DNA of 64,000 bases from an uncultured Gammaproteobacteria bacterium (GCA_964439885.1 CAYTPE010000001.1:9031-73030), one strand, 5' to 3'. Shown: positions 1 to 64,000, counted from the first letter of the stretch. Notes: generated from the sequence alone by a model not told the origin. Translations and numbers: made by a program.

Positions 1-35
1 TTGGAGTCGAACTGCTCGAAGAGAGTATCGCCCAG

Positions 36-461
36 ATGAAGGCAAAGCCCTGCGACTTTCTAGCTGTACCCGAAGGCATTGCCTGCGGCGGAGCGGAATT
101 TTGTTTTAGTGTGGAGGCGCTCAACAAAGTATGTGATATGAAAGATACGAGCGACACCGAAATGATGTGGGTATACTTTACCAAGACCGGAAAATTTAAC
201 GTCCGCGATCAAGACATTCCCGACCGACGTTACTATTCAAACACGGTTCGCATGACGCTCGATTATATCGAAGACTTTAATTTTTTCGCGCGGGTATTTG
301 ACGAGTTTAACACCGATACGAACACTATTCCACTGCTCGACATCATGGCACTGCTCGAAAAGAAACCAGAAATCGCCGCTATTAACTATTTCCGTCAGCA
401 AGAATTTTTAGATAATCAAAAACGCAAAACCAAAATTGTGTTAAAATCTAACCCTGTTTAA
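36..461 (+). CDS. hypothetical protein, possibly 5'-truncated at the window edge
   Basis: 141-aa ORF from the six-frame track. The reading frame stays open back to nt 3, so the true start may lie upstream of the window. No recognisable motifs. Confidence 0.4.
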   Translation: MKAKPCDFLAVPEGIACGGAEFCFSVEALNKVCDMKDTSDTEMMWVYFTKTGKFNVRDQDIPDRRYYSNTVRMTLDYIEDFNFFARVFDEFNTDTNTIPLLDIMALLEKKPEIAAINYFRQQEFLDNQKRKTKIVLKSNPV

Positions 462-462
462 T

Positions 463-1713
463 ATGTCCAATCAAAGTCGCAAATGGCGCTATAGCGGTAA
501 CGAGTTGCAATATGTACAGGAAGTGCTGGATTCCGGATTTGCCGCCGCAACCAGCGGAAACAAAAATAAACAATTCGAAGACATGTTTGCCGAGCGCTTG
601 GGTGTAAAGTACGCGATTACACTTAATTCAGGTACGTCGACTCTCCACACCGCTCTCGCGGCTTTTGGTGTTGGTATGGGGGATGAAGTGATCATCCCTG
701 CCCTCACGGTAGTGATGTGCGCGTACGCTGTTTTTTATGCTAACGCCACTCCGGTTTTTGCCGATGTTGACCCGAATACTTTTCTGATCGATCCGGCCGA
801 TATTGAACGCAAAATTACCCCACGTACCAAAGCAATCATGCCGGTGCATCTGTATGGCCAGGTATGCGACATGGACGCGATTATGGCCATTGCCAAAAAA
901 CATAATCTTAAAGTAATAGAAGACAGTGCCGAATGTATGCTCGGTCTCGATAGTCACGGTCGTATCGGTGGCACCATTGGGGACGCCGGTAGTTTCTCGT
1001 TTGAAAATTCCAAACACTTAGCGGTAGGTGATGGTGGTATGCTTGTTACCAATGATGAAGCACTCGCCGAAAAAATGCGTAAATTTGCTGGTATGGGCTT
1101 TAAAAATATCAAAGCGAGCACTGGGCAAGTGCGCAAGAATAAAGACACCTTTCAAAATCCGGCGTACTTGCGCCACGATGCAGTGGGTTGGAATTATCGC
1201 ATGACCGAAGTGGCAGCCGCGGTTGGTATTGGTCAACTCGAACGCATCAACGAATTGGTGGGTCGTCGTAAAGATGTGGGCAATCGCTTAGTACAAGTTA
1301 TTAAAGATGCTCAGTGCGATTGGCTTGCGTATCAACACACACCAGCTGGTTACGAAAATTCTTACTGGACGCTGGCGGTGCGATACGACGGGCAAGAAAA
1401 AATCGGTGTTTCATGGGAAGATTTTCGTAAGAAATTTATGGAGTTTGGTGGTGATGGTATTTATTCGGCTTGGGCACTAGTCTACAACGAGCCCGCAGTG
1501 CAGATGGTAAGTAAGGAAGGAAAATTTTTTACAGATCTACCCGCCCGAGCTGAATTTTTGAAAGGCATATGCGATAATGTGCAGTGCCCCAAAGCAGATG
1601 TATTGCAGCCAAAAATGATGCACTTCCCAACTAATCAGGGCAGCGAAGAAGAGATTGTTGGGCAGGAAAAAGCTCTCAAAGAAACAATTAGCTTCTTTAG
1701 TCGCGCTGTATGA
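463..1713 (+). CDS. DegT/DnrJ/EryC1/StrS-family PLP-dependent sugar aminotransferase
   Basis: 416-aa ORF. Family-typical motifs are NSGTSTLHTALAAFG...DEVIIPALTVV and the PLP-lysine context GDAGSFSFENSKHLAVGDGGML. It ends with TGA, overlapping the next ATG (ATGA). Confidence 0.85.
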   Translation: MSNQSRKWRYSGNELQYVQEVLDSGFAAATSGNKNKQFEDMFAERLGVKYAITLNSGTSTLHTALAAFGVGMGDEVIIPALTVVMCAYAVFYANATPVFADVDPNTFLIDPADIERKITPRTKAIMPVHLYGQVCDMDAIMAIAKKHNLKVIEDSAECMLGLDSHGRIGGTIGDAGSFSFENSKHLAVGDGGMLVTNDEALAEKMRKFAGMGFKNIKASTGQVRKNKDTFQNPAYLRHDAVGWNYRMTEVAAAVGIGQLERINELVGRRKDVGNRLVQVIKDAQCDWLAYQHTPAGYENSYWTLAVRYDGQEKIGVSWEDFRKKFMEFGGDGIYSAWALVYNEPAVQMVSKEGKFFTDLPARAEFLKGICDNVQCPKADVLQPKMMHFPTNQGSEEEIVGQEKALKETISFFSRAV

Positions 1714-2513
1714 AGCAAACATTTTTCGATTTAACCAAAAAAGTAGTCCTCCTTACCGGAGGGCTTGGTTTTTTGGGAAAACATTTTGCGCGCTATTTGG
1801 TTACCTATGGTGCCACCGTGCTTATTCTTGACGTGCCAGATTACAAAACAGCAAAAACAATAATGCAGACATTTTTTACCCCGGCCGAAAAAAAACGCAT
1901 TACCTATTTTCAGGCGGATATAACGAACAAAGCTGAGTTGGTAACGCTTCACAAAATTATTATCAAGCGTTACAAAAAAATTGATGTATTAATAAACAAT
2001 GCGGCTCTGAACCCGGCGGTGCGAAAAAATCAAGCGCCCGAAGACGATAGTTTTGAGAATTTTAATTTGGATAAATGGCAGAAAATGTTTGATGTTAACG
2101 TGACTGGCACCATGTTGTGCTGCCAAGTTTTTGGCTCCGCCATGCACCCTGGTGGCTCCATTATTAATCTTGCTTCCCTATATGGAATTCAGGCGCCGGA
2201 TCAACGAATTTATAAAAAAGGTTTTACCAAACCGGTGTCGTATTCAGTCACTAAAGGCGGCGTTGTTATGCTCACGCGTTATTTGGCGGCCTACTGGGGT
2301 CCAAAAGGAATCCGCGTGAATAGTTTATCGCCGGGTGGTATTGAAGCGGATCAAGATAAGGATTTTGTCGAAAAATTTTCTTTTAGAACTCCACTAGGCA
2401 GAATGGGCAAGGTGGAGGAGCTTGGGGGGATGCTTGTCTACTTAGCGTCCGACAGTTCATCGTATACCACCGGTGCCAATATGATTATTGATGGGGGTAT
2501 TACAGTTTGGTAA
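1710..2513 (+). CDS. short-chain dehydrogenase/reductase (SDR) family oxidoreductase
   Basis: 267 aa. N-terminal TGGLGFLGKHFARYL (TGxxxGxG Rossmann) and the catalytic YxxxK in SYSVTKGGVVMLTRYLA. Confidence 0.8.
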   Translation: MKQTFFDLTKKVVLLTGGLGFLGKHFARYLVTYGATVLILDVPDYKTAKTIMQTFFTPAEKKRITYFQADITNKAELVTLHKIIIKRYKKIDVLINNAALNPAVRKNQAPEDDSFENFNLDKWQKMFDVNVTGTMLCCQVFGSAMHPGGSIINLASLYGIQAPDQRIYKKGFTKPVSYSVTKGGVVMLTRYLAAYWGPKGIRVNSLSPGGIEADQDKDFVEKFSFRTPLGRMGKVEELGGMLVYLASDSSSYTTGANMIIDGGITVW

Positions 2514-2536
2514 CCCTCTACTAATATTTATTCAAT

Positions 2537-4780
2537 ATGGTCATCGACCGCGCTCTCGACCCACTTATTATCAAAGAGTACGAAAGTATCAAAACCGCTC
2601 TGGTGAAGATTGATAAAAATCAACAGCAGGTTATTTTGGTTGTTTCCGAAGAAGGAGTGCTTTTGGGCATTGCCACCGATGGCGATATTCGCCGCTGGCT
2701 TATTAAACAGCCTGAAGTTGATTTGAACAAACCGATCAAGAGCGTCATGAAAGTTGATTTTATAAGCGTGCACGAGCAAACTGATACCGCTCGGGTTGAG
2801 CAGTTTTTTTCCAATGAAATTAAATTCATTCCTCTGCTTGACGACATGGGAAGACTGGTGGGAATAGCGCGGCCGTCATCAGACACATTTTTGATGGGTA
2901 ATCGTAAGATCGGTGTTGGTCAACCCGCCTTTATAATCGCGGAAATTGGAAATAATCATAATGGCAGCATCGAGCTTGCCAAGAAGCTTGTGGATCTGGC
3001 AGCCGAAGCTGGGGCTGATTGTGTTAAATTCCAAATGCGCGATCTCGGTTCACTCTACTCCAACCGCGGTAAAGCAGGCGATAAACGAGAAGATCTTGGT
3101 TCGCAGTATACATTGGATTTGCTCAATAAGTTCAATTTAACCCCCGAACAAATGTTTGAGGTGTTCGACTATTGTAAGAGTCGAAATATTTTGGCCTTCT
3201 GCACGCCGTGGGATTTGCAAAGTTTAGAGCACCTCAAACGTTATGGCATGCCCGGCTTCAAAATTGCTTCCGCCGACCTTACGAATCATGAACTGCTCAC
3301 CGCCGCGGCCAAAATCGGCAAACCACTCATCTGTTCGTCCGGCATGACCACCGAGAGCGAAATTCGAGCGGCAGTAAAAGTGCTCAGTGGCACCGGCGTG
3401 CCGTTTGCATTGTTACACTGCAATTCCACCTACCCAGCACCATTTAGCGATATCAATTTACGCTACATGCCCATGCTCAAAGAGATTGCCCACTGTCCGG
3501 TGGGGTATTCAGGGCATGAGCGCGGTATTAATGTCGCTGTCGCCGCCGTTGCGCTCGGCGCCAATATTATTGAGAAACATTTTACCATCGATCGAGCCAT
3601 GGAAGGCAATGATCATCGCGTTAGCCTTTTACCGGATGAATTCAAAAAGATGGTCGAAGGCATCCGCGAAGTAGAGCTTGCGCTCGGGAGTGGACAGAAA
3701 ACCGTACTCTCTCAGGGTGAGCTTATGAATCGTGAGGTGCTCGGTAAAAGCGTGGTTGTATCAAGAGCCGTATCCAAGGGCACCACTTTTACTCCCGACA
3801 TGCTCGATATAAAAAGCCCGGGCAAGGGTCTGCCCGCTTATCGAAAGGGTGATGTGATCGGCAAAATAGCGAATCGCGACTTTGCTCCTGGCGATTTTAT
3901 TTTTCCAAGCGATCTGAGCGAAGGTGGTACGAGCGAAACCACTTTTCGTTTTAAGCGTCGATGGGGTATTCCGGTTCGCTACCATGATTTTAAACAAATG
4001 CTCACGAAGGCTAATCCGGAATTGATTGAATTTCACTTAAGTTACAAAGATATCGAAGAAGACGCGCATCAGTTTTTCGACAAACCACTGAATATGCACT
4101 ACGTGGTGCATGCGCCCGAACTGTTTGCCGGCGACCATATTTTGGATCTTGCGTCGAGTGACGAATCGTACCGCCAGGCTTCGATTGCGAACATGCAACG
4201 AATAGTCGATATTACCCGCAGCCTCAAAACATATTTTACTACCGAACGACCCCTTATTGTCGCAAATGTGGGAGGCTTTACGGCCGATAAAAATATGCCA
4301 GTTGCCGAAAGAGCCGAGCGTTACAAACGAGTGGCCGAAAGTCTTCGTAAAGTTGATTCTGCGGGAGTGGAGATTATACCGCAGACTATGCCACCATTCC
4401 CATGGCATTTTGGTGGGCAGCGCTTCCATAATTTATTTGTCGACCCTGATGAGATTGTGGAATTTTGTAAAACATATGGTTATCGCGTGTGCCTTGATAT
4501 CGCGCACTCCAAACTCGCCTGCAACCACTATAAATGGTCATTCCGAGAATTTGTGGAAAAGGTCGGTCCCTACACCGCCCATTATCATATTTCAGACGCT
4601 CTTGGCGCCGATGGCGAAGGGCTGCAGATACACGATGGCGAAATTGATTTTAAAGCATTGTCCGATATTATGAATCACGTTTCCCCAGAGGCTTCCTTTA
4701 TTCCCGAAATTTGGCAAGGTCATAAAGACAGTGGAAGCGGCTTTTGGACCGCGCTTTCGCGTCTGCAAAAATGGTTTTAA
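2537..4780 (+). CDS. multidomain nonulosonic-acid (NeuB-like) synthase: CBS pair + NeuB sialic-acid-synthase domain + SAF domain + C-terminal xylose-isomerase-like TIM barrel
   Basis: 747 aa. CBS-like segments (VILVVSEEGVLLGIATDGDIRRWL), NeuB signature GVGQPAFIIAEIGNNHNGSIELAKKLVDLAAEAGADCVKFQ, a SAF-like segment (TFTPDMLDIKSPGKGLPAY...GDVIGKIA), then about 280 aa resembling a sugar-phosphate isomerase/epimerase TIM barrel (IEFHLSY...MHYVVHAPELFAGDHILDLAS). Confidence 0.75.
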   Translation: MVIDRALDPLIIKEYESIKTALVKIDKNQQQVILVVSEEGVLLGIATDGDIRRWLIKQPEVDLNKPIKSVMKVDFISVHEQTDTARVEQFFSNEIKFIPLLDDMGRLVGIARPSSDTFLMGNRKIGVGQPAFIIAEIGNNHNGSIELAKKLVDLAAEAGADCVKFQMRDLGSLYSNRGKAGDKREDLGSQYTLDLLNKFNLTPEQMFEVFDYCKSRNILAFCTPWDLQSLEHLKRYGMPGFKIASADLTNHELLTAAAKIGKPLICSSGMTTESEIRAAVKVLSGTGVPFALLHCNSTYPAPFSDINLRYMPMLKEIAHCPVGYSGHERGINVAVAAVALGANIIEKHFTIDRAMEGNDHRVSLLPDEFKKMVEGIREVELALGSGQKTVLSQGELMNREVLGKSVVVSRAVSKGTTFTPDMLDIKSPGKGLPAYRKGDVIGKIANRDFAPGDFIFPSDLSEGGTSETTFRFKRRWGIPVRYHDFKQMLTKANPELIEFHLSYKDIEEDAHQFFDKPLNMHYVVHAPELFAGDHILDLASSDESYRQASIANMQRIVDITRSLKTYFTTERPLIVANVGGFTADKNMPVAERAERYKRVAESLRKVDSAGVEIIPQTMPPFPWHFGGQRFHNLFVDPDEIVEFCKTYGYRVCLDIAHSKLACNHYKWSFREFVEKVGPYTAHYHISDALGADGEGLQIHDGEIDFKALSDIMNHVSPEASFIPEIWQGHKDSGSGFWTALSRLQKWF

Positions 4781-4783
4781 CCT

Positions 4784-5638
4784 ATGGTACAGTGCTACTT
4801 GTGTCACAATAAAAAATTAGTTTTGAGAAACGATTCCACGCGCGATCGACCGGAAATAAAGGTTCTCCATTGCCCGGCGTGCGATCTCACGTTTCTTGCT
4901 TCGTTCAAACATTTGAACGATTTTTCGTATAACGACAGTAAGCACAACTACGATAAACCAATACCGAGCAAGGAGGCTTATACCATGTTACTCAAGGAGC
5001 TGTCCGGTGACGATCTCAGACGTGTTGAGCAACACAAAAAAATGATCACCGGCAAGCGCTTGTTGGATTTTGGGTGTGGCGCTGGTGGGTTTTTACTACA
5101 AGCTAAAAAGCATGCCAAAGAAGCATACGGCGTCGAGATTGATTCAATTACGCGGTTCTATAATAAAAAAGTCTCGGTAAAAAAATCCATCGAGGAATTC
5201 AACATGCAATTTGACGTTATCACACTCTTCCATGTTATCGAACATATACCGGATCCGATTGCACTACTCACCATGTTAAAAAAATTTCTTCGTCCCGGCG
5301 GTACCATTATTATCGAAGTGCCGAACGATCATGATGCGCTTATCTCGTATTACCAATTGCCTGCCTTTAAGAATTTTACCTATTGGAGCCTACATCTGTT
5401 TTCGTTTTCGCCCCAAAGCATTACCAGGCTTTTCCGCAACGCTGGGTATAAGCGCAGTCAGGTAACCTTTTTTCAGCGCTACTCATTTGCCAATCACATT
5501 GGGTGGCTTAAAGACGGCAAACCAGGTGGGCAGAACCGCTATCCAGAGATGGATACCCAAAAATTGAACGCCGCGTATGTCGCGCATTTGAAAAAAAACG
5601 GTCTGTGCGACACGCTGATTGCTTATTTAAAAAAGTAG
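4784..5638 (+). CDS. class I SAM-dependent methyltransferase with N-terminal C4 zinc ribbon
   Basis: 284 aa. N-terminal CYLCHNKK...CPACDL zinc ribbon, then methyltransferase motif I LLDFGCGAGGFLLQ...YGVEID. This architecture is typical of methyltransferases in sugar-modification clusters. Confidence 0.75.
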   Translation: MVQCYLCHNKKLVLRNDSTRDRPEIKVLHCPACDLTFLASFKHLNDFSYNDSKHNYDKPIPSKEAYTMLLKELSGDDLRRVEQHKKMITGKRLLDFGCGAGGFLLQAKKHAKEAYGVEIDSITRFYNKKVSVKKSIEEFNMQFDVITLFHVIEHIPDPIALLTMLKKFLRPGGTIIIEVPNDHDALISYYQLPAFKNFTYWSLHLFSFSPQSITRLFRNAGYKRSQVTFFQRYSFANHIGWLKDGKPGGQNRYPEMDTQKLNAAYVAHLKKNGLCDTLIAYLKK

Positions 5639-5641
5639 TGT

Positions 5642-7042
5642 ATGAAAGTACTTTATATTGGCGGTGGCTTTGTGGGAGCCTGTAGCGCCGCAGTTTCTGC
5701 CGACAGTGGCCACGAGACGATGGTATACGATATCGACCAACACAAAACAGCCTTGCTTTCGTCGGGCGATCGGACGCGCATTGAATCATGTCTTTTTGAA
5801 AAAGGATTGGGAGATTTACTGGTGCGTAACGCCGACCGAATTACTTTTACCAGTGACTATGCTGATGTGGAAGCTTTTTTAGATACCTGTGAGGTTGTAT
5901 TCATGTGTGTGCCCACTCCCGAAATCGATGAGACGGGCGAAAGTGACCTGTCGTATTATAATGCAGCCACGGAAAAACTTTCTACTTGTTTAGTAAAGCG
6001 CAACAGTGGCTCTCAAAGCAATTACATTGTCGTCGTTAATAAGAGTACCGTTCCTATTGATACGGTGAGCCGAACCGAGCAGATGCTGGCTGAGCGTGGT
6101 GTCAAAAATGTGGGCGTGGTTTCTAACCCGGAATTTTTGGTTGAGGGCAAAGCCGTGCAAGATTCCCTCAAACCGGATCGGATAGTGGTCGGCGCGCGCA
6201 CTGAGCGTGACTTTGAGGTTATGCGCCGTTTGTATCAGCGGTTTTACGATTCTCCCACGGTGCAATATTTACAAGTAAGCCCGGAAGAAGGTGCCGCCAG
6301 TAAATTGTTAGCAAATTATTATCTCTTCAATCGCTTGGCTGTTTGTTTCGATGTGATTGGCAGAACCTGTGAAGCTTTTCCTGGCCTAAAATTCGAAAAT
6401 ATTCGTCGCGTGCTTACCACCGATAAAAGAATCGGCGAGTGGGGTTTTTACGATAGTCTGTATGCCGGTGGAAGCTGTTTTATCAAAGATACTCGCTCGC
6501 TTGCGCACCAACTGCAGTCCGTTGGCTATGATGCGCCGCTCGTACGCGAAACACATGCCGCCAATCGTCGCCAACTGATGTCCTTTTTGAATCGCGCCGA
6601 GCGCGAGGCGCAGTACCAGTGGGTGGGAAAAAAGGTGGCGCTCCTCGGCGTTGCTTTTAAACGAGACACTAACGATGTCCGCAATTCACCAAGCAGTGAT
6701 ATCGTCCGCTTTCTCCATGATAAAAAAGTGGGGAACATTACCGTGTACGATCCGGCAGCGATGGATACTTTTAAAAAAACGATTTCCGCGGATTTAACAC
6801 TTCACTACGCACAAAATGAAAGTGAGGCTATACACGACGCCGATGTCATTATCGTGGCTACCGATTGGCCACAATTTCGTGGTGTCGCCGACCAGCTGGT
6901 AATGCAAATGAATAGCACACATACGAATAAGCCTGAGTTGATTATGGATTGTCGCCGCATGTTCCAACATCGCTATGACGATTTGCAAAAAAGCGGCTGC
7001 GCTATTATCGCGGTTGGTTCGCCGCTTATCTCACCTCAATAA
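5642..7042 (+). CDS. nucleotide-sugar dehydrogenase (UDP-glucose/GDP-mannose dehydrogenase family)
   Basis: 466 aa. N-terminal NAD-binding segment MKVLYIGGGFVGACSAA and the catalytic-cysteine motif GGSCFIKD. Confidence 0.8.
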   Translation: MKVLYIGGGFVGACSAAVSADSGHETMVYDIDQHKTALLSSGDRTRIESCLFEKGLGDLLVRNADRITFTSDYADVEAFLDTCEVVFMCVPTPEIDETGESDLSYYNAATEKLSTCLVKRNSGSQSNYIVVVNKSTVPIDTVSRTEQMLAERGVKNVGVVSNPEFLVEGKAVQDSLKPDRIVVGARTERDFEVMRRLYQRFYDSPTVQYLQVSPEEGAASKLLANYYLFNRLAVCFDVIGRTCEAFPGLKFENIRRVLTTDKRIGEWGFYDSLYAGGSCFIKDTRSLAHQLQSVGYDAPLVRETHAANRRQLMSFLNRAEREAQYQWVGKKVALLGVAFKRDTNDVRNSPSSDIVRFLHDKKVGNITVYDPAAMDTFKKTISADLTLHYAQNESEAIHDADVIIVATDWPQFRGVADQLVMQMNSTHTNKPELIMDCRRMFQHRYDDLQKSGCAIIAVGSPLISPQ

Positions 7043-7046
7043 TTGT

Positions 7047-8378
7047 ATGGTTTCTTTTGCAGAATTACAATCCAAACGTCAGTCAATCGTGGTTGTCGGG
7101 CTGGGATATGTCGGGCTGCCTCTCGCCATCGCACTTGCCAGACATTTCAAGGTGATTGGTTTTGATGTTAAAGAAAATAGGATTACCGAACTTCAAGCGC
7201 ACTACGACCGAACGAGAGAAGTCACTGCTGACGATCTAATGAGCAGCACAATGGAGTTTGTGAGCGATCCGGTTGAGGTACGGAAAAAGCTGTGCGGTGA
7301 GTCGGCGTTTATTATTGTGGCGGTACCAACTCCTGTAAACCAAAAAAACGAACCAGATCTTACACTTGTAGAAAAAGCGTCAGCGATGGTAGGAAAAGAT
7401 TTTCTTTCCCCCGGCAGCGTGGTAGTGTATGAATCCACTGTCTACCCGGGAGTCACCGAAGACATCTGCATTCCAATTCTTGAAGAAAAATCACAAACTA
7501 AACGTGGTATTGATTTTAAGGTCGGTTATTCGCCGGAGCGTATTAACCCGGGCGATCACGAGCACACTATCAACAAAGTCACTAAAATCGTTTCCGGCAT
7601 GGATGCTGAATCCCTCGACGTAATTGCCGCGGTGTATGGGAGTATTACCACTGTTTTTAAAGCCTCATCCATCAAAGTAGCCGAAGCGGCCAAGGTTATC
7701 GAAAATACCCAGCGCGATATCAATATTGCCCTGATGAATGAACTGGCAGTTATCTTTAGCAAGATGGGCATTTCCACGTACGATGTTCTGGCGGCCGCCG
7801 GTACCAAATGGAATTTTCTCAAATTTACACCTGGCCTCGTTGGGGGCCACTGTATCGGGGTGGATCCGTATTACCTCACACACCGCGCCGAGCAGCTCGG
7901 CTACACGCCAGAAGTCATTTTGTCGGGACGCAAAATCAATGATGGAATGGGGGAGTGGATCGTGGAGCAGGTAGTGCAGCGAAGTAAAAAGCTGGGTAAA
8001 GATATTACCAAGTGTAATGTACTTGTTTGCGGCATGACATTTAAAGAAAACGTCCCCGATGTACGCAATTCCAAAGTATGGGATATTATCCAAGCGCTTA
8101 AAAAGCGTGGCGCCCAGCCTACCGTGTATGATCCGATTGCCTATAAAGACGAAGTCGAGTATGAATATGATTTTAAGCTTGCCGAAACGGAGGCGCTTTC
8201 CCGTGGTAAAAATTATGACATTATTATAGTAGCAGTAGCCCACCGGGAATTTGTGAATATGACGTCAGAAGCTTGGCAAAAAATAGCGTCTTCGAACCAA
8301 CCAATGGTTGTTGATGTAAAAGGAGTTCTAAATAAAGCCGAACTTGAACGAGTTGGATTTTCTTATTGGACTTTATAA
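7047..8378 (+). CDS. nucleotide-sugar dehydrogenase (UDP-N-acetyl-mannosamine/glucosamine dehydrogenase-like)
   Basis: The ORF track starts at 6975, but an in-frame ATG at 7047 follows the upstream stop at 7042. IVVVGLGYVGLPLAIALA Rossmann segment and the catalytic-Cys motif LVGGHCIGVDPYYL. Confidence 0.8.
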   Translation: MVSFAELQSKRQSIVVVGLGYVGLPLAIALARHFKVIGFDVKENRITELQAHYDRTREVTADDLMSSTMEFVSDPVEVRKKLCGESAFIIVAVPTPVNQKNEPDLTLVEKASAMVGKDFLSPGSVVVYESTVYPGVTEDICIPILEEKSQTKRGIDFKVGYSPERINPGDHEHTINKVTKIVSGMDAESLDVIAAVYGSITTVFKASSIKVAEAAKVIENTQRDINIALMNELAVIFSKMGISTYDVLAAAGTKWNFLKFTPGLVGGHCIGVDPYYLTHRAEQLGYTPEVILSGRKINDGMGEWIVEQVVQRSKKLGKDITKCNVLVCGMTFKENVPDVRNSKVWDIIQALKKRGAQPTVYDPIAYKDEVEYEYDFKLAETEALSRGKNYDIIIVAVAHREFVNMTSEAWQKIASSNQPMVVDVKGVLNKAELERVGFSYWTL

Positions 8379-8418
8379 TCTTCTAATCTTTCAGTCTTTT
8401 AGTCTTCAGTCTTTCACT

Positions 8419-9333
8419 ATGTCTCATTATCTCGTCACTGGCGGTGCTGGCTTCATCGGTACTAACCTCGTTAAACGCTTGCTCGCCGATGGTCATACCG
8501 TAAAAGTCTATGACAATTACGCTGCCGGGAAAAAACCGGAGCGTATACAAAGTGGCGCCGAGTATATCGAAGGCGACATTCGTGATCTGGAAAGTCTGAA
8601 AAAAGCGTGTGCGGGCGTGGATGGCATTTTTCACTTAGCGGCGCTGCCGCGAGTTCTTTTCTCCGTCGAAAATCCGCTGCTCACACACGACGTGAACGTG
8701 AACGGCACACTCAATGTGCTTCTTGCCGCCCGTGATATGAAAGTGAAGCGTGTTGTTTTTTCCACTTCGTCGGCCGCGTATGGCGACCAGACGGTATATC
8801 CGCTTCCAGAAGATACGGTGATCAAGAAACCGGTCAGCCCGTACGGCTTCCATAAACTGGTTGGCGAAGAATATTGCCGACTATTCAGTCTGTTGTATGG
8901 AGTTGAAACCGTATCGCTCTGTTACTTCAATATTTACGGTCCCTATTTTGACCCCGAAGGCGCATACGCGCTCGTAATCGGTCGATTCCTCAAGCTCCGC
9001 AGCGAAGGTAAGCCCATGACCGTGCGTGGTGATGGTGAAATGTATCGCGACTATACGCACGTATTCGACGCGGTTGAAGCGAATATACTTGCTATGACAA
9101 AAGAGACGGTGGGCAAGGGCGAGGTGCTTAATATCGGCTACGGCGAACCGCATTCCGTAAACGAACTGGTGCAACTCATCGGTGGGGCAGCCGAATATGT
9201 TCCGGCTCTTCCTGGTGAAATGAAATTTACTCACGCTGATAACAGCAAGGCGCGTCGATTGCTTGGGTGGCAGCCCACCATCGCGCTTGCGGACGGTATT
9301 GCTATGCTCAAAAAAGAATGGGGATTAGAGTAG
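8419..9333 (+). CDS. NAD-dependent epimerase/dehydratase (UDP-sugar 4-epimerase-like)
   Basis: Start taken at the internal ATG 8419 (MSHYLVTGGAGFIGTNLVKRL), 40 nt after the upstream stop. GxxGxxG Rossmann motif and YxxxK (PYGFHKLVGE). Confidence 0.8.
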   Translation: MSHYLVTGGAGFIGTNLVKRLLADGHTVKVYDNYAAGKKPERIQSGAEYIEGDIRDLESLKKACAGVDGIFHLAALPRVLFSVENPLLTHDVNVNGTLNVLLAARDMKVKRVVFSTSSAAYGDQTVYPLPEDTVIKKPVSPYGFHKLVGEEYCRLFSLLYGVETVSLCYFNIYGPYFDPEGAYALVIGRFLKLRSEGKPMTVRGDGEMYRDYTHVFDAVEANILAMTKETVGKGEVLNIGYGEPHSVNELVQLIGGAAEYVPALPGEMKFTHADNSKARRLLGWQPTIALADGIAMLKKEWGLE

Positions 9334-9379
9334 AAAGTCATTGAAAAATTATTAAGAGATTATTAAAAAGTTATTATAC

Positions 9380-9416
9380 AAAAAACCCGGCTTTTCAAGC
9401 CGGGTTTAATTTTTTC
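9380..9416. terminator. bidirectional rho-independent terminator between the convergent epimerase and rpmA genes
   Basis: AAAAAACCCGGCTTTTCAAGCCGGGTTTAATTTTTT: a GC stem with an A-tract on one side and a T-tract on the other. Confidence 0.55.
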
Positions 9417-9420
9417 AGAT

Positions 9421-9699
9421 TTATGCGGTCACAACATGGACAAAACGGGCATCTTTGAGTTTGCCGTCGAAACGCATGCGTTTGGCTTCGGTAAATTTAA
9501 CCTTACCGTTTTCCATGGCAAACAAAGTATCATCTTTGGCGCGTTTCACGTTGGTGCCTGGGTGAATGCGGGTACCGCGCTGGCGAACCAAAATCATACC
9601 TTTTTTAACGGTCTGACCGCTGAAAAGTTTGATACCAAGACGTTGTGAATTTGACTCTCGCCCGTTACGTGATGAACCGGCGGCTTTCTTATGTGACAT
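9421..9699 (-). CDS. rpmA: 50S ribosomal protein L27
   Basis: 92 aa, [29 protein letters not shown]...; matches the L27 consensus (AHKKGGGSTRNGRDS..KRLGVK..G). Confidence 0.9.
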
Positions 9700-9804
9700 A
9701 TGAATTTACTTTCGCAAGGAAATTCACTTCGTAGCGACTCGCCGCGGCGAGGAGCGTAGAAGGTCCTTATATATGAATGATATGGTGTGTAAATGGTAGC
9801 CACA

Positions 9805-9833
9805 TTATATGCTAAAATCTTATTCTTGTCAAG
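9805..9833 (-). promoter_or_regulatory. consensus sigma70-type promoter for rpmA (TTGACA-17-TATAAT on the minus strand)
   Basis: The reverse complement of 9805-9833 reads TTGACAagaataagattttagcaTATAAT, about 100 nt upstream of the rpmA start. It overlaps a possible divergent plus-strand promoter (TTGTCA 9827-9832, TAAAAT 9850-9855). Confidence 0.45.
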
Positions 9834-9866
9834 CTTGGCTGTTGATGATAAAATTAAGCCATATTT

Positions 9867-10223
9867 ATGCATTTCTACTCGCCGAAACTATACATACAGG
9901 ACCCGTGGGTATATGGGCCTACCGTCGGAGCGCTGCTCAGCCTTATTGCGTCGGGCGTGTATGCGTTTGTCCGGGTGCCAACCGCTGGTGAAAGCTATTT
10001 TTTGCACAGCACTATTGTATTTGGCGTGGATCTCATCGGTCCACGTGGTTCTCTTTTTAACCCGCTGTTGGCCGGGCTTGTCATGGTGCTGGTGAATGTG
10101 GCTATTACCTTTGTGCTGTATGCCCGCGAACGTTTTTTAGCCCGATTTATGCTCAGCGCGCTCGCTCTTTCCGCGCTCGGTATAGCAATTGGTGTTTATT
10201 TCATAGTTGGTCTCAATACCTAG
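9867..10223 (+). CDS. hypothetical small membrane protein
   Basis: 118-aa ORF with 3-4 hydrophobic segments. No homology recognised and the start is uncertain. Confidence 0.3.
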   Translation: MHFYSPKLYIQDPWVYGPTVGALLSLIASGVYAFVRVPTAGESYFLHSTIVFGVDLIGPRGSLFNPLLAGLVMVLVNVAITFVLYARERFLARFMLSALALSALGIAIGVYFIVGLNT

Positions 10224-10226
10224 CGT

Positions 10227-11333
10227 ATGTCTGCAATTGCGCGTCCAGCTGACCGTATTTTTTTGAGCTATGTTGGTCTTTTGGTGGTGTTTGGATTGTT
10301 TGCTCTGATGTCGGCTAGCGGGCCTGTGGGTTTTGCTAAATTCGGCGATACCTATTTTTTTGTTAAACGACAAATACTGTTTGGCATTATACCGGGCCTG
10401 ATTTGTTTTGTAGCTCTCGCGAAGATTGATGTGCAGCTGTGGAAGCGGTTCGCTTGGTGGTTGTATGGGCTCACGTTAGGTTTGCTCGTGCTTGGTTTTA
10501 TTCCACATGTCGGTTCGGTAATCAACAATTCACATGGTTGGCTTAACCTCTTCGGCTTCAGTTTTCAGCCGTCGGAGCTGGCTAAAGTAAGTATTATCAT
10601 TTTAATGGCCACACTGCTCACGGAAAAAAAACGAGATTGGGACGACTGGCGTACTGGTCTCATGCCAGTGCTCGGTGCGGTAGCCCCGGCGCTCCTACTC
10701 ATTCTGGCGCAGCCCGATGTGGGAACGGCGTCAATTATTGTGGCAATCATTTTTGCTATGCTCTATGTGGCACGTCTACCGAATGTGTACCTGTTTATTC
10801 TGGGTGGGGTAGGGATAATCTGTTTTGCTCTGCTGATTATCATTGCGCCGTATCGGGCGCAGCGTATTACGGTATTTTTGCATCCCGAAGCTGACCCAAC
10901 CACCATTGGGTATCAGATCAATCAAGCCTTCCTCGCGGTCGGTTCAGGAGGTCTGTGGGGGTTGGGGTATGGCCACTCTCGTCAAAAATTTCAGTATCTA
11001 CCCGAAGTGAGCGCCGACTCTATCTACGCTGTTATTGCCGAAGAAAATGGGTTCATTATTTCCGCTGGTCTTATTATCCTTATCCTGCTACTCGTAGCGA
11101 GGGGCTTACGTATTGCCAAAAATAATCCAGACGAGTATAGTTGCCTTATTGTGAGTGGTATTATGGTGTGGTTTGTGTGCCAATCCTTTCTCAATATCGG
11201 CGCGATGGTGGGGGCACTGCCGCTCACCGGGGTACCACTGCTCTTTATTAGCCACGGCGGCTCAGCTATGATGACGGCTTTGGCGGCAGTTGGCCTCGTG
11301 GCGAATGTGAGTAAAAAGGCGAGGTTGGAGTAA
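10227..11333 (+). CDS. FtsW/RodA/SpoVE (SEDS) family peptidoglycan glycosyltransferase
   Basis: 368 aa, polytopic. SEDS-typical segments include GSVINNSHGWLNLFGFSFQPSELAK, DVGTASIIVAI and a C-terminal PLTGVPLLFISHGGSAMM. Confidence 0.85.
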   Translation: MSAIARPADRIFLSYVGLLVVFGLFALMSASGPVGFAKFGDTYFFVKRQILFGIIPGLICFVALAKIDVQLWKRFAWWLYGLTLGLLVLGFIPHVGSVINNSHGWLNLFGFSFQPSELAKVSIIILMATLLTEKKRDWDDWRTGLMPVLGAVAPALLLILAQPDVGTASIIVAIIFAMLYVARLPNVYLFILGGVGIICFALLIIIAPYRAQRITVFLHPEADPTTIGYQINQAFLAVGSGGLWGLGYGHSRQKFQYLPEVSADSIYAVIAEENGFIISAGLIILILLLVARGLRIAKNNPDEYSCLIVSGIMVWFVCQSFLNIGAMVGALPLTGVPLLFISHGGSAMMTALAAVGLVANVSKKARLE

Positions 11334-11842
11334 TGGTTAAATTGCTAAATTGTTATATTATTATGGAGATTAGGGAATATTCACGAAGAGATCTGGCCGA
11401 TGTACTTCAGATTACTCGCTTAGCATGGAAACCCATTTACGCTTCGTTTAAAAAGCTCATGGGGAATAAAAATTTCTTTGCTTTTTATCCTGATTGGGAA
11501 AAGTACAAAGTAAACCAGATGAAAAATTTTTTAAATGACTCCTCAATAGGAAAATGTGTGGCTGTAGTTGACGAAAAAGTTGTGGGCTTCGTAGTATATG
11601 AAGTCGATGAGAAAAAACAAGTTGCAGAAATTCACAACAATGCAGTAAATCCAGCATACCAGGGAAATGGTATTGGGCCACGTCTGTACAAATACGTATT
11701 TAAAAAAATGAAGGAATCAGGAGTAAAGAGTGTCGTAGTGCGTACAGGAGGCGACGCATCCCATGCTCAAGCGCGCCGAGCGTACGCAAAGGCTGGTTTT
11801 AATCACGAACTTCCAACAGTTAAACTGTACCGTACATTGTAG
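11333..11842 (+). CDS. GNAT-family N-acetyltransferase
   Basis: Acetyl-CoA binding motif VAEIHNNAVNPAYQGNGIGPRLYKYVF. An alternative start at ATG 11363 (MEIREYS...) is equally plausible. Confidence 0.7.
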   Translation: MVKLLNCYIIMEIREYSRRDLADVLQITRLAWKPIYASFKKLMGNKNFFAFYPDWEKYKVNQMKNFLNDSSIGKCVAVVDEKVVGFVVYEVDEKKQVAEIHNNAVNPAYQGNGIGPRLYKYVFKKMKESGVKSVVVRTGGDASHAQARRAYAKAGFNHELPTVKLYRTL

Positions 11843-11861
11843 TTTTTAAATTAAGATAACT

Positions 11862-12917
11862 ATGCGTTTACTTGTCTGCGGCGGGGCTGGGTTTATTGGC
11901 AGCAATTTTATCCGGCACATGCTCGCCACTCATCCGAATTACACCATCGTCAACTACGACAAACTGACGTACGCTGGCAACCTAGATAATCTCAAGGATG
12001 TTGCTGACAACAAAAATTATACTTTTGTTCAAGGTGATATTATCGATCTTGAAACGCTCAGTAACGTAATCCAAGAATATAAAATCACGCACGTTATCAA
12101 TTTCGCCGCGGAAACGCACGTTGATCGCAGTATCCACGGCGGTGCCAAAGAATTCGTACTCACGAACACCTTGGGCGTGCAGATGATTCTTGATGCGGTA
12201 CGTCACAATAATGTTGAGCGCTTTGTCAACGTTTCAACCGACGAAGTGTACGGCGCCCTCAGCCTTGACGATCCGCATAAATTTACCGAGCATACGCCCA
12301 TCTGGCCCAATATGCCGTACGCGGCCGCTAAAGCCGGCGGCGACCTGATGTGCAACGCGTATTGGGTAACGCACAAGGTGCCTGTTATTGTAACACATTG
12401 TAGCAACAATTATGGTCCATACCAGTTTCCAGAGAAGGTAATCCCATTTTTTGTTTTTAAACTGCTCAAAGGCGAAAAGGTTCCCGTGTATGGCGATGGG
12501 CTTAATATTCGCGACTGGATTCATGTACTGGATCACGCCCGCGCGCTCGATTTACTTCTTCACAAAGGAGAAGTCGGCCAGGTATACAACATCGGAGTAG
12601 ATAACGAGCGCTCAAACCTCGAACTGACTAAAATGATTCTAAGCATTTTAGGCAAAGGCGAAGAGATGATCGAGTATGTTACCGACCGTCCAGGTCATGA
12701 TCGCCGCTACGCGATTGACGAGAGTAAAATCAAAGCGCTTGGCTGGCAGCCCGAGTATACACGTGCTGAATTCGAGCGAGGATTGCGCGAAACCGTGGAA
12801 TGGTACAAAAATAATTCCGAGTGGGTAGAAAATTTATGGAAAAAGAAAAAAGATGAGATGAATAAGTTTCAAGAAGCGCTGGAAAGATCAAGCGATAAAA
12901 TGAAATCATCGACTTAA
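11862..12917 (+). CDS. rfbB: dTDP-glucose 4,6-dehydratase
   Basis: 351 aa, MRLLVCGGAGFIGSNFIRHML...YDKLTYAGNLDNL with a catalytic YAAAKAGGD-type YxxxK. Canonical RmlB. Confidence 0.9.
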   Translation: MRLLVCGGAGFIGSNFIRHMLATHPNYTIVNYDKLTYAGNLDNLKDVADNKNYTFVQGDIIDLETLSNVIQEYKITHVINFAAETHVDRSIHGGAKEFVLTNTLGVQMILDAVRHNNVERFVNVSTDEVYGALSLDDPHKFTEHTPIWPNMPYAAAKAGGDLMCNAYWVTHKVPVIVTHCSNNYGPYQFPEKVIPFFVFKLLKGEKVPVYGDGLNIRDWIHVLDHARALDLLLHKGEVGQVYNIGVDNERSNLELTKMILSILGKGEEMIEYVTDRPGHDRRYAIDESKIKALGWQPEYTRAEFERGLRETVEWYKNNSEWVENLWKKKKDEMNKFQEALERSSDKMKSST

Positions 12918-13011
12918 GTTGCGCAGAGTATCTGGTATATAGTATTTTGTATTGAGGCACTTACCATATGCCATATACCAAATACCAAATACTTAATACA
13001 AAATTCTTTCT

Positions 13012-13431
13012 ATGTCTCCATTCAAACAATTCACCCTCAAAACATTCACTTCAAAAGGCTATTCACTCACCCCGGTGGAGTTTAAAGATATTGCGCCGTT
13101 CGAAGTGAAGCGCATGTATTACCTTACCAATTTTGAAGCCGCCGCGCACACGGGCGAGCACTGTCACTACGTAGAACAAGAGGTTTTCATTGTTGCCAAG
13201 GGGTCAGTCACCGCCATAATCGATAGAGGGCAGGGTAAAGAGGAAATAACGCTTACCACTCCCGGCGAAGCTTTTTATGCTCCCGCCTACAGCTGGCACG
13301 GGTTTAAGGACGCATCGAACGATTGTGTTCTTATCGCTCTCACATCTACCAACTATAGTGCCGATCGCAGCGATTATTTGGAAGATTATGAAAAATACTT
13401 GACACTCAGAGATGAACACCTGAGTAAATGA
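13012..13431 (+). CDS. cupin-fold dTDP-4-keto-6-deoxyhexose 3,4-ketoisomerase (FdtA/WxcM C-terminal-domain-like)
   Basis: 139 aa, FEVKRMYYLTNFEAAAHTGEHCHYVEQEVFIVAKGSV...LIALTSTNYSADRSDYLEDYEKY; resembles FdtA/QdtA isomerases. Confidence 0.65.
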   Translation: MSPFKQFTLKTFTSKGYSLTPVEFKDIAPFEVKRMYYLTNFEAAAHTGEHCHYVEQEVFIVAKGSVTAIIDRGQGKEEITLTTPGEAFYAPAYSWHGFKDASNDCVLIALTSTNYSADRSDYLEDYEKYLTLRDEHLSK

Positions 13432-13527
13432 CTAATGACAAATGTCTAATTTCAAATAAAATGTCCAAGTTAAAATTTGAGCATTTGTATTAGATATTAG
13501 AAATTCGATATTAGATATTCAAGTTAT

Positions 13528-14379
13528 ATGCGTGTTGTTATCATTGGTTCCAAAGGCATGCTCGGTACCGCTCTCGTGGAGCGGTTTTCTCACAAACATG
13601 AAGTAGTAGGTCTTGACCGACCCGAAATCGACATTACGGACGAAGCGTCGACTCAAACCAAGCTTGAAACGCTTGCTCCCGAGGTACTTATCAACTGCGC
13701 GGCAATCAATGCCGTCGATGATATCGAATCCAAAAACGATGTGTTTGAACTGGCTTGGAAAGTAAACGCCAAGGCGGTGGAAACACTCGCCCTGGTAGCA
13801 AAAACGCTGAACATTCCCCTTGTGCATTTTTCTTCCGATTATGTGTTTGATGGTACAAATGACGAGGGTTACGTGGAAGATTTTTCACCCAAGCCAATCA
13901 GTAAATACGGCGAGACGAAATTTGAAGGCGAGAGACTCTTAGAAAGCGTTACGAGCAAGTATTATCTCATCCGACTGTCCCGGTTGTTTGGAAGACCAGG
14001 AATAGGGGAAGGGATGAAAAAAAGTTTTGTGGATAAAATGCTTGAAATTGCCGAAGCAGGAAAGGAACTCAAAGTGGTCGATGCCGAAGTAGGATCGCCC
14101 ACCTATAGCGTTGATTTGGCGGATTTCGTTTACAAGCTTCTCGAAAAGCAGTTACCGTATGGTGTATACCATGGCGCCAATAGCGGCGCGTGCACATGGT
14201 ACGAGTGGGCAGGCGAAATTTTTCGCTTAAAGAATATGCCGGTCAGCGTTGAGCGAATTGACCCAGCTGGTTTGATCCGCCCCGCCAAACGCCCAGCGTA
14301 CTCGGAACTTATCAATACCAAAACAGAGCCGCCGCGCAGCTGGCAGGAGGCACTTAACGACTATATTAGTAGTTTATAA
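13528..14379 (+). CDS. dTDP-4-dehydrorhamnose reductase-like (RmlD family)
   Basis: 283 aa, MRVVIIGSKGMLGTALVERF...; RmlD substrate-binding-domain pattern. No RmlC was found nearby, so the true substrate is uncertain. Confidence 0.8.
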   Translation: MRVVIIGSKGMLGTALVERFSHKHEVVGLDRPEIDITDEASTQTKLETLAPEVLINCAAINAVDDIESKNDVFELAWKVNAKAVETLALVAKTLNIPLVHFSSDYVFDGTNDEGYVEDFSPKPISKYGETKFEGERLLESVTSKYYLIRLSRLFGRPGIGEGMKKSFVDKMLEIAEAGKELKVVDAEVGSPTYSVDLADFVYKLLEKQLPYGVYHGANSGACTWYEWAGEIFRLKNMPVSVERIDPAGLIRPAKRPAYSELINTKTEPPRSWQEALNDYISSL

Positions 14380-14390
14380 ATATTCTACGT

Positions 14391-15344
14391 ATGTCAATCG
14401 ACCATCCACCAGTTGGAACTAATCCAGAGAAAAGTAAAGAAAAAGAGGCAGCAACCAAAGCCCTCGTTGAAACGATTGTTTCACTTAAACAACTTGCAAC
14501 CGAATGGGAGGATTACTTCGACCGCGCGATGGTTCCTGACCCAACGTTGCTGCCGCTCAGAAATGAGACGAGAAATTATCAACGCATATACGATCGTGCG
14601 ACAGGGGAGGCCGGAACGAATGAAAAACCAGAAGATAATGTTTTTGGTAGGCTAGCGGATATATTGGATTTGGAAAAAGCTGCACAAATTGCCGAAAATA
14701 CCGCCGCCCATCAAAATGTGATTGGCCCTATTACCCAAGGTTTCGAGCGGAATGAACATCTTGTCACTTTGCTCAGATCAATAAATAGCACAGGCGGCGA
14801 AAGAATTTTTGCTGGTGATCCACTTGCCATAGCACAGCATCTGCGATATTTAAGCGATAGGTTGATGCAAAAAATAAGAGTGCGCGCGGAATTGTCTGGA
14901 GCCAACGCATCTCTTATGCAGCTTATTGATGAGGGCTCTCGGCAACTACGGAGCACTCACAAGCTGGCAGGTAGCGAGCCGCGTGTACAGGAGCTAATAG
15001 CGATTGCCGAAAATTTAGAAAGAAATGTAGCTGCTTTCAAAGAAAACGTCGTCGTTCCAGACGAAAAGAAATTTATTCCACGAAAAGAAACATATAATTT
15101 TTTTAGTGTTAAGGATGGTAATGAAGCTCAGGCTTTTCCGTTTTCAGAACCTGCTTTTGGCGATAGCGAAGGTATGATGCCGCGGCAACTCACCGTTTCG
15201 AAACGCCAGGTAGGAGACACATTCAAATATGAAGGTCGAGAATGGAAAGTGACACAGAACGAACTTGTAGACGGCTCTTTAGTAACATCACGTAAATATA
15301 CCTTTGAGGCTGTTCCGTTGACTGAAGACCCGATTTACGGCTAG
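14391..15344 (+). CDS. hypothetical protein
   Basis: 317-aa ORF closely packed in the operon. Predicted soluble; no recognisable motifs. Confidence 0.5.
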   Translation: MSIDHPPVGTNPEKSKEKEAATKALVETIVSLKQLATEWEDYFDRAMVPDPTLLPLRNETRNYQRIYDRATGEAGTNEKPEDNVFGRLADILDLEKAAQIAENTAAHQNVIGPITQGFERNEHLVTLLRSINSTGGERIFAGDPLAIAQHLRYLSDRLMQKIRVRAELSGANASLMQLIDEGSRQLRSTHKLAGSEPRVQELIAIAENLERNVAAFKENVVVPDEKKFIPRKETYNFFSVKDGNEAQAFPFSEPAFGDSEGMMPRQLTVSKRQVGDTFKYEGREWKVTQNELVDGSLVTSRKYTFEAVPLTEDPIYG

Positions 15345-15430
15345 TCATCAAACGGAGAATGCCTTAAAGAAGCGTTTTGCTTAGTGCTTACCCTAACTTG
15401 ACAAACACCCTCTCAACATACTACCGTACA

Positions 15431-15461
15431 AAAAAGAGCCCTGTGTAGAAGCTCTTTTTTG
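15431..15461. terminator. putative bidirectional terminator hairpin
   Basis: AAAAAAGAGCCctgtgtagaaGCTCTTTTTT: a short stem flanked by an A-run and a T-run. Confidence 0.4.
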
Positions 15462-15520
15462 ATAGCTTTGGAATAAATAAGGTAAAATAACGCTGAGATA
15501 AGGCAAAAGATGGGAGGGGA

Positions 15521-15549
15521 TTGACAAAACCGGCAAAAAGGTGTATACT
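15521..15549 (+). promoter_or_regulatory. sigma70-type promoter (TTGACA-17-TATACT) upstream of the GT4-RmlD fusion gene
   Basis: TTGACAaaaccggcaaaaaggtgTATACT, about 28 nt upstream of ATG 15578. Confidence 0.45.
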
Positions 15550-15577
15550 TACCTGTTTTATTCAATAAACGGCAATT

Positions 15578-17713
15578 ATGCAACCAATCGCCATACATGA
15601 GCCAAAAAACGGTTACCGCGTCGCCATTCTCGGCCATCGAGGCATTCCGAGCACCTATGGCGGCTTTGAGACCTTTGCCGAAAAGATTACCGAGGCATTG
15701 GTTGGTTTGGGTTGCAAAGTAGCTGTGTATTGCCGCAAAAATTACTTCAAAGAGCGCCCGGCAGAATACAAAGGGGCACGTTTGGTGTACCTGTCCACGG
15801 TTACCAACAAAATGCTCGACACGTTTGTGCATACCTTCATCAGTGTCTTGCATGTAATCTTTAAGAACACGGCCGATACCATCATCGTGGTAAATGTAGG
15901 CAACGCGCCATTTGCGCTGCTTGCTAAACTGTTTGGTAAGAAAGTTATTTTCTGTGTAGACGGACTTGATTGGGAGCGCAAAAAATGGGGTGCATTTGCC
16001 AAATGGTATCTGCGCACTTGTTCGTATTTCGCCAAATGGGCAGCGCATGAAGTAGTGACCGATGCCGGCAGTGTGCAAGAATTTTATCTCAAAGAGCGCG
16101 GCACCAAGAGCCACATGATTCCCTATGGCACCGACATTGAATCCGGCAATTCGGACCCGAACGTACTCAAAGAAATCGGGGTCGAATCCAAAAAATACTT
16201 CATCTACGTGGCTCGCTTCGAACCGGAGAATAATCCGCTCATGGTGGTGAAGGCGCATGTGGCGTCGGGCAGCACGTTGCCCCTGGTGATGATCGGCGAC
16301 AACCGCTACAACCAAGCGTTTGTGGATGAAATTAAACGCGCCGCGAACGACAAAGTTATCTTCCTCGGTTATGTCTTTGGTACTACGTACAAAACATTAC
16401 TGCGTGAATCTCTCGCGTATATTCGCGCGGCGGAAGTCGGCGGTATTTCTCCAGCCGTGATCGAAGCCATGGGCCGCGGCGTGTGCGTTATCGCCAACGA
16501 CAAGCCAGAGAATCGCGAGCCACTCGCGGAAAGCGGTGTCTTTTACCAATTGAATGAAGCATCGCTCACTGAAGCCATCACCACTCTTACCGCTCACCCG
16601 GAGAAAGCGATCGAACTCGGCAAAAAAGCCGCTCAACGTGCGATGATTGTGTACAGTTGGGACACGATTGGTTTTGAATACTTTAAACTCATCAAACACA
16701 ACATGCACAGCGTGCGCGCAAACAATCAAGAGATTGATACACTGACACCAGCGAACGCGAATGCCGGTAAAAAGAAGATTTTGCTAACTGGTGCGGGCGG
16801 TATGCTCGGACGAGCCATGTACGAACACTATGCTCGCACGTATAACGTGCTTGCTACTAATCGAACCGCCTACGAAAGTTGGATGCGTCCGCTCGACGTT
16901 ACCAATTATGCCGAATACGAAAAAATGGTGGCTGAATTTAAACCCGACTATATTTTTCATCTGGCAGCCATGACGAACTTGGAAGAATGTGAGAAACATT
17001 TGGCCGATGCCTACACGCTTAACACGTTGTCGGTAAAACACGCCGCCCAACTCTCCACGAAATACGGAGCAAAATTGGTGTATGTGAGCACCAGCGGTGT
17101 GTTCGACGGCCATCAGACCTTTTACACCGAACGCGACGAAGCACACCCCACTACCGTCTACGGCCTCACGAAACAGATGGGCGCGCTCATGGTAGAGTAC
17201 TACGCTACCGATTGGCTCATTGTACGTCCGTCGTGGCTGATGGGTGGTGGCGCGCATCATGATAAGAAATTCGTGGGTAAAGTGATCGAGCAGATCGTAT
17301 CCGGTAAACGCGAACTGTTCGCTTTGAACGATACATTCGGCACGCTGACCTACGCTCTCGACGTGGCTATAACCCTCGAAAAATTACTCGCGCGTAATGC
17401 GACGGGGCTCTACAACATGGCTGGTATTGGTCGCGCCAGTCGTTACGATATCGCTCGCGAAATAGTGCATATCTTAGGCTATCAGCGTGAAATTATCGTG
17501 AACGCGGTAGACAATACCTTCTTCAAAACGACGTATACGACACCACGCGTCGCTTCCGAATGTTTGGTGAACGAACGATTGAATCAAGAGTCAGCCAACA
17601 CCATGCGCCCATGGCAGGTAGCGTTGCGCGATTATCTGGAGCGAGACTACGCGCACGCGTTCAACCATACTACAGCTTCAGAGCACAGTGGTTTGGTAGT
17701 CAAACCAGCTTAA
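15578..17713 (+). CDS. fusion protein: family-4 (GT-B) glycosyltransferase + RmlD-like NAD(P)-dependent sugar reductase/epimerase domain
   Basis: 711 aa. The N-terminal ~390 aa carry the GT4-type EAMGRGVCVIANDKPENREPL (E-x7-E). From about aa 398, KKILLTGAGGMLGRAMYEHYA...YIFHLAAMTN...VYVSTSGVF resembles the RmlD/NAD-epimerase family. Confidence 0.75.
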   Translation: MQPIAIHEPKNGYRVAILGHRGIPSTYGGFETFAEKITEALVGLGCKVAVYCRKNYFKERPAEYKGARLVYLSTVTNKMLDTFVHTFISVLHVIFKNTADTIIVVNVGNAPFALLAKLFGKKVIFCVDGLDWERKKWGAFAKWYLRTCSYFAKWAAHEVVTDAGSVQEFYLKERGTKSHMIPYGTDIESGNSDPNVLKEIGVESKKYFIYVARFEPENNPLMVVKAHVASGSTLPLVMIGDNRYNQAFVDEIKRAANDKVIFLGYVFGTTYKTLLRESLAYIRAAEVGGISPAVIEAMGRGVCVIANDKPENREPLAESGVFYQLNEASLTEAITTLTAHPEKAIELGKKAAQRAMIVYSWDTIGFEYFKLIKHNMHSVRANNQEIDTLTPANANAGKKKILLTGAGGMLGRAMYEHYARTYNVLATNRTAYESWMRPLDVTNYAEYEKMVAEFKPDYIFHLAAMTNLEECEKHLADAYTLNTLSVKHAAQLSTKYGAKLVYVSTSGVFDGHQTFYTERDEAHPTTVYGLTKQMGALMVEYYATDWLIVRPSWLMGGGAHHDKKFVGKVIEQIVSGKRELFALNDTFGTLTYALDVAITLEKLLARNATGLYNMAGIGRASRYDIAREIVHILGYQREIIVNAVDNTFFKTTYTTPRVASECLVNERLNQESANTMRPWQVALRDYLERDYAHAFNHTTASEHSGLVVKPA

Positions 17714-17796
17714 CACAATGTATATTACTTACTTTCACAGACACCCACCAGGGTGTCTTTGACGTGTCGAATTATTTTCGCTACTATAGGTGCACT

Positions 17797-18540
17797 ATGA
17801 TTACTATTACTACCACCATCCATGACCCCGATGCTGGGCTTAAGTGGCTCAGCGAACTGCACGTTGCGTCACTTCTGAAGGTATGCGACTCGCTTATCGT
17901 GGTCGCCACGCCAGCTACCAACCCTCAGTACCTTGACCGACTTACTGCGCAGGGGTGCACTGTATTTCGAGCTAGCAAAAATATTCCTGGCCGCGTGTAC
18001 TACGAAGCGGTACGCCGAGGATATGAGACCGGCGCCGAACGTATCATGTACTGTGATTTTGATCGACTCTTGCATTGGGTTCACACATTTCCGGACGACC
18101 TCAAACGGATGCCGCGCCGTTTGAGTGGCGATATGACATTTGTGGAAAGATTGCCCGAAGACTATAAGGCACATCATGAAGCCCTGTACGAAACCGAGCA
18201 GCTTGCTAACAAAGTACTTTCGTATCGACTTGGTAAAAAAGAATGTCACGACCACCTCAGCGGATGTTTTCTCCTCTCACGTCGCGCCGCGAAAATTGTC
18301 GTGCGCTACCCAACAGACGGGTATCAATTTTATGGATGGTGGCCTATGAAAGTGCGCGCGGCAAAACTCAAAGTATCGTACCGCTCAAGCCCCGGCCTTG
18401 CCTGGGAAACGCCGGATCGGTTTCAGAAGGAAATTGCCAAAGCCGGAGGACTCGCACCGTGGCGCGAACAGCTTTCGTCCAAAGAAGAATGGAAGAAGCG
18501 CGTTATCATGGCGCGTGAATTTGTGGAAAAATGTTTGTAA
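17797..18540 (+). CDS. hypothetical protein (possible nucleotide-sugar-transferase-like fold)
   Basis: Start taken at the internal ATG 17797, after the upstream stop. 247 aa with a DxD-like CDFDR. No confident family assignment. Confidence 0.45.
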   Translation: MITITTTIHDPDAGLKWLSELHVASLLKVCDSLIVVATPATNPQYLDRLTAQGCTVFRASKNIPGRVYYEAVRRGYETGAERIMYCDFDRLLHWVHTFPDDLKRMPRRLSGDMTFVERLPEDYKAHHEALYETEQLANKVLSYRLGKKECHDHLSGCFLLSRRAAKIVVRYPTDGYQFYGWWPMKVRAAKLKVSYRSSPGLAWETPDRFQKEIAKAGGLAPWREQLSSKEEWKKRVIMAREFVEKCL

Positions 18541-18543
18541 CCT

Positions 18544-19494
18544 ATGCGCAGTGAACTCCCTTCACTTTTTATTGAACGCCTGCACGACATGTACGGCGCC
18601 GCGCTTGTTGCTCAGATAGAAAAAACGTTTGCTGAGCGACCCACGACCTTTCGGGTTAATACGATCAAAACAAACCGAAAGAATGTGATGAACGAATTGG
18701 AGCGCCTTGGGTTCAAAACACAGCCGGTTGCGTGGTATGCCGATGCGTTTATATTGAAAAATAAAAGCAAACGTGAACTCACCGAAACAGCCCTATACGA
18801 AAATGGTCACATCTATATCCAAAGTTTGGCCAGCATGGTGCCCCCACTCGTGCTTGCTCCCATGCCAGGAGAAGTCGTGCTCGACCTCACCGCCGCTCCC
18901 GGAAGCAAGACCTCACAAATGGCTGCGATGATGGAAAAAACGGGAGAGCTTGTTGCTAATGACAATAACAAGATTCGGTTTTTTAAATTGAAACACAATA
19001 TGGAGGTGCTGGGGGTGGTGGGAGAGTCTGCGTGGCGCTTCTCTCTTCACATGCAGCACGGTGCCGCGCTGGTAAAAAAATACAAAAATTATTTTGATAA
19101 AATTTTGCTTGACGCGCCCTGTAGCGCGGAAGCCAGGTTTATTGCCGGCGACAGTACCACCTATGGCTATTGGAGCGAACGAAAAATAAAAGAAATGGCG
19201 TATAAGCAACGTCAACTTCTTTTGAGTGTGTGGGGCGCTCTGAAGCCTGGCGGCACACTGGTGTATTCCACCTGCACCCTTGCCCCCGAAGAGAATGAAG
19301 TGCAAATAGAGCGATTGCTTGAACGATACAAAGACGTCGAGTTGATGGATGTGTCACTCGGTAATCTCAGACGTTTGCCAACAGTGACGAAGTGGGGGAA
19401 TAGTACCTTTTCTGATGGTTTAAAAAAATGCGTACGCATCTTGCCCACCGACCTTATCGAAGGCTTTTTTGTGGCCAAACTAAGGAAAAAATAA
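18544..19494 (+). CDS. NOL1/NOP2/Sun-family RNA cytosine-C5 methyltransferase
   Basis: 316 aa. DLTAAPGSKTSQMA (SAM motif), LLDAPCSAEA (motif IV Pro-Cys) and LVYSTCTLAPEENE (motif VI Thr-Cys). Confidence 0.8.
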   Translation: MRSELPSLFIERLHDMYGAALVAQIEKTFAERPTTFRVNTIKTNRKNVMNELERLGFKTQPVAWYADAFILKNKSKRELTETALYENGHIYIQSLASMVPPLVLAPMPGEVVLDLTAAPGSKTSQMAAMMEKTGELVANDNNKIRFFKLKHNMEVLGVVGESAWRFSLHMQHGAALVKKYKNYFDKILLDAPCSAEARFIAGDSTTYGYWSERKIKEMAYKQRQLLLSVWGALKPGGTLVYSTCTLAPEENEVQIERLLERYKDVELMDVSLGNLRRLPTVTKWGNSTFSDGLKKCVRILPTDLIEGFFVAKLRKK

Positions 19495-19562
19495 CTGTTT
19501 ACAAAGGAGCGTGCAGTTGCTATCATACCAATGCCGTTCGAGGCATTGTTTTTGTATAGTAT

Positions 19563-19916
19563 ATGGATATCTATTACGCTGAAGAGCGCCCGTGGGGAAC
19601 GTTCAAAATACTGTACGAAACCCCGGACATGAAGGTGAAAGAGTTGGTTGTTAAACCAGGCTGTCGTTTGAGTTATCAAGTACACAGCAAACGTCACGAG
19701 CACTGGTTCGTAACGCGCGGCACGGCTACTATCACACTCAATGATCACATCAGCGAGCTCGCTTCAGGCGCGAGCGTTGATGTCCCCGCCGAAACCAAAC
19801 ATCGGATCGCGAACTTATCGGGCGAAGAGGTGGTGATTGTGGAAATTCAAACGGGAACCTATTTTGGCGAAGACGATATTGTGAGGATTTCAGACGATTA
19901 CAATCGCGCATTTTAA
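19563..19916 (+). CDS. cupin-type mannose-6-phosphate isomerase-like protein (type II PMI C-terminal domain)
   Basis: 117 aa, ERPWGTF...LSYQVHSKRHEHWFVTRGTATI...: a two-His cupin motif as in the ManC C-terminal isomerase domain. Confidence 0.65.
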   Translation: MDIYYAEERPWGTFKILYETPDMKVKELVVKPGCRLSYQVHSKRHEHWFVTRGTATITLNDHISELASGASVDVPAETKHRIANLSGEEVVIVEIQTGTYFGEDDIVRISDDYNRAF

Positions 19917-19918
19917 CT

Positions 19919-20773
19919 ATGGATCTTTCCATCATCACTGTTACCTGGAACTCCGCCAAGCTTATCGACGAGCAGATCCGTTCTGTTGATACAGGCTGCA
20001 AAGCAATTTCTCATGAACAATACGTGGTAGACAACGCCTCTCCCGATGGAACGGCCGATTTGGTGAAACGAATATTTCCAAACGTCACCGTTATCGCCAA
20101 TACCGACAATAAAGGTTTTAGCGCGGCTAATAACCAAGGCGCTCGTTTGGCAACAGGAAAATATATTCTTCTGCTCAACCCCGATATGCGCGTCTCTCCG
20201 GGGAGTTTGGATGTGATGTACCAATGGATGGAAAAGCACCCAGATGTCGGGCTCGCCAGTTGCAAACTCGTGGATGAACACGGTAATCTCAATAGTGAAG
20301 CGCAACCAAGGCGCTTTCCTCGGTTATTCGATCAGCTCGCCATTATTTTGAAGTTGCCACATTTTTTCCCCACAGTTCTCGATCGGTACTTATGGAAAGG
20401 ATTCGACGCGGATAAAGAACAAGAAGTTGATTCCGTGCGCGGATCATTTATGATAATGCGCCGTGAAGTGTATGAAAAACTCGGCTGGGCGTTCGATCCA
20501 CGCTATTTTATTTGGTTCGAAGACGTGGATACCTGTCGCGAAGTGCACCGACTGGGTTACAAGGTGGTGCACACGCCGGTAATCTCATGCGTGGATTATA
20601 TTGGTCAGAGTTTCAAGCAGCGCACCACGCTGTGGAAGCAAAAAGAATTCACCAAAAGCATGCTCACGTATTTTCAAAAATGGGAGCCATGGTATGTGTG
20701 GATGTGGATCGCCCTTTTTCGACCAGTGGGTATTGCCTTGGCTTGGATTAACGACCGATTTAGTAAATCATAA
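19919..20773 (+). CDS. family-2 glycosyltransferase
   Basis: LSIITVTWNSAKLI...VVDNASPDGTADLV: GT-A N-terminal pattern with a DxD-type motif. Confidence 0.75.
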   Translation: MDLSIITVTWNSAKLIDEQIRSVDTGCKAISHEQYVVDNASPDGTADLVKRIFPNVTVIANTDNKGFSAANNQGARLATGKYILLLNPDMRVSPGSLDVMYQWMEKHPDVGLASCKLVDEHGNLNSEAQPRRFPRLFDQLAIILKLPHFFPTVLDRYLWKGFDADKEQEVDSVRGSFMIMRREVYEKLGWAFDPRYFIWFEDVDTCREVHRLGYKVVHTPVISCVDYIGQSFKQRTTLWKQKEFTKSMLTYFQKWEPWYVWMWIALFRPVGIALAWINDRFSKS

Positions 20774-20794
20774 CTTTATTTCCCAATTCGTCGT

Positions 20795-21238
20795 ATGGAA
20801 AGTAAAAAAATAAAATGGTTGAGATACGTCACACTATTTTTTCTAGGATTCTCTCTATTGTCGGCGGCCACTACCAAGTTTGTTAAATGGACGAGCCTCA
20901 GTGATTATTGGATCGCAGAGGGGCAAGAGTTGGTGTGCGCTACACCGGACATAGTTGCAAGGCAAGAGTCTCCCAAGACGCAATATATAGCCGGCTGGAC
21001 ATCGATCAAATGTCCCACCTCATCGTGGTATCTACCGCTGTCGTTGAGTACGTTTATACTGTGTGCGCTATCACTTTTTTTGGCGTACATATACTTGGTA
21101 TTGAGAATATACCAGCGTTTGGTGGCTACTCAAAAGACATGGATACGTGTGATATATGATACGTTTATGATCTGCTTGTTCCCTGTAGTCATGATAATGT
21201 TTTCAATTTTTTCTTTCATCTATTATTTTAGTGGTTGA
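20795..21238 (+). CDS. hypothetical membrane protein
   Basis: 147 aa, 3-4 transmembrane segments, embedded in the glycosyltransferase cluster. Confidence 0.45.
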   Translation: MESKKIKWLRYVTLFFLGFSLLSAATTKFVKWTSLSDYWIAEGQELVCATPDIVARQESPKTQYIAGWTSIKCPTSSWYLPLSLSTFILCALSLFLAYIYLVLRIYQRLVATQKTWIRVIYDTFMICLFPVVMIMFSIFSFIYYFSG

Positions 21239-22365
21239 TTATGGCGAAGCTCTCTGTCCATCTCGTCTCCTGGAACGGTGCCAAATATATCCCATATCTT
21301 TTTGACTCTTTGCGCAAGCAAACCTACACAGACTGGGAATTATTTGTCGTCGACAACGCGTCGACTGACGAGACAGTTGCTTTGATTCAGAAAGAGCTTG
21401 TCAATTTTCCTTTTGCTTCGCGTGTTACAGTAAACACCACGAATACTGGTTTTGCGGGAGGGCACAACCAAGCGTTCAAAGCTGCGAGCGCTGAGTATTT
21501 TTTGTTACTCAATCAAGACATGTACCTCATGCCCGATTGTTTGGAGAAGATGGTACAGTTTCTCGATGAACATTCTGATGTGGCCGCTGTTTCGCCACGC
21601 CTGATGTGTTGGGCCTTTAGCGAGGATTTAAACGAATTTAAGGTTGATTCAGACAGATTTAGACAGAGTCTTACGCATCAGATTGACGCGCTGGGACTCA
21701 AAATTTTCCGCAATCGGCGAGTGGTGGAGCAGCATACGCGAGAAGAGTGGAGCGCATTTGTCATCCCCGACCATGATCGGGGATCTATCGCAAACGAACC
21801 GCAGAACGTGGATTCCCGTTTGCACGGGAATGACAGTGTCATAGTACTTGAAGTGTTTGGCGTTTCCGGTGCCTTCCCTATGTTGCGCCGTTCCATTATT
21901 AACGAAATTGTCTTTTCCGATGGAACGTTTCTGGATGAATCGTATCATTCGTACAAAGAAGATATGGACCTCGCGTATCGACTGGCTGCTCATGGAACAC
22001 GATCGTACATACTCAGCGATACGGTGGCGTACCACGATCGATCGGGAGCCGGCCCCAAGGAACTTTCCGACTGGGCAGCCGCCAAAAATAAATCCACCCA
22101 ATCGAGTTGGGTGCGCTACCATAGCTACAAAAATCATCTGATGACACTGTACAAAAACGAATACTGGCAGAACGCACTACTTGATGCGCCGTGGATATTG
22201 TGGTATGAAATTAAGAAGTTTGTTTATTTTCTACTGTTTGAACCGCGCGTGCTGAGGGGGTTAGGTGAGGTGTGGAAAATGCGTAAAGATTTGAAGATTA
22301 AAAGATTGAAGATTAAAGAATTAAGAAAGGTTGGTTGGCGGGAAATGAGAAAGTGGTGGCGGTGA
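21235..22365 (+). CDS. family-2 glycosyltransferase (contains an in-frame copy of a 29-nt repeat)
   Basis: LSVHLVSWNGAKYIPYL...FVVDNASTDETV GT2 N-terminus. Nucleotides 21808-21836 are identical to an intergenic MITE-like element at 30594-30622. Confidence 0.75.
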   Translation: MIMAKLSVHLVSWNGAKYIPYLFDSLRKQTYTDWELFVVDNASTDETVALIQKELVNFPFASRVTVNTTNTGFAGGHNQAFKAASAEYFLLLNQDMYLMPDCLEKMVQFLDEHSDVAAVSPRLMCWAFSEDLNEFKVDSDRFRQSLTHQIDALGLKIFRNRRVVEQHTREEWSAFVIPDHDRGSIANEPQNVDSRLHGNDSVIVLEVFGVSGAFPMLRRSIINEIVFSDGTFLDESYHSYKEDMDLAYRLAAHGTRSYILSDTVAYHDRSGAGPKELSDWAAAKNKSTQSSWVRYHSYKNHLMTLYKNEYWQNALLDAPWILWYEIKKFVYFLLFEPRVLRGLGEVWKMRKDLKIKRLKIKELRKVGWREMRKWWR

Positions 22366-22519
22366 GGTGGGGAGTGTAGTATTTTGTATCTCATATCTCA
22401 CAACTGATAACTCATAACACGATTGGAAATCTCAAGTGTGCAAGGTATGTTTTGAAAAGATTCAAAAGCATGAGTTTGAGATTACGGGTTACGAGTTGTG
22501 ATGTGCATGTTTTACTCGT

Positions 22520-23365
22520 ATGTTCGATATCAATATCGTTTTCGTCAATTTTAAGTGCAAGGAGGACATTTTTAGTGCTATCGAATCGGTGCGTGAGGAT
22601 GTTTTGGATTCACCGTATCGCGTGCAGATAACCGTTGCTGATAACAGTAGTAATAGCGATGGCATTAAGGAAGATTTAGCACAGGAGTTTCCCACCGTGA
22701 CATACGTTAATTCGGGGGGCAATGTTGGCTTTGGTAAGGGTAACACCGTCGGCTTCAAAGCTAATCCGGCTCGTTATTATTTCGCGCTCAACCCCGATAC
22801 CATTATTCCAAAAAATTCACGCACGATCGAACGCATTATCCGTTTTATGGACGATCACCCTGCTATCGGATGCATAGGGCCGAAGCTCGTGAACCCGGAC
22901 GGCACGCTCCAGTACTCCTGCTATCGCTTCGACCTGCCATCAATACTCATTAAACCACTCAAACAAATCAATTGGGATAAAAAATACGCCTGGGTCAGAC
23001 GATATTCCGATCGATTGATCATGAAAGACTTCGACCACAATTCCACTCTTCCAGTAGACTGGGTGCTTGGAGCCGCGATGGTGGTACGAGCTACCACGGT
23101 TGATCAGGTTGGTTGGTTCGATGAGCGCTATTTTCTGTATATGGAAGACTGTGACTGGTGTCACACTATGTGGGAACATGGCTGGCCAGTCTACTATGTC
23201 CATGATATACTGATTCAGCATCGTCACGCTCGCGACTCTGCGAAGGTGCCCGGTATAATAAACGCCTTGTTCAAAAATAAACTTGCCCGTTTCCATGGCA
23301 AAAGCTGGCTACAGTACGTATGGAAATGGCGACAGAATCACCGCTATTATGCCCACATTGCCTAA
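22520..23365 (+). CDS. family-2 glycosyltransferase
   Basis: FDINIVFVNFKCKEDI...VADNSSNSDG; GT-A pattern. Confidence 0.7.
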   Translation: MFDINIVFVNFKCKEDIFSAIESVREDVLDSPYRVQITVADNSSNSDGIKEDLAQEFPTVTYVNSGGNVGFGKGNTVGFKANPARYYFALNPDTIIPKNSRTIERIIRFMDDHPAIGCIGPKLVNPDGTLQYSCYRFDLPSILIKPLKQINWDKKYAWVRRYSDRLIMKDFDHNSTLPVDWVLGAAMVVRATTVDQVGWFDERYFLYMEDCDWCHTMWEHGWPVYYVHDILIQHRHARDSAKVPGIINALFKNKLARFHGKSWLQYVWKWRQNHRYYAHIA

Positions 23366-24446
23366 AGTTGGCATTGTCTATCTCTCGTACAATTCCGAAG
23401 TATATTTGGATGATTTAGTGTCTTCACTGAAAAAAATGTCATATCCCAAGGATCGCGTTGAGCTTATTATTGTCGATAATCCCCATCCCACCTTTGGTCC
23501 GTCAGTTCGTTCAATAGAAGAAATTGTGATGCCGCTCGCGGGTACCGTATTACCGCACGTGACACTTTTGCCGCAGGAAAAAAATTTAGGTTTTTCTGGT
23601 GGCAACAATATCGGCATACAGTCCGCGCTCGATATGGGGTGTGACTATGTATTTTTACACAATAACGATGGTTTTGGCGACGTGAATTGTGTGATGAAGA
23701 TTGTTGAGGCGATGGAAGTGGACAAGACAATCGGCGCCGCGCAATCGCTCGTACTTTTATATCCTGAAACCGATTTAGTTAATAGCTCAGGCAATTCACT
23801 GCAATATCTTGGCGTGGGTTATTGCAATAATTTTCGCATACCGCGCGCTAACCTCACATTAGCGCCGGTCACGGAAACCAATTACGCAAGCGGCGCGGCC
23901 ATTATGATGCGCGCCGATGTGATCAAAAAATGCGGACTCTGGGATGAAGATTATTTCATGTATCATGAAGATGTTGAATACTCGTGGCGTTTGCGTATAG
24001 CCGGTTATCGCATTGTAGTGGTTCGCGATTCGTTATTTTTCCATAAATATAGTTTTGGTCGAAATAAAATTAAATTTTATTGTATCGAACGCAACCGCTT
24101 GGGTTTTTTGCTCAGTTTTTTTCGATGGCCAACACTCATACTTATGTTACCAATGGCAATTGTGTGGGAGCTCGGTGTTTTGGTGTTCGCGGCGCAGGGT
24201 GGATGGCTCAAAGAAAAGCTGGCGACGTATGTGTATTGGCTAAAGATACGTACTTGGAAACTCTGGCTGGGCAAGCGAGCGCGGCTGCAGAAAATGCGAG
24301 TCGTGCCCGACAGACGTTTGCTCGCTGCCACGGTCAACACCGTTCATTTTATGGAAAAAAGCATCAATGTACCGCTCTTGCGCTATGTTGCCAACCCACT
24401 TTTAACAATGTATGGCACTATTCTTAAGGCGATTGTGTTTTGGTAA
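23349..24446 (+). CDS. family-2 glycosyltransferase with C-terminal membrane segments
   Basis: Start taken at ATG 23349 (MPTLPKVGIVYLSYNSEVY...IVDNPHP). DxD-type HNNDGFGD, and a C-terminal hydrophobic region. Confidence 0.7.
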   Translation: MPTLPKVGIVYLSYNSEVYLDDLVSSLKKMSYPKDRVELIIVDNPHPTFGPSVRSIEEIVMPLAGTVLPHVTLLPQEKNLGFSGGNNIGIQSALDMGCDYVFLHNNDGFGDVNCVMKIVEAMEVDKTIGAAQSLVLLYPETDLVNSSGNSLQYLGVGYCNNFRIPRANLTLAPVTETNYASGAAIMMRADVIKKCGLWDEDYFMYHEDVEYSWRLRIAGYRIVVVRDSLFFHKYSFGRNKIKFYCIERNRLGFLLSFFRWPTLILMLPMAIVWELGVLVFAAQGGWLKEKLATYVYWLKIRTWKLWLGKRARLQKMRVVPDRRLLAATVNTVHFMEKSINVPLLRYVANPLLTMYGTILKAIVFW

Positions 24447-24499
24447 TTTTTCACAATGCGAATCAACGAATTTCATGCGAATCTACAAAAGTGCAAATT

Positions 24500-25585
24500 A
24501 TGAAAATCCGTAAAGCTATTCTCACCGGAGGTGGTCGAGCCACACGGCTTCGACCAATTACCACCACCATCAACAAACATCTGATACCGCTGGCCAATAA
24601 GCCGATGATTTTTTACGCGATCGAAAAGGCTATAGAAGCAGGCGTGGAAGAAATATTCATCAATGTGAACTCTGACGAAACGCAGTTGCAACAGTACGTA
24701 GGCGACGGTGGGCATTGGGGTATTAAAATTCAGTTCTTTGTTCAAGAAGGCGGCCCGCTGGGCATCGCCCATGTTGTCAAGTGCGCTCAAAAATTTATCG
24801 GGGACGACCCGTTCATGTTCTATCTCTCCGACAACATCATTTTAGGAAGTTTAAAACCGCTGTTTGAACAATTCGAAAAAAGCGGCGACGATTGTCAGCT
24901 CGCTTTTGCCAAAGTGCCTGATCCTGAGCGGTTTGGCGTGCCGCGGTTCGATGAATCCGGCAAGCTCGTGGAGATGCTCGAAAAACCAAGCAACCCACCG
25001 AACAACTTCGCCCAAACTGGTATTTATCTGTATGGGCCGAAAGTATTTTACCAAGCTTTCGACAACATCAAAAAAAGCGCCCGAGGGGAATACGAGATTT
25101 CGGATATACATACCTATTTTTTGAGAAATGACTATGCTGTGTCGTGGCGCGAGGTTACCGGATGGTGGAAGGATACCGGCTTGCCGATCGATCTGATTCT
25201 GGCCAACCAATCCATACTTGACGAAATGCCTGCCGACAAATTTAGCATTCAAGCAAGTGTCGGCTCAGCCCAGATTGAAGGAAAGGTAACAATTGGAAGT
25301 GGTACCACGATCGGGCAGAATGTAGTGATTAAAGGGCCAGTGATGGTGGCCGAAAATTGCACGCTTGAAAATTGTGTAATCGGGCCACACGTGACTATTG
25401 GCAGCGGCACCACGGTAAGCGGGGGGGCTGTTATCAAGAATTCTATTATTTTTTCTAACGCGACGATTCGATATCCTCGTGGTATTGCTGACAGTATTAT
25501 TGGTGACAGGGCCATACTTGAAACAAAACGTTTTGACGAGTTTGAACGAGTTATTTTGGGCGATCATACTCTTATTGAGGTGTAA
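24500..25585 (+). CDS. sugar-1-phosphate nucleotidyltransferase (RmlA-like, long form with C-terminal left-handed beta-helix)
   Basis: Start taken at ATG 24500 (MKIRKAILTGGGRATRLRPITTTINKHLIP: G-x-G-x-R-L motif). C-terminal hexapeptide-repeat region (IGSGTTIGQNVVIKGPVMV...). Confidence 0.8.
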   Translation: MKIRKAILTGGGRATRLRPITTTINKHLIPLANKPMIFYAIEKAIEAGVEEIFINVNSDETQLQQYVGDGGHWGIKIQFFVQEGGPLGIAHVVKCAQKFIGDDPFMFYLSDNIILGSLKPLFEQFEKSGDDCQLAFAKVPDPERFGVPRFDESGKLVEMLEKPSNPPNNFAQTGIYLYGPKVFYQAFDNIKKSARGEYEISDIHTYFLRNDYAVSWREVTGWWKDTGLPIDLILANQSILDEMPADKFSIQASVGSAQIEGKVTIGSGTTIGQNVVIKGPVMVAENCTLENCVIGPHVTIGSGTTVSGGAVIKNSIIFSNATIRYPRGIADSIIGDRAILETKRFDEFERVILGDHTLIEV

Positions 25586-25603
25586 AGTCAATGAACAATT
25601 AAT

Positions 25604-25639
25604 CACCGCCGCGAGGTGGGATCCCACCTCGCGGCGGTG
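25604..25639. repeat. perfect 36-nt palindrome (CACCGCCGCGAGGTGGGATCCCACCTCGCGGCGGTG) downstream of the nucleotidyltransferase gene
   Basis: Exact dyad symmetry centred on GGATCC, with no flanking T-tract. Could be an operator or a T-tract-less terminator hairpin. Confidence 0.5.
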
Positions 25640-25673
25640 GCAATAAATAATTAGCAATAAATGCTCCTACTGT

Positions 25674-26597
25674 ATGTTTAGTACATTTGTCGTTATTTTG
25701 GGTCTATGTTTATTTGAAATAATTTCGAGCATCGACAACGCGGTAGTCAACGCCCACGTACTCAAAACCATGCCCGAAAAATACCGCAAAATTTTTATGT
25801 TTTGGGGCATACTTTTTGCCGTATTTATCGTGCGCGGTATACTGCCGTTTATTATCGTTTGGATCGCTAACCCAGGTCTCTCTTTTCATGAATCGCTTTC
25901 GTTTTTGTTTACGAACGATCCGCATATCTTGGCCTATGTGGAACGGTCGAAACCGTTTTTGCTTTTGGGTGGTGGTGTGTATTTATTTTTTGTATTTTTA
26001 TCATGGCTCTTTTTGGAAGAAAAGAAGTACGCCTTTCTTGTGGAGTCGTTTATTCACCGCCAAGGGTTTTGGTTTTACGCGATATCATCGCTGTGTTTAA
26101 CACTGTTCACGTATTACGCTCTGCGTATTAATCCTTTTTTGGCTTTGTCGGCAGCGATTGGTGCTTCGGCGTTTTTTATAACTGATGGATTCAAGAAGAA
26201 CGCTGAAGAAAAAGAAAAAAGTTTAGCCAGCGCGCATATGAGTGCGTGGAGCAAAATCCTGTATCTCGAAATTTTAGACGCCTCATTCTCACTCGATGGT
26301 GTCATTGGTGCTTTCGCGTTCACCGTGTCGGTGCCGCTTATTATTATCGGTAACGGCATTGGCGCGTTTGTGGTGCGCGAACTCACGGTACGCGGTATGA
26401 ATCTCATTTCTAAATTCGCGTATCTTAAAAACGGCGCTATGTATTCCATTGGTATGCTTGGTGCGCTTATGATACTCGAGAGCTATGGCCATGAGATGCC
26501 TTTTTGGATAGCACCACTCAATACCGCGATACTTTTGGTCGTATTTTTATCTTTGTCACGTCGCGAGATTAAACTCGCAGAGCGTAAACGCGCATAA
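25674..26597 (+). CDS. TerC/DUF475-like integral membrane protein
   Basis: 307 aa, polytopic. N-terminal ISSIDNAVVNAHVL and a later LDASFSLDGVIGAF resemble the paired SxDN motifs of the TerC/DUF475 family. Confidence 0.5.
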   Translation: MFSTFVVILGLCLFEIISSIDNAVVNAHVLKTMPEKYRKIFMFWGILFAVFIVRGILPFIIVWIANPGLSFHESLSFLFTNDPHILAYVERSKPFLLLGGGVYLFFVFLSWLFLEEKKYAFLVESFIHRQGFWFYAISSLCLTLFTYYALRINPFLALSAAIGASAFFITDGFKKNAEEKEKSLASAHMSAWSKILYLEILDASFSLDGVIGAFAFTVSVPLIIIGNGIGAFVVRELTVRGMNLISKFAYLKNGAMYSIGMLGALMILESYGHEMPFWIAPLNTAILLVVFLSLSRREIKLAERKRA

Positions 26598-27415
26598 TGC
26601 GTATGCTACAAGCGAAACAACCTCGTATTGGATTGGCTCTTGGAAGCGGTGGTTCACGCGGCTTGGCACATGTGGGAGTTATCAAGGTCCTCAGTGACGC
26701 GGGGTATCGCATCAGCGCTATTGCCGGTTCGAGCGCGGGAGCGCTGGCAGGAGCTTTATACGCGCGCGACACCGACATTGAACGCCTTGAAAAAGCCATG
26801 ACCTCTACCACGTGGAAGGATGTGATGAAGGTGCTTTTTGATTTTTCGCTGCGCGGTGGAGTGGTAAAAGGCAGACGATTGGCCGAATTCGTAAAGCACG
26901 AGCTCGGCTCACGATCGTTTTCTGACCTCGTAGTACCATTTGCGGCTGTGGCAACTGAGCTTAAGACTGGCCGTAAGACTATTTTTACCGATGGAAAAGT
27001 AGGTACGGCTGTGATGGCCAGTATGGCCGTCCCGTTTGTGTTTCCACCTGTTACTATTGGACGCACGCTCTATGTGGATGGCGGTGTGGTGGAACCAGTG
27101 CCGGTACAAGCAGTACGCATGCTGGGTTGTGATGTTGTTATTGCCGTTAATCTGGATGGCAAGGAACTTGTTCGCTTTACCGGCTCGACCTCCAAGCCGT
27201 TTGACGTGATGAATCAAACACTCAATATTTTTCGTCATAACGTCGCGCGTTTGAATGTGATGCACGCGGATGTGGTGCTCGAGCCAAATACCGGTGTCAA
27301 AGGTATTATTGGTTGGGAAGGATTTTTGAACGGTCAACGCATCGTGAGAAGTGGTGAACGTGCGATGCGCGCAGCGCTACCCGAACTCAAACGCATACTT
27401 GAAAATTGGCAATAA
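26597..27415 (+). CDS. patatin-like phospholipase
   Basis: Glycine-rich oxyanion loop GSGGSRGLAHVG, nucleophile elbow GSSAG (GxSxG) and the catalytic Asp motif VDGGVVEPVP. Confidence 0.8.
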   Translation: MRMLQAKQPRIGLALGSGGSRGLAHVGVIKVLSDAGYRISAIAGSSAGALAGALYARDTDIERLEKAMTSTTWKDVMKVLFDFSLRGGVVKGRRLAEFVKHELGSRSFSDLVVPFAAVATELKTGRKTIFTDGKVGTAVMASMAVPFVFPPVTIGRTLYVDGGVVEPVPVQAVRMLGCDVVIAVNLDGKELVRFTGSTSKPFDVMNQTLNIFRHNVARLNVMHADVVLEPNTGVKGIIGWEGFLNGQRIVRSGERAMRAALPELKRILENWQ

Positions 27416-27444
27416 AAAAACAGCCCACGCAGGCTGTTTTTTTT
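27414..27444. terminator. bidirectional rho-independent terminator
   Basis: AAAAAAACAGCCCACGCAGGCTGTTTTTTTT between the convergent patatin (+) and secreted-protein (-) genes. Confidence 0.6.
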
Positions 27445-27452
27445 GAACGACT

Positions 27453-28025
27453 TTAGTGTTGTACCGGAACCACAGGAGCGGTAGCTGATTTATTTGCGCT
27501 CAGAGTCGCGTCGCGTGTTGCTTTGGCGGCGGCCACTGCAGCATCATATACCTTTTTGGCAGCAACCTTCGCGTCACTGAACGTTTTTTGAGCGGCTTCT
27601 TTTGCTGATTGATATGCTGTGCGAGCCGCAGTTTTTTGATCAGTGGTAGAAGCTGCTTTCATGCTTGTTTCGAAAGTGGCGCGCGTCGATTTGAGAGCGG
27701 CGAGGTAGGTTTCACGCGCGGTTTTAACGCTGGCCTCGCGAGTTTGTGCGGCTGCTTTTACGGCTTCACGATAGGCTTTGCGAGCAGCTTCATTGGCCTG
27801 GATTTTGGCTTTGGCAGCAGCTATTTTTGCCTGGCGAGCTTCTTCGGCAGCCTTACGATCGGCAGCTAATTTTTCTTTTGCAGCCTTTACCGCTTCGCGG
27901 TCGGTCTGCACGGTGGTTTTGGTGGTGGCAGTTTTCTCGGGAGAGGTGTTGGTTTCTGCAAAAGCAGGAGCCAGCACACTGAGCGCCATTACTGCAGAAA
28001 CGGCCAAGGTAACAAATTTTTTCAT
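27453..28025 (-). CDS. secreted Ala/Lys-rich alpha-helical repeat protein
   Basis: Start taken at the internal ATG (MKKFVTLAVSAVMALSVLAPAFA signal peptide). The mature part is low-complexity AKEKLAADRKAAEEARQAKIAAAKAKIQ...-type amphipathic repeats. Confidence 0.5.
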   Translation of the reverse strand: MKKFVTLAVSAVMALSVLAPAFAETNTSPEKTATTKTTVQTDREAVKAAKEKLAADRKAAEEARQAKIAAAKAKIQANEAARKAYREAVKAAAQTREASVKTARETYLAALKSTRATFETSMKAASTTDQKTAARTAYQSAKEAAQKTFSDAKVAAKKVYDAAVAAAKATRDATLSANKSATAPVVPVQH

Positions 28026-28128
28026 AGTGTAAAAAATTAAGATGTGTATATACTTCGACCTTTGGCGATTGATATAGTAAGTATACCCATGTACTGTCAA
28101 AAAGTTACAGTGGGTTATTGTATTTATT

Positions 28129-30528
28129 TTAAAAACTGCGGCCAATAAAATCGACGACATTTTTCCCTACGGTCTCTATACTCTCTGAACTACATTGATC
28201 AATCGTATCACGCGGTGTATCGAGAAAGGAGTATGAGCCATTGATAAGCAAAATGCTCGGAATACCGGCAGTGGTAAGCGTGGTGTGGTCATCGAAAATT
28301 TCTCCGGCGGCGCGACCAGAAAAAATATGAGGGAACTCGGAATTTGCATACTTGGAAAAAGCGCTGGCGAGCGTAACCGCTCCGCCTGAACGCGGATCCT
28401 CGATGTTAACTCGATCATTTTTTCCGCACACTACGTCGAGCACGATGCCAAAGCTTGGCAGCACGGTTGAATAGTACTCGCTCAGGTGCCTGGAAAAATA
28501 CTGCGAGCCAAGCGGCTGCCACAATGCCCACGAGCTGGTTGGCAAACTGGCAATTTCATCGCCTTCTTCGCCGTCAAAGAAAACAAGATCGATTCCATAG
28601 GGAGGGGTGGTAGGGTGAGTACTCAAGTAGCGCGCAATTTCGAGCAGCATGGCCACACCGGAAGCCGAGTTATTGGCGCCCGGTGGAGAAACGAGATAGT
28701 TGCGTTTGTCGAATTTGGCGTACCGCATACTGTCGTAGTGCGTGGCAAGCATGATTCGGCTGGTATTCGTAGGGTTCAAACGACCAATGATATTTTGTAA
28801 ATGAAATACATACCCTTGCGCGTCAGTGTAATCAAACTGTTGCACAGACGTTGATACGCCCAAAGCGCGCAGCTCGGTGACAATAAATTTTTGTTCCTCG
28901 GCATGCCCAGGAGCGCTGAGATAGCGTGGCCCAAAACTGAGTTGCTTTTTTATGATACCAAGCATTTCGTTTCCTTCAATTGTGTCGTGCTCCGTGAGTT
29001 CGTCCTCTGTTAAAAGTGGCGACAAAAAATATTCTACGGGCGCGTAGTTGTCGGTAAAAAGCGGGGTGGCGCTCAAATCAAATCTATCTGGATCGATGCG
29101 ATGAGCGCTGAGGCCAGCAATGAGTGGGTCCGTGCTCTGTAGTACGGTTGGCGCGGAAAAGTTAATGGTCGACGTGCTGTTATAGCCTACAAAAATAATA
29201 TTCTGTGCGCGGGTAGAAGTGGGTGAATCGACAGCAAAAAAATAACTGTTTGGAAAAACAGAACGAAATGTCTTGATCTCCGACATGAGAAAAGAGGGGT
29301 CGCTGCGCGACAGGCTGCCAATAAGATTGGCCATGAAAATGCCTCCAGGAGCAAGCTTTTGTTTGGCAGCGGCAAAAAATTCTTGAGTGGTAAAGTGAGT
29401 CGGGATTGAATAGAGTGAATAGTAAACATCACTAAAAATGATATCGTACCGATGGGGAGTATCGTGCACAAAACGGCGACCATCTACCACAAAATTGGTG
29501 AGCCGGGGAGTGCTGGGAACGGCAAAATATTTTTTTGACAGGTCGAACAAACGTGGCTCAATTTCGGTAACATCAACGGTGGATGATGGAATTTTTTCCA
29601 GCACTGCTTTGGGAATAGAATACGCGCCGCCACCGAGCGCAAGCACGCGTGTGGCGTGGGGAGTAAAGAGGCGATAGAGCGAAATGTACTTTGTATAATC
29701 AAAAGCGAGCTCAGGATTATCCAAAAACATTGCTCCAGAGTTACTACGATCTTGCAGCAGAAAACGCGCAGGGCGACCGCGATAGGTGGTATCGTAAATA
29801 GTCAATTTTTCGTACACACCATCGTGGCTATACACGGTGCCGGCGTTGCCTAGTAGCGACAAAAAATGTAAGCCTACTGTAACAGCGACTACAAGACCAA
29901 GTTTAACAAATGTTTTTTTTTGAGCGCGCAAGCGAATAAGATTCGCGCCTCCCACAACAATAAGCACAGCGGCTACGATTTCCACAATACGATTGACGCC
30001 AAGGTGGGGGATAAGCACAAACCCCGCGCTGAGGCTGCCGGCAATACTACCGGCGGTGGACCAGAAAAAAATATCGCCCGCCACGCTGCCCGCTCCTTTG
30101 TGCGGATATTGCAAGGCCTGCAATTTAACGGAAAATGGCGAGAGCATGCCCAACATAAAACTCGGCAGAAAAAAAAGCAGGAGCGCCATCACGAGTGGGC
30201 CGCTCATGAGCGTGAGTGAGTATCCTACAAAGGGCAGTGCGATAAGTTGGAGTGCGTACATGAGTATCGTGGCCACACCACTGAGCGTTATGAGCCCATA
30301 AAAAAAAGTTTCGTTCGGATATCGATCGGCCACTCGTCCGCCTACATAATATCCAATGCTTAGAGCGGCAAGCACCACACTAATAATGCTCGAAACCGTA
30401 AAAATAGTGTTGCCAAAATAGGGTGACAAAATACGGGTGGCCACCACTTCGATAATAAGCACGCAGGCACCGGTGAGGAAGACCACAAAGGGGAGTAGTA
30501 TTTTTTTTGCATTGATCATATTAAACAA
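28129..30528 (-). CDS. tri-domain membrane protein: N-terminal polytopic domain + spermidine/spermine-synthase-like aminopropyltransferase fold + C-terminal M28-family zinc peptidase domain
   Basis: 799 aa. About 8 N-terminal transmembrane helices, then a spermidine-synthase-like Rossmann segment (VLALGGGAYSIPKAVLEKIPSSTVDVTEIEPRLFDLSKKYF...YDIIFSD). M28 motifs follow (HYDSM, GANNSASGVAMLLEIARYL, FFDGEEGDE). Confidence 0.75.
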   Translation of the reverse strand: MFNMINAKKILLPFVVFLTGACVLIIEVVATRILSPYFGNTIFTVSSIISVVLAALSIGYYVGGRVADRYPNETFFYGLITLSGVATILMYALQLIALPFVGYSLTLMSGPLVMALLLFFLPSFMLGMLSPFSVKLQALQYPHKGAGSVAGDIFFWSTAGSIAGSLSAGFVLIPHLGVNRIVEIVAAVLIVVGGANLIRLRAQKKTFVKLGLVVAVTVGLHFLSLLGNAGTVYSHDGVYEKLTIYDTTYRGRPARFLLQDRSNSGAMFLDNPELAFDYTKYISLYRLFTPHATRVLALGGGAYSIPKAVLEKIPSSTVDVTEIEPRLFDLSKKYFAVPSTPRLTNFVVDGRRFVHDTPHRYDIIFSDVYYSLYSIPTHFTTQEFFAAAKQKLAPGGIFMANLIGSLSRSDPSFLMSEIKTFRSVFPNSYFFAVDSPTSTRAQNIIFVGYNSTSTINFSAPTVLQSTDPLIAGLSAHRIDPDRFDLSATPLFTDNYAPVEYFLSPLLTEDELTEHDTIEGNEMLGIIKKQLSFGPRYLSAPGHAEEQKFIVTELRALGVSTSVQQFDYTDAQGYVFHLQNIIGRLNPTNTSRIMLATHYDSMRYAKFDKRNYLVSPPGANNSASGVAMLLEIARYLSTHPTTPPYGIDLVFFDGEEGDEIASLPTSSWALWQPLGSQYFSRHLSEYYSTVLPSFGIVLDVVCGKNDRVNIEDPRSGGAVTLASAFSKYANSEFPHIFSGRAAGEIFDDHTTLTTAGIPSILLINGSYSFLDTPRDTIDQCSSESIETVGKNVVDFIGRSF

Positions 30529-30551
30529 CCAACAGTGAACGGTCTATTTTT

Positions 30552-30621
30552 TTGTCATTCCCGCCGGAGCGGGAATCTCGGGTATATAACGAAGTGGATT
30601 CCCGTTTGCACGGGAATGACA
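30552..30621. mobile_element. MITE-like double-hairpin element with terminal inverted repeat TTGTCATTCCC / GGGAATGACA
   Basis: TTGTCATTCCCgccggagCGGGAATctcgggtatataacgaagtggATTCCCGtttgcaCGGGAATGACAg. It has the same termini as the element at 36631-36736; the internal 29 nt recur at 21808-21836 and a degenerate copy lies at about 60245-60275. Confidence 0.5.
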
Positions 30622-30685
30622 GACGGTAAATCGGGTGCTATATTCTAATTGTAAACAGTATAGCATGGGGTGTCTATAAAGGAAA

Positions 30686-30716
30686 TAAAAAACACAGCTT
30701 ACGTCTGTGTTTTTTA
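30686..30716. terminator. rho-independent terminator downstream of the minus-strand tRNA-Pro pair
   Basis: AAAAAACACAGcttacgtCTGTGTTTTTT. Confidence 0.5.
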
Positions 30717-30720
30717 TGTG

Positions 30721-30794
30721 TCGGGCTGACACGACTTGAACGTGCGACCTCATGCACCCCATGCATGCGCTCTAGCCAACTGAGCTACAGCCCG
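30721..30794 (-). tRNA. tRNA-Pro (anticodon GGG)
   Basis: 74-nt cloverleaf folded by hand from the reverse complement: acceptor CGGGCUG/CAGCCCG with the bacterial tRNA-Pro hallmark C1:G72, anticodon loop AUGGGGU, T-loop UUCAAGU. Confidence 0.8.
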
Positions 30795-30880
30795 GTGCTT
30801 CGTTTGCCTGTGGCGAACTACGCACCGTAAACTTTTACAAAACTGAAAGTTCACTGGGCGTAATTACAACAGAGTCGAAG

Positions 30881-30954
30881 TGAAGACTGGTCGGGATACC
30901 GGGATTTGAACCCGGAATCTCGTCGTCCCGAACGACGCGCCTTAGCCAATTAGG
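30881..30954 (-). tRNA. tRNA-Pro (anticodon CGG)
   Basis: 74-nt cloverleaf: acceptor CGGGAUA/UAUCCCG (C1:G72), anticodon stem CGUCG/CGACG with loop UUCGGGA, T-arm CCGGG-UUCAAAU-CCCGG. Confidence 0.8.
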
Positions 30955-31054
30955 CCATATCCCGTTTGAATATCCAGAGCATATCACACTTGGCTTTGCT
31001 TTTCAAGGACATGCGGAGTGTGCTACAATTGCCTCATTCATTTCTCACAATTCT

Positions 31055-32089
31055 ATGATTACTCTCAAAAACTATTTTAAAGAAGCTATTAAACAAGACG
31101 CGTCCGACCTGCATTTGGTAGGTGATGAAAAGCCACTCATCAGAATTGAGGGCGAACTCAAAGAGCTTGAAGATAAACCACTGGCGAACAAAGAGCTTGA
31201 AACAGCTTTGTTTGGCTTGATTGATAAAGACCAGCAAGCTCGCTATGAAGAAGAAAAAGAGCTTGATTTTGGCTATGAACTCGACGGCGTTCGCTTTCGC
31301 GTGAATCTGCACCAAGAAAGCGGCCGCATTGGCATGGCAGCGCGCCTGATTCCGGCCGAGATCCCGGCTTCCACCGACTTGCATTTTGAACCACAGTTAC
31401 TGGAGTTGCCAAAATTGCTCGATGGCCTCATTCTCGTCACCGGCCCCACTGGCAACGGTAAATCCACCACCATCGCGAGCATGATCGAAGAAATAAATAA
31501 AACACGCAAAGCGCACATTGTAACCGTGGAAGATCCAATCGAATTTGTTTTCAAAGATAAAATGAGCCTGGTGGAGCAGCGTGAAGTAGGCACCGACACG
31601 AAATCGTTTGCCACCGCGCTCAAATACGTGCTCCGCCAGGATCCAAACGTCATCTTCGTTGGCGAAATGCGCGACCCCGAAACCATCGCCACGGTGCTCA
31701 CTGCCGCCGAAACTGGTCACCTCGTATTTTCTACACTCCACACCAGTAGTGCCGCTGAAGCAATTGAGCGTATCGTGGATGTATTTGAAGGTAGCAAGCA
31801 GAAACAAGTACTGATTCAGCTTTCGGCAGTGCTACGCGCCGTGATTTCGCAGCAGCTCGTACCGGCCAAAGACGGTGGTCGCGTACCAGCTCGTGAGATA
31901 CTCATGAATACTCCAGCCGTTGCCAATTTGATTCGTGAGAACAATATCGCGCAAATTAAATCCACCATTCAAACAAGTAGCAAAGACGGTATGATCAGTT
32001 TGGAAAATTCACTCAAGCAGCTGGTAAAAGAAGGGTGGATTACCGAAGAGGTGGCAGAGAATAGGATGGGGACGCGGAAGAAGATTTAG
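31055..32089 (+). CDS. pilT: type IV pilus retraction (twitching motility) ATPase PilT
   Basis: 344 aa. ASDLHLVGDEKPLIRIEGEL, Walker A GPTGNGKSTT, VGEMRDPETIA, and the His-box/Asp-box region of PilT/PilU ATPases. Confidence 0.85.
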   Translation: MITLKNYFKEAIKQDASDLHLVGDEKPLIRIEGELKELEDKPLANKELETALFGLIDKDQQARYEEEKELDFGYELDGVRFRVNLHQESGRIGMAARLIPAEIPASTDLHFEPQLLELPKLLDGLILVTGPTGNGKSTTIASMIEEINKTRKAHIVTVEDPIEFVFKDKMSLVEQREVGTDTKSFATALKYVLRQDPNVIFVGEMRDPETIATVLTAAETGHLVFSTLHTSSAAEAIERIVDVFEGSKQKQVLIQLSAVLRAVISQQLVPAKDGGRVPAREILMNTPAVANLIRENNIAQIKSTIQTSSKDGMISLENSLKQLVKEGWITEEVAENRMGTRKKI

Positions 32090-32290
32090 TCGGTTTTGGA
32101 GACATAGCCACGCCCCACCCTGGGGCTGGTTTTATTTTGGTTTTGTGTTATACTCTTTGAAAATGTCAAGTATCAAATTTCTAATGCCAAATAAAAAGCA
32201 CATTATCCAATTTTCAATACAATATATTTGATATTTGAGCTTAAAATTTGATTGGAAATTCGTCATTTGTCATTTGACATTTACTGATGT

Positions 32291-33808
32291 ATGGACGGGA
32301 AAGAGGTATTTGAACTTATAGCCACAATCGCCAAACATAATAAAACTCCAACATATATCGTCGGTGGTTTTGTGCGTGACGCGCTGCTCGGTCGCGGGCA
32401 AAAAAAGGACATTGATTTTGTGGTGGTTGGTTCCGGCATTGCATTCGCAAAAAAATTTGATGAGGCAATGAAGCAGTCAGGCTCGCTTATTGAGTTTCCC
32501 GATTTTGATACGGCGCGGTATGTCATAAATCCCCGCTTGGGCGGGGAGCCGTCCGCCTTGGCGGCGGACGGGGGGTGGGTTGGTGAGAGCAACGAAACAC
32601 TTGTTTTGGAATTCGCGGGAGCGCGTACCGAAAAGTATGACGAGAAATCACGCAAACCAAAAGTGGAGGCAGCTAGTTTGGAAAAAGATTTGGAGAGACG
32701 AGATTTTACTGTGAATGCAATGGCAATAGATGTAACGAAATACGAAAGGTACGAAAATACGAAAGAGATAAGTGATATAGCGATTGATCCATTCAACGGT
32801 CGGCAAGACCTTGAAGATAAAATTTTGCGCACGCCGCTCGATCCGGATGTTACATTTAGTGACGATCCGCTACGTATGCTTCGCGCAGTGAGGTTCGCGG
32901 CTCAGCTTAATTTCAGTATCGAACCAAAAACACTCGAAGCCGTTCATCGAAATCGTGAGCGAATGAAAATCATTTCCGGTGAGCGAGTGCAAGAAGAACT
33001 TATTAAACTGATGGCGACTCCCGTGCCATCAATCGGACTGCAACTTATGTGGACCACAGGGCTCATGGATGTGGTACTCCCCGAAGTGTCGGCCCTGGAC
33101 GGTGTGGAAGAAATTTTTGGTCACCAACACAAAAACAATCTCGTACATAGTATCAAAGTAGTCGACAACATCGCCGAGTGGTCCACGAACCCGTGGCTAC
33201 GCCTCGCCGGGCTTCTCCACGACATTGGCAAACCCGGTACCAAGCAATTCCTCCCCAAAATTGGGTGGAGCTTTCACGCGCACGAGCACCTCGGTAAAAA
33301 ATTGTTTTATAACGTCGCGCGCCGCCTCAAACTCTCCAAAGAAAAAACCGATTATATCGCTAAGCTTATCCGCTGGCATCTACAGCCAATCGCGCTCATG
33401 GACGAAGGTATTACCGACTCGGCAGTGCGCCGGCTCATTGTCACAATGGGGGAGGAACTGGAGGATCTGCTCATCCTCGGTAAAGGTGACATTACTACGG
33501 GCAACCCGTATAAAAAAGAAAAAAGATTAAAGAATTACGATCGTTTGCGTTCAACGATTGATGACTTGATTGAGCGAGATAAACTCCGCGCCTTCCAGTC
33601 TCCGGTGCGCGGTGATGAGATAATGCAGCTGTGTGGGCTTAAACCTGGGCCAACGGTGGGTAAAATAAAAGAAGCCATTGAAGAAGCTATTCTCGACGGT
33701 AAAATTCCGAACGAGTATGACGCGGCGAAACAGTATTTCGAAGAGATTAAAGACGAGTATCTGAAAGAAGCAGCGCGATGGGAAAGAGAGGAAAATGGTA
33801 CGGAGTAA
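32291..33808 (+). CDS. cca: CCA-adding tRNA nucleotidyltransferase (head domain + HD domain)
   Basis: PTYIVGGFVRDALLGRGQKKDIDFVV nucleotidyltransferase signature, RDFTVNAMA, and the HD motif LLHDIGKP. Carries an approximately 40-aa insertion in the head domain. Confidence 0.8.
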   Translation: MDGKEVFELIATIAKHNKTPTYIVGGFVRDALLGRGQKKDIDFVVVGSGIAFAKKFDEAMKQSGSLIEFPDFDTARYVINPRLGGEPSALAADGGWVGESNETLVLEFAGARTEKYDEKSRKPKVEAASLEKDLERRDFTVNAMAIDVTKYERYENTKEISDIAIDPFNGRQDLEDKILRTPLDPDVTFSDDPLRMLRAVRFAAQLNFSIEPKTLEAVHRNRERMKIISGERVQEELIKLMATPVPSIGLQLMWTTGLMDVVLPEVSALDGVEEIFGHQHKNNLVHSIKVVDNIAEWSTNPWLRLAGLLHDIGKPGTKQFLPKIGWSFHAHEHLGKKLFYNVARRLKLSKEKTDYIAKLIRWHLQPIALMDEGITDSAVRRLIVTMGEELEDLLILGKGDITTGNPYKKEKRLKNYDRLRSTIDDLIERDKLRAFQSPVRGDEIMQLCGLKPGPTVGKIKEAIEEAILDGKIPNEYDAAKQYFEEIKDEYLKEAARWEREENGTE

Positions 33809-33900
33809 GCAGTGAATCGTTTACTCCTTATTCTTTACTCTTTACTCTTTTGAAAAAGCATGGTATGATAAGTATGAAATTACATATTTAACTTTTTTCT

Positions 33901-34122
33901 ATGGCGACACGCAAAAAACGCCATGACGAAGCCCATTTTAGCGGGACGGCCGTGCTCGGTGAACGAGGGCAAGTGGTGATACCCAAAGAAGCCCGTGCCC
34001 AGATGGAGCTGAAGCCCGGCGATACGTTTGTGGTTATGGCTCACAACGGGGCGGTCATATTTTTACCCAAAAAGAAAATGGAGGCGTTTATTAAGCAGAT
34101 GACTGCGAAATTGCATCTCTAA
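33901..34122 (+). CDS. AbrB/MazE/SpoVT-family swapped-hairpin DNA-binding protein
   Basis: 73 aa, GERGQVVIPKEARAQMELKPGDTFVVMAHNGAVIFLP. Confidence 0.65.
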   Translation: MATRKKRHDEAHFSGTAVLGERGQVVIPKEARAQMELKPGDTFVVMAHNGAVIFLPKKKMEAFIKQMTAKLHL

Positions 34123-34127
34123 AAAAT

Positions 34128-35747
34128 ATGAGTACAGCTTTTTTTAAAAAGAAATCATTCTACATTCCAGCCATGATTGTGGTGTTGGTGGCAGTATTTA
34201 TTGTCTATCGGAACTACAAAAAAGCCAATCAACCACCCAACTATGAAATGGCCACCGTCACACGCACAGACCTCGTCCAAAAAGTAGAAGCGACCGGCAA
34301 TGTGGAATCAGTGAACGACCTCGATTTACGATTCGAAACTCCCGGAACGCTCACCTATGTGGCTGTAAAAGAAGGTGATCATGTGCGCGCTGGTACGCTT
34401 CTGGCCAATTTGAATTTGGCTGCCCTGAACGCTCAGGTTGCGCAGGCCAATGCCAATTTGCAACAGCATCTTGCCGGCTCAACCGACCAGGATATTGCTT
34501 TTTACGCTTCGGCTGTGGAAGCTGCTCGTGTATCGCTCGAACAAGCCAAAGCAAACGCTGGTGTGGACGCAACAGTAGTCGGCGGGATAAGCATCTCCGG
34601 TAGCGCGTATGCGAATGCAGTTACGACGCTGCAGGCATCACTCGGTAAAATGGATGATGCTATTACACAAGCGGACAACATTTTGGGCATTGATAATACG
34701 ATTGCAAACCAAAATTTCAAAAATTATCTCAGCAGCGGCAACCCAGTTCTAATGAATGACGCCGGTTTCATGTATGCTGATGCGAAGGCAAAACGTGATG
34801 CGGCTCGCAGTGCCATTGCATCGCTTAGTTTGGTAAGCACCCCTTCGGCAGTCGAGTCGGCTTTTGCCCCTGCCACCGCATCGCTCACTTCTATTAGTAC
34901 GCTACTCGGACAAGTGGGCCAAATTCTTAACGCAACCGTGCCACAAGGCAGTTTGACGCAGGATTTGCTTGATGCTAAGAAAACAATTATCACGACGTCT
35001 CGTTCCGGAGTCAATACAACCCTTACGAGCATTGCGAGCGCCGTGCAGGCGATTGCTGACGCGAAAGTGGCCGTGAACGCCAAACAGGCGGCGTATGACC
35101 AAGCAGTGGCGAACTATCAGGCTCGTACGGTACCGCCACGTGAAGTTGATGTGGCGTCATATCGTGCCGCACTTTCGGCAGCCGTAGCAGCGCGTGATAA
35201 AGCAGTAATTCGCGCGCCGATCGATGGCGTCATCGCGAAAGTAAACAAAAAGCGTGGTGAACTCGTAACATCGGCCGATGTGGCTATCCAAATGGTATCA
35301 CCGCATTTCGAAGTGAAAGTTGATATCCCCGAAACCGATGTATCCAAACTCAAATTGAACGACCCGGTGGATATCACGCTTGATGCCTTCGGCCCGGAAA
35401 CCAAATTCAGCGGTGTGATTACAGCGATCGACCCGGCCTCCACTGTTATCCAAGATGTGGTGTACTACAAAGTAACGGTAGCCTTGAACGATACGGATCA
35501 AGCGATCAAACCAGGGATGACGGCAAACGTATCGGTGACCACCGACAAACGCGATGCCACACTCTCGATCCCAGTACGCGCGGTGCGCACCAACGATGAC
35601 GGTAGTAAGAGTGTGCGTATTCTGGAAAACAAGAATCAAGAAAAGAGTGTCCCCGTAACACTCGGCCTGAAAGACAGTGAAGGACGCGTGGAAGTGGTGA
35701 GCGGCCTTACGGAAGGACAACAGATTATTGTGAGCACCAAGCAATAA
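34128..35747 (+). CDS. HlyD-family periplasmic adaptor (membrane-fusion protein) of an ABC export system
   Basis: N-terminal transmembrane anchor, long coiled-coil region (LNAQVAQANANLQQHLAG...), and C-terminal beta-barrel/lipoyl-like segments (IRAPIDGVIAKV...GMTANVSV). Precedes a MacB-type ATPase and permeases. Confidence 0.7.
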   Translation: MSTAFFKKKSFYIPAMIVVLVAVFIVYRNYKKANQPPNYEMATVTRTDLVQKVEATGNVESVNDLDLRFETPGTLTYVAVKEGDHVRAGTLLANLNLAALNAQVAQANANLQQHLAGSTDQDIAFYASAVEAARVSLEQAKANAGVDATVVGGISISGSAYANAVTTLQASLGKMDDAITQADNILGIDNTIANQNFKNYLSSGNPVLMNDAGFMYADAKAKRDAARSAIASLSLVSTPSAVESAFAPATASLTSISTLLGQVGQILNATVPQGSLTQDLLDAKKTIITTSRSGVNTTLTSIASAVQAIADAKVAVNAKQAAYDQAVANYQARTVPPREVDVASYRAALSAAVAARDKAVIRAPIDGVIAKVNKKRGELVTSADVAIQMVSPHFEVKVDIPETDVSKLKLNDPVDITLDAFGPETKFSGVITAIDPASTVIQDVVYYKVTVALNDTDQAIKPGMTANVSVTTDKRDATLSIPVRAVRTNDDGSKSVRILENKNQEKSVPVTLGLKDSEGRVEVVSGLTEGQQIIVSTKQ

Positions 35748-35884
35748 AACTCTAAATACGAAACCCTAAACTCTAAACAAACTCAAATTTTTAATCACCT
35801 ACATTCAAAAGGTGGTTTCGTAATGTGGTATGTGAGTTTTGAAATTGTTTAGGATGTAGAGTTTAGAACTTAAAATTTGAAGGT

Positions 35885-36607
35885 ATGTCATTAATCCAGA
35901 TCATTGATTTAAAAAAGGATTATGTGAACGAGGAGCTCGTCACCCCTGTTCTGAAAGGTCTCAATTTCAGTATCGAAAAAGGGGAATTTGTCTCCATCAT
36001 GGGGCCGAGCGGTTCCGGCAAATCGACGCTCATGCATATTCTGAGCTTCATGGACAAACTCTCCACGGGTAAATATCTCTTTGATGGGCAGGATGTAAGC
36101 ACGCTTACCGACGATGAACTGGCCGAGATGCGCAGTACCAAGGTAGGCTTTGTGTTCCAGGCTTTTAATTTGCTCCCTCGCGCCAGCTCGCTCGAAAATG
36201 TGGTGTTGCCACTTATCTATAGCAAAACAGCCGCCGCAAAACGCGAACAGCGCGGTAAACAACTGCTTGAGTCAGTTGGCCTATCGCATCGCCTCGCCAA
36301 TACGCCAGCGCAGCTCTCGGGTGGTGAAAAGCAACGCGTGGCGATCGCTCGCGCGCTCGTGAACAATCCGGATGTTATTTTTGCGGACGAGCCAACTGGT
36401 AACCTCGACTCCAAGTCCGGCCTCGCGGTGATGAAAATTTTACAGCAGCTCAACGACGAAGGGCGTACGATTATACTCGTCACCCACGAACGCTTCACCG
36501 CCGAGCACGCTAAACGTATTTTGGAAATTCGCGACGGCCTCATCATAAAAGATGAAGCAGTCAAAAATCGTCAGATCGCGAAGGAGCGGGAGGAATTGGC
36601 GAAGTAA
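35885..36607 (+). CDS. ABC transporter ATP-binding protein (MacB/LolD type)
   Basis: Walker A GPSGSGKST, ABC signature LSGGEKQRVAIARAL, Walker B IIFADEPTGNLD. Confidence 0.9.
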   Translation: MSLIQIIDLKKDYVNEELVTPVLKGLNFSIEKGEFVSIMGPSGSGKSTLMHILSFMDKLSTGKYLFDGQDVSTLTDDELAEMRSTKVGFVFQAFNLLPRASSLENVVLPLIYSKTAAAKREQRGKQLLESVGLSHRLANTPAQLSGGEKQRVAIARALVNNPDVIFADEPTGNLDSKSGLAVMKILQQLNDEGRTIILVTHERFTAEHAKRILEIRDGLIIKDEAVKNRQIAKEREELAK

Positions 36608-36630
36608 TGTGTTTTACCGGAGCATTTATT

Positions 36631-36736
36631 TTGTCATCCTGAGGCCACAGCCGAAGGATCCCTCTCCACCAATCGAAAGGGATTCTTCCCGCCAAAGGCG
36701 GATAGGCGGGGGTGTTAACCCCACTCAGAATGACAA
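36631..36736. mobile_element. MITE-like hairpin element (TTGTCATCCTGAG...CTCAGAATGACAA termini) between the ABC ATPase and permease genes
   Basis: Imperfect 13-bp terminal inverted repeat flanking about 80 nt with internal CCCGCC/GGCGGG hairpins. Its termini resemble the 30552-30621 element. Confidence 0.45.
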
Positions 36737-36770
36737 TTGTCCTTTTTGAGATATTTGGTAATCCATCATC

Positions 36771-38006
36771 ATGTTATTCGAAAATCTCAAATCAGCCTGG
36801 CAAATTATTTCCCGCAACAAAGTGCGGTCGTTTTTGACGATGCTTGGAATTATTATTGGTGTCATGTCAGTCGTCGTCATTATGTCCGTAGGTGCCGGCG
36901 CGCAAAGTCTTATCATCAACCAAATCAATAGCCTTGGATCGAACTTAGTGGGCATCTTACCCGGTAAGTCGGACGACAACGGGCCACCGGCAGCAGTCTA
37001 CGGCATTGTTATTACCACGCTTAAAGATAGCGATGGCACGGCTATATTGAATTCAGGCAACCCTCATGTTGTGGCATACTCGTCATATGTGCGTGGTGCC
37101 GACACGGTAACGACCGATGAATCCAAAACCGATACGACGTTTATGGGTGTGAGTGCATCGTACCCGAATGTGGAAAATATCTCGATGGCCGAAGGGCACT
37201 TCTTTACGCATGATGATGAGGTGGGCGTAGAGCGAACAGCGGTGCTCGGCAGCGCGGTGGCGCATGATTTGTTTGGCGACCAGAGCGCACTCGGACGACG
37301 AATAAAAATTAAAAAAACAAATTTTCAAGTGGTAGGCGTGCTTGCGTCGCGCGGGCAAAGTGGATTCCAAAATCAAGATGATCAAATTCTTGTGCCGGTT
37401 ACGACCGCGCAGAAATTGTTGCTTGGCATCGATCATGTAAATTTTATTCGGGTGAAAATAGATGACGCTGCGTATGTGGATAGCTCGATGGAAGAAATTC
37501 GCTCCATACTGCGTGATCGACACAACATCGTAAACGCGGAAAACGATGACTTTTCGGTTCGCTCCACCAATCAAGGAGTGGATGTGTTGCTGAATATTAC
37601 TAACGCTCTCAAATTTTTTCTCGCTGCCATTGCCGCTATTTCGCTCGTGGTTGGCGGTATCGGCATTATGAATATTATGCTGGCAGCCGTGGAAGAGCGC
37701 ACCAAAGAAATCGGCTTACGAAAAGCCATTGGTGCCAAGCGGCGTAATATTATCAGTCAATTTTTGGTGGAAACGGTACTCATCACGTTTTTGGGGGGTG
37801 CTATTGGCATACTACTCGGTAGTTTGCTCGCGGTCACAGTGGCCAAAGTCGCGCAAGGCATGGGGTATCAGTGGGATTTGGTAATCACTTGGTCGTCGGT
37901 GATACTCGGCTGCGTCGTTTCTATTTCCATTGGCCTCATCTTCGGACTCAACCCAGCACGCCGCGCCGCCGCCCTTGATCCGATGGTGGCGTTACGGTAT
38001 GAATAA
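36771..38006 (+). CDS. ABC transporter permease (MacB/FtsX-like)
   Basis: 411 aa: N-terminal transmembrane helix, large periplasmic domain and a C-terminal FtsX-type 3-helix bundle (LAAVEERTKEIGLRKAIGAKRRNI). Confidence 0.8.
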   Translation: MLFENLKSAWQIISRNKVRSFLTMLGIIIGVMSVVVIMSVGAGAQSLIINQINSLGSNLVGILPGKSDDNGPPAAVYGIVITTLKDSDGTAILNSGNPHVVAYSSYVRGADTVTTDESKTDTTFMGVSASYPNVENISMAEGHFFTHDDEVGVERTAVLGSAVAHDLFGDQSALGRRIKIKKTNFQVVGVLASRGQSGFQNQDDQILVPVTTAQKLLLGIDHVNFIRVKIDDAAYVDSSMEEIRSILRDRHNIVNAENDDFSVRSTNQGVDVLLNITNALKFFLAAIAAISLVVGGIGIMNIMLAAVEERTKEIGLRKAIGAKRRNIISQFLVETVLITFLGGAIGILLGSLLAVTVAKVAQGMGYQWDLVITWSSVILGCVVSISIGLIFGLNPARRAAALDPMVALRYE

Positions 38007-38094
38007 TTATTGAAAAGTTATTAAAAAATTATTAAGAAATTATTGTGTGAAAATATTAAAATAATTTTTCAATAATTTCTTAATAATTTTAAAA
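38004..38094. repeat. AT-rich inverted repeat built from TTATTAAGAAATTATT-type units
   Basis: TTGAAAAGTTATTAAAAAATTATTAAGAAATTATT...AATAATTTCTTAATAATTTTTCAATAATTTT. One arm recurs at 9339-9378 downstream of the epimerase gene. Confidence 0.5.
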
Positions 38095-39327
38095 ATGAAT
38101 TTCACCCCCATACAACTCGCTTACGGCTCACTGGTTCGTCAAAAGAAACGAGCGATTTTAACGATGCTCGCGATTGCTATTGGTATTGCAGCTGTTATCA
38201 CTATTAGCGCGGCAGGAGCAGGGCTTCGAAGGCTGGTGCTGGGGCAGATCGATATTTTTGGCGCAAGTACGTTTCATATAGAAACCCGTGTGCCAAGCTC
38301 AAAAAGCTCTGGCGGGTTTGGTTCAGTTGGTATTACTATTACCACTCTCAAAGAAAAAGATGTGATTGATATGCTGAAACTCCCGAATGTGGAGGCGGCC
38401 GAAGGTGAAGTATCGGGCCAGGAAATCGTGAGCTATAACGGACAGATTAGCAAATCATTACTTTCTGGTGCCGGCTACTCATCACCTGAAGTGCAGGTGC
38501 TTGAATTTCAAGAAGGACGTTTCTATACCAAAGACGAAGAAGATTCGCTCGCACAGGTAGCAGTGCTCGGACCCAAAACCAAACAAAAATTATTTGGTGA
38601 TGATACGGCCGAAGGCAAAACTATCTACATCAAAGGCAAACCGTTCCGCGTGATTGGCGTTCTGAAGCCGCGTGGCGCAGCATTCTTTTTTGACCTCGAC
38701 AATATGGTGATGCTCCCCACTAAAACCATGCAAAAACGATTGCTCGGGATAGATTACTATGTGAGTATTTCCGGTAAATTTAAAGACGTAAACCAGTCCG
38801 AAAGTACCGCGAAGGATATTGCCTATATCTTGCGTGAAAATCACAATATAGCCGACGAGGCTCATGATGACTTTGTGGTGCAAACGACGGTGCAGGCGCA
38901 GTCGTCACTCAGTGCGATCACGAGCGGTATTACTCTATTACTTATCGCACTCGTCTGCATCTCGCTTATTGTAGGTGGAGTTGGCATTATGAATATCATG
39001 TATGTATCGGTAGCCGAACGCACCTTCGAAATCGGTTTGCGCAAGTCGCTTGGAGCCAAAGGACGCGATATTTTGGGTCAATTTTTGGCGGAGGCAGTGC
39101 TTGTGACGCTCGGCGGGGGAGTGGTGGGAGTCGTGCTCGGCGCGCTTTTGGCTTTGCTTATTTATCTTGGTGCCACTGCAGCCGGATTTAAATGGGTGTT
39201 CAGCATTTCTCTTTCATCTATCATTTTGTCAGTTTGCTTTTCCGGTTTTATTGGCTTACTCTTTGGCTTGTACCCAGCCAAAAAGGCCGCGGCACTCAAT
39301 CCAATCGAAGCACTAAGGAAGGAATAA
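38095..39327 (+). CDS. ABC transporter permease (MacB/FtsX-like), second copy
   Basis: 410 aa, same architecture (VSVAERTFEIGLRKSLGAKGRDI). Confidence 0.8.
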   Translation: MNFTPIQLAYGSLVRQKKRAILTMLAIAIGIAAVITISAAGAGLRRLVLGQIDIFGASTFHIETRVPSSKSSGGFGSVGITITTLKEKDVIDMLKLPNVEAAEGEVSGQEIVSYNGQISKSLLSGAGYSSPEVQVLEFQEGRFYTKDEEDSLAQVAVLGPKTKQKLFGDDTAEGKTIYIKGKPFRVIGVLKPRGAAFFFDLDNMVMLPTKTMQKRLLGIDYYVSISGKFKDVNQSESTAKDIAYILRENHNIADEAHDDFVVQTTVQAQSSLSAITSGITLLLIALVCISLIVGGVGIMNIMYVSVAERTFEIGLRKSLGAKGRDILGQFLAEAVLVTLGGGVVGVVLGALLALLIYLGATAAGFKWVFSISLSSIILSVCFSGFIGLLFGLYPAKKAAALNPIEALRKE

Positions 39328-39379
39328 TGTTGAGTGAAGGCTGGTGAATTGCCGTTGGGTACAAAAAATATTTTAAAAA

Positions 39380-39410
39380 AAATAAAACCTTGGACAAAGG
39401 TTTTTTTGTT
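39380..39410. terminator. bidirectional terminator hairpin flanked by an A-run and a T-run
   Basis: AAAAAAATAAAACCTTGGACAAAGGTTTTTTT. It terminates the + strand permease operon and the - strand tRNA(UCA)-containing transcript. Confidence 0.5.
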
Positions 39411-39411
39411 G

Positions 39412-39687
39412 TGTAGTAGCTGGCCTGCCTCGGCTGCTACAGCTTGCTCCATCACCACCGGAGGGTAAGGTGAGAGCACATGCTGTGCAGCCGAGGCGAG
39501 GTCACTTGGCCCTACGCACGTACGTGCGTAGGTAAAGAGAGCCGCGGGCACCCGCTCGTCGCCGCCATGCCTTGTTCGTTCACCGGGGGGCCGGAGTTTT
39601 CCGAACAGAGACACACACGCGGTCACGACTAGCGGGGCCCGAGGCCCGACTGTGCCAACCACGATGAAGCTGTGGCTGGCGTTTGGA
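39412..39687 (-). ncRNA. GC-rich highly structured RNA of unknown class, co-transcribed downstream of tRNA(UCA)
   Basis: About 276 nt at about 65% GC in an AT-rich context, with no plausible ORF. Contains several perfect or near-perfect helices, including the 22-nt palindrome CCTACGCACGTACGTGCGTAGG, GCCTCGGCTGC...GCAGCCGAGGC (11 bp, long-range), GGGCCtcgGGCCC and CCGGccccCCGG. Bounded by the tRNA on one side and a terminator on the other. Confidence 0.25.
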
Positions 39688-39757
39688 TGGGGCCAGGAGG
39701 ATTCGAACCTCCGCATTCCGGTTTGAAGCCGGACGCTCACCTCTGAGCCATAGCCCC
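39688..39757 (-). tRNA. tRNA-like gene with anticodon UCA (UGA-decoding; resembles Trp-type anticodon arm)
   Basis: Hand-folded 70-nt cloverleaf: acceptor GGGGCUA/UGGCCCC, D-arm GCUC-AGAGGU-GAGC (short loop), anticodon stem UCCGG/CCGGA with loop CUUCAAA (U33, U34-C35-A36, A37), 4-nt variable loop, T-arm GGAGG-UUCGAAU-CCUCC, discriminator A. No encoded CCA. Confidence 0.5.
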
Positions 39758-39898
39758 ATACACCAGCACCGCCGAAGCGGTGCCGTCCTCTCTCACGCAC
39801 ATGCATGCGTGAGAAAAAAGCGACCCCCAAACCCGGGATCCGTCCACGGGAGGGAACCCGCGACAAACCACGCGAGATCTGGGGGTCAGTTGGGCACA

Positions 39899-39927
39899 AG
39901 TAAACCAGTTTTGGTGTGTTTTGTCAA
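39899..39927 (-). promoter_or_regulatory. putative sigma70-type promoter (TTGACA-17-TTTACT) driving the tRNA(UCA)-structured RNA unit
   Basis: The reverse complement of 39899-39927 reads TTGACAaaacacaccaaaactggTTTACT, about 130 nt upstream of the tRNA 5' end. Confidence 0.3.
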
Positions 39928-40199
39928 TAGCTAAAGAAAAATGAATGTCGATAAAGTGGCTAAATTAAACAGAATTTCACAATTATAGTGAAAAAAGTAA
40001 AACAAAAAATCCCCACTCAAATAGTAAGGATTTTTATCTTGATGAAGCCTTTTTCCAAAAGGAAATGCCTCGGCTACTCGTTAAATCTATACGCATCGGT
40101 AGAGACCTAACGAGTCGGTAGCCGGGGCGAGGCTTCCGTCTCGCTCCGTTGTGGCGGGGTGGGGGCGGCACGGAGGAGCCGCCAGCGGGGGGCTCCTCT

Positions 40200-40376
40200 T
40201 CAGCTCTTGTAGAGGTAGAACACGACGGCGCCCGCTCCGAAGAGCAGGCAGAGCCACGAGAAGTGGCTCATGAGTCGGGGGAAGAAGCGGAAGTTGTCCC
40301 GATCGATCCACCAGAGGATCCTCACCCAAACTCCCACTGCGAAGAGCAGTATTCCAAGCACTCGCCACGTTTCCAT
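40200..40376 (-). CDS. small (58 aa) two-helix membrane protein with atypical GC3-rich codon usage
   Basis: METWRVLGILLFAVGVWVRILWWIDRDNFRFFPRLMSHFSWLCLLFGAGAVVFYLYKS. A perfect GGAGGAGG ribosome-binding site lies 5-6 nt upstream of the ATG, which is unusual for this genome. Stop codon TGA; GC-rich hairpins downstream. Confidence 0.4.
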   Translation of the reverse strand: METWRVLGILLFAVGVWVRILWWIDRDNFRFFPRLMSHFSWLCLLFGAGAVVFYLYKS

Positions 40377-40695
40377 CTTGACCTCCTCCGGGTCACCACG
40401 ACCCGTGTCTACCGCAATAGTATATACGCATAATACACTACTACGATCGACACCGGTCAGAAAGATTACATTATTAAAGCGCACTTTATTTAAATAAAAC
40501 ATACTCTAGGGCAGGCTTAATGTCAATAATGACGAAACATTATACGGAATATTCAAGGTGAGAATTTTTTTATACTCCGCAGTTACTTTTTTGGTTTAAT
40601 TAGCGTATATAGTAGCGTGCTATTGGCAGGGTTATGAGTGTGCTTCTGTAAAGCATATTTATAACCCGGCCGATGTCGCTGGGGGGAGGAAGAAG

Positions 40696-40965
40696 ATGGC
40701 CAATCGTCGTGCAAACGTGGTGCCGGGAGCTCCGGCGCCGGTTACTCCAGACCGTACCGCCGGGGCCGATGCCCCGACGCGGTACATGCCTCAGATCGAT
40801 GGCAGCAGTGCGGCCGACAAGCGGCATCGGCCGCTCGCTGACGGGCTGGCAGAGAGCCGGCTCGTCCAGATCGTCTGCCTGCGCCGCTACCTCTGGGTGG
40901 CGGGCGGAATCGCGGCCCTGGAGGCCGCTCTGCTGGCCGCGCTGGCGGCTAAGTTCCTCCTCTAG
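40696..40965 (+). CDS. small (89 aa) protein with Pro/Ala-rich N-terminus and a C-terminal transmembrane helix; GC3-rich codon usage
   Basis: GGGGGAGGaagaagATG ribosome-binding site. C-terminal RLVQIVCLRRYLWVAGGIAALEAALLAALAAKFLL. Followed by a strong 11-bp GC hairpin (GGGGTCTCGCC...GGCGAGACCCC). Confidence 0.4.
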   Translation: MANRRANVVPGAPAPVTPDRTAGADAPTRYMPQIDGSSAADKRHRPLADGLAESRLVQIVCLRRYLWVAGGIAALEAALLAALAAKFLL

Positions 40966-41086
40966 GAGGCTGACCCCGCGGGGTCTCGCCCGTGAGCGCT
41001 TTCGAGCGACCGGCGAGACCCCCGGGTCTCACTACTCCACGTATTGCTTTTTAAGCCGTGGGGTGATAAGGTTTGAGTGTTGTGTG

Positions 41087-41199
41087 AAAAGAATAAAGAG
41101 TAAAGAATAAAGAATAATAAACGAAACCACCACTCTTTACCTGCCTGCGTAGGCAGGCTCTTTACTCTTTACTCTTTACTCTTTACTCTTTACTCTTTC
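41087..41199. repeat. inverted heptamer tandem arrays (TAAAGAR x3 ... CTCTTTA x6) flanking a central GC hairpin, immediately upstream of dnaG
   Basis: aaaGAATAAAGAGTAAAGAATAAAGAAtaa ... GCCTGCgtagGCAGGC ... CTCTTTACTCTTTACTCTTTACTCTTTACTCTTTACTCTTTC. Confidence 0.6.
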
Positions 41200-41205
41200 T
41201 CATCC

Positions 41206-43041
41206 GTGGCCACCGATACACAGGCGATAAAGGATCGCATCGACATCGTACAACTCATCGGCGAATACATAACACTCAAAAAAGCGGGCGCGAACTGGAA
41301 AGCCAACTGCCCGTTCCATCACGAAAAATCGCCGTCATTTATGGTGCATGCCGATAAGCAAATCTGGCATTGTTTTGGTTGTGGGAAAGGCGGCGATATT
41401 TTTAGCTTTGTGCAAGAAATGGAAGGGCTTGATTTTGTGGAAGCGCTGAAACTCCTGGCCAAGCGTGCCGGTGTACCAATAGAAACATTCAAAAGCGAAA
41501 CCGACACGAGCGCGCGCAACCGGGTGCTGGAAGTGAACACGAAAGCGGCGGAATTTTTTCACCGCGTTCTCATGGAGTTGCCCGCATCTCAAAGCGCGCG
41601 CGAATATCTGGAGCGCCGCGGATTGAAAAGAGAAACTATTATAGAATGGCAAATTGGATTTATTCCCGACCAGTGGGATTTGCTCACTCGATATTTTCTC
41701 AAAAAAGGTTTTGGTATCAACGACTTGGTAGCCGCGGGACTGGTGATTAAACGTGAAGGAGTCACTTCGACTACCACCCCTACCCCTCCTTCGCAAGGAG
41801 GGGAGATTACGAGTGAATCCATACGTGGGTATTACGACCGTTTTCGTGGACGTGTAATGTTTCCTATTGCCGACACGCATGGCAATGTGGTGGGTTTTAC
41901 CGGCCGTGTACTGGTCGAAACCGAGAATTCGGGGGGTAAATACGTCAATACTCCGCAAACCGCCGTCTACGATAAATCACGTGTGCTGTATGGGCTTTCT
42001 CGAGCGAAAACTGAAATAAAAAACCAGGATCAGGTTGTACTAGTAGAAGGTCAGATGGATGTGATAGCCTGCCACCAGGCGGGCATGAAGAACGTCGTAG
42101 CCGCATCGGGCACCGCGCTGACAACAGAGCAGATTAAACTGATTAAACGATATACGACCAATATTGCCATGGCGTTCGACGCCGACAGCGCCGGAGAGAA
42201 TGCCGGCAAACGTGGTATTACCACAGCGATATCCGAAGCAATGAACGTGCGCGTGATTCGTATTCCACCCGGCTTTGCCAAAGACGCTGACGAGTGCATC
42301 AAAAAAGATCCGACGGTATGGTTTACGGCGGTGAAAGAAGCAGCTGATGTGATGGAGTGGTATCTGGCGATTGTACTCTCACGCTATGATATTCGTGAAC
42401 CCAAAGCGAAACGCGTCGCCGCGACTATTCTGCTCGAACAAATCCGCTCTATTCCCAACGCCGTGGAACGCGATGAATGGATTAAACGAGTAAGCGGCGA
42501 ACTCGGTATCGAATTACCCATTTTACGCGAAGAACTCAAAAAAATTAAAACGTTGCCGTCACCAAAAAACAATGAGCCCGTGAGTAAAGTGGTAGAGCGA
42601 GTAGAAGCACTCACACCGTACGAATTGTTGCTGCAGGAATTTTGGTCATTACTTTTGAAATTCCCGGAATTGTATTCGACATACGCGAGTTCGCTGTCGC
42701 CAGACTATTTCGCAGGCACACCTTTTAGTGCTCTTTACCAAAACGCTGTGGGTGTGTATACTAAAGCTCAAGCACTGGATATGGAAGCGCTTCGACAACT
42801 CTATGCGACCGAAGCGCAAAATCCGATTGATATATTGGTGCTCCGACCCTACCGCAATGTAGAGGATTTGTCGCTGCCGACCGCTAAAGCCGAACTCACT
42901 GAATTGTGGAAGCGCATCGCCGAGCAGTGGAACAAAGAACGACGCAAGGCACTGGAGAGAGAAATGGCGATGGCCGAAAAAAGTGGGGAGAAACAGAAGA
43001 TGCTTGAGCTGCTCCAAGAACTACAAAATTTGAACGTTTAA
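41206..43041 (+). CDS. dnaG: DNA primase
   Basis: 611 aa. CHC2 zinc finger CPFHHEKSPSFMVHADKQIWHCFGCGKGGD, TOPRIM EGQMDVIACHQAG...AFDADSAG. Carries a Thr/Pro-rich insertion (TSTTTPTPPSQGGE) before the RNA-polymerase domain core. Confidence 0.9.
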   Translation: MATDTQAIKDRIDIVQLIGEYITLKKAGANWKANCPFHHEKSPSFMVHADKQIWHCFGCGKGGDIFSFVQEMEGLDFVEALKLLAKRAGVPIETFKSETDTSARNRVLEVNTKAAEFFHRVLMELPASQSAREYLERRGLKRETIIEWQIGFIPDQWDLLTRYFLKKGFGINDLVAAGLVIKREGVTSTTTPTPPSQGGEITSESIRGYYDRFRGRVMFPIADTHGNVVGFTGRVLVETENSGGKYVNTPQTAVYDKSRVLYGLSRAKTEIKNQDQVVLVEGQMDVIACHQAGMKNVVAASGTALTTEQIKLIKRYTTNIAMAFDADSAGENAGKRGITTAISEAMNVRVIRIPPGFAKDADECIKKDPTVWFTAVKEAADVMEWYLAIVLSRYDIREPKAKRVAATILLEQIRSIPNAVERDEWIKRVSGELGIELPILREELKKIKTLPSPKNNEPVSKVVERVEALTPYELLLQEFWSLLLKFPELYSTYASSLSPDYFAGTPFSALYQNAVGVYTKAQALDMEALRQLYATEAQNPIDILVLRPYRNVEDLSLPTAKAELTELWKRIAEQWNKERRKALEREMAMAEKSGEKQKMLELLQELQNLNV

Positions 43042-43179
43042 AATGTAAATTATAAACTTTCAATCCTGATCACATAAAAGTTCCAATGTTTTAAATGGCA
43101 TAATACTACTTAAAACATTTGAAATGTGTCATTCGTCATTGTTTAGATTTTAGAGCTTAGGGTTTAGAGTTTCAAAAGT

Positions 43180-44511
43180 ATGGTTGCAAAACCACATCGC
43201 CCGGTAAAACGAGCGAAGACAACTAAGAAGGCTGTTAAATCAGCCCCCAAAAAAGCAGCTCAGAAGGCTGTAAAAAAAATTCTTAAGAAAAACGGCCACA
43301 AGGCCCCACGGGTCAAGGCCAAAAGTACTGTTTTCTCCACCAGAGGTGGATCCTCCTTTGGAGGAAAAAAAGCACCCGCCAAATCGCGCGTGCCACTTAT
43401 TCCCCTCGAGCCGGTACGTGAACCGTCCGAAGCCGAGCTCTGGGAACTCATCCGCAAGGGGCGCAACCGTGGTTTCATCACGGAAATCGAACTCATGCGC
43501 GTTTTGCCGCAACCAGAACAATACCTCGATTTATACGAAGGCTTTTTGGATTTGGCCGAGCGCAATGGCATATCGGTAGTAGAAACCGCGCCCAGTCTGC
43601 TCGGCACCAAAGAACAAAACAAAGAAACCCTCAAACAATTTCAAGGCGAGCAACCGGACATGGACGTGCCGTTTGATCTGGCTCAAATCTCGAGCGACTC
43701 CATACAGATGTATTTGCGCGAGATCGGCAAGATCCCGCTGCTGTCTGGTGAAGAAGAAGTCGCGCTCGCCAAACGAAAAGAACGAAACGATAAAGCCGCC
43801 GAGCGCAAACTCATCGAAGCGAACCTGCGCCTCGTGGTTTCCATTGCCAAAAAATTCGTGGGCAAAAGCTTGTCGCTCCTCGACCTGATCCAGGAAGGTA
43901 ACATCGGCCTGTTTCGCGCGGTAAAAAAATTCGACTACCGTAAAGGGTATAAATTTTCCACCTACGCCACTTGGTGGATACGCCAGGCCATAACGCGCGC
44001 GCTGGCCGACCAGAGCCGCACCATCCGCATTCCAGTGCACATGGTGGAAACTATCAACCGCTTCCAGCAAGTGCAGCGCCGTTTGCAGCAAGACCTCGGC
44101 CGTGACCCCACGCCCGAAGAGCTGGCCGCCGAAATGGGGGAGGAAGTCGATAAGATTCATCACATCATCAAGATCTCGCAAGACACCATGAGCTTGGAAG
44201 TGCCGATTGGTGACGACGATGAAGATACACAACTTAGTGATTTTATCGAAGACGTCAAAAATGTCTCACCCGATCGCGCGGCGGGATTGCAAATTTTGCG
44301 TGATTACGTTCAAAATGCAATTAAAGATCTCTCTCCTCGTGAACAAAAAATTCTTGAGATGCGTTTTGGTTTAAGTGACGGTGTAACACACACACTGGAA
44401 GAAGTAGGGCAAGAATTTGGTGTGACGCGCGAACGTATTCGCCAGATTGAAGCGAAGGCACTCGAAAAAATTCAGCAGACGGATATTGTGAGTAAATTGC
44501 GTGATTATTAA
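43180..44511 (+). CDS. rpoD: RNA polymerase sigma-70 factor RpoD (with Lys-rich N-terminal tail)
   Basis: Region 1.2/2 [66 protein letters not shown], and region 4 [15 protein letters not shown]...[24 protein letters not shown]. Confidence 0.9.
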
Positions 44512-44513
44512 TT

Positions 44514-45026
44514 ACGTACAGACGTACAGAAAGTACAGAAATACGGAAGGTACAAGAATTAAATATAAAATATATGTCAAGGGAGGGGGTTGCTATCATC
44601 AAAAAAGATTTCTTATATCCGGATTTGACCTACAAAATTAACGGTGTTTTATTCGATGTATTTAAAGAGTTGGGCGGAGGTCACCTGGAAAAATATTATT
44701 AGAAAGCTGCGGCAATCGGGCTGAGCAAAATTCCTCTCAAGTTTGTAGAACAATACATGGTTCCATTAACCTACGCCGGACAAAAGGTTGGTAAATAGTA
44801 TGTAGACTTTTTGATCGAAGAAAAAATAGTATTGGAATTAAAACGAGGTCTATTCATTCCGGCAAATGTAATCCGTCAGACAAAACAGTATTTGATTGCA
44901 ACAAAATTGCAACTGGCACTGGTGGCGTGCTTTACACACAACGGTGTGATTATAAAACGAGTGCTTAATATTTATTAACGAGGTCAGTACGTTCTGTACT
45001 TCTGTACTTTCTGTACGTCTGTACGT
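44514..45026. mobile_element. MITE-like non-autonomous element with about 40-bp terminal inverted repeats composed of GTACAGAA-type octamers, carrying a decayed GxxExxY gene
   Basis: Left end ACGTACAGACGTACAGAAAGTACAGAAaTACgGAAgGTAC (44514-44553). The right end's reverse complement is ACGTACAGACGTACAGAAAGTACAGAAgTACaGAAcGTAC (44987-45026), with a 26-nt exact core. It is inserted exactly between the rpoD stop (44511) and the murG start (45032). Confidence 0.55.
44574..44978 (+). pseudogene. GxxExxY-family (PD-(D/E)XK nuclease-like) gene interrupted by two in-frame TAG codons
   Basis: Translation MSREGVAIIKKDFLYPDLTYKINGVLFDVFKELGGGHLEKYY*KAAAIGLSKIPLKFVEQYMVPLTYAGQKVGK*YVDFLIEEKIVLELKRGLFIPANVIRQTKQYLIATKLQLALVACFTHNGVIIKRVLNIY matches the GxxExxY family. 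TAG at 44700-44702 and 44796-44798. TAG is a bona fide stop elsewhere in the window. Confidence 0.6.
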
Positions 45027-45031
45027 TCTCT

Positions 45032-46111
45032 ATGAAAATTATCCTCTCTGGTGGCGGCACACTTGGTCCGGTCATTCCGCTACTTGCGATCGCCGAAACC
45101 TACCGACAGAAATTTCCGGAAGTAAAATTCATCTGGGTTGGCACCGCCAATGGCCCGGAAAGGGGAGTGGTGGAAAGTTATAATATACCTTTTTTTTCGC
45201 TTGGTTCAGGCAAATGGCGGCGGTATGTATCGCTGTGGAACGTGGTGGATCTCTTCCGAATAGTCGTGGCTTTTTTTCAGTCGCTGTATTTTTTGCTGCG
45301 TGAAAAACCGGACTTACTTATCTCGGCCGGTGGCTACGTGAGCGTGCCGCTGCACTGGGCAGCCGGACTGCTCGCTATGCCCACGTGGGTGCATCAGCAA
45401 GATGTGCGTGTCGGGCTCGCGAACAAACTGATGTTACCGTTCGCGCGCAAAGTCACAACGGCCGTGCGCGAGACAGCGGATGCGTTGAAAAAAAATCACG
45501 CCGAGTGGATCGGTAATCCGTCACGTGATCTGCGCGTCGCCGACAAAGTGGCGGCGCGAAAAAAATTTGCTATTCCGTTTGACGCGCCGGTGATCTTCGC
45601 GCTCGGTGGTGGTACGGGGTCGGCAAGTGTGAACAAGTTGGTGCTTGACGCGTTGCCGCACTGGCCAAGTAAATGGCACGTGATCCACCTCGTGGGAAAA
45701 GAGCGCCCCAAGGAACTTTCGGAACGTGCCGCTGTCGTCTATCCGAACTATCATGTGTATGATTTTTTTACCGATGAGATGAAGGACGCGTATGCCATTG
45801 CCGATGTGGTAATAGGCAGGGCCGGTTTCTCAACCTTGACTGAGATCGCCGCTCTTTCGAAGGCGGCAGTAATACTGCCTATGTTTGGCACTCATCAAGA
45901 ACAAAATGCCGATCTTTTCGCCACCCATGGCGGGATCATAACTTTGGAGCGGGGGACAGAGACCGGACTTAAGCTAGCTCAGGTAGTAAAAGACCTGGTA
46001 GAAGTGCCCGAAAAGCGCCGTGAATTGGGGGTGGCTATGCACGAACTTTTGCCGCGGACACCTGGGGATAAGATTCTTGCGCTCATCGAAGAGGTGTGCA
46101 TACAAAAGTGA
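45032..46111 (+). CDS. murG: undecaprenyldiphospho-muramoylpentapeptide beta-N-acetylglucosaminyltransferase MurG
   Basis: 359 aa, MKIILSGGGTLGPVIPLLAIAE... N-terminal G-loop, and a C-terminal GGSLGA-like/UDP-binding region. Confidence 0.85.
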   Translation: MKIILSGGGTLGPVIPLLAIAETYRQKFPEVKFIWVGTANGPERGVVESYNIPFFSLGSGKWRRYVSLWNVVDLFRIVVAFFQSLYFLLREKPDLLISAGGYVSVPLHWAAGLLAMPTWVHQQDVRVGLANKLMLPFARKVTTAVRETADALKKNHAEWIGNPSRDLRVADKVAARKKFAIPFDAPVIFALGGGTGSASVNKLVLDALPHWPSKWHVIHLVGKERPKELSERAAVVYPNYHVYDFFTDEMKDAYAIADVVIGRAGFSTLTEIAALSKAAVILPMFGTHQEQNADLFATHGGIITLERGTETGLKLAQVVKDLVEVPEKRRELGVAMHELLPRTPGDKILALIEEVCIQK

Positions 46112-46193
46112 CCTACCCTTAGCGAAAAATGTGCCGTTCGACACTTTGTCAACGGTAGTCAAAGCTTGGGCTGTGAATAACTCGTATTATTAA

Positions 46194-46222
46194 TTGCTGA
46201 AAGAGCAATTTTTTGTTATAAT
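46194..46222 (+). promoter_or_regulatory. sigma70-type promoter with extended -10 (TTGCTG-17-TGtTATAAT) for the giant surface-protein gene
   Basis: TTGCTGaaagagcaattttttgtTATAAT, 36 nt upstream of ATG 46258. Confidence 0.45.
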
Positions 46223-46257
46223 TAGATAAAATTTAATTCATTTCCTTCCTGAAAACC

Positions 46258-49200
46258 ATGCATTTGGGAAGTGCTCGTACAATAGCTGCACAATTAGGCC
46301 GCATTACCGGCTATTTTTTGCTTTTTGTACTTGCTTTAGGGGGCCTTTTTGTTGATCCGTTTGTATCGACAGCTGCCACTGGTGTACCTAAAATTTTCAC
46401 CTATCAGGGTCGTTTGCTTGATGGGGCGGGGAATTTGCTTGGTGGCAATGGTACCAACTATTGTTTCCGTTTCTCGCTGTACGACAACGCCACCGTCGGG
46501 CAGGGCGCAAAGGTATGGCCGGCAGGAGTTCCGTCTACCATGACGCTACAAGTTAAGAGCGGTGTTTTCAACGGCGCAATCGGCGATCTTGCTGCGGGAG
46601 GGGATTTGCTTGATTATAATTTTCAGGATTCCGATGAGGTGTACTTGAACGTAGAAGTAGCAGCCCAGGTGGGTGGCTCATGCGCGGGTGTGGCATTCGA
46701 AACACTGGCTCCACGTCAGCGTGTGACTGCTAGCGGTTATGCCATCAACGCGAACACAGATGGCGGATTTACCACATCGCAGATTGCAACAGGCAGCCAG
46801 ATTCCCGTGCACACCAATGGTGCTATCGTGCTTGGTGGTGCCACTGCCGGGCTCAGTGCTACCAACGCAAACCCGCTTCTTTTGCAGGGGAGTGGTAGTG
46901 GTGACATTCAATTTTTTTCTGCACTGAATAAACTTTCTTCTGCCGGTAATTTAACATTGGCCGGATCACTCACTGCCAACGGCGCACTTCTCATCAACAA
47001 TGACGCGACTATTACTGGCACAACGACGTTGGCAACAACGAGTATTTCCAAAGCAACAATTGCGAATGCTACGGTGAATAATTTAACTGTAACGGGGGTG
47101 TGTTTTGGTTGTGGTGGGGGGGGGGCGGCAGGTGGGGTGAACACATCAACGGCAGGATACATGGCGTATTATCTGAATGGCACAAGCGTAACGGGCACAA
47201 GCATGGTGACCTTTGCTGGTAACACATTTACGGTTTCAGGTTTGTCTGTATTTACTGCTACCGCAACTTTTGCCACAACAAGCATTACGAACGCCGCTAT
47301 TGGCTCTGCTTCAGTAGGAAATTTGGTAGCTACAAACAGTACATCGACAAATAGCTTTGCTGAGGGGCTTGCTTATACCAATTTGTCTGGTGTCAATGCT
47401 ACTTCGACAAATTTGTTTGCGTCACAATTTAATTTTGTGAATGCAAATGGAACGAGTCTGACTTCTACGAATGCATTTTTTTCTAATTTAGCTGTAGGTA
47501 ATTTCAGTCCGACGAATTTGTCGACTTCTAACATTACCACTACCAATTTTGTCGCGACGGGCGCGGTGAGTCTGCCAGTTAACTCGGTGACCGACGCGAT
47601 GGTTTCGAACTCTTTGACTATTGACAACACGGGAAATATTTCCGCTACCGCTATCAATTCGGGAACACTTGGTAACAATGCTGTCACGTTGGCTCTCGGA
47701 TCTTTTGGCTCGATCACTGGAGCGCTTGGAGATGCCAACGTAGCGGACAATCTTACCATCAACGGTGGCACTATTAACAACACAACGATTGGCGCGTCGA
47801 GCCCCTCCACGGGTGTGTTTACGAACGCGACAGCTACCAATTTTGTTGCCTCGAATGTTACCACTACTAATTTGGCAGTGACGGGAGCACTAAGTGTGAC
47901 CTCACTCAACCCCACGAATTTGGCTTGGGTAAACGCCACGGGAACGAACAGTATTCTGAACAATGTAACAAGTACGAATTTGTCCGTCTCTGGCTTAACC
48001 ACTCTCGCCAACACCACCTTGACCAACGCCACCTCCACCAACTTCAACACCGTTGGCCTCACCTTCACCAACGCCACGGGCACCAACAGTGTCTTCACGA
48101 ACGCTACCAGTACCAACCTCTTTAGCACTGGCCTTGCCTTCACCAACTTAAACGGTACGAATGCCACCTCCACCAACTTCTTTGCCACCAACCTCGCGAG
48201 CCTTGGCCTGACCAGCACCTACGGCAACCTCTCCTTTATCACCGCCACCGGTGTCACCTCCACCAACGCGAGCTTTACGAACCTCAGTGCTGCCACCTTC
48301 AACCCCACCAATCTCACCTGGACCAACGCCACGGGGACCAACAGCGTCCTGACCAATGTGACCAGCACCAACCTCGCCGTCAGTGGCCTGGTTGCCTTAA
48401 CAGGGAACACCACCTTGACCAACGCCACCTCCACCAACCTCTTCTCAACCGGCCTCGCCTTCACCAACCTCTCTGGTACCAACGGAACAAGTACCAATTT
48501 CTTTGCCACGAACCTCGCGAGCCTTGGCATTACGTCCACGTATGGCACCATTACCTTCTTAACAACCAGCGGCATCACCTCAACCAACGCGAGCTTGACC
48601 AACGTTACCTCCACCAACCTGTCCGTCTCTGGCTTAACCACTCTCGCCAACACCACCTTGACCAACGCCACCTCCACCAACTTCAACACCGTTGGCCTCA
48701 CCTTCACCAACGCCACGGGCACCAACAGTGTCTTCACGAACGCTACCAGTACCAACCTCTTTAGCACTGGCCTTGCCTTCACCAACTTAAACGGTACGAA
48801 TGCCACCTCCACCAACTTCTTTGCCACCAACCTCGCGAGCCTTGGCCTGACCAGCACCTACGGCAACCTCTCCTTTATCACCGCCACCGGTGTCACCTCC
48901 ACCAACGCGAGCTTTACGAACCTCAGTGCTGCCACCTTCAACCCCACCAATCTCACCTGGACCAACGCCACGGGGACCAACAGCGTCCTGACCAATGTGA
49001 CCAGCACCAACCTCGCCGTCAGTGGCCTGGTTGCCTTAACAGGGAACACCACCTTGACCAACGCCACCTCCACCAACCTCTTCTCAACCGGTTTGGCATT
49101 TACTAATCTCAATGGTACCAATGGAACCAGCACCAACTTCTTTGCCACCAACCTCAGCAGTCTTGGCAGTACTTCCACCTACGGTAACATCTCCTTCATC

Positions 49201-52200
49201 ACGGCTAGTGGCATCACATCGACTAATGGTAATTTCACTAATTTAACAGCTTCGAACTTCATTCCAACCAATCTCACCTGGGTGAGTGCCACCGGTACCA
49301 ACACCGTTCTAACCAACGCCACATCAACCAACTTAAATACGGTTGGGTTAACCTTTACGAATGCCACGGGGACCAACGCTGTCTTGACCAACGCCACGTC
49401 AACCAACCTCTTCTCAACAGGTCTGGCATTTACTAACTTGAACGGCACGAACGCAACGAGCACCAACTTTTTTGCCACCAACCTAAGTAGTCTCGGGCTC
49501 ACCACTACGTATGAGAAAAGTACATTCCTTGTAGCGACAAATGCTACTTCAACTAATTCTTTTGTCACTAATCTATCAAGTCTAGGCATAACATCCACAT
49601 ACGCAAATCTTGGTTTCTTGGTAGGTACTAATATTACTTCAACAAATCAATACAGCAACGGTCTCACCTTTAATATCGCCACAGGTACCTCTATCACTAC
49701 TACAAATGCATATATCGCAAGTTTGGTCGTCGGCACATGTACGGGTTGTGGTGGCGGTGCGGCAAGCGGTGGTGTAAATACTTCGACAGCTGGAAATTTT
49801 GCTTATTATCAGGGTGCCAGCTCAGTCACCGGTACATCTGCCCTTACCTTGTCTGGTACGAATATTACTGCGAATGGCGCAGTAGCCTTAACTGCTACTA
49901 CCACCGCCACCAATCGTTTTATTAACACCATATCAAGCGGCTCAAATATATCAGTGGTCGGCAGCGTTGCTCTTGCCAACTCAGGTTCTAAACCATACAA
50001 CCTAGTACTTCGAGGACGGTATGCCTATGTAACAAATTTCGCTAGTTCTACCATATCTGTGGTTGATTTAAGCAATCCGGCAGCACCAACTGTAATTAAT
50101 ACAATTAGCGTTGGAATTAACGTCGGGCCAACAGGCATCGATAATGATAGTAGATATTTGTATGTTGCCGCGTCGTCTACGCCAAGCCTTTATATTTACG
50201 ATCTTTCAACTGCAGCAGCCCCGTCTCAAGTTGGTCAGTCGCTTTTGTCTTTTTCACCAACAGATATAGGAGTAGATGGTCATTTTGTCCTACTTCCGTC
50301 TCCGAGCTTTGGTCAGGTCCAAATTCGTGATATTAAATATCCAAATAATGTATCATCTGTTCCTGGCTTGGGTGGTGTTACTGGTGGAACCCGCATTACT
50401 ATCTTTGGTAAATATGCCTACTACTCGGGCTCTTCCAATCTGTATATTGCTGACGCCTCCAACCCTGCCTCAATGGTTGTTAATGGTAGTATTGCTATGC
50501 CTAATCAGGTTAATGGCGTGTATGTTGTAGACCGATACGCGTACGTATTAAATGGAGGCTCGTTAAACGTAGTTGATATTAGTACGCCCAGCGCTCCAGT
50601 AAATGTTGCGACCACTTCAATCGGCGGCACTCTCTGGGGAGTGGCTGGTACTGGCCGCTATCTCTACATTACAGATAAAGCCAACAGCTCCGTTGATGTC
50701 GTAGACGTGGCAAGCTCTACCAACCCAGTCTTAGTAAAAACCATTACAGGCTTTGCTTCACCGCAAGGCATCGCCGTTAACGGAAGATACGCCTACGTTG
50801 TAGATAATGGTGATGGTACTCTCTATGTAATTGATTTACAGGGAACGGAAGTGAGCTCTCTGGTGGCATATTCTGCCGATGTCGGTTCACAACAAATTAG
50901 AAATGATCTCTACATTGGCAACAAAGCTTTTGTGCTTGGAGGGTTGACTGTTGGTAGTTTGGGCATCGCGTCAGCCGGAGATCTTGTGGTCCAAGGCACC
51001 GGCAATTCTACACTAGCCGGCGCTTTGGTTGTTTCGTCATCCATTTCAGCAAGTGCTTTTTCTGTGTCTGATAATTCATTTTATACAAGTGTAGGAACAA
51101 CCTATATAACAAATCTAAACGCTACTAGCATTACCTCCACCAACCTCTTTTCTACCGGTCTCACCTTTACTAACGCTACAGGTACCAAGGCCATTTTCAC
51201 GAGCGCCACCTCGACGAATTTGTATACAACAAACGGCGTGTTTACTAATGCCACTACTACCAACCTGTATTCAAACGGGTTGGTCTTCTCACGCGCCACA
51301 AGTACGGCATTAACTTCCACCATCGCATACATCGGCAGCCTGACAGTCGGCAGCTGTTCAGGTTGTGGCGGCGGAGTCTCTTTGAGCGGCAATAATACAT
51401 GGAGCGGGCTAAATATATTTACCAATACTACCACATTAGCCACCACCACCATTTCAGGTATATTTGATGGTGATGCTAAATTCGTCCCAGCTAGCCCGAA
51501 TGGGAATGGTTTCCAAGTAATGAATTTAGAAAACGATGAGACGCTTTTCAGCGTCGGCCCTTCAGCAGGGAATGCTGATTTTGTGGCGATAGGGGATAGA
51601 AGTGCCGCGCTTACGACCACTACACTCTTATATGTTGATACCAAATCTGATGCTGGCGACCCCACGCCTCCACTGAGTGCGGACGGTGCTATCTATTATA
51701 ATTCGAATAGCAAAAAATTCCGGTGTTACGAAAATTCGTCATGGAAAAATTGTGATAGCGCTGCTAATGCTCAAACATTTACCGCCACAAGTACCTGGAA
51801 CAAGCCAAACGGTGTTACATATGTTACCGTGCGTTGTATTGGCGGTGGCGGTGGCGGTGGCGGCGGAAGTTCGAAGGCGGCTGGTGGTGCACGAGCTGGG
51901 GGCAGTGGCGGTGGCGGTGGCTCTGTGCTCATCAGAACATTTTTAGCTTCTGACGTAACATCTAGTATTGGTATTACTGTTGGCCAGCCAGGTGGGGCTG
52001 GCGCCGGCGGCGTAAACGGAGCCAACGGCACCAGCGGCAGCGCTGGTACTGCATCCAGTTTTGGCACGTATGTCACCTGTTATGGTGGTGGCGGCGGTTT
52101 TGGGGGCACAACTGCAGTGAATTCAGGTGGTACAGGTGGTGGTCACGGTGGTGCTGGTAATAGTGGCAGTGGTTCAGCTTCCACTGGCGGCTTGCCGGCT

Positions 52201-52704
52201 ACTGCCAGCAACGCAGTTGGTTTGTCGGGACAGGGTTCTGGTAGCAGCGCGGGTACGGCTTCTGGCCAACCATCCGAATGGGGTGGTGCTGCTGGTGGCG
52301 GATCTTCAATCACAGTAGCTAGTCAAAATGGCGGTACCTCGCTCTGGGGTTGTGGTGGCGGTGGCGCAGGTGGAAATATTACTACTGGTAACGTGGCCAA
52401 TGCACCAGGCGCTGGTGGTAACACCGGTGTTTGGGTTACGGCTGGCGGCGGCGGTGGAGCGGCTGGTTCAAGCGGTGCGGCTGGTACTAACGGCACCGAC
52501 GGAACGGGAGGAACCTCCTTGTTGTGCGGTAAAGGCGGCGGCGGTGGTGGATCTTCCACAAACGGTGCTAACAATGGCGGTACCGGTGGTAACGGTGGCG
52601 CTCCTGGCGGCGGCGGTGGTGGTGGTGGAGCCGGTACTACTACTGTTAATGGAGGTACTGGTGGCAGAGGAGGGGCAGGTGAGGTCGATGTATGGGCCTG
52701 GTAA
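46258..52704 (+). CDS. giant (2148 aa) secreted/cell-surface repeat protein: signal-anchor, Thr/Asn/Ser-rich ~106-aa tandem repeats, YVTN-type beta-propeller repeats, Gly-rich C-terminal domain
   Basis: N-terminal hydrophobic segment [15 protein letters not shown]. Low-complexity repeats of the form [46 protein letters not shown].... [29 protein letters not shown]... repeats (YVTN/LVIVD-like) follow. The final ~300 aa are about 45% Gly ([18 protein letters not shown]...[25 protein letters not shown]). Confidence 0.8.
47981..49258 (+). repeat. near-identical 639-bp (213-aa) tandem duplication inside the giant gene, itself composed of ~106-aa sub-repeats
   Basis: TGTCCGTCTCTGGCTTAACCACTCTCGCCAACACCACC... 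occurs at 47981 and again at 48620. Hundreds of following nucleotides are identical between the copies. Confidence 0.8.
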
Positions 52705-52728
52705 TTCTAAAATAAACAACATAATAAT

Positions 52729-53859
52729 ATGCGTATAAAAATTTTTTCTTCCCTTCTCCTTGTTCTTGTTGCAACACTCCTCGTGCCAGCAGCTCATGTG
52801 TCAGCCGCCAGTTCGGTGTATTACAACCCTGATTCGAAAGAATTAATTATTAATGGCGATTGCAGTGGTGATACAGCCAACATTGTGATGTACAAAAGAG
52901 CTACTAATACCGGATGGGGAAGCTTTTCCGCACCCTGTGTGAATAATCAATTTTCACTCACCGAGAAAATGACCGAATGGAAAATCGATGAAGGCCAGTA
53001 TGATGTGAAAATTGTCGACAATGCCGCACAAAAGAAGAATAATGGAAAATTTTTTAATTTTGGCAACAATGACAATCGAGTTACCGTCAACATTACAAAT
53101 TTAGTTCCGCCTGCTCCTGAGAGTCCGCTCTCCCAAGTTTCCACATCAAGCGACACCACAACGACACCACCTGCCGGTTTTACCGGTGTAGGCAGTTTAA
53201 GTACATCCACCGAGCAGGCCATAGCCGACCAACAATCATTGCTCGAACAGCTCTTCGGTGTTTTTAAGGCTATCGAAGAGTCCATTGTTCGAGTAACTAC
53301 ACTCTTTGCCGAAAGTGTCCGAACCACACTGATAAGCACAGTACAGTTCTTTAGTAAAAACATTACTGTCTTACCCGAAGGTTCAGTCACACTTCCATCC
53401 GGAACGAATCAAATCACCGGCCATGCCGAAATTCCCGCTGATGCCGATCATATTTTCATATCAAACACGCAGGTTACCGTCGACTCGCGCATTATTCTCA
53501 CGCCGCTGCACAACATTATCGCACCGTTAGCCGTAACCAACAAAATCGCCGGACAAGGCTTCGAGGTTAGCATCGTCGCCCCCCTCAAAGAACCTTTACC
53601 CTTCGATTGGGTACTCTTCCAGACGTATTCAGCCGGTGGGGAAGTGTATACGATTCCGGTCAATCTGCCAGCGCAAAATGCAGTACCCGATCAAAATAAT
53701 CAAGTAAATACAAGCACACCACCCACTGATGCGACGGTTTCTGATGGTACTAGTACTACACCTGATGCTGTTGTGCAGTCGCCGGTGCCAGTAGAAGAAG
53801 GCGGTAACTCTCCATCCGCACCTGGGGAACAAAGTAACAGTTCTACGCCGGCACAATAA
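52729..53859 (+). CDS. secreted hypothetical protein (signal peptide, Thr/Pro-rich linker and C-terminal tail)
   Basis: MRIKIFSSLLLVLVATLLVPAAHVSAASS signal peptide. No recognisable domain. Confidence 0.55.
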   Translation: MRIKIFSSLLLVLVATLLVPAAHVSAASSVYYNPDSKELIINGDCSGDTANIVMYKRATNTGWGSFSAPCVNNQFSLTEKMTEWKIDEGQYDVKIVDNAAQKKNNGKFFNFGNNDNRVTVNITNLVPPAPESPLSQVSTSSDTTTTPPAGFTGVGSLSTSTEQAIADQQSLLEQLFGVFKAIEESIVRVTTLFAESVRTTLISTVQFFSKNITVLPEGSVTLPSGTNQITGHAEIPADADHIFISNTQVTVDSRIILTPLHNIIAPLAVTNKIAGQGFEVSIVAPLKEPLPFDWVLFQTYSAGGEVYTIPVNLPAQNAVPDQNNQVNTSTPPTDATVSDGTSTTPDAVVQSPVPVEEGGNSPSAPGEQSNSSTPAQ

Positions 53860-53872
53860 TTCGATATAGTGT

Positions 53873-54307
53873 ATGAAATTCATACGTCAGCATGTGTTGG
53901 TTTTTGTTGTCGGAGCGATACTTTGTGTCGGTGGGGGATTTGTCGTGTATCAAAAAAAATGGGCGCCATTTGATTTTACCTCTCTTGTTCAAAAGCAGTT
54001 AACCGATGATGATAAACAGCGAATCGTACAAGTGGTAAGCCGGGTGGTGGAGCTCCCACGAAATGAAATTCCCGAGATAAATTTTGTCACCAAACTCGAT
54101 CGTCTCAAAACCCAAAGTTTTTTTGCTCAAGCCCAAACAGGCGATGTGGTGCTTATCTATCGCCAAGCCAAAAAAGCCTTTTTGTATCGATCCACTACCC
54201 ATCGACTTGTCAATCAGGCAACAGTTGTTCTGGTGTCTCAACCACCCGATGATACACTACTGCCCGATGGTGCTATCCCAGGGTTTGCGTTGCCCGGCAT
54301 GCACTAG
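53873..54307 (+). CDS. small N-terminally membrane-anchored protein (paralog pair member 1)
   Basis: 144 aa: transmembrane anchor, then ...ELPRNEIPEINFVTKLDRLKTQSFFAQAQTGDVVLIYRQAKKAFLY. Paralogous to the next gene. Confidence 0.5.
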   Translation: MKFIRQHVLVFVVGAILCVGGGFVVYQKKWAPFDFTSLVQKQLTDDDKQRIVQVVSRVVELPRNEIPEINFVTKLDRLKTQSFFAQAQTGDVVLIYRQAKKAFLYRSTTHRLVNQATVVLVSQPPDDTLLPDGAIPGFALPGMH

Positions 54308-54388
54308 CTCATTGTGGACAACCACTTTACTCGATTACAAAAATCATTTATACTGTAAGCATATTAACTATTAAATTTTACTTTCCGT

Positions 54389-54820
54389 ATGGAAACACGA
54401 GAAAAAATTATCATAGCGGTATTGGCAGCATTGGTGCTTGTTTTAGGTGGTACCACTTTTTATTACTCCAAAAAATTCGTTCAAGCCAAAGAAAATCCGC
54501 AGCAGTATGTGCAGCAAACAGTTGACTCGCTCGTCAAACAGGTTGGTCAGCTTATGGAGCTCCCGGCAGGTGAAGTTCCAACCGTTGCTACTGTTGTTGA
54601 TCCGGAAAAATTAAAAGGCCAACCATTTTTTGCTCATGCATCAGTAGGGGACAAAGTGCTCATTTACGGCAATGCTCGTAAAGTTGTCTTGTATAACCCA
54701 AACACAAACAAGATCGTCGAAGTTGCACCGCTCAGTATCGGCAATCCAACCGGCACGAACCAGCCAGCTCCTACGCCAACTCCAACTCAGCCTACTGAAA
54801 CTGACACTAACAAACAATAG
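54389..54820 (+). CDS. small N-terminally membrane-anchored protein (paralog pair member 2)
   Basis: 143 aa: ...ELPAGEVPTVATVVDPEKLKGQPFFAHASVGDKVLIYGNARKVVLY. Shares the ELP..E.P....V.....LK.Q.FFA.A..GD.VLIY..A.K..LY pattern with 53873-54307. Confidence 0.5.
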   Translation: METREKIIIAVLAALVLVLGGTTFYYSKKFVQAKENPQQYVQQTVDSLVKQVGQLMELPAGEVPTVATVVDPEKLKGQPFFAHASVGDKVLIYGNARKVVLYNPNTNKIVEVAPLSIGNPTGTNQPAPTPTPTQPTETDTNKQ

Positions 54821-54843
54821 TAGTTTATCTAAAGGGGACGTGT

Positions 54844-56145
54844 ATGCGCCTGGCTATTCTCAGCGTATGCCTGCTCGGCTGCATACTCACTCTGAGCGCG
54901 GTCGCGCGAGCTGAAACATTTTCTTCTCCGAGTTACACTTCTGCCGACCCGGTAGTGACTCTTCATGGTGGCTACGCGGCTTCACCGAGCTTTCAATTAT
55001 TTGGAAGTTCTGGCCCCATCGTCATCGGCGAAAGTACCAGTACGAACTTTGTGTATCGTACTGGTTTTCTTTATTTTCCCTTAGTAACCGCGCCGATCGC
55101 TGTGGCCACCCCCGGTAACGCTTCCGTAAATCTCACCTGGACAGCTGCCACAGCGGCACTCGGCTACACCATTAGTGGTTATGATGTCGGCGTGTCTGCG
55201 GCGGACGGAGGTCCGTACTCTTATTCAAATGTGGGAGACGTGCTGGCGCACACCGTGCAAGGGTTGCCCAACAACAGCGTTCGATATTTTGTGGTTAGAG
55301 CGAATGATTTTTATGGCAATCCTATTGCCACGTCATCGCAAGTTTCCGCTACACCTGTTGGCGGAAATAATAATCAAAATAATGCTGGAGGTGGTGGTGG
55401 GGGTGGGGGTGGGGGAGGCGCTGTCGCTACTACCATTCAGGCATCCGGCATTACGTTCCCCAGTGCTTTGGTGTATCTCGTGAAGGATGGTGTGATCATT
55501 GCTACTGCCGAGAGCACCGCGCAGGGCACCTTTTCTATCGGCCAGTCCGTGAGTCCAGGCACAGCGGTTTTTACCATCTATGCCGCTGATAAAAATGGCA
55601 ATCGTACCGGTTCCGTATCGTATACTACTGATGTCCAGTTCGGATCTACGACAAAGATAGAAAATATTGTGTTACCGCCTCTTGTTACAACCGATAAAGA
55701 GTCCGTCAAACCGGGCGATATCATTACCATCACCGGCAGAGGCGCGCCGAACTCGAATTCCGTTATCACCATTGATGAAATACCTGGTTTGCAGTTCAAA
55801 GTCACCCTCGATTCGAGTGGTACATTCTCCACTCCCTTCAAAGTGGCGGATCTCGGCAACGGTGCCTACAGCGTGCGCGCTCGGCTGGAGCGCAATGGGA
55901 CAGTGACGGGTCTCAGTCAACTGATACAATTTATTGTTGGCAATAAAACAGTTGATCGAACCGAACAACAGCAATGTTCAGAGGCAGATTTTAATTGTGA
56001 CGGTAAAGTTAATTTGATTGATTTTTCCATTTTGTTGTTCTGGTTTGAAAAAAAGAATCCACCGGATGCCATCGATCTGAATCATGACGGCAAAGTGGAT
56101 ATTATTGATTTTAGTATTCTTATGTACTATTGGACGGGTGGATAA
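54844..56145 (+). CDS. secreted protein with fibronectin type III-like domain, poly-Gly linker and C-terminal dockerin-type (type I) calcium-binding repeats
   Basis: Signal peptide MRLAILSVCLLGCILTLSAVARA. Fn3-like APIAVATPGNASVNLTWTAA..GYTISGYDV. Two dockerin-like repeats DFNCDGKVNLIDFSILLFWF and DLNHDGKVDIIDFSILMYYW. Confidence 0.65.
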   Translation: MRLAILSVCLLGCILTLSAVARAETFSSPSYTSADPVVTLHGGYAASPSFQLFGSSGPIVIGESTSTNFVYRTGFLYFPLVTAPIAVATPGNASVNLTWTAATAALGYTISGYDVGVSAADGGPYSYSNVGDVLAHTVQGLPNNSVRYFVVRANDFYGNPIATSSQVSATPVGGNNNQNNAGGGGGGGGGGGAVATTIQASGITFPSALVYLVKDGVIIATAESTAQGTFSIGQSVSPGTAVFTIYAADKNGNRTGSVSYTTDVQFGSTTKIENIVLPPLVTTDKESVKPGDIITITGRGAPNSNSVITIDEIPGLQFKVTLDSSGTFSTPFKVADLGNGAYSVRARLERNGTVTGLSQLIQFIVGNKTVDRTEQQQCSEADFNCDGKVNLIDFSILLFWFEKKNPPDAIDLNHDGKVDIIDFSILMYYWTGG

Positions 56146-56146
56146 T

Positions 56147-57112
56147 ATGCTTAAACATATATTTCGTACTTTGCTTTTCGCTGCATTCGCAGTAGCTGTC
56201 GCCATTCCTGCCGCAGCCGCGAGCGATCCGTCAATAGTGATGGTTTTTAGTCCTGCCACGGTGGCCGCATCACGCCCAGAAGGGGCTACACTTGATGTGG
56301 CTGTGAATACTGGGGCGGCCACCATCAATGCGCTCGAAGGCGAACTGGTGTATCCAGCCAAAGAGCTCGCTGTTGATCAGGTGCTCGATGGTGATTCGGT
56401 CGTTTCGCTCTGGGTAGAGCGACCCACGGTGGATGAGGCACATGGTACGATACGATTCAAAGGTTTGTCAGCCGGTGGTATAAGCACCGGTCATGGTCGC
56501 TTGTTTAAAATAACCTTTCACACGGTACAAACCTCAATCGACGGTGCGTCGCGGTCAATTGTGCAAGCTCGGAATGTGCGTGGATTTTTGAGCGATGGGC
56601 GAGGTACGCCGGTGCCGGTTATTGGTGGAAGCAGTGAATTGGCCGTGGTACCAAGTGCCAGTGAATTAATTCCAACAAGCACAGCAACTTCTTCAACGCA
56701 ACCAATCGATACGACTGCTCCTGACCCTTTTAAACCAGCCATTTCTCGGTATCCGTCACTCTACAACAATCAATGGTTTGTGGTGTTTGCTTCACGTGAT
56801 GGGGGAGGGGGGATAGATCGATACGAAGTTCAGGAAACAAAAAGTGCCACACCCAATCCTGAGCGTTGGATTGAAGTGGCGAGCCCGTATGTATTAAACG
56901 ATCAATCATTAGGTAGTTATGTGCACATACGGGCGCTCGACAAATCAGGTAATGAGAGAATTGAAACGATATCGCCTGCATCAGGTGCGCGTAATTCATA
57001 TACGAAACTCTTTTTTTGGTGTATACTACTAATCGTAGTACTTTTCGGTGGTTTTGTGGTATGGAAAAAACAGTCGCGACAAACCGACACACCACCCCAG
57101 ACACGCAGCTAA
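56147..57112 (+). CDS. membrane-anchored protein with cohesin-like N-terminal domain
   Basis: Start taken at ATG 56147 (MLKHIFRTLLFAAFAVAVAIPAAAA signal peptide). MVFSPATVAASRPEGATLDVAVNTGAATINALEGELVYPAKELAVDQ...FKITFHTVQ resembles cohesin domains. C-terminal transmembrane helix LFFWCILLIVVLFGGFVVW. Confidence 0.5.
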   Translation: MLKHIFRTLLFAAFAVAVAIPAAAASDPSIVMVFSPATVAASRPEGATLDVAVNTGAATINALEGELVYPAKELAVDQVLDGDSVVSLWVERPTVDEAHGTIRFKGLSAGGISTGHGRLFKITFHTVQTSIDGASRSIVQARNVRGFLSDGRGTPVPVIGGSSELAVVPSASELIPTSTATSSTQPIDTTAPDPFKPAISRYPSLYNNQWFVVFASRDGGGGIDRYEVQETKSATPNPERWIEVASPYVLNDQSLGSYVHIRALDKSGNERIETISPASGARNSYTKLFFWCILLIVVLFGGFVVWKKQSRQTDTPPQTRS

Positions 57113-59145
57113 ATGGGGGAGTGGTACGCAGATTTTTCTTCAGCGCAATAGTAGCCGCTGCTCTTTTTTTCGCTTTCCCTTTTTCCGCGCATGCCGCTTC
57201 TCTCACTTTTAGTCCGTCAAGTGGTACGTTCACCGTGGGGAGTACTTTTTCCATCACCGTACTACTCAACACTGAAGACGAAACAGCTAATACCATTCGC
57301 GCGCAAATCTCATATCCAGCGGATAAATTACAACTGGTTTCTCCTTCCACGGGCAATTCAGTCATTAGTATTTGGACAAGCTTGCCCAAAGTAGACAATC
57401 AACGAGGTATCGTCGATCTGCAAGGTGGCATTCCCGGCGGCATTAAGTCCACCGGTGCGGCTATTACAACTTTGGTTTTTCGAGTTAATTCTGTAGGAAA
57501 TGCCGTGGTTCGTTTTACCGATCAATCAAAAGTATTGTTGAATAATGGTCTCGGCACCGAAGCGCTACGCCAAGTAACTAACGGCGTCTACAATTTGGTT
57601 CTTCCGCCACCAGCGGGGCCCATTGTGAGCTCAGAAACACATCCCGATCAGACCAACTGGTATAATATCTCTACGGTCGTGCTCCGTTGGGCACCAGAAC
57701 AAAATGTTGATGGCTATAGTTACATGCTCAGTGAGAACCCGGGAGATGTGCCCGATGATATTTCCGAAGGCATCAACCAAAGCGTCACGTACAAAAATGT
57801 TCCCGATGGTATTCATTACTTCCACATCAAATCACTTAAAGACAAAGCTTGGGGTGGAGTCACGCATTTCGCCCTTAAAATAGATACCGCTGCCCCGGCG
57901 GCTTTTCCGGTTGATATTATCCCTGATGCGCGTACCAGTCGTCGTGAACCAATCGTGCAATTTTCTACCACCGATGGTCTATCGAGTGTGAGCCATTACG
58001 AACTGAAGCTTATTCCACTTTCACCGAGCGCCGATGGCGGCTTTAATGCGCAACCACTCTTTATCGAAGTCACAAGCCCGTACGTGTTTTCGGAATTACC
58101 AATTGGTAATTACGACGTGATCGTTCGAGCGTACGATTTTGCCGGCAATTATCAAGAAATTACGGAGCGCATGAGTATTGTCAATCCGGTCTTTACAGTC
58201 GTGCGAGGTGAAGGTGTTAAAATCGGATCCGCACTCACCATTCCATGGTATGTGTTCTGGATACTCATGGCCACGGGCATTCTTGCAATCGGGCTCATAT
58301 TTTGGCGCATTCGCAGTTGGCGCCATCGTATCATCGCGCAGCGTGCCAATCGAGAATTACCCCAAAAGCTCCAGCAGGATCTTGATGAACTGAAACGCTT
58401 TCGAGCGCGCTATGGTAAGCTTGCGGCGTGTTTGCTCATCATCGCGTTTGTAGCGCTGGCTCGGCCAGCTCGCGCCGATGTCGTCCAAGTGACGCCGCCG
58501 ATCGTGGACACCATTTCTCGTAACATCACAAACGAAGATATTTTTTATATCGGTGGAAAAACCGACACGGGCGGTAGTTCGGTTATCATTTATTTGCAAA
58601 ATCTTTCCACCGGAGAAACACTCACCGAAGTCGTGCCCGTCGATAATCGCGGCAACTGGTTCTATCGCCACGGTTCGTTTCTTTCGAGTGGTGAATATTT
58701 GCTCTGGACGCAAAATAAAATTGGTAACGAAATCAGTCCGCCGAGCCCGCAAGAAAAACTGAAAGTCAGTACTTCTGTTGTACACCTCGGCACGTCACGC
58801 ATCAGCGTCGAAACGATCAATGGCGCGGTGGCCGCTGTCGCGCTCCTTGGTTTCCTGATTTTATTGTTCTACACACTATACCATGCGCGCCATGTGCATC
58901 GTGAGCGCAAGGCGCTCCTTACCGAAATTCGCACCGCCGAGGAGTCCGTACGTCGCGGATTTGCCGTCATTCGCCGTGATATTCAAGCAGAGCTGGAGCT
59001 TGTACACAAAGTAAAACTCGAGAAAAATTTGTCCGATGATGAGCGCACGCGCGAGGAACAGCTCCTCAAAGATTTGGAAGCGATCGAGCAAAATATTGGC
59101 AAGGAAATTTGGGAGATCGACCACTTAGAGGCCCAATTACGTTAA
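57061..59145 (+). CDS. large multi-domain membrane protein with cohesin-like N-terminal domain, Fn3-like domain, three transmembrane segments and C-terminal coiled coil
   Basis: Start ambiguous: ATG 57061 overlaps the upstream gene by 52 nt; an in-frame GTG at 57121 would give MVRRFFFSAIVAAALFFAFPFSAHA as a signal peptide. LTFSPSSGTFTVGSTFSITVLLNTEDETANTIRAQISYPADKLQLVSP is paralogous to the previous gene's cohesin-like domain. Confidence 0.55.
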   Translation: MEKTVATNRHTTPDTQLNGGVVRRFFFSAIVAAALFFAFPFSAHAASLTFSPSSGTFTVGSTFSITVLLNTEDETANTIRAQISYPADKLQLVSPSTGNSVISIWTSLPKVDNQRGIVDLQGGIPGGIKSTGAAITTLVFRVNSVGNAVVRFTDQSKVLLNNGLGTEALRQVTNGVYNLVLPPPAGPIVSSETHPDQTNWYNISTVVLRWAPEQNVDGYSYMLSENPGDVPDDISEGINQSVTYKNVPDGIHYFHIKSLKDKAWGGVTHFALKIDTAAPAAFPVDIIPDARTSRREPIVQFSTTDGLSSVSHYELKLIPLSPSADGGFNAQPLFIEVTSPYVFSELPIGNYDVIVRAYDFAGNYQEITERMSIVNPVFTVVRGEGVKIGSALTIPWYVFWILMATGILAIGLIFWRIRSWRHRIIAQRANRELPQKLQQDLDELKRFRARYGKLAACLLIIAFVALARPARADVVQVTPPIVDTISRNITNEDIFYIGGKTDTGGSSVIIYLQNLSTGETLTEVVPVDNRGNWFYRHGSFLSSGEYLLWTQNKIGNEISPPSPQEKLKVSTSVVHLGTSRISVETINGAVAAVALLGFLILLFYTLYHARHVHRERKALLTEIRTAEESVRRGFAVIRRDIQAELELVHKVKLEKNLSDDERTREEQLLKDLEAIEQNIGKEIWEIDHLEAQLR

Positions 59146-59153
59146 CTACTTTT

Positions 59154-59576
59154 ATGAACATATACTATTCCAAGAATTGGGTTAAACGTGGATTGCTTGG
59201 GCGTCGATATCAAACCTATGATGTGCTTATTACAGCTGAAGGTATGTTTGTGCTCAAAATGCCAATCAGTTTTGTGGCTAATTTTACCCATCTGTTTGGA
59301 GCTTTGGGGCAACTGGCAGGGTATTTGTTACAAAATAGGGTTTCCGATAAAGCGCGTAGATTATGGCTTGATGCAAACGGTGCGCTCATCAGTGAAGCCT
59401 ATCGTGATCGTGCCGAACAGTTTGTACCGCGCACCATGATCCTGCCGTGCATTTCCTTTCAAAAGAATTGGCTAGGCAAAGAATATATCATTATCAAAAA
59501 TAACGGTACTGAATTTCCACTGCAAAATAAACCAGCAGATATTATAATGTTTATACAGTTTATTTCCTCACTCTAA
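59154..59576 (+). CDS. hypothetical protein
   Basis: Start taken at the internal ATG 59154, after the upstream stop. 140 aa, no recognisable motif. Confidence 0.4.
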   Translation: MNIYYSKNWVKRGLLGRRYQTYDVLITAEGMFVLKMPISFVANFTHLFGALGQLAGYLLQNRVSDKARRLWLDANGALISEAYRDRAEQFVPRTMILPCISFQKNWLGKEYIIIKNNGTEFPLQNKPADIIMFIQFISSL

Positions 59577-59587
59577 AACAGTGAAAC

Positions 59588-59612
59588 AAAAAGAGCGCTC
59601 GCGCGCTCTTTT
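59588..59612. terminator. bidirectional rho-independent terminator between convergent genes
   Basis: AAAAAGAGCGCTCGCGCGCTCTTTT. Confidence 0.6.
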
Positions 59613-59628
59613 AACTTTTATTCGATGT

Positions 59629-60213
59629 TTAGGTATTTTTTCTATTTTTAAAGACGTCCTGCGCCGCCTTGAGCATTATTTCTATAATTTCGATTTCGGT
59701 TTCTGATCTGCCACCACTTTCAGTAATTAAGGTCTGCATTCTTTCGATTTCTTCGGCAAGCGTGCCTGTTTCCATTTGATCAAAGCGGGTACGAGTCAGA
59801 TCATAGATGTTCGTTGCGGGCACTGTTTCGCTCACCATTTCTTCGGTTTGATCTTCCATTGTTTCAATAGCTCTGGTCAGAGTAAGCAGCTGATCCGGCG
59901 GGCACTCCGAAAGAGCTTTTTTTCTGATTGCCTGATACAAAGAAAATTGTTTGTCCGTTTTTTGGCTGTAGACTTCTAAATCATCCGGCTGTCTTTTTTG
60001 TGCTTTTGGCCAAACTCCTGTGCGAGCGATAAATTCAACGTTCGGAAGCCTGGTTTCGTCAACGCTTTGTATGGCGAGTTTGATAGTGTCGAGTGTCTCT
60101 CGTGCAGCGCGGTAATTTTTGAAAGCTTCGACTACTGGCGCAATAAGCGACGTTATTTCGGTGGTGTCAGCGGATTGCAGCTGCCGCTCAGTACCTGTTT
60201 CGGTTGTGTTCAT
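59629..60213 (-). CDS. hypothetical acidic protein
   Basis: 194-aa ORF, Glu/Thr-rich, predicted helical. No homology recognised. Confidence 0.5.
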   Translation of the reverse strand: MNTTETGTERQLQSADTTEITSLIAPVVEAFKNYRAARETLDTIKLAIQSVDETRLPNVEFIARTGVWPKAQKRQPDDLEVYSQKTDKQFSLYQAIRKKALSECPPDQLLTLTRAIETMEDQTEEMVSETVPATNIYDLTRTRFDQMETGTLAEEIERMQTLITESGGRSETEIEIIEIMLKAAQDVFKNRKNT

Positions 60214-60384
60214 AGTATATGATTGCAGTAAGTTACTAGTCGTTTTTTGTCATTTCCGCTTTCGCCGGAACGAGATTGCTGAGATTGTTATATCTAGATT
60301 GTATCAAAAGACCGGCACAATGGCAAAAGTTAAACGAGAGCATCGCAGTAAACAAAAACACCACCTGTCGGCGGGTTTTTGTTG

Positions 60385-60457
60385 TGGGTCGGCTGGGGTT
60401 CGAACCCAGGACCTTATCCTTAAAAGGGATCTGCTCTACCAGCTGAGCTACCGACCC
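60385..60457 (-). tRNA. tRNA-Lys (anticodon UUU)
   Basis: 73-nt cloverleaf: GGGUCGG-UA-GCUC-AGCUGGUA-GAGC-A-GAUCC-CUUUUAA-GGAUA-AGGUC-CUGGG-UUCGAAC-CCCAG-CCGACCC-A; closely resembles bacterial tRNA-Lys(UUU). Confidence 0.85.
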
Positions 60458-60570
60458 AATATATTACCGAAGCTGGCACACCTCTGAAAGGTGAATTTAT
60501 GGACTTTAGACTTTCATAATGATATACTAAACAATGAAAAAAATCAAGAGTTTTTTGTGTATAACACGTT

Positions 60571-63249
60571 ATGTCAGAAAAAATGCCCATTATAGTAGAT
60601 GGTTCAAGAGGGGTAGAAGAGAAAGCTGGGCTGTCGGAGCCTCAGGGCGGCTCGGATCAACGAGAAATAATTCAACCAGAAACTCCAGAATCCATTCCCG
60701 AACTGACACCAAAACAGTCACGCTTTTTTAATTTTTTACGTCAGCACCGCCTAGGTGTGGCGCTTGGTTTGTCGTTTTCGCTGCATGGCGGATACATGGA
60801 ACGAGACAAAGTTGTTGCGTTTGCCGATGATACTGTGGAGGTGAGTAAAGAAGCTCTCAGCGCGCTTGGCAGTCTTCCAAAAAAGGCTTGGCACGAAATG
60901 GCAAATTGGTACCATCGTAACAGAATTGATACCACACAAGCCGAAGCGTTTAGCCGCAAAGCCGGCGAGATTATGGAACGCTCTGAGCGTGGTGAGCGGC
61001 AGCAGCTTGATTGGGCAAATCTTATGCCAGATATAGAATTTTTTTCCGGTGGCATTAGTGTAGAAGAGCACGAACATGAAAAAGCATATATTGCTGCAGA
61101 ATATGCTCGTATCGACGCGCTACCGCGTTTGCCCGACGAATTGGCCGATATGAACTCAGTGTTAGCCCTGCAGCCGCCAAGTGGCGAGGGCACATCGATG
61201 CTCGCGCGCGCAGATAAGCAGCCAGTATGGTGTGAGGGTTTGGCCAAGTGGGTGCTCGTTATGTTTCGCCATCGTTATCCCGAAAAAGAAATACACATGC
61301 AGCAGCTTTTAGTGGAAGGCAAGAACAAGAAAGCCGAACCGCATTTGCGCGCATTCATGAAAGTAGGAGACAAAACATACGCCTTGGACGGAAGCGAAGC
61401 ATATGAGTTGACTCAAAACGATTTTGAGGGTTCAGTAGTGACGACGCCTGAGGAATTGTATCTCGCGCCATTGGTTCCACATCCACGTTCGCAGGTAGTA
61501 GACAAACACGAAGACTTTCTCGCTGCCGAGCGATCCAAAGCTGCACTCAAATCAAAAGCAGAAGATGTTGCGTTGGCTGAACCGCCACCACGAGAGGTTA
61601 CCATGCGTAGCCGTTTGCAAATGGCGTCAGCAAGCAGCGATACTTCAATAGATCAGCGAGATATTGTTTTCCGTCTCAAAAGAGTGCATCGCGACAAACG
61701 GGAACCGCTCGAAGATCCCACCGCCGCACAGGATAAAAAATTACGCAAAGCTTTTGAAGACGACAAGAGCTTTAGGTTCTACCGAGCCTTGAGTAGCGGA
61801 GGACACGTACAAAATACCAAAGATGATTTTTCGTGGCGCGTATCGGGCGAGCCAGGCGAGCTGGTTGTTTCGCACCTGCCCTATCAAGAATTGATGGAGA
61901 GAATTAAAGATCCTGAGGGGTATGGGTGGAGAGAGAGGGTCTTTGAACTTAATCCCAATGTGCTCGTGGTAGGTAAAATTCCTGATTGGTATTCTCTTCG
62001 TAGAGAAGGTTTGGCTGTTGTTGAAGTCAGACCTTCAACTCTGGGAGCAAAAGAAATCGAATTGGTAGACAGAGTGGGTGATGTGGTGCTAGCAGGACAA
62101 AACAGCTGTCGGTTCGATAATGAATCGGCTGGTGTGTGGGAGTGTAGTGCAAAAGAACCAAGGTCTGTCGGTGAAGAAGTGGAGAAAACAGTTGTGTGGT
62201 ATGACATGAACGGTATGCTCCAAAAAAAAATGCTCGCCAAAGAAGGCCGATACGTTAGTGGGGGCTATATAAGTTTAGCCAAAAACGAAGCTGGAATCAA
62301 AAAAGTCTCGCTCAGTCGTTTGGATGAAAATGAACCATTCGCTTCATTTCTGGGTGAGCGGGCATTCATCAACTCTTTAACTGGTCTTGTATCAACCGAT
62401 GAACGCCGGCCGAATGGAGACATTAAACGTCTTTATACTGTGGACGGAAAATTATTGGATGATACACTAATGGGGGACATTACACCTAATGAGCCCTATA
62501 CGATTTGCCCTCGAAAAGGTAGTAGGGGTGGATATATTCTGAATAAAGAACACCAACGCATTTTTGAGGCACCCTCAGGCTTCATTGGTGAAGATGTCCA
62601 AAATGATGGTCCGTTTGTTTTTTTTACGTGGTCTTTAGGCAGTAATGCACATAAAAAGTTTTATTTTATCCGCGTTGATGGAAGCGTTAGCCAAGCCTAC
62701 GATCATGTTCGCTTTGAAGGTGCACTCGGAGTTGTAATGATCGGCCGTAAAAAATATTTTATAGATGATCATGAAAACAAGCTTTCAGATGGGTATGAAT
62801 ATGCGAACGTGTTGCCGGGTGGTATACGAGTGGCGCGGTTGAACGGTAAGCAGGTAATTCTCGACACTTATTTTCAACCTATTTCGGATGGTTATAAAAA
62901 TATAAGCTATGCTGGTTTTGGCCACATCTGCATTGCCGATGAAGAAGTAGAAAGCGGTAGGACAAAAAAATACTTACTTGACGGCAAAACCGGTAAACGC
63001 ATTACTCAAAAACCCTATAGAAAAATATCTAATTTTGTATATGGAAGAGCCATAGCTCGAGATTTTGAAGGTGGGTATAACTACCTCCTTGACGATAAAG
63101 GAAATGAAATACGCCAGGAAGTGTATAACATAATTTATGGCAGAGATGGTGATGTGGCCAGTGATGCGGCTGAAGCAGTGTGGTGGCTTATGGATGCCGA
63201 AGGAAAGTTCGCGTATTATATAGATAAAAATGGTAAAAAAATTTTTTAG
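60571..63249 (+). CDS. large hypothetical protein with C-terminal WG-repeat-like (KxYxIDxxGKxI) beta-repeats
   Basis: 892 aa. The C-terminal third contains repeated units such as KKYFIDDHENKL, KKYLLDGKTGKRI, YNYLLDDKGNEI and KFAYYIDKNGKKIF. Confidence 0.55.
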   Translation: MSEKMPIIVDGSRGVEEKAGLSEPQGGSDQREIIQPETPESIPELTPKQSRFFNFLRQHRLGVALGLSFSLHGGYMERDKVVAFADDTVEVSKEALSALGSLPKKAWHEMANWYHRNRIDTTQAEAFSRKAGEIMERSERGERQQLDWANLMPDIEFFSGGISVEEHEHEKAYIAAEYARIDALPRLPDELADMNSVLALQPPSGEGTSMLARADKQPVWCEGLAKWVLVMFRHRYPEKEIHMQQLLVEGKNKKAEPHLRAFMKVGDKTYALDGSEAYELTQNDFEGSVVTTPEELYLAPLVPHPRSQVVDKHEDFLAAERSKAALKSKAEDVALAEPPPREVTMRSRLQMASASSDTSIDQRDIVFRLKRVHRDKREPLEDPTAAQDKKLRKAFEDDKSFRFYRALSSGGHVQNTKDDFSWRVSGEPGELVVSHLPYQELMERIKDPEGYGWRERVFELNPNVLVVGKIPDWYSLRREGLAVVEVRPSTLGAKEIELVDRVGDVVLAGQNSCRFDNESAGVWECSAKEPRSVGEEVEKTVVWYDMNGMLQKKMLAKEGRYVSGGYISLAKNEAGIKKVSLSRLDENEPFASFLGERAFINSLTGLVSTDERRPNGDIKRLYTVDGKLLDDTLMGDITPNEPYTICPRKGSRGGYILNKEHQRIFEAPSGFIGEDVQNDGPFVFFTWSLGSNAHKKFYFIRVDGSVSQAYDHVRFEGALGVVMIGRKKYFIDDHENKLSDGYEYANVLPGGIRVARLNGKQVILDTYFQPISDGYKNISYAGFGHICIADEEVESGRTKKYLLDGKTGKRITQKPYRKISNFVYGRAIARDFEGGYNYLLDDKGNEIRQEVYNIIYGRDGDVASDAAEAVWWLMDAEGKFAYYIDKNGKKIF

Positions 63250-63265
63250 AATAACCAGAAATAGT

Positions 63266-63844
63266 ATGCTCAACAAAAAATACTTCCAACAAGTTCGTAC
63301 CGATTTGCTCTCATACGCCGAGAAGCGCCGCGATGTTATCAAATCCGCCGGAGACGCCCAGCACCACGCCAAGCGCGCTATTTTCGCTCTGCAACGCGAT
63401 AGCACCGCCGATGCCGACGAGTCTCTCACGGCGGCCAAAGAGCTGCTCGCCGGTTTGGTCAAAAAGTACAAGAATGATAGCCGCATTATTGAAGAAGGAT
63501 CTTATCGAGCCGCGCTCGAGGAATTTATCGAAGCTACTTTGTTTCAGCAGTTTCTCGCCAAAAAAGATTTAGGAGAAATTAAAGGGTTGCCCATCGATTC
63601 CGATGCCTTTATCGCTGGGTTGGCCGATGTGCCGGGAGAAATTGTACGCTACGCTACTAAATCGGCCACCGAACGTAATTTCAATATGGTGCAATACTGC
63701 TATCAAGTCGCCGAAGCAATTATTGGGGAGTTGCTCGATATGGACTTAACTGGGTATAATAGACAGAAGTTCGACCAAGCCAAACAGGCGTTGCATAAAT
63801 TGCAGCAAATCGTCTACGAGGTGAGCCTTAAAAATAACTTGTAA
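63266..63844 (+). CDS. translin-family protein
   Basis: Start taken at ATG 63266. AKRAIFALQRD...YRAALEEFIEATLFQQFL...AFIAGLADVPGEIVRYATKSA matches translin/TRAX helical-bundle conserved blocks. Confidence 0.5.
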   Translation: MLNKKYFQQVRTDLLSYAEKRRDVIKSAGDAQHHAKRAIFALQRDSTADADESLTAAKELLAGLVKKYKNDSRIIEEGSYRAALEEFIEATLFQQFLAKKDLGEIKGLPIDSDAFIAGLADVPGEIVRYATKSATERNFNMVQYCYQVAEAIIGELLDMDLTGYNRQKFDQAKQALHKLQQIVYEVSLKNNL

Positions 63845-64000
63845 AGCCCAATATTATAAACGTTATGTTTTTGTTTTTATCACAAAAAGTATCTGACTAT
63901 TGGGTGAGAGCTGTGGTAGTGCTAGCTTTTATAGCAAGTTGTGCGTTTGCCGTAACTGTTGCTCGCGCAGCTGATGCGCCTCTTGTTTCCGCATCCCTTT

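Follow-up and report, generated by a model that had tools for sequence, protein, structure and literature searches.

A disabled palindromic GxxExxY gene cassette with repeat-array ends, inserted between rpoD and murG

The 513 bp that lie between rpoD and murG in the DNA analyzed here (a stretch of 64,000 nucleotides, called the window below, in which the element occupies positions 44514-45026) are an insertion bounded by a 40-nt inverted repeat. The inserted element is a dead full-length copy of a gene-bearing cassette, not a MITE with a passenger. The best explanation, which we consider probable, is that it is a pseudogenized full-length copy of a small palindromic cassette organized around a GxxExxY gene, which would have been spread and tolerated through the steps set out further below. 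The features to which we refer are the following.

43180..44511, + strand: rpoD (sigma-70 family), the upstream host gene, in the same orientation as the cassette
44514..44553, + strand: left arm, about four GTACAGAA-like units, starting 3 nt after the rpoD stop
44574..44978, + strand: GxxExxY pseudogene (TIGR04256 / PF13366, PD-(D/E)XK), 134 codons plus TAA
44700..44702, + strand: in-frame TAG number 1, codon 43, replacing Gln
44796..44798, + strand: in-frame TAG number 2, codon 75, replacing the consensus Tyr
44987..45026, + strand: right arm, an inverted copy of the left array, ending 6 nt before the murG ATG
45032..46111, + strand: murG, the downstream host gene, in the same orientation; PF03033 and PF04101

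An earlier account of this DNA, which we call the sequence-only reading, had described a terminal inverted repeat of about 40 nt made of octamers, bounding a 513-bp segment that begins 3 nt past the rpoD stop and ends 6 nt before the murG ATG. Both descriptions are borne out, the second by the coordinates (rpoD stop TAA at 44509-44511, murG ATG at 45032), and the exact part of the repeat, ACGTACAGACGTACAGAAAGTACAGAA, is 27 nt long where 26 nt had been given. The arms are 40 nt each, are 93% complementary, and enclose 433 nt. Each consists of GTACAGAA-like units of 8-9 nt repeated in tandem, the left arm being composed of ACG TACAGACG TACAGAAAG TACAGAAA TACGGAAGG TAC. That this repeat is beyond chance follows from the pattern counts (the double-unit pattern is confined to the two arms, with 3 matches against 0.14 expected, and 0 of 100 shuffles reach 3), from the uniqueness of GTACAGAA, which occurs nowhere else in the 64-kb window, and from an arm alignment score of 65 against a shuffle maximum of 20. 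The G+C content is 0.34-0.38 inside the element versus about 0.5 in the flanking genes. The + strand of the element has no promoter-like or terminator-like site, and the cassette would have to be expressed by transcription that reads through from the host operon. Rfam has no family matching the element or its arms, and the exact 27-nt arm has no match in the metagenome contig collection.

The element is an insertion because relatives with the same gene order have just 11-90 nt at this place. In L087-L089, where the order dnaG-rpoD-murG is kept, 11 nt separate rpoD from murG, and in two closer relatives (L086 and L085) the distance is 27 nt and 90 nt, respectively. These empty junctions, together with a G+C content below that of the flanks, sustain the claim of the sequence-only reading that the segment had been inserted between the two genes. 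The flanking genes are well anchored in these comparisons: the rpoD orthologue in L087 has the Sigma70 r1_2, r2, r3, and r4 domains, and the homologues of the window MurG are 65-72% identical to it, are 355-361 aa long, and share the conserved N-terminus MKII.SGGGT. No other GxxExxY locus adjoins rpoD or murG. Neither the window element nor any of about 70 other cassettes and hairpins has a direct repeat beside its arms that would indicate a target-site duplication, and the available empty sites are too diverged for an exact comparison of targets.

The frame between the arms belongs to the GxxExxY family, as the sequence-only reading had proposed for what it counted as 135 codons rather than 134 plus TAA. 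With its stops masked as X, it scores 77.5 bits against TIGR04256 (cutoff 35, E 1e-21) and 78.4 bits against PF13366 (PDDEXK_3; cutoff 22), and TIGR04256 is its only NCBIfam match. The GxxExxY motif is present as G-HL-E-KY-Y at codons 36-42. In an alignment of the window frame with 19 homologues that are 42-74% identical (two of them labeled Patescibacteria by their source), all 19 invariant residues are kept in the window frame, including E39, D78, and the E88-x-K90 nuclease motif, as are the other near-invariant residues, including ones downstream of the stops. Beyond the two TAGs, the frame has neither a frameshift nor another stop. At codon 43, at least 90% of the homologues have Gln, encoded by CAA in L001 and L002; at codon 75, most have Tyr (TAT in L001, TAC in L002) and a few have Cys, Phe, or Gly. 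These two columns make more precise the earlier statement that the TAGs stand at conserved polar residues. In a functional member the frame would be uninterrupted; here, it is broken at codons 43 and 75. The gene was rightly called a decaying one, in that TAG at two codons disables what is otherwise a GxxExxY homologue, and TAG was rightly taken for an ordinary stop, since several long gene-like frames in the window terminate in it. The window encodes five tRNAs, none with a CUA anticodon. Among the 100 copies that we collected, the window copy is the sole one with internal stops (0 of the 99 others); the figure of 97 of 100 intact copies is biased toward intact genes, since the loci were picked out by conserved motifs of the peptide or of the arrays.

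P0001, an intact GxxExxY protein for which AlphaFold gives a confident model (pLDDT 92), has the alpha-beta-beta-beta-alpha-beta core of the PD-(D/E)XK fold and resembles known nucleases, the nearest structures being Cas4 nucleases and the nuclease domains of restriction enzymes; a search of the PDB by sequence gave nothing significant. The GxxExxY family is large, with 11,762 cluster representatives at E <= 0.001, and the function of PF13366 was given as "Unknown" in a 2012 survey of the PD-(D/E)XK nucleases (PMC3424549).

Most related genes have ends of the same kind. A one-genome-per-species scan found 229 relatives, of which 80 loci were examined; with loci fetched earlier, and with second and third copies within loci counted, 84 gene copies were scored. 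An inverted array repeat of its own frames the gene in 72 of these 84, such a repeat being called at a flank-to-flank score of at least 33, where shuffle maxima were mostly 20-30. The association of gene and arrays is demonstrated in this way for the subfamily at least 42% identical to the window protein. The intact homologues closest to the window gene, two with 74% and 68% identity, are those of L001 and L002, in each case between genes for LemA and an M48 peptidase. The arrays of L001 consist of GTACGGAA/GTACAGAA units and those of L002 of TACGAAA units, in both cases inverted around the gene. An arm is laid out as a short tag at the terminus, two units side by side, a spacer of 2-4 nt, a unit, a 1-nt spacer, and a final unit, so that there are about four units per arm, with start-to-start spacings of about 7, 9-11, and 8 nt that are conserved among cassettes. 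The unit consensus is T-A-C-N(1-2)-A-A-W (TACNAAW type), and individual cassettes use TACGAAA, TACAGAA, TACAAAT, TACTAAT, TGCGAAA, TTCGAAT, or TACGGAT, the variable positions being common to all eight units within one cassette. In L044, three successive gene junctions each contain a cassette; the encoded proteins show 58%, 41%, and 37% identity, and the unit type differs from cassette to cassette (TACGAAA, TACGGAT, and TGCGGA). That neighboring cassettes differ in this way argues that the reader of the units is encoded by the cassette and not by the host. Farther afield, two distant plasmid genes (Persicobacter and Fusobacteria, 29-35% identity) have other flanking repeats instead of TACNAAW arrays. 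GxxExxY relatives were absent from phage genomes and were represented in viral contigs by two distant ones, and the canonical array of four TACGAAA units was absent from viral contigs.

Arms and gene relocate as one unit because whole cassettes are homologous where their flanks are unrelated. Homology runs from arm to arm at unrelated junctions between the window element and L001 (70% over 513/511 nt), between L014 and L030 (74%), and, within one genome, between L029 and L036 (75%). We found no near-identical cassette copies at different sites and, with the best different-site pair only about 75% identical, recent movement is not documented. The LemA-M48 junction is occupied in 13 genomes, which could reflect a long history of vertical inheritance at this site instead of mobility. 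We also considered integron gene cassettes, in which one attC site follows a promoterless ORF, since the cassettes described here are likewise compact and co-oriented and lack a promoter; this candidate was set aside on layout, since there are inverted unit arrays on both sides, no single site resembling attC was seen, and the cassettes are scattered among housekeeping genes.

The arrays also occur in hairpins that enclose no ORF. We surveyed metagenome contigs for arrays directly, using the pattern TACGAAATACGAAA-N2-3-TACGAAA-N1-2-TACGAAA, which matched at least 120 stretches, and obtained 134 arrays among the matches listed. Of these listed matches, 74 have an inverted partner within 150 nt, mostly at 1-30 nt; for 11 the partner lies 150-900 nt away, and a GxxExxY gene is enclosed by 9 of these 11 pairs, with the same sense in 8; 36 have no partner; and 13 are too near a contig end to classify. 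Among the matches listed, then, ORF-less hairpins are about 7 times commoner than long-range pairs (74 versus 11), head-to-head pairs outnumber tail-to-tail pairs by 97 to 3, and the array detector found 295 arrays versus 12 in shuffled sequence. The ORF-less hairpins are 65-160 nt long and lie between co-directional genes in 22 of 30 cases, a few nucleotides from the stop and the start. They are the true MITE-like forms, and the rpoD-murG element is a dead full-length form. In the window itself, hairpins or single arrays are present at about ten further junctions and have unit types other than GTACAGAA (CTCTAAA, TTATTAA, AAAGAAT/CTCTTTA, TNTCAAA, TACCAAA, ATCTAAT, and GTTTAGA); the 64-kb window has no four-helix-bundle gene that could be the partner of these other hairpin types.

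The full cassettes are placed with similar precision. Where both neighbors could be called, 58 of 68 cassettes lie between two genes co-oriented with the GxxExxY gene. In most of them, the first nucleotide of the left arm falls about -7 to +8 nt from the upstream stop and the last nucleotide of the right arm about -5 to +13 nt from the downstream start, ORF calls here being mechanical, so that downstream starts may be set too far upstream. The start codon of the GxxExxY gene follows the arm by 0-30 nt; in L044 it abuts the last unit, and the right arm abuts the stop. Some right ends provide AGGG just 5' of the next ATG. The hosts of both cassettes and ORF-less hairpins are Patescibacteria and some Bacteroidota.

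It is less straightforward to say whether the arms are maintained as a DNA motif or as an RNA stem. The two arms covary strongly. Across aligned arms, 95.3% of cells are paired, compared with 79.7% in shuffles and 32-52% in slid controls, and 19 of 27 pairs show changes on both sides. Mismatches affect 4% of positions in the unit cores and 17% in the spacers. Those compatible with G.U number 42 versus 51 for A.C, so that G.U is not the commoner, and G.U intermediates are almost absent from covarying pairs. This pattern fits units that are read as sequence motifs, together with concerted change of both arms. A stem kept only by RNA pairing fits it less well because of the contrast between cores and spacers, the lack of a G.U excess, and the scarcity of G.U intermediates, with the proviso that the wobble test neither proves nor excludes an RNA stem. 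In RNA folding of the window element, a 40-bp terminal stem is predicted in both the minimum-free-energy and the centroid folds (z = -5.6). The low mismatch of the cores relative to the spacers, the conserved spacing, the cassette-specific unit types, and the 97:3 excess of head-to-head pairs make the units look like recognition motifs whose specificity would be encoded by the element.

In the mechanism that we favor, the GxxExxY protein would recognize the repeated units of its own ends, a step suggested by the arm sequences, and would serve as an element-encoded factor for spread or maintenance at the DNA level, with the ORF-less hairpins as its putative non-autonomous derivatives. The promoterless cassette would be transcribed through from the host operon, and the arms of the transcript would pair into a stem of about 40 bp. 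By analogy with the intervening sequence (IVS) in the 23S rRNA of Coxiella, which has the same architecture, this stem would probably be cut by RNase III, and such cutting could make an insertion tolerable between two essential genes. At rpoD-murG, the nuclease gene would recently have been disabled, by a change of CAG or CAA to TAG and of TAY to TAG, leaving an inert remnant. Overall, we infer a nuclease-encoding selfish cassette that is tolerated as a stem in operon RNA. Against this mechanism, a single-domain nuclease of 130 aa is very small for a transposase, and the elements have neither a target-site duplication nor near-identical copies at different sites. The other hairpins of the window have other unit types. 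Also counting against it are the occupation of LemA-M48 in 13 genomes, the lack of a G.U signature in the arms, and the distant plasmid genes, which have no TACNAAW arrays.

Several other explanations deserve consideration, two of which concern the window gene itself. The sequence-only reading had preferred a decaying GxxExxY gene that rides on a non-autonomous MITE-like element or was captured by it, which would make the pairing of element and gene an accident. The element does have the terminal inverted repeats and the small size of a MITE (40-nt arms, 513 bp), its coding frame is disabled, and array hairpins without an ORF do exist. Nevertheless, MITEs have no coding capacity, whereas this element carries the characteristic gene of its cassette in disabled form, and the pairing of gene and arrays is the rule (72 of 84 copies, and 9 of 11 long-range pairs among the matches listed). 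Arms and gene diverge together and move together, and the gene is free of internal stops in the other 99 copies found, in a collection biased to intact genes. The claim that an unrelated gene had been picked up therefore falls, and we regard chance capture as highly improbable. It is also conceivable that the frame still yields a full-length nuclease through programmed or tolerated readthrough of UAG. Both stops are TAG and the frame is otherwise pristine, a state so clean that it would be reached in about 3-20% of neutral-decay histories, by a rough hand estimate and not a computation. Near-cognate tRNAs insert Gln and Tyr at UAG, and Gln and Tyr are the very residues concerned. Decay is far more likely than readthrough, however, because the two TAGs stand for different residues, TAG is a normal stop here and ends several gene-like frames, none of the five window tRNAs has a CUA anticodon, and none of the 99 other family copies has an internal TAG. 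Moreover, TAG arises from CAG or CAA, and from TAY, by ordinary nonsense mutation. Readthrough thus seems very unlikely, and recent pseudogenization is the plain reading of the window gene. Reassignment of TAG in the genetic code was rejected as well, since no single reassignment fits a Gln and a Tyr.

The remaining explanations concern the class as a whole. The hairpins might have come first, with the GxxExxY nuclease cutting matching hairpins and its gene being copied into the loop by repair through the arms, as in homing. The predicted nuclease fold would suit such a role, the gene is always exactly at the loop position between the arrays, ORF-less hairpins are about sevenfold in excess among the matches listed, and the arms of one cassette match closely even in their spacers (83% of spacer positions), as homology arms would. 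On the other hand, at 35-45 nt the arms are short for repair by recombination, we saw no genome in which a full cassette and a distant ORF-less hairpin share arms (only adjacent duplicates do), the window hairpins have other unit types, and the spread of the hairpins themselves would be left unexplained. We consider this route unlikely. Alternatively, the hairpins could be RNA structures between cistrons that govern how operon transcripts are processed, how stable they are, or how translation is coupled, with GxxExxY as an accessory factor that processes or binds RNA and the whole maintained by selection on the host. In keeping with this idea are the very precise stop/start placement between co-oriented genes, the occupation of LemA-M48 in 13 diverged genomes, the intact gene in nearly all copies (in a collection biased to intact genes), the stable predicted stem, given that IVS stems are RNase III substrates, and the AGGG just before the next ATG at some right ends. 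But close relatives have no element at all at rpoD-murG, unit sequences vary by junction even among neighboring cassettes of one genome, the arms have no G.U bias, the element has a G+C content below that of the host, and the window copy is dead with no visible compensation. A benefit to the host accordingly seems quite unlikely to be what maintains these elements.

How, then, does such a cassette relate to systems already described? The Correia/nemis MITEs of Neisseria are short palindromic intergenic elements that are transcribed into hairpins within mRNAs, and the ORF-less array hairpins (65-160 nt) look alike. The ends here, however, are arrays of four short direct repeats with no target-site duplication seen, and the full-length partner encodes a PD-(D/E)XK protein of 130 aa rather than a DDE transposase. 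In REPIN/RAYT systems, a small nuclease-type gene is flanked by an inverted short repeat, many ORF-less inverted doublets lie in intergenic positions elsewhere, and repeat types are specific to gene subfamilies. The cassettes share with these a gene between inverted repeats, ORF-less inverted forms, and a repeat type that varies by cassette. They differ in that the gene encodes a PD-(D/E)XK protein and not a Y1 (HUH) transposase, in having four-unit arrays instead of single REP hairpins, in being multi-copy per genome, and in that no ORF-less hairpin of the 64-kb window is built from GTACAGAA. Free-standing homing endonuclease genes of the PD-(D/E)XK type resemble the cassettes in the small nuclease gene, in a distribution typical of selfish elements, and in leaving host genes undisrupted; unlike them, the cassettes have structured repeat-array ends and no conserved host target, the junctions being unrelated (rpoD-murG, LemA-M48, and many others).

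The closest parallel is to the IVSs of 23S rRNA. That of Coxiella burnetii is 428 nt long, with terminal inverted repeats that form a 28-bp stem and with three or four tandem GACAGAT heptamers before an S23p ORF; it is excised by RNase III, and where it came from and how it spread have lacked an explanation since about 1990 (PMC4990558). The rRNA genes of CPR bacteria, too, are expected to contain IVSs that RNase III cleaves (PMC11270868). The window element likewise has a terminal stem and heptamer-type repeats before a small ORF. The likeness to the IVSs of Coxiella burnetii and Leptospira (PMC4990558) extends to a size of about 430-510 nt, to three to four tandem heptamer or octamer units between the base of the stem and the ORF (GACAGAT in Coxiella, GTACAGAA here), and to the lack of a promoter of its own, a sporadic distribution, and an ORF that can decay. 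The analogy is not exact. The window element lies between two protein genes and not in helix 9, 25, or 45 of 23S rRNA, its ORF is a PD-(D/E)XK GxxExxY gene and not S23p, and excision by RNase III, which has been shown for IVSs, is one that we infer here. Neither the window nor 18 related loci gave an rRNA match. Screening for small ORFs with inverted repeats on both sides turned up genes of the S23p four-helix-bundle family (TIGR02436) in L020, L032, L054, and L064 that have array repeats of the same style, with other units.

A literature search, which was not exhaustive, found no description of an association between GxxExxY genes and such arrays, and the class of array-ended GxxExxY cassettes appears undescribed. 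The window copy alone is an inert, minor pseudogene of little consequence for its organism. The class ties a family of unknown function, in its subfamily of at least 42% identity, to a defined repeat architecture, which yields a testable hypothesis, namely that a small nuclease recognizes four-unit arrays. The architecture is the same as that of the Coxiella 23S rRNA IVS and so links a large protein family to IVS-like palindromic elements. As a tentative generalization, somewhat doubtful in our own estimate, the GxxExxY subfamily (at least 42% identity) may consist of sequence-specific nucleases of undescribed palindromic cassettes with inverted ends of four TACNAAW units. Along with ORF-less hairpin derivatives in much greater number, these cassettes would colonize the stop-start junctions of operons in Patescibacteria and some Bacteroidota, and they would have the architecture of the IVSs of 23S rRNA and probably a common origin with them. 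If true, this would account for the nature of IVSs and for their spread. In Patescibacteria, whose operons are very compact, hairpins between cistrons are many and lie a few nucleotides from stop and start codons; they bear on gene calling, on the processing of operon RNA in these uncultured bacteria, and on the survival of selfish DNA in streamlined genomes.

The same small-ORF screen returned two further kinds of framed gene. One is a small gene that is GIY-YIG-like by eye, has no NCBIfam match, and is framed by a different palindrome. The other, in L052, is a genuine RAYT with REP flanks, which scores on NF047646.

The array hairpin style of the GxxExxY cassette, an array of about four short units facing an inverted array, is found in the window at six further sites with no gene between the arms:

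32161-32282, ORF-less array hairpin between plus-strand genes
35747-35878, ORF-less array hairpin between plus-strand genes
38005-38090, ORF-less array hairpin between plus-strand genes
41088-41198, ORF-less array hairpin between plus-strand genes
12927-13007, ORF-less array hairpin between plus-strand genes
13427-13519, ORF-less array hairpin between plus-strand genes

Each arm of these hairpins is an array of about four units of 7-8 nt, and most of the six run from a point at or just past a stop codon to within a few nucleotides of the next start codon. They are alike in style to the arms of the GxxExxY cassette but differ in unit sequence, the types across the six being CTCTAAA, TTATTAA, AAAGAAT/CTCTTTA, TNTCAAA, TACCAAA and ATCTAAT. 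Single or degenerate arrays lie at other gene junctions of the window, among them that between dnaG and rpoD, just upstream of the rpoD–murG element:

8379-8416, single or degenerate array
9340-9376, single or degenerate array, unit TTATTAA
22284-22324 and 22390-22418, single or degenerate arrays
33820-33850, single or degenerate array, unit CTCTTTA
43141-43172, single or degenerate array

Because TTATTAA (9340-9376 and the hairpin at 38005-38090) and CTCTTTA (33820-33850 and 41158-41198) are each found at two window sites, array unit types recur within the genome.

Two of the hairpins, each of a different type, lie on either side of a 139-aa ORF (13012-13431, within 12918-13528), downstream of a dTDP-glucose dehydratase-like gene. 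The ORF has only a marginal match in NCBIfam. One possible reading is a gene flanked by two miniature elements, another a cassette with other cargo. A canonical four-unit array, AACGAAA TACGAAAGG TACGAAAA TACGAAAG, is also present at 32736-32770, in frame within a gene of the CCA-adding/poly(A) polymerase family (ORF 32291-33808). It translates to VTKYERYENTKE, within the loop that follows the RDFTVNAMA motif. This loop exceeds that of the Aquifex enzyme (4wby) by 8 residues, and an imperfect direct repeat of 9 nt (GCAATAGAT / GCGATTGAT) flanks it. This looks like an array tolerated in a protein loop.

In two relatives, the rpoD–murG spacer contains sequence similar to the right-arm units: CTTTCGTAAAATTTCGG in the 27-nt spacer of L086 (548-574) and AATTCGTATATA at the end of that of L085 (487-576). 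Array elements may have occupied this junction earlier in related lineages.

Among full GxxExxY cassettes, many have one arm tandemly duplicated, or a complete extra ORF-less hairpin of identical unit type, adjoining the gene (L008, L010, L027, L031, L057 and L072, in left or right flanks; L011, L014, L015, L020, L021, L037 and L078). The cassette ends are prone to local duplication. Distant plasmid-borne GxxExxY genes (29-35% identity) have flanks without TACNAAW arrays and carry direct copies of other repeats instead:

L091 (Fusobacteria plasmid CP102406.1), 1270-1500 and 1900-1950, direct repeats of an approximately 50-nt unit that ends in TAATCCGTGTACCTA
L090 (Persicobacter CP012852.1), 1440-1480 and 1990-2070, AATCC-rich arrays

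Some family members (P0157, P0186, P0197, P0204 and others) are about 265 aa long, with two tandem GxxExxY domains.

Inverted arrays also frame four genes of TIGR02436, the four-helix-bundle 23S rRNA IVS protein family, which is distantly like the DGR protein Avd:

L020, 1364-1750, framed TIGR02436 gene
L032, 551-910, minus strand, framed TIGR02436 gene
L054, 1556-1921, framed TIGR02436 gene
L064, 700-1083, framed TIGR02436 gene

Here the units are 7-9 nt (ATTTAAA, TTGTTNTAA, ATTTGAA, GTAAAG). These cassettes share their style with the GxxExxY cassettes, whereas cargo and units differ.

A second palindrome family, TGTCATT.C...GAATGACA-like, is unrelated to the unit arrays:

window 30553-30621, palindrome
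window about 36630-36740, palindrome
window about 60240-60270, palindrome
L085, 495-550, palindrome occupying the rpoD–murG spacer
L016, around 5555-5845, palindromes framing a 96-aa gene

The 96-aa gene looks GIY-YIG-like by eye and has no NCBIfam match. The palindrome family appears to represent a further kind of small selfish cassette in these genomes.

The window also encodes a tRNA with anticodon UCA:

39684-39758, minus strand, 75-nt tRNA (Rfam tRNA model, 69.5 bits)

Its fold is an ordinary cloverleaf that lacks the long extra arm seen in tRNA-Sec. The anticodon would read UGA, yet murG and other frames terminate in TGA.
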